A stretch of 12,323 nt of DNA from a virus. Shown in pieces: positions 1-12,323 of the stretch; the first letter of the stretch is position 1, and each line of letters starts with the position of its first letter. The notes beneath the pieces are model-generated. The model was given only the letters and a program-made list of their open reading frames with translations. It was not told where the DNA came from and searched no databases. Made by a program: the position numbers and the translations under genes. The stretch lies in UHGV virus genome UHGV-1615994. One strand, written 5' to 3'.

Positions 1-114
1 CCTTATGCATGATTTTGCATCCATTTTTTATTTTATTTTTTGGGGGGCGCATTAGGCCCGATATGGTTTTTGGAGACGATGCGTTTGCATCAAAACAGCC
101 CCATGAAGCGGGCG

Positions 115-133
115 GGCGAGGCGGGGAAAGCAC
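115..133. other. cos: Phage cohesive-end site (cos), 19 nt GGCGAGGCGGGGAAAGCAC
   Basis: Exact 19-mer at 115-133 matches the P2 cohesive-end sequence as I recall it. It sits about 170 bp from the 3' end of Q, as expected for the P2 left end. Recalled, not searched. Confidence 0.6.
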
Positions 134-275
134 TGCGCGCTGGCGGTGGTGCTGATTTTATTTTTTCAGCGTCTGAGCGCGTCGTGATGGCGTTTAGATT
201 GTGCGCCGGGGCGTTGGTGTGTCTGCGGGGTGTTTTGTGCGGTGGTGAGCGTGTGAGGGCGTGATGGCGGGTTGT

Positions 276-297
276 AAAAAAGCCGCCCGCAGGCGGC
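276..297 (-). terminator. Intrinsic terminator of the P-Q operon
   Basis: Perfect 6-bp GC stem (282-287 GCCGCC, 292-297 GGCGGC) with 4-nt loop, followed on the minus strand by a run of six T (plus-strand A at 276-281). It lies a few nt downstream of the Q stop codon (303-305). Confidence 0.55.
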
Positions 298-302
298 GAT
301 GT

Positions 303-1337
303 TCAGCCGTTGTCAGTGTCCAGTGAGTAGTTTTTAAAGCGGATGACCTCCTGACCGAGCCAGCCGTTTATTTCCCGAATCCTGTCCTGTAACGGGATAA
401 GCTCATTGCGGACAAAGACCTTTGCCACTTTCTCAATATCACCCAGCGACCCGACGTTCTCCGGCTTGCCGCCCATCAACTGAAAGGGGATGCGGTGCGC
501 GTCCAGCAGGTCAGCGGCGCTGGCTTTTTTGATATTAAAAAAATCGTCCTTCGTTGCCACTTCACTGAGCGGGATAATTTTAATGCCGTCGGCTTTCCCC
601 TGCGGGGCATAGAGAAACAGGTTTTTAAAGTTGTTGCGGCCTTTCGACTTCACCATGTTTTCGCGAAGCATTTCGATATCGTTGCGATCCTGCACGGCAT
701 CAGTGACGTACATGATGTATCCGGCATGTGCGCCGTTTTCGTAATACTTGCGGCGGAACAGCGTGGCCGACTCATTCAGCCAGGCAGAGTTAAGGGCGCT
801 GAGATATTCCGGCAGACCGTACAGCTCCTGATTAATATCCGGCTCCAGCAGGTGAAACACGGAGCCGGGCGCGAAAGGTGTCGGCTCGTTGAAGGACGGC
901 ACCCACCAGTAAACATCCTCCTCCACGCCACGACGGGTATATTTGGCCGGTGAGGTTTCCAGTCTGATGACCTTACCGGTGGTGCTGTAACGCTTTTCCA
1001 GAAACGCATTACCGAACACCAGAAAATCCAGCACAAAGCGGCTGAAATCCTGCTGGGAAAGCCACGGGTGCGGGATAAACGTTGAAGCCAGAATATTACG
1101 TTTGACGTAAATCGGTGAGCTGTGATGCACGGCAGCACGCAGGCTTTTTGCCAGACCGGTAAAGCTGACCGGTGGCTCATACCATCTGCCGTTACTGATG
1201 CACTCGACGTAATCCAGAATGTCACGGCGGTCGAGTACCGGCACCGGCTCACCAAAGGTGAATGCCTCCATTTTCGGGGCGCTGGCGGTCATTTTTTTTG
1301 CCGCAGGTTGCGGTGTTTTCCCTTTTTTCTTGCTCAT
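303..1337 (-). CDS. Q: Portal protein (P2 gpQ-like), 344 aa
   Basis: Track ORF of 344 aa, same length as P2 gpQ. ATG at 1335-1337 with GGAG about 10 nt upstream on the minus strand; the start overlaps the stop of P by 1 nt. Position next to cos and the large terminase fits the P2 map. Confidence 0.93.
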   Translation of the reverse strand: MSKKKGKTPQPAAKKMTASAPKMEAFTFGEPVPVLDRRDILDYVECISNGRWYEPPVSFTGLAKSLRAAVHHSSPIYVKRNILASTFIPHPWLSQQDFSRFVLDFLVFGNAFLEKRYSTTGKVIRLETSPAKYTRRGVEEDVYWWVPSFNEPTPFAPGSVFHLLEPDINQELYGLPEYLSALNSAWLNESATLFRRKYYENGAHAGYIMYVTDAVQDRNDIEMLRENMVKSKGRNNFKNLFLYAPQGKADGIKIIPLSEVATKDDFFNIKKASAADLLDAHRIPFQLMGGKPENVGSLGDIEKVAKVFVRNELIPLQDRIREINGWLGQEVIRFKNYSLDTDNG

Positions 1338-3109
1338 CAGTAAAACTCCAGAATGGTGGATGTCAGCGGGGTGCTGATACCGGCGGTGAGTGGCTCATTT
1401 AACAGGGCGTGCATGGTCGCCCAGGCGAGGTCGGCGTGGCTGGCTTCCTCGCTGCGGCTGGCCTCATAGGTGGCGCTGCGTCCGCTGCTGGTCATGGTCT
1501 TGCGGATAGCCATAAACGAGCTGGTGATGTCGGTGGCGCTGACGTCATATTCCAGACAGCCACGGCGGATAACGTCTTTTGCCTTGAGCACCATTGCGGT
1601 TTTCATTTCCGGCGTGTAGCGGATGTCGCGCGCGGCGGGATAGAACGAGCGCACGAGCTGGAACACGCCGACACCGAGGCCGGTGGCATCAATACCGATG
1701 TATTCGACGTTGTATTTTTCGGTGAGTTTGCGGATGGATTCCGCCTGGGTGGCAAAGTCCATGCCTTTCCACTGGTGACGCTCAAGTATTCTGAATTTGC
1801 CACCGGCCACCACCGGCGGTGCCAGCACCACGCATCCGGCGCTGTCGCCACGGTGTGACGGGTCGTAACCAATCCATACCGGGCGGGAGCCGAACGGATT
1901 CGCGGCAAACGGCGCATAGTCTTCCCATTCTTCCAGCGTGTCGACCATGCAGCGTTGCAGCTCCTCGAACGGGAACACCGACGCCTTGTCGTCAACAAAT
2001 TCACACATGAACAGGTTTTTAAAATCGTCGGCGCTGTTTTCGCGTTTAAGCTGCTCAATGTCGAACAGCGTGCAGCCACCTTTCAGGGCGTCCTCAATGG
2101 TGACAATCTGCCGCCACTGGCCGTCCGCACAGAGAAGCCCACCGGCAAGGGCGTTATGACTGACGTCGATTTCCACGCGTTCGGCGGCGCTGGCGCGTCC
2201 CCGGTTGAACAGTTCACCCGACCAGAACGGGTAGGCGTCGTGCGCCAGCGTGGACGGGGTGGAGAAATAGGTCGAGCGCAGGTGACTCTGTGAGGCCATA
2301 CCTGATGCCACCTTACGCAGCACCTGAAAATTCGGGATCCAGAAAATCTCGTCGACGTACAGGTCGCCGTTATGGCTCTGTGCGGTGTTGGAGTTGGTGC
2401 CGAGAAAAATCAGTTTTGCGCCGTTATTGCCCAGGACAATCGGGTCACCGGTCAGGTCAACGTCAACCAGCCGGGCAAAGGCGATGATGTATTCGCGGAA
2501 CACATACGCCTGCGTTTTACTGGCCGACAGAAAAATCTGGTTATGACCGGTTTTCAGGGCGCGCAGCAGCGCCTCGCGGGAAAAATAAAACGTCGCGCCA
2601 ATCTGGCGGGATTTCAGGATATCGCGGATGCGGTGCTCAAGCCCGGCGCGATACCAGTGCAACTGATATTCGAAAGACTGCTCAAAGAAAATCTGCTCCA
2701 GCTTTTCGATGGCCTCGTCACTGAAAAAATTCTTTTTCGGTTTGCGCCGCCCGCCTTTGTTGCGGTTAGCGACGTTCGGATTAAGGTCTGCCTCGTTGCC
2801 GGTCTGGCTGTAGCGGTTTACCCGTGCCAGTCGTTCAATCTGGCGTCCCAGCAGGTCAATTTCCTTGAAGTCACCGCCGGTTTTCTGCGGTTTGATGATG
2901 AGCTGGGTCAGCCGCGCTTCCAGACTCATTTCGACACGGCTGATGGGGGCAACGCTGTCCCAGCCGTCGCGCTGTTTCCAGCTCTGCACCGTCGGGCGTT
3001 TCATCTGCAACATGGCGGCAATCTGCGGCACGGAAAACCCCTGCCAGTACAGCAGCGCCGCCTGACGACGCGGGTCGTGTAAAAGAGTGGTGTCTGTGGT
3101 GATGGTCAT
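1337..3109 (-). CDS. P: Terminase large (ATPase/endonuclease) subunit (P2 gpP-like), 590 aa
   Basis: Track ORF 1337-3139 opens at a TTG. The internal ATG at 3107-3109 (MTITTDTTLLHDPRRQ...) has a GAGG Shine-Dalgarno and gives 590 aa, the P2 gpP length. An HTH-like segment (GFSVPQIAAMLQMKRPTVQSWKQR) is present near the N-terminus. Confidence 0.93.
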   Translation of the reverse strand: MTITTDTTLLHDPRRQAALLYWQGFSVPQIAAMLQMKRPTVQSWKQRDGWDSVAPISRVEMSLEARLTQLIIKPQKTGGDFKEIDLLGRQIERLARVNRYSQTGNEADLNPNVANRNKGGRRKPKKNFFSDEAIEKLEQIFFEQSFEYQLHWYRAGLEHRIRDILKSRQIGATFYFSREALLRALKTGHNQIFLSASKTQAYVFREYIIAFARLVDVDLTGDPIVLGNNGAKLIFLGTNSNTAQSHNGDLYVDEIFWIPNFQVLRKVASGMASQSHLRSTYFSTPSTLAHDAYPFWSGELFNRGRASAAERVEIDVSHNALAGGLLCADGQWRQIVTIEDALKGGCTLFDIEQLKRENSADDFKNLFMCEFVDDKASVFPFEELQRCMVDTLEEWEDYAPFAANPFGSRPVWIGYDPSHRGDSAGCVVLAPPVVAGGKFRILERHQWKGMDFATQAESIRKLTEKYNVEYIGIDATGLGVGVFQLVRSFYPAARDIRYTPEMKTAMVLKAKDVIRRGCLEYDVSATDITSSFMAIRKTMTSSGRSATYEASRSEEASHADLAWATMHALLNEPLTAGISTPLTSTILEFY

Positions 3110-3282
3110 GAATACCTCGCCGTGATGAATACACGGCAAGGCTACTGAGTCGCGCCCCGCGATTCGCTAAGGTGCTGTTGTGTCAGTGATAAGCCATCCG
3201 GGACTGATGGCGGAGGATGCGCATCGTCGGGAAACTGATGCCGACATGTGACTCCTCTAATCACTATTCAGGACTCCTGACA
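3110..3282. promoter_or_regulatory. Divergent late-promoter region (P-Q leftward, O-operon rightward)
   Basis: 173-bp non-coding gap between divergently transcribed P and O; in P2 this interval carries the two Ogr-dependent late promoters. I found only partial dyads (for example TGT-N12-CAC at 3247-3264), no perfect TGT-N12-ACA, so exact sites are not assigned. Confidence 0.45.
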
Positions 3283-4137
3283 ATGGCAAAAAAAGTCTCA
3301 AAATTCTTTCGTATCGGCGTTGAGGGTGACACCTGTGACGGGCGTGTCATCAGTGCGCAGGATATTCAGGAAATGGCCGAAACCTTTGACCCGCGAGTCT
3401 ATGGTTGCCGCATTAACCTGGAACATCTGCGCGGCATCCTGCCTGACGGTATTTTTAAGCGTTATGGCGATGTGGCCGAACTGAAGGCCGAAAAGATTGA
3501 CGATGATTCGGCGCTGAAAGGCAAATGGGCGCTGTTTGCGAAAATCACCCCGACCGATGACCTTATCGCGATGAACAAGGCCGCGCAGAAGGTCTATACC
3601 TCAATGGAAATTCAGCCGAACTTTGCCAACACCGGCAAGTGTTATCTGGTGGGGCTGGCCGTCACCGATGACCCGGCAAGCCTCGGCACGGAATACCTGG
3701 AATTCTGCCGCACGGCAAAACACAACCCCCTGAACCGCTTCAAATTAAGCCCTGAAAACCTGATTTCAGTGGCAACGCCCGTTGAGCTGGAATTTGAAGA
3801 CCTGCCTGAAACCGTGTTCACCGCCCTGACCGAAAAGGTGAAGTCCATTTTTGGCCGCAAACAGGCCAGCGATGACGCCCGTCTGAATGACGTGCATGAA
3901 GCGGTGACCGCTGTTGCTGAACATGTGCAGGAAAAACTGAGCGCCACTGAGCAGCGCCTCGCTGAGATGGAAACCGCCTTTTCCGCACTTAAGCAGGAGG
4001 TGACTGACAGGGCGGATGAAACCAGCCAGGCATTCACCCGCCTGAAAAACAGTCTCGACCACACCGAAAGTCTGACCCAGCAGCGCCGCAGCAAGGCCAC
4101 CGGTGGTGGCGGTGACGCCCTGATGACGAACTGCTGA
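3283..4137 (+). CDS. O: Capsid scaffolding protein (P2 gpO-like), 284 aa
   Basis: Track ORF 3217-4137. The internal ATG at 3283 (MAKKVSKFFRIGVEG...) has AGGA 9 nt upstream and gives 284 aa, the P2 gpO length. The C-terminal half has coiled-coil-like composition. Confidence 0.92.
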   Translation: MAKKVSKFFRIGVEGDTCDGRVISAQDIQEMAETFDPRVYGCRINLEHLRGILPDGIFKRYGDVAELKAEKIDDDSALKGKWALFAKITPTDDLIAMNKAAQKVYTSMEIQPNFANTGKCYLVGLAVTDDPASLGTEYLEFCRTAKHNPLNRFKLSPENLISVATPVELEFEDLPETVFTALTEKVKSIFGRKQASDDARLNDVHEAVTAVAEHVQEKLSATEQRLAEMETAFSALKQEVTDRADETSQAFTRLKNSLDHTESLTQQRRSKATGGGGDALMTNC

Positions 4138-4195
4138 CCGGCGTCAGTCAGTCCGGGAAAACCTTCACGATTAACCCTTAATTTCAGGAAAAACT

Positions 4196-5269
4196 ATGCG
4201 CCAGGAAACCCGCTTTAAATTTAATGCCTACCTGTCCCGTGTTGCCGAACTGAACGGCATCGACGCCGGTGATGTGTCGAAAAAATTCACCGTTGAACCG
4301 TCGGTCACCCAGACCCTGATGAACACCATGCAGGAGTCCTCTGACTTTCTGACCCGCATCAATATTGTGCCGGTCAGCGAAATGAAAGGGGAAAAAATTG
4401 GCATCGGTGTCACCGGCTCCATCGCCAGCACCACCGACACCGCCGGTGGCACCGAGCGTCAGCCGAAGGACTTCTCGAAGCTGGCGTCAAACAAGTACGA
4501 ATGCGACCAGATTAACTTCGATTTTTATATCCGCTACAAAACGCTTGACCTGTGGGCGCGTTATCAGGATTTCCAGCTCCGTGTCCGTAACGCCATTATC
4601 AAACGCCAGTCCCTTGATTTAATCATGGCCGGTTTTAACGGCGTGAGGCGTGCCGAAACCTCTGACCGCAGCAGCAATCCGATGCTGCAGGATGTGGCGG
4701 TCGGCTGGCTGCAGAAATACCGCAATGAAGCCCCGGCGCGCGTGATGAGCAAGGTCACTGACGAGGAAGGGCACACCACCTCTGAGGTTATCCGCGTGGG
4801 TAAGGGCGGTGATTATGCCAGCCTTGACGCACTGGTGATGGATGCGACCAACAACCTGATTGAACCGTGGTATCAGGAAGACCCTGACCTTGTGGTGATT
4901 GTGGGGCGTCAGCTACTGGCGGACAAGTATTTCCCCATCGTTAACAAGGAGCAGGACAACAGCGAAATGCTGGCCGCTGACGTCATCATCAGCCAGAAAC
5001 GCATCGGTAACCTGCCAGCGGTACGCGTCCCGTACTTCCCGGCGGATGCGATGCTCATCACGAAGCTGGAAAACCTGTCCATCTACTACATGGATGACAG
5101 CCATCGCCGCGTGATTGAGGAAAACCCGAAACTCGACCGCGTGGAGAACTACGAGTCAATGAACATTGATTACGTGGTGGAAGACTACGCCGCCGGTTGT
5201 CTGGTGGAAAAAATTAAGGTCGGTGATTTCTCCACACCGGCTAAGGCGACCGCAGAGCCGGGAGCGTAA
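4196..5269 (+). CDS. N: Major capsid protein (P2 gpN-like), 357 aa
   Basis: 357-aa ORF with AGGAAA Shine-Dalgarno upstream of the ATG; length and position match P2 gpN. Confidence 0.94.
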   Translation: MRQETRFKFNAYLSRVAELNGIDAGDVSKKFTVEPSVTQTLMNTMQESSDFLTRINIVPVSEMKGEKIGIGVTGSIASTTDTAGGTERQPKDFSKLASNKYECDQINFDFYIRYKTLDLWARYQDFQLRVRNAIIKRQSLDLIMAGFNGVRRAETSDRSSNPMLQDVAVGWLQKYRNEAPARVMSKVTDEEGHTTSEVIRVGKGGDYASLDALVMDATNNLIEPWYQEDPDLVVIVGRQLLADKYFPIVNKEQDNSEMLAADVIISQKRIGNLPAVRVPYFPADAMLITKLENLSIYYMDDSHRRVIEENPKLDRVENYESMNIDYVVEDYAAGCLVEKIKVGDFSTPAKATAEPGA

Positions 5270-5272
5270 CCG

Positions 5273-6016
5273 ATGACGAGTCCCGCACAGCGCCACATGA
5301 TGCGGGTCTCGGCAGCGATGACCGCGCAGCGGGAAGCCGCCCCGCTGCGACATGCAACTGTCTATGAGCAGATGCTGGTTAAGCTCGCCGCAGACCAGCG
5401 CACACTGAAAGCGATTTATTCAAAAGAGCTGAAGGCCGCGAAAAAACGCGAACTGCTGCCGTTCTGGTTGCCGTGGGTGAACGGCGTGCTGGAGCAGGGC
5501 AAAGGTGCACAGGATGACATTCTGATGACGGTCATGCTGTGGCGTCTGGATACCGGCGATATTGCCGGTGCGCTGGAGATTGCCCGTTATGCCCTGAAGT
5601 ACGGTCTGACCATGCCGGGTAAACACCGCCGCACCCCGCCGTACATGTTCACCGAGGAGGTGGCGCTTGCGGCCATGCGCGCTCACGCTGCCGGTGAATC
5701 TGTGGATATCCGCCTGCTGACGGAGACCCTTGAACTGACCGCCACGGCTGACATGCCTGATGAAGTGCGCGCAAAGCTGCACAAAATCACCGGTCTGTTT
5801 CTGCGTGACGCTGGTGATGCCGCCGGTGCGCTGGCTCACCTGCAACGTGCGACACAGCTCGACTGTCAGGCAGGCGTCAAAAAAGAGATTGAACGACTGG
5901 AGCGGGAGCTGAAACCGAAGCCGGAGCCGCAGCCCAAAGCGGCCACCCGTACCCCGCGTAAGACCCGGAGCGTGACACCGGCAAAACGTGGACGCCCGAA
6001 AAAGAAAGCCAGTTAA
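5273..6016 (+). CDS. M: Terminase small (DNA-recognition) subunit (P2 gpM-like), 247 aa
   Basis: 247-aa ORF starting 4 nt after the N stop, GGGAG Shine-Dalgarno upstream. Ends in a basic, proline-rich tail (KPKPEPQPK...PAKRGRPKKKAS). Confidence 0.92.
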   Translation: MTSPAQRHMMRVSAAMTAQREAAPLRHATVYEQMLVKLAADQRTLKAIYSKELKAAKKRELLPFWLPWVNGVLEQGKGAQDDILMTVMLWRLDTGDIAGALEIARYALKYGLTMPGKHRRTPPYMFTEEVALAAMRAHAAGESVDIRLLTETLELTATADMPDEVRAKLHKITGLFLRDAGDAAGALAHLQRATQLDCQAGVKKEIERLERELKPKPEPQPKAATRTPRKTRSVTPAKRGRPKKKAS

Positions 6017-6115
6017 CAACCGAATGCGCCCCGCGCCAGGGCGGCACGCCGGTCAGTGAGGGTGAATCACCTGACACTGCACCGGCGTCCACCGCCCGAC
6101 TTTTCTGAGGTAGTC

Positions 6116-6625
6116 ATGATGACGCTGATTATTCCGCGAAAGGAGGCTCCCGTGTCCGGTGAGGGTACGGTGGTCATCCCGCAACCGGCAGGCGACGAGC
6201 CGGTGATTAAAAACACGTTCTTTTTTCCCGATATCGACCCGAAGCGCGTCCGGGAACGTATGCGCCTTGAGCAGACCGTCGCCCCCGCCCGTCTGCGTGA
6301 GGCCATCAAGTCAGGCATGGCGGAGACGAATGCGGAGCTGTACGAGTACCGCGAACAGAAAATTGCCGCCGGTTTTACGCGTCTGGCGGACGTCCCGGCG
6401 GACGATATCGACGGTGAAAGCATCAAGGTTTTTTACTACGAGCGCGCCGTGTGTGCGATGGCGACCGCATCGCTTTATGAGCGTTATCGCGGCGTGGATG
6501 CCAGTGCGAAAGGCGACAAGAAGGCCGACAGCATTGACAGCACCATTGATGAGCTGTGGCGGGATATGCGCTGGGCAGTGGCGCGCATCCAGGACAAGCC
6601 GCGCTGCATCGTGAGTCAAATCTGA
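6116..6625 (+). CDS. L: Head completion/stabilisation protein (P2 gpL-like), 169 aa
   Basis: Track ORF 6056-6625 opens at a GTG with no Shine-Dalgarno. The ATG at 6116 (MMTLIIPRKEAP...) has GAGG 5 nt upstream and gives 169 aa, the P2 gpL length. Confidence 0.88.
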   Translation: MMTLIIPRKEAPVSGEGTVVIPQPAGDEPVIKNTFFFPDIDPKRVRERMRLEQTVAPARLREAIKSGMAETNAELYEYREQKIAAGFTRLADVPADDIDGESIKVFYYERAVCAMATASLYERYRGVDASAKGDKKADSIDSTIDELWRDMRWAVARIQDKPRCIVSQI

Positions 6626-6828
6626 TGAAGACCTTTGCGCTACAGGGCGACACGCTCGACGCCATTTGTGTCCGGTATTACGGGCGCACTGAGGGCGTGG
6701 TTGAGACCGTGCTCGCCGCAAATCCGGGACTGGCTGAACTGGGTGCGGTGCTGCCGCACGGCACCGCCGTCGAACTGCCCGACGTTCAGACCGCGCCCGT
6801 GGCTGAAACTGTCAATCTGTGGGAGTAA
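6625..6828 (+). CDS. X: Tail protein X (P2 gpX-like), 67 aa, LysM-like
   Basis: ATG at 6625 overlaps the L stop (TGATG). The 67-aa product (MKTFALQGDTLDAICVRYYG...LPHGTAVELPDV) fits the LysM-type pattern (GDTL..I...Y, N..L, G..L.IP). Confidence 0.85.
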   Translation: MKTFALQGDTLDAICVRYYGRTEGVVETVLAANPGLAELGAVLPHGTAVELPDVQTAPVAETVNLWE

Positions 6829-6831
6829 CGC

Positions 6832-7113
6832 ATGACAGCAGAAGAAAAAAGCGTCCTGTCGCTTTTCATGATTGGGGTGCTGATTGTTGTCGGCAAGGTG
6901 CTTGCCGGTGGTGAACCCATCACCCCGCGTCTGTTTATCGGGCGCATGTTGCTCGGTGGTTTTGTCTCGATGGTTGCCGGTGTTGTTCTGGTGCAGTTTC
7001 CTGACCTGTCACTGCCTGCGGTGTGCGGCATCGGCTCCATGCTGGGTATCGCCGGTTATCAGGTGATTGAGATTGCCATTCAGCGCCGCTTTAAGGGCAG
7101 GGGGAAACCGTAA
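6832..7113 (+). CDS. Y: Holin (P2 gpY-like), 93 aa
   Basis: 93-aa ORF with GGGAG Shine-Dalgarno; hydrophobic membrane segments and a charged C-terminus (RRFKGRGKP); sits immediately upstream of the endolysin. Confidence 0.9.
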   Translation: MTAEEKSVLSLFMIGVLIVVGKVLAGGEPITPRLFIGRMLLGGFVSMVAGVVLVQFPDLSLPAVCGIGSMLGIAGYQVIEIAIQRRFKGRGKP

Positions 7114-7610
7114 TGCCGGTAATTAACACGCATCAGAATATCGCCGCCTTTCTCGACATGCTGGCCGTGTCCGAAGGGACGGCGAATCATCCGCTGACGA
7201 AAAACCGGGGCTATGACGTGATAGTCACCGGACTGGACGGAAAGCCGGAAATTTTCACCGACTACAGTGACCACCCGTTCGCGCATGGCCGACCGGCGAA
7301 GGTGTTTAACCGTCGCGGTGAAAAATCCACGGCCTCCGGTCGCTATCAGCAGCTTTACCTGTTCTGGCCGCATTACCGCAAACAGCTTGCCCTGCCGGAT
7401 TTCAGTCCGTTGTCACAGGACAGACTCGCCATTCAGTTGATCCGCGAACGCGGTGCACTGGATGACATCCGGGCGGGACGCATTGAGCGCGCCATTTCAC
7501 GCTGTCGCAATATCTGGGCGTCCCTGCCGGGTGCCGGTTACGGTCAGCGTGAGCATTCACTGGAAAAACTGGTCACCGTCTGGCGTACCGCTGGCGGCGT
7601 ACCGGCTTAA
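7113..7610 (+). CDS. K: Endolysin, lambda R-like lytic transglycosylase (P2 gpK-like), 165 aa
   Basis: ATG overlaps the Y stop (TAATG), AGGGGGAAA Shine-Dalgarno. Motifs shared with lambda R as recalled: AFLDMLAVSEGT, GYDVIV, FTDYSDHP, GRYQ, DFSP, NIWASLPGAGYGQ. Confidence 0.92.
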   Translation: MPVINTHQNIAAFLDMLAVSEGTANHPLTKNRGYDVIVTGLDGKPEIFTDYSDHPFAHGRPAKVFNRRGEKSTASGRYQQLYLFWPHYRKQLALPDFSPLSQDRLAIQLIRERGALDDIRAGRIERAISRCRNIWASLPGAGYGQREHSLEKLVTVWRTAGGVPA

Positions 7611-7624
7611 ACGGAGTAAACACC

Positions 7625-8050
7625 ATGAAGAAATTATCCCTTTCACTGATGCTGAACGTGTCGCTGGCGCTGATGCTGGCACTGTCCCTGATTTACCCGC
7701 AGAGCGTGGCCGTCAATTTTGTCGCCGCCTGGGCGATTCTGGCGACGGTTATCTGTGTGGTTGCCGGTGGTGTCGGCGTGTATGCCACTGAGTATGTGCT
7801 GGAACGCTACGGGCGGGAGCTGCCGCCGGAATCGCTGGCCGTGAAGATTGTCACGTCGCTGTTTTTGCAGCCGGTGCCGTGGCGCAGACGGGCGGCGGCT
7901 CTGGTGGTGATGGTGGCGACGTTTATCTCGCTGGTCGCTGCCGGGTGGATTTTTACCGCGCTGATTTATCTCGTGGTATCGGTGTTCTTCCGGCTGATAC
8001 GTACGGCCTGCCGTCAGCGTTTTGAGGGGCGGGAACCATGTCAAAGCTGA
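7625..8050 (+). CDS. lysA: Lysis-timing membrane protein (P2 LysA-like), 141 aa
   Basis: 141-aa ORF with ACGGAG Shine-Dalgarno; several hydrophobic helices; position and length match P2 lysA. Confidence 0.85.
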   Translation: MKKLSLSLMLNVSLALMLALSLIYPQSVAVNFVAAWAILATVICVVAGGVGVYATEYVLERYGRELPPESLAVKIVTSLFLQPVPWRRRAAALVVMVATFISLVAAGWIFTALIYLVVSVFFRLIRTACRQRFEGREPCQS

Positions 8051-8463
8051 TGATTGTGCTGGTCGTGTTGTTATCGCTGGCGGTGGCGGGGCTGTTTCTG
8101 GCGAAGCATGAAAACGCCAGCCTGCGCGCCTCGCTGGACAGGGCGAACAACGTCGCCAGCGGGCAGCAGACGACCATCACCATGCTGAAAAATCAGCTTC
8201 ATGTTGCGCTCACCAGGGCAGACAAAAACGAGCTGGCGCAGGTGGCACTGCGTCAGGAACTGGAGAACGCCGCGAAGCGTGAAGCACAGCGCGAGAAAAC
8301 CATCACGAGGTTACTGAATGAAAACGAAGATTTTCGCCGCTGGTACGGTGCTGACCTGCCTGATGCTGTGCGCCGGTTGCACCAGCGCCCGGCCTGCACC
8401 GACGCCAGTGATTGTCCACAACGCCTGCCCGAAAGTGAGTTTTTGCCCGATGCCGGGCAGTGA
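8038..8463 (+). CDS. lysB: Inner-membrane spanin, Rz-like (P2 LysB-like), 141 aa
   Basis: Overlaps lysA by 13 nt. N-terminal transmembrane helix (LMIVLVVLLSLAVAGLFL) followed by a charged coiled-coil-like periplasmic region. Confidence 0.85.
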   Translation: MSKLMIVLVVLLSLAVAGLFLAKHENASLRASLDRANNVASGQQTTITMLKNQLHVALTRADKNELAQVALRQELENAAKREAQREKTITRLLNENEDFRRWYGADLPDAVRRLHQRPACTDASDCPQRLPESEFLPDAGQ

Positions 8464-8608
8464 CCCGGAGACGAACGGCGATTTAAGTGCCGATATCCGG
8501 CAGCTTGAGAACGCGCTGGCACGCTGTGCCAGCCAGGTAAAAATGATTAAACACTGTCAGGACGAAAACGATGCTCAAACCCGACAGCCTGCGCAGGGCG
8601 CTGACTGA
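8318..8608 (+). CDS. lysC: Outer-membrane lipoprotein spanin, Rz1-like (P2 LysC-like), 96 aa
   Basis: Starts inside lysB in the +1 frame, GAGG Shine-Dalgarno upstream. Signal peptide with lipobox (LMLCAGC), proline-rich mature region; extends past the lysB stop and overlaps the start of R. Confidence 0.8.
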   Translation: MKTKIFAAGTVLTCLMLCAGCTSARPAPTPVIVHNACPKVSFCPMPGSDPETNGDLSADIRQLENALARCASQVKMIKHCQDENDAQTRQPAQGAD

Positions 8609-9038
8609 TGCCGTCACGGTGCTGAAAACCAGTCCAGAGATGCTGCGGATATTCGTGGATAACGGGAGTATTGCCTCCACACTGGCGACGTCGCTGTCAT
8701 TCGAAAAGCGTTACACGCTCAATGTCATTGTGACCGACTTTACCGGTGATTTTGACCTGCTCATCGTGCCGGTGCTGGCGTGGCTGCGGGAAAATCAGCC
8801 CGACATCATGACCACCGACGAAGGCCAGAAAAAGGGCTTCACGTTTTATGCAGACATCAACAATGACAGCAGCTTTGATATCAGTATCAGCCTGATGCTG
8901 ACCGAGCGCACGCTGGTCAGTGAGGTGGGCGGCGCGCTGCATGTGAAGAATATCCCGGAACCCCCGCCGCCGGAGCCGGTCACCCGCCCGATGGAGCTTT
9001 ATATCAATGGCGAACTGGTGAGTAAGTGGGAGGAATGA
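8571..9038 (+). CDS. R: Tail completion protein R (P2 gpR-like), 155 aa
   Basis: 155-aa ORF; length and position match P2 gpR. Its stop is TGA at 9036-9038. Confidence 0.9.
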   Translation: MLKPDSLRRALTDAVTVLKTSPEMLRIFVDNGSIASTLATSLSFEKRYTLNVIVTDFTGDFDLLIVPVLAWLRENQPDIMTTDEGQKKGFTFYADINNDSSFDISISLMLTERTLVSEVGGALHVKNIPEPPPPEPVTRPMELYINGELVSKWEE

Positions 9039-9153
9039 GTTTAAGCGTTTTGAACACCGGCTGCCCGGACTTATTGAATCGCTGTCACCGTCAGGGCGTC
9101 GGCGACTGAGCGCCGAACTGGCGAAACGTCTGCGGCAGAGTCAGCAGCGCCGG

Positions 9154-9483
9154 GTGATGGCACAGAAAGCCCCGGACGGCACACCCTACGCGCCACGCCA
9201 GCAGCAGAGCGCCAGAAAAAAGACCGGTCGCGTTAAGCGAAAAATGTTTGCGAAACTTATCACCAGTCGTTTTTTGCATATCCGCGCCAGCCCGGAACAG
9301 GCATCAATGGAGTTTTACGGCGGGAAGTCACCGAAAATCGCCAGTGTGCATCAGTTTGGTCTGTCGGAAGAAAACCGGAAAGACGGTAAGAAAAGTGATT
9401 ATCCGGCGCGTCCCCTGCTCGGCTTTACCGGTGAGGATGTGCAGATGATTGAAGAGATTATCCTGGCTCACCTCGACCGTTAG
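9154..9483 (+). CDS. S: Tail completion / virion morphogenesis protein S (P2 gpS-like); canonical start only at 9154/9157
   Basis: Track ORF of 109 aa from GTG 9154 (ATG 9157). The same frame is open from 9022 and the upstream codons read like protein sequence (NEFKRFEHRLPGLIESLSPSGRRRLSAELAKRLRQSQQRR). A start at 9031 would give 150 aa, the length I recall for P2 gpS, but 9031-9033 is AGG. True 5' end uncertain; see findings. Confidence 0.7.
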   Translation: MMAQKAPDGTPYAPRQQQSARKKTGRVKRKMFAKLITSRFLHIRASPEQASMEFYGGKSPKIASVHQFGLSEENRKDGKKSDYPARPLLGFTGEDVQMIEEIILAHLDR

Positions 9484-9549
9484 TTGTGCCATTCCTGACA
9501 CCTCATCGTCACATTGCCGCCGGTATGACCCGGCGGCATCCTTCCCGTT
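9484..9549 (+). promoter_or_regulatory. Late promoter region upstream of the V-W-J-I-H operon
   Basis: 66-bp non-coding gap between S and V; in P2 a late Ogr-dependent promoter precedes V. Only imperfect dyads seen (TGT-N10-ACA at 9485-9500; TGT-N12-AGA at 9438-9455 inside the S 3' end), so the site is not pinned. Confidence 0.4.
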
Positions 9550-10185
9550 ATGAACACTCTCGCAAATATTCAGGAACTCGCGCGCGCACTGCGCAACATG
9601 ATTCGCACCGGCATTATCGTCGAAACCGACCTTAACGCCGGTCGCTGCCGTGTGCAGACCGGCGGCATGTGCACCGACTGGCTTCAGTGGCTGACCCATC
9701 GTGCCGGGCGTTCGCGCACATGGTGGGCACCTTCCGTGGGGGAACAGGTGCTGATTCTGGCCGTGGGCGGTGAACTCGACACGGCGTTCGTTCTGCCGGG
9801 GATTTATTCCGGCGATAACCCCGCGCCGTCTGCGTCGGCGGATGCCCTGCATATCCGTTTCCCTGACGGGGCGGTGATTGAGTATGAACCCGAAACCAGT
9901 GCACTCACGGTAAGCGGAATTAAAACGGCCAGCGTGACGGCTTCTGATTCTGTTACTGCCACGGTGCCGGTGGTCATGGTGAAAGCATCAACCCGCGTCA
10001 CCCTGGACACACCGGAGGTGGTCTGCACCAACAGGCTGATTACCGGCACGCTGGAAGTGCAGAAGGGCGGGACGATGCGCGGCAACATTGAACACACCGG
10101 CGGTGAACTCTCATCAAACGGTAAGGTACTGCATACCCATAAACACCCCGGCGACAGCGGCGGCACAACCGGGAGTCCTCTATGA
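9550..10185 (+). CDS. V: Baseplate central spike protein (P2 gpV-like), 211 aa
   Basis: 211-aa ORF, the P2 gpV length. C-terminal HTHKHP motif followed by a Gly/Ser/Thr-rich tip. Confidence 0.92.
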   Translation: MNTLANIQELARALRNMIRTGIIVETDLNAGRCRVQTGGMCTDWLQWLTHRAGRSRTWWAPSVGEQVLILAVGGELDTAFVLPGIYSGDNPAPSASADALHIRFPDGAVIEYEPETSALTVSGIKTASVTASDSVTATVPVVMVKASTRVTLDTPEVVCTNRLITGTLEVQKGGTMRGNIEHTGGELSSNGKVLHTHKHPGDSGGTTGSPL

Positions 10186-10529
10186 CAGCGCGTTATCTCG
10201 GAATGAATCGCAGTGATGGCCTGACTGTCACTGACCTTGAGCATATCAGCCAGAGTATCGGCGATATCCTGCGCACACCGGTCGGCTCACGGGTGATGCG
10301 TCGTGATTACGGCTCGTTGCTGGCGTCAATGATTGACCAGCCGCAGACCCCGGCGCTTGAGTTGCAGATTAAGGTCGCCTGTTACATGGCGGTGCTGAAA
10401 TGGGAACCCCGCGTCACCCTGTCATCCGTCACCACGGCGCGCAGTTTTGACGGGCGAATGACGGTCACGTTAACCGGTCAGCACAACGACACCGGCCAGC
10501 CACTTTCGTTAACCATCCCTGTGAGTTGA
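10182..10529 (+). CDS. W: Baseplate wedge protein, gp25-like (P2 gpW-like), 115 aa
   Basis: 115-aa ORF whose ATG overlaps the V stop (ATGA); length and position match P2 gpW. Confidence 0.92.
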   Translation: MTARYLGMNRSDGLTVTDLEHISQSIGDILRTPVGSRVMRRDYGSLLASMIDQPQTPALELQIKVACYMAVLKWEPRVTLSSVTTARSFDGRMTVTLTGQHNDTGQPLSLTIPVS

Positions 10530-10533
10530 AACC

Positions 10534-11442
10534 ATGCCGATTATCGACCTGAACCAGCTACCCGCACCGGATGTGGTCGAGGAGCTGGACTTTGAAACCA
10601 TTCTTGCCGAACGCAAGGCGACACTGATTTCCCTTTACCCGGAAGACCAGCAGGAGGCGGTCGCCCGTACCCTGACGCTGGAATCCGAGCCTCTCGTCAA
10701 ACTGCTGGAGGAAAATGCTTATCGTGAGCTTATCTGGCGTCAGCGTGTGAATGAGGCCGCACGGGCGGTGATGCTGGCCTGTGCCGCCGGTAATGACCTT
10801 GATGTGATTGGTGCCAATTACAACACCACGCGCCTGACTATCACCCCGGCAGATGATTCGACCATTCCGCCGACACCGGCAGTGATGGAATCTGACACCG
10901 ATTATCGTCTGCGTATTCAGCAGGCTTTTGAGGGCTTAAGCGTCGCCGGGTCGGTGGGAGCCTATCAGTATCATGGTCGCAGTGCCGACGGGCGTGTCGC
11001 GGATATCTCTGTCACCAGTCCGTCTCCGGCCTGTGTCACCATCTCTGTGCTGTCACGTGAAAATAACGGCGTCGCATCCGAAGACCTGCTGGCTGTGGTG
11101 CGTAACGCCCTTAATGGCGAGGACGTCAGGCCGGTGGCCGACCGCGTGACCGTGCAGTCTGCCGCCATCGTTGAATACCAGATAAACGCCACGCTTTACC
11201 TTTACCCTGGTCCCGAAAGCGAACCCATCCGCGCTGCCGCCGTGAAAAAACTGGAAGCGTACATCACGGCACAGCACCGGCTGGGGCGCGACATCCGTCT
11301 GTCTGCCATTTATGCCGCTTTGCATGTGGAAGGCGTGCAGCGTGTCGAACTGGCTGCACCACTGGCCGACATCGTGCTCAACAGTACGCAGGCGTCTTTC
11401 TGTACCGAATACCGCGTCGTGACCGGAGGCTCGGATGAGTGA
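10534..11442 (+). CDS. J: Baseplate wedge protein J (P2 gpJ-like), 302 aa
   Basis: 302-aa ORF directly after W; length and position match P2 gpJ. Confidence 0.92.
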   Translation: MPIIDLNQLPAPDVVEELDFETILAERKATLISLYPEDQQEAVARTLTLESEPLVKLLEENAYRELIWRQRVNEAARAVMLACAAGNDLDVIGANYNTTRLTITPADDSTIPPTPAVMESDTDYRLRIQQAFEGLSVAGSVGAYQYHGRSADGRVADISVTSPSPACVTISVLSRENNGVASEDLLAVVRNALNGEDVRPVADRVTVQSAAIVEYQINATLYLYPGPESEPIRAAAVKKLEAYITAQHRLGRDIRLSAIYAALHVEGVQRVELAAPLADIVLNSTQASFCTEYRVVTGGSDE

Positions 11443-11965
11443 TTCGCGACTGCTGCCGACCGGCTCATCACCGCTTGAAGTCGTCGCCGCAAAAGCCTGT
11501 GCGGAAATTGAAAAAACGCCGGTCAGTATTCGTGAGCTGTGGAACCCGGACACCTGCCCGGCAAATCTGCTGCCGTGGCTGGCGTGGGCGTTTTCGGTCG
11601 ACAGGTGGGATGAAAAGTGGCCGGAAGCGACCAAACGCGCCGTTATTCGTGATGCCTATTTCATCCACTGTCATAAAGGCACTATCGGCGCAATCCGGCG
11701 TGTGGTGGAGCCGCTCGGCTATCTCATCAACGTGACGGAGTGGTGGGAAACCAGTGACCCGCCAGGCACCTTCCGGCTTGATATTGGTGTACTGGAAAGC
11801 GGCAATGTATCAGGAAATGGAACGGCTGATTGCCGATGGCAAACCTGCAAGCCGCCACCTTATTGGCCTGAACATTACCCGGGACATTCCCGGCTACCTG
11901 TTCGCCGGTGGTGTGGCTTACGACGGCGATGTAATTACGGTTTACCCCGGATAAGTGAGGAATAA
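11435..11965 (+). CDS. I: Baseplate protein I (P2 gpI-like), 176 aa
   Basis: 176-aa ORF overlapping the J stop by 8 nt, GGAGG Shine-Dalgarno upstream; length and position match P2 gpI. Confidence 0.9.
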   Translation: MSDSRLLPTGSSPLEVVAAKACAEIEKTPVSIRELWNPDTCPANLLPWLAWAFSVDRWDEKWPEATKRAVIRDAYFIHCHKGTIGAIRRVVEPLGYLINVTEWWETSDPPGTFRLDIGVLESGNVSGNGTADCRWQTCKPPPYWPEHYPGHSRLPVRRWCGLRRRCNYGLPRISEE

Positions 11966-12323
11966 TGAGCACAAAATTCAGAACCGTTATCACCACTGCC
12001 GGTGCAGCAAAGCTGGCAGCGGCAACCGCGCCGGGAGGGCGGAAGGTCAACATTACCACGATGGCCGTCGGGGATGGCGGTGGTAAATTGCCTGTCCCGG
12101 ATGCCGGACAGACCGGGCTTATCCACGAAGTCTGGCGACATGCGCTGAACAAAATCAGCCAGGACAAACGAAACAGTAATTATATTATCGCAGAGCTGGT
12201 TATTCCGCCGGAGGTGGGCGGTTTCTGGATGCGTGAGCTTGGCCTGTACGATGATGCAGGAACGTTAATTGCCGTGGCGAACATGGCCGAAAGTTATAAG
12301 CCTGCCCTTGCCGAAGGCTCAGG
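11965..12323 (+). CDS. H: Tail fibre protein (P2 gpH-like), 5' partial (first ~119 codons)
   Basis: ATG at 11965 overlaps the I stop (TAATG), GAGGA Shine-Dalgarno upstream. The frame is open to the window edge (MSTKFRTVITTAGAAKLAAATAPGG...); this is the conserved baseplate-attachment N-terminus. Confidence 0.9.
   Translation, partial: MSTKFRTVITTAGAAKLAAATAPGGRKVNITTMAVGDGGGKLPVPDAGQTGLIHEVWRHALNKISQDKRNSNYIIAELVIPPEVGGFWMRELGLYDDAGTLIAVANMAESYKPALAEGS

Follow-up and report, generated by a model that had tools for sequence, protein, structure and literature searches.

Cos sites of the P2 family and the locus studied here

In lambda, cos is arranged as cosQ-cosN-cosB, in which a nicking site is flanked by repeated protein-binding elements, and the cohesive 5' overhangs reseal after infection. 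Lambda packages concatemers; P2, according to what Pruss and Calendar and Bowden and Modrich are said to have found, packages monomeric circles. P2 integrates via attP, which is located between ogr and int, far from cos. Because attP is far from cos, cos is intact within every P2 prophage. The joined P2-type cos junction is textbook biology and already known. The sequence GGCGAGGCGGGGAAAGCAC has been given as the 5'-extruding cohesive end of P2-related phages (PMC3931495), and a 55-bp conserved cos core of the P2 family has been credited to Ziermann & Calendar 1990 (PMC5694545, PMC9594776, PMC3931495). It has also been reported that a hypervariable cargo hotspot of P2-like phages adjoins cos (PMC9122126; Rousset et al. 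2022).

Here we analysed a stretch of 12,323 nt, which is called the window in its full length. The window almost certainly contains an intact cos of a P2-like phage (Peduovirus), in which the right end (1-114) is joined to the left end (115 onward), and this copy is probably an integrated prophage in an enterobacterial chromosome. The whole window is ~98% identical to P2-like phages over 12.2 kb, and its genes are arranged as in P2: the minus strand has Q and P, and the plus strand has O, N, M, L, X, Y, K, lysA, lysB, lysC, R, S, V, W, J and I.

P2 cos (AF063097 / NC_001895) has the same 19-mer, lies at the same place by the Q terminator and is followed by the same gene order rightward. Over positions -29 to -1, counted from the top-strand nick, window 86-114 (TGCATCAAAACAGCCCCATGAAGCGGGCG) matches the last 29 bases before P2 cosR (TGCATTAAAACCGCCCCGTGAAGCGGGCG) at 26 of 29 positions. 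P2 also has TGCAT boxes upstream and one at -29, as does the window, but the two are unrelated upstream of -36, where P2 has old and tin. P4 (NC_001609) shares the 19-mer and the core from -36 to +26 with the window, with TGCAT at -123, -111, -101 and -29, and it differs in having psu on the left, gop on the right and no structural genes. Phage 186 (NC_001317, Eganvirus) has the same architecture, by the portal gene, and the same TGCAT box positions. However, its cohesive end, GGCGTGGCGGGGAAAGCAT, differs from that of the window at two positions, and therefore the window is of the P2/P4 type and not of the 186 type. Lambda and the window share the logic of the site without sequence similarity. 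The overhang is 12 nt in lambda and 19 nt in the window, and relative to the nick lambda has its R sites towards the left end and the window has its boxes towards the right end.

The cohesive end and the proposed packaging mechanism

The 19-nt cohesive end of the P2/P4 type, GGCGAGGCGGGGAAAGCAC, is located at 115-133 (+). It is the single match in the 12,323-nt window, even when up to three mismatches are allowed, and none of 200 dinucleotide-preserving shuffles of the window yielded it. Every letter agrees with both cohesive ends annotated in phage P2 AF063097.1, namely 'cosL; left cohesive end' (1-19) and 'cosR; right cohesive end' (33575-33593). The first-pass annotation had placed a 19-mer here, preceded by 114 bp of contiguous sequence, and had assigned it to cos of the P2 family. 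Its coordinates were all correct, and the assignment agrees with the P2 cosL/cosR annotation and with the published P2 cohesive end. A megablast search of 50,697 phage records revealed that the first base of the linear records of P2, Wphi, fiAA91-ss, HQ103, L-413C and others corresponds to window base 115. In phage and prophage records with an internal cos, the alignment is unbroken from ~86 over the 19-mer into gene Q, and this supports the earlier proposal that the right end is joined to the left end at 115. It is thus almost certain that window ~1-140 is a genuine joined, uncut P2-type cos site. The site fixes the physical ends of the phage for annotation, with base 115 as the left end and base 114 as the right end. 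Such junctions are routine: complete E. coli genomes have one in more than 40% of cases.

The mechanism proposed for this site is established P2 biology. P2 terminase, which consists of gpP and gpM, both encoded in the window, would recognise cos on circular phage DNA and nick the top strand at 114/115 and the bottom strand at 133/134. These putative nick positions are based on the P2 cosL/cosR annotation and on the record of phage 186, which is annotated 'top strand cut at 5' end and bottom strand cut at 3' end'; judged by sequence, this copy of cos is predicted to be cleaved by terminase. One genome length would be packaged, so that virion DNA would begin with 5' single-stranded GGCGAGGCGGGGAAAGCAC and finish at base 114. 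After infection, the 19-nt 5' overhangs would anneal and be ligated, and the junction would be restored. The array of boxes (-109, -99 and -29 here) may be part of terminase recognition.

The right end and the 55-bp core

We built a profile from 74 non-redundant right ends; their source was IMG/VR loci with the exact 19-mer. In this profile, a block of exactly 55 bp is conserved, from -36 to +19 (window 79-133). The right-end half of the cos core (-36 to -1, window 79-114, +) is defined by the consensus of the 74 right ends and by the P2 alignment. The consensus is aTGCAaCTGCATTAAAACCGcCCCATGAAGCGGGCG, and the window agrees with it at 31 of the 36 positions before the nick. The final 29 bases of the window before the nick are identical to those of three IMG/VR loci (L019, L040 and L078). 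Window 79-90 is a near-palindrome, ATGCG-TT-TGCAT, and CCCCATGAAGCGGGCG is also found within 79-114. Between the upstream boxes and the core lies a variable spacer (21-78), in keeping with the low information content of the profile from about -95 to -40. A T-rich tract with a G run, TTTTTTATTTTATTTTTTGGGGGG, is present at 24-47, where the T-rich tract had been pointed out before.

No alignment was obtained between window 1-85 and the right terminus of either P2 or 186, and megablast found no match to these bases in the phage collection (50,697 records). Among 5,426 complete E. coli genomes, only one, that of strain PSS-08-2, covers window 1-85, and window 1-164 is 100% identical to the PSS-08-2 prophage. 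When genome_contigs, viral_contigs and metagenome_contigs were searched with a 40-mer of bases 21-60, no exact match was found. The first-pass annotation had regarded 1-114 as the extreme right end of the phage genome. This claim is right, but the BLAST comparison with P2 and 186 that it proposed would succeed for 86-114 only, not for 1-85.

TGCAT boxes upstream of the nick

TGCAT occurs three times in window 1-114, with starts at 6, 16 and 86, which correspond to -109, -99 and -29. At least three copies in 114 nt are rarely obtained by shuffling (p = 0.0005). The first box (6-10, +), within ATGCAT at 5-10, begins 109 bases before the top-strand nick and corresponds to the -111 box of P2, P4 and 186. 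The second belongs to TTTGCAT at 14-20 (+; TGCAT at 16-20, offset -99) and is the counterpart of the -101 box. It had been noticed earlier that TTTGCAT forms a direct repeat at 14-20 and 84-90. These positions are right, and the repeat extends to 13 nt (9-21 vs 79-91, 85% identity). The TTTGCAT pair alone is at chance level, because some exact 7-mer repeat was found in 28.5% of shuffles of bases 1-114 (p ~0.29), yet the boxes are conserved in position among relatives.

When the ends of the P2, P4 and 186 references were joined, each had TGCAT at -123, -111, -101 and -29, in DNA that is otherwise unalignable. The same pattern was observed in the 74 right ends of the profile: TGCAT is present at -124 to -120 in 47, at -111 (+/-1) in 58, at -101 (+/-1) in 61 and at -29 in 69 of them, and ATGCA is present at -36 in 43. 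When the set was enlarged slightly, two or more exact boxes were found between -132 and -92 in 66 of 76 right ends; the mean for control stretches was 0.07 boxes. The dominant box-to-box spacing is 10 bp, and it is likewise 10 bp in the window. The same box offsets were found in Klebsiella Kp4852-2 and ST147-VIM1phi7.1, Enterobacter ENT4, a 186-type E. coli phage and Ralstonia RSY1. In the window and in PSS-08-2, the two upstream boxes are 2 bp nearer to the nick than in P2, and PSS-08-2 is without the -123 box. The boxes from about -123 to -101 are outside the published 55-bp core and ~72 bp from the -29 box. This conserved spacer of ~72 bp suggests DNA wrapping or looping. Box positions were also noted across window 5-20 and 79-90, in L001, L124, L137 and L138-L142, and in IMG/VR loci L004-L123.

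The transcript of P2 old-tin starts ~150 bases left of the nick, and this prompted us to consider the boxes as the promoter of a leftward cargo operon. However, P4 and 186 keep the boxes at places that are not followed by a leftward gene, so that a shared promoter role is unlikely, and we rejected this reading. The common factor among the elements that carry the boxes is the packaging machinery of the P2 family. The TGCAT boxes are candidate terminase recognition sites, to which gpM or the N-terminal helix-turn-helix of gpP might bind. A further idea, which we put forward as a speculation with a rather small chance of being right, is that the boxes constitute a distinct, little-described, family-wide terminase recognition module, between whose elements the DNA is free to vary, with the window as a natural variant that has a 2-bp shift. 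If this were true, the packaging signal of the P2 family would reach ~125 bp into the right arm in the form of spaced boxes and would be common to P4 satellites, which bears on the design of minimal P2/P4 cosmids and on how satellites copy the packaging signal of a helper. In the open-access literature, no paper joining TGCAT, cos and terminase was found.

The cargo hotspot next to cos

Homology of the window to other P2-like phages ends at about base 85, and relatives have varied cargo at the same position. On this comparison of sequences, window 1-85 is the putative edge, on the cos side, of the variable cargo hotspot that separates gene A from cos. Base 1 of the window marks the edge of the hotspot, and defence systems are usually located there, just outside the window. 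PSS-08-2 carries an integrated P2-like prophage, whose int adjoins the host gene cpxP, ~8 kb left of the junction. From gene A to cos, this prophage has a ParB/Srx-like gene, a hypothetical gene and a DNA cytosine methyltransferase. From the identical junction in PSS-08-2, we infer that the hotspot would be positioned left of the window in this copy too.

Across 14 contigs, the cargo types at this place were protein kinases, SIR2 with DUF87, a SacI-type restriction-modification pair, AAA_13, reverse transcriptases/retrons, and ParB_N with a methylase. The cargo between Q and gene A in relatives (L003 2286-6141; L125-L134 and L143-L146) differs each time and includes two protein kinases and AAA_15. 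In four of these loci (L132-L134 and L146), the genes resemble the ParB/Srx-methylase set of PSS-08-2, and the stretch matching window 1-84 differs in sequence.

Origin of the joined cos

The start codon of gene S, at 9031-9033, is AGG, whereas it is ATG in 15 of 15 relatives. Further on in the same frame, the first of ATG, GTG and TTG to occur is GTG at 9154 (codon 42). The AGG could be a sequencing error; as an inactivating mutation it would fit a decaying prophage, and this is a weak indication. Apart from this start codon, the P2 genes in the window are all intact and full length.

It had been proposed that the window is a prophage or a circularised copy. This is the right pair of options. 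The junction is real and the 19-mer single, and two other origins can be set aside. The junction could be an artefact if the 19-mer were there by chance or if the ends of a linear GenBank-style record had been pasted together, and linear P2 records do repeat the 19-mer at both ends; nothing else speaks for it. End-to-end pasting (e.g., of AF063097) gives two tandem 19-mers, and the window has one, so it is not a pasted record. The shuffles, none of which gave a match, and the same single-copy junction, which recurs thousands of times among complete E. coli genomes, also stand against an artefact. This origin is refuted by the single 19-mer, the shuffles and the E. coli genomes, and we give it practically no weight. 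The cos could also come from a P4-like satellite or from an engineered cosmid with a P2/P4 cos fragment, because P4 has the identical 19-mer and the matching core from -36 to +26. However, P4 departs from the window after +26, and the window continues with an unbroken 12 kb of P2 structural genes (~98% identity) and has no vector or P4 genes. The sequence right of base 140 refutes such an origin, which is extremely improbable.

Between the remaining two options, a prophage is favoured with good confidence over a circular copy. No att site, integrase or host gene is present within the 12,323-nt window. The att sites are expected ~8 kb left and ~25 kb right of it; in relatives, int is located by cpxP (PSS-08-2) or with host genes including yegR and yegS. 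Of 5426 complete E. coli genomes, 2252 contain similar sequence (3081 places on chromosomes and 17 on plasmids), as do 140 phage records. The 14 contigs mentioned above, which were fetched by identical gpQ or gpP, are all from cellular-genome or metagenome assemblies and have P2 early genes and varied cargo by cos; most of them also show int, often with host genes. Both proteins are widespread (7,759 index blocks for gpQ and 26,576 for gpP). The best identity to the full window anywhere is ~98%, and none of the 14 contigs is above ~98%. The window could also be a phage record or assembly, that is, circular replicative DNA or a closed virion assembly, in which cos is internal by numbering only. 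About 25 of 74 phage records matching bases 1-300 indeed have an internal junction (Peduovirus P2 OU784746, 9W, PhiR44_1, STYP1 and pro483), and the intact, full-length P2 genes of the window, except for the S start codon, are in line with this. On the other hand, the collections searched contain more than 20 times as many chromosomal prophage copies as phage records, the only sequence sharing bases 1-85 is an integrated prophage, and loss of the ATG of S, an essential tail gene, is unexpected in a plaque-forming isolate. A phage record or assembly is therefore unlikely.

The leader and the genes right of cos

A conserved non-coding leader extends from cos to the end of gene Q (134-281), with 92-98% identity among P2-like relatives. 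It begins with TGCGCGC at 134-140, which in the form YGCGCGC is common to P4, 186 and RSY1. A 1-nt indel relative to PSS-08-2 at base 165 argues against coding in the leader. The Rho-independent terminator 3' of gene Q (tQ) is located at 282-297 (-), as GCCGCCTGCGGGCGGC followed by TTTTTT; P2 tQ is annotated at 160-181, which corresponds to window 274-295. Gene Q (303-1337, -) encodes the portal protein, as shown by Pfam Phage_portal and the P2 annotation. Gene P (1337-3109, -) encodes the large terminase with an N-terminal helix-turn-helix, and its full-length translation matches Pfam Terminase_5, HTH_23, Terminase_6N and Terminase_6C. The small terminase subunit is encoded by gene M (5273-6016, +; Pfam Phage_term_smal, E = 2.5e-48). 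Cos is in cis with the terminase genes P and M, and next to the portal gene Q.

An ORF of 74 aa runs across cos at 40-264 (+), and some deposited phage records annotate it as 'hypothetical protein'. We rejected it as a gene: no family was found above threshold, its 5' part is hypervariable, and in the closest relative a 1-nt indel disrupts its frame. The ORF is probably an artefact of annotation. A promoter scan of window 1-400 found none.

Directly right of the cohesive end, at 137-162 (+), there is a weak hairpin that resembles a terminator, with a T run after it (GCGCTGGCGGTGGTGC TGATTTTATT). This hairpin is kept among P2-like relatives, though neither in P4 nor in 186. It could prevent transcription from passing over cos into Q antisense, or it could be part of the left side of the packaging signal. 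The leader also has exact direct repeats at 143-151/239-247 (GCGGTGGTG) and 183-192/260-269 (CGTGATGGCG), which may be chance matches. Farther right, between S and V (9485-9550), the window is without an insertion of ~0.8-0.9 kb that is present in the P2 reference and several prophages (L132-L134 and L144). This is a known variable spot, and the insertion has a 261-aa ORF on the opposite strand and is presumably P2 orf30.

Follow-up and report, generated by a model that had tools for sequence, protein, structure and literature searches.

Gene S of the P2-like phages encodes a tail completion protein, and in the DNA examined here its reading frame opens with AGG where an initiator would be expected. 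The questions that this locus raises are whether the start codon has really been lost or has been misread, whether functional phages share the change, and whether useful S protein could still be made. By the window we mean the whole stretch of DNA that was analysed, 12,323 nucleotides of UHGV virus genome UHGV-1615994.

The junction of genes R and S

The window has the late-region layout of a Peduovirus, with Q and P on one strand and O, N, M, L, X, Y, K, lysA, lysB, lysC, R, S, V, W, J, I and H on the other, and its gene order lysC-R-S-V-W-J-I is also that of Wphi, pro483 and P2. It holds the late genes of a P2-like (Peduovirus) phage or prophage and comes from a metagenome assembly. Positions 1-302 lie just past Q, and at the other end 11965-12323 is occupied by 119 codons of the tail-fibre gene H, which is cut off by the end of the window; the integration site, the immunity region and the host are outside what the window covers. 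By public gene calls and Pfam the late genes, with the exception of S, have the lengths of their relatives, and the statement in the preliminary description that every other late gene looks intact is therefore right as to length; it does not extend to sequence, because lysB and I also have private missense changes. The features of the junction are as follows.

8571..9038, + strand: gene R, tail terminator or tail-to-head joining protein, 155 aa (open reading frame; PF06891, 151 bits; named R in the Wphi annotation)
9019..9021, + strand: TGA in the S frame, closing that frame upstream
9029..9033, + strand: GGAGG, a Shine-Dalgarno (SD)-like motif made by T>G (anti-SD duplex of -10.2 kcal/mol, against -5.2 with T)
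9031..9033, + strand: mutated S initiator AGG (base 9032 is G; T in 135/135 related loci)
9031..9483, + strand: S reading frame, tail completion protein, PF05069, 150 codons open, codon 1 AGG
9035..9109, + strand: out-of-frame ATG, forming ATGA with the R stop, and its 24-aa ORF in the third frame; not the S start
9157..9483, + strand: 108-aa product, the public gene call for S (GTG 9154 lies one codon upstream), without PF05069 positions 1-40 and with weak SD support

The 3' end of R reads ...TGG GAG GAA TGA. The S frame is +1 relative to R and is open from 9022 to its stop at 9481-9483, and since TGA at 9019-9021 closes it, an in-frame start farther 5' is impossible. The preliminary description had placed AGG at 9031-9033 and had counted from there a protein of 150 aa with an 8-nt overlap with R, and the letters agree in every respect, with 150 codons and a stop at 9031-9483 and 8 nt shared with the end of R. 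The translation of the frame begins VSGR-NEFKRFEHRLPGLIESLSPSGRRRL..., and upstream of GTG 9154 the S frame contains no ATG, GTG or TTG, so that canonical initiation in frame is first possible at GTG 9154 and ATG 9157. From the ATG at 9035, which is out of frame, a peptide of 24 aa would be read, again as described beforehand. This ATG is kept in three aligned annotated relatives, and it lies inside a 31-nt pattern that matched all 123 loci at that stage of the collection; ribosomes terminating R in normal phages therefore meet two ATGs 4 nt apart, the first of which alone gives S.

Comparison with relatives shows how the S start was changed. A search with 8900-9500 gave 76 phage records, 90-98% identical (96.5-97.7% for P2-like phage DNA), and in all matches listed 601 query bases are aligned with 601 record bases; there is therefore no indel. 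In Wphi, for which the depositors use the names R and S, in pro483 and in a P2 assembly, the R end and the S start fall at exactly homologous bases, S being a 453-nt gene that starts with ATG and begins 8 nt before the R end. In a four-way alignment Wphi, pro483 and P2 read GGGATGAATGAG, the window GGGAGGAATGAG. The sole difference at the S start is T>G at 9032, which makes AGG of the ATG in S codon 1 and at the same time replaces GAT by GAG in R codon 154 (D154E, a conservative change); all relatives have GAT there. The loss of the initiator by just this substitution had been one of three options offered in the preliminary description, and the collinear alignment supports it. We ruled out that S truly starts at ATG 9035 and that a single-nucleotide indel in the T run then shifted the frame, as the relatives are collinear and have their annotated ATG at 9031.

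The conceptual 150-aa S scores 145.8 bits against PF05069 (cut-off 24.3), with residues 3-148 on profile positions 2-147. With its closest full-length homologue (P0001) it shares 98% identity, the differences being confined to D9H, T12P and I122S. That homologue, an NCBI TPA entry from E. coli, is itself another minor S variant, 165 aa long, in which the stop codon is lost and the tail reads ...AHLDRYLCHSRHLIVTLPPV. The 44 codons upstream of 9154, which had been said to read like real protein, match the N-terminus of the gpS relatives except at D9H and T12P, and the open frame is thus no chance pattern. The window S resembles gpS of P2 and Wphi (PF05069, Phage_tail_S; UniProt P36934, 150 aa) in its position between R and V, its 8-nt overlap with R and its 150-codon frame, but differs from it in the AGG initiator and in the private changes D9H, T12P and I122S, found in no relative. 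The one feature of the gpS family that it lacks is a canonical initiator for the 150-aa protein.

Rarity and authenticity of the AGG allele

Loci were fetched from IMG/VR with a pattern that allows G or T at 9032; all 120 have T, as do 123/123 and later 135/135 related loci, and pattern searches for G or any other non-T base at this position gave no match in IMG/VR, GTDB species representatives or JGI metagenomes. As a further probe of rarity we used the 38-mer at 9017-9054, in which only a 28-base seed spanning 9032 can start a megablast match. The AGG form has 0 matches in 5,426 complete E. coli genomes and 0 in 50,697 phage records; the T-restored form, used as the control, is found at 1,711 places in 1,504 complete E. 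coli genomes. Exact protein look-ups with the 108-aa S and with I and lysB found no carrier but the window, those for I and lysB in a collection of 153 billion genes; with the V protein, used likewise to look for further members of the lineage, the genomes obtained were all unrelated and had an intact S. The preliminary description had allowed that P2 and its functional relatives might also have AGG; what they have is ATG, both in the 135 loci and at the 1,711 places in complete E. coli genomes. By these sequence comparisons the start loss is private to the lineage of the window and absent from functional relatives.

An allele that is missing from all large collections searched could also be a sequencing or assembly error, in which case the true sequence would be ATG and S would be normal. 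The window is an ENA metagenome contig (ERZ507963 NODE_1298) assembled by SPAdes with a k-mer coverage of 5.95, and of its 11 private substitutions 7 are amino-acid changing and 7 are transversions, four of these A:T>C:G, a spectrum unlike that of normal evolutionary change. Against this stands a second contig. Exact-protein look-up of R with D154E found the window and one further contig, ERZ27258572 k141_32954 (here L125; 1,026 bp, assembled by MEGAHIT), which spans window positions 8028-9053 and has both the AGG, with G at 9032, and the private T at 8441. L125 differs from the window at 9 sites, and at 9/9 both alleles occur among relatives, commonly so at eight; the differences are genuine population polymorphisms, and they are consistent with a different recombinant haplotype whose lysB haplotype is distinct from that of the window. 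Because two assemblies that come from different assemblers and represent different haplotypes agree on the rare base, a one-off error is unlikely, the samples possibly not being independent; an error would require the majority of reads to be wrong at one base in both assemblies. A search of the literature for the two ENA accessions turned up nothing. The option of a sequencing error, which the preliminary description had left standing, is weakened accordingly and keeps a small share of the probability, coverage being low. We therefore regard the AGG allele as very probably real and an error as unlikely. The allele is also a handy natural marker of a rare P2-like lineage, present in two ENA assemblies.

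L125 ends at window position 9053, two bases before the private C at 9055, and strains in that sample may branch at this point. The sites of D9H and T12P lie beyond its end.

Expression and function of S without its start codon

The literature places P2 gpS among the tail completion proteins (TCP, Ne1), alongside SPP1 gp16.1, lambda gpZ and Mu gpG; mutants in these proteins, P2 gpS included, are non-viable with a tail-head junction phenotype (PMC11099176). P2 S mutants are reported to have over-long sheaths (PMC11784142), and S amber mutants of P2 indicate a role in tail completion and head-tail joining (PMC11099176, PMC11784142). The same role at the tail-head interface is assigned to SPP1 gp16.1, lambda gpZ, Mu gpG and T5 p143, whose mutants are non-infectious (PMC11099176); the link of the window S to these proteins comes from the literature, no likeness to any solved structure being detectable. 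Searches of solved structures by sequence with gpS relatives gave chance thermolysin matches only (E > 0.07), and a Foldseek search of the PDB with a model of S gave nothing below E = 1.8.

The part of S that lies before the first canonical in-frame starts is strongly conserved. In family alignments of 30-36 homologues, with identity down to about 50%, eight residues of the lost segment are invariant (S19, R23, R24, A31, R35, Q38, Q39 and R41) and six are nearly so (F7, L11, L14, P20, K32 and L34). The AlphaFold2 model of S, built with 30 homologues, is of moderate confidence only (pLDDT 67.5, pTM 0.29) and was used for the two N-terminal helices only; these helices, at 5-17 and 20-44, make up the lost segment and have the highest local pLDDT (82-88).

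It is against this background that the public gene call must be judged. Were S functional as an N-terminally truncated protein of 108-109 aa, it would start at ATG 9157 or GTG 9154, and the call at 9157-9483 does yield a 108-aa product that scores 115 bits against PF05069, covering profile positions 41-147 alone. The missing 42 residues, however, hold these eight invariant residues and the best-predicted part of the model, anti-SD pairing upstream of GTG 9154 and ATG 9157 is weak and badly spaced, and no homologue of such length with an intact upstream region was found in the interior of a contig. A functional short S is unsupported, and we consider it very improbable; the 108-aa call is best understood as what is left of S in a start-codon mutant and should not be taken for a short variant. 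Two candidate families of shorter S proteins were also rejected: the 90% cluster that holds the 108-aa call (P0031) consists of contig-edge fragments and one interior nonsense mutant (L127, described below), and the 140-aa Salmonella S (P0012), taken as a possible natural N-terminal variant, sits in a deleted prophage remnant.

Middle-base mismatches to AUG form the poorest class of near-cognate initiators, and it is to this class that AGG belongs, as does AAG. The natural S start has weak anti-SD complementarity (-4.6 kcal/mol, with no spacing), and as it also overlaps the R stop, S probably relies on translational coupling to R. A scan of 8400-9700 for promoters and terminators gave nothing relevant. 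In E. coli, measured initiation relative to AUG puts GUG and UUG at 10-100%, CUG and AUH at about 1-3% and the other codons at 0.01-1% (bioRxiv 10.1101/063800), and with AGG in the last of these groups full-length S should drop by two to four orders of magnitude.

The substitution that removes the ATG also makes the GGAGG at 9029-9033, and this opens the question of whether the allele, if real, might be leaky, so that non-canonical initiation or termination-reinitiation would supply full-length or almost full-length S in amounts sufficient for a viable phage. The candidate restart codons are AGG 9031 and AAG 9043, the latter 9 nt behind the new GGAGG. Such leakage could draw on the low but measurable initiation at non-AUG codons (0.01-1% of AUG in E. 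coli; bioRxiv 10.1101/063800) and on a strong SD-like motif that adjoins the R stop; all 150 codons of S are still open, and the occurrence of the allele on two different haplotypes means that it has persisted for some time. Both restart codons, on the other hand, differ from AUG at the middle base, and a single nucleotide separates GGAGG from ATG 9035, which is out of frame, while no canonical start lies 5-9 nt downstream of the motif, where the S-frame codons are TTT and AAG. Relaxed constraint is suggested by the other three private missense changes of S, one of which puts a proline into predicted helix 1, and an allele frequency of essentially zero among more than 1,700 copies suggests counter-selection in spreading phages. 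We think sufficient leakage quite unlikely. Its more specific form, in which the AGG allele belongs to a viable lineage and S is made usefully by SD-tethered termination-reinitiation, GGAGG holding the ribosomes that finish R for a restart at AGG 9031 or AAG 9043, seems improbable to us; were the lineage viable, it would offer a natural case of an essential phage gene without a canonical start that is expressed via coupling to the upstream gene. The open state of all 150 codons fits a very recent lesion, or equally selection for a protein made in another way.

Programmed frameshifting at the R stop was considered as a route that needs no S start at all. In the prfB frameshift the P-site codon re-pairs in the +1 frame, and an SD-like element lies 3 nt upstream. 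A prfB-like +1 shift at GAA UGA G, stimulated by GGAGG, would yield an R-S fusion; a shift at 9036 enters the S frame exactly, and T>G puts an SD-like element beside an in-frame UGA. But GGAGG overlaps the P-site codon GAA and does not lie 3 nt upstream as in prfB, the tRNA-Glu on GAA cannot re-pair on AAU, and the arrangement is found in no relative. A frameshift of the prfB type was ruled out on spacing and tRNA re-pairing, and we give it next to no weight.

The reading that we hold to be probable is a real and rare T>G start loss, with S most likely null or a severe hypomorph and the prophage tail-defective and early in decay. A single transversion at 9032 changed the S ATG to AGG and brought D154E into R; full-length S would then arise from AGG by non-canonical initiation only, at roughly 0.01-1% of the AUG level, and products from GTG 9154 or ATG 9157 would drop the two conserved N-terminal helices. 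The prophage would still encode heads, lysis functions and most of the tail, with infectious tails not completed, and might persist by vertical inheritance or by complementation with S from a co-resident P2-like prophage. Supply of S by a second P2-like prophage is possible because complete E. coli genomes hold up to three copies of the region. Loss of S protein and of infectivity, which we infer, is plausible from the conservation of the N-terminus together with the literature on tail completion. Prophages often lose single morphogenesis genes through point mutation, and gene S, its family and such lesions are already well known; by this reading the change is an ordinary inactivating point mutation.

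Private substitutions and lesions of S among relatives

Eleven substitutions in the window are private when it is compared with 135 relatives; those that change amino acids are as follows.

9032, T>G, + strand: S M1R
9055, G>C, + strand: S D9H
9064, A>C, + strand: S T12P
9395, T>G, + strand: S I122S
8441: lysB S135F (also L42F in the long lysC frame); T shared by L125
11484: I A17V
11839: I C135W

The missense changes at 8441, 11484 and 11839 are each missing from 79-126 relatives, and the other private changes are one synonymous substitution in I (R72R), two synonymous ones in Q and one that is intergenic. S makes up 3.7% of the window but has 4/11 of the private substitutions, all amino-acid changing (binomial P = 5e-4, with few events, low coverage and a frame that is still open). 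No member of the S family alignment has H9, P12 or S122; the second of these is placed in predicted helix 1. All four private S changes are transversions, three of them T>G or A>C; in the whole window the seven transversions comprise four A:T>C:G changes (945, 9032, 9064 and 9395) and those at 9055, 11839 and 97. A spectrum rich in A:T>C:G is typical of a mutT-type mutator or of oxidative damage, and also of G-overcalling errors, any of which could contribute. The private S changes are consistent with relaxed constraint after the start loss, to which errors or a mutator background could have added.

Among 125 relatives that hold S whole, the protein is 150 aa long in 115, and there is one nonsense mutation and one truncation to 108 aa; single-gene S lesions among relatives occur at about the 1% level. 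The nonsense mutation (L127; Logan SRR19918042, 1375-1500) is CGA>TGA near codon 25 behind a normal ATG, and the truncation to 108 aa (L107, from IMG/VR) is probably due to a frameshift. A third case (L140; Salmonella GCA_008587825.1, 950-2068) is what remains of a degraded P2-like prophage: Y (holin) is followed directly by the 140-aa S and then by U and D, and K, lysABC, R and V-T are absent; its S represents a 90% cluster of 545 sequences. Like the window, these three carry independent lesions of S within late regions that otherwise look P2-like, which is what ordinary decay of prophages gives, but the lesions arose by nonsense mutation, by truncation and by deletion of neighbouring genes respectively, and none of them, unlike that in the window, is at the start codon.

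Variation was also seen immediately downstream of S. In two E. coli loci (L131, 2168-2923, and L135, 2183-2923) S, which has 152 aa there, and V are separated by an additional ORF of 246-251 aa that has no match in Pfam; the S-V spacer of the window is 66 nt only.
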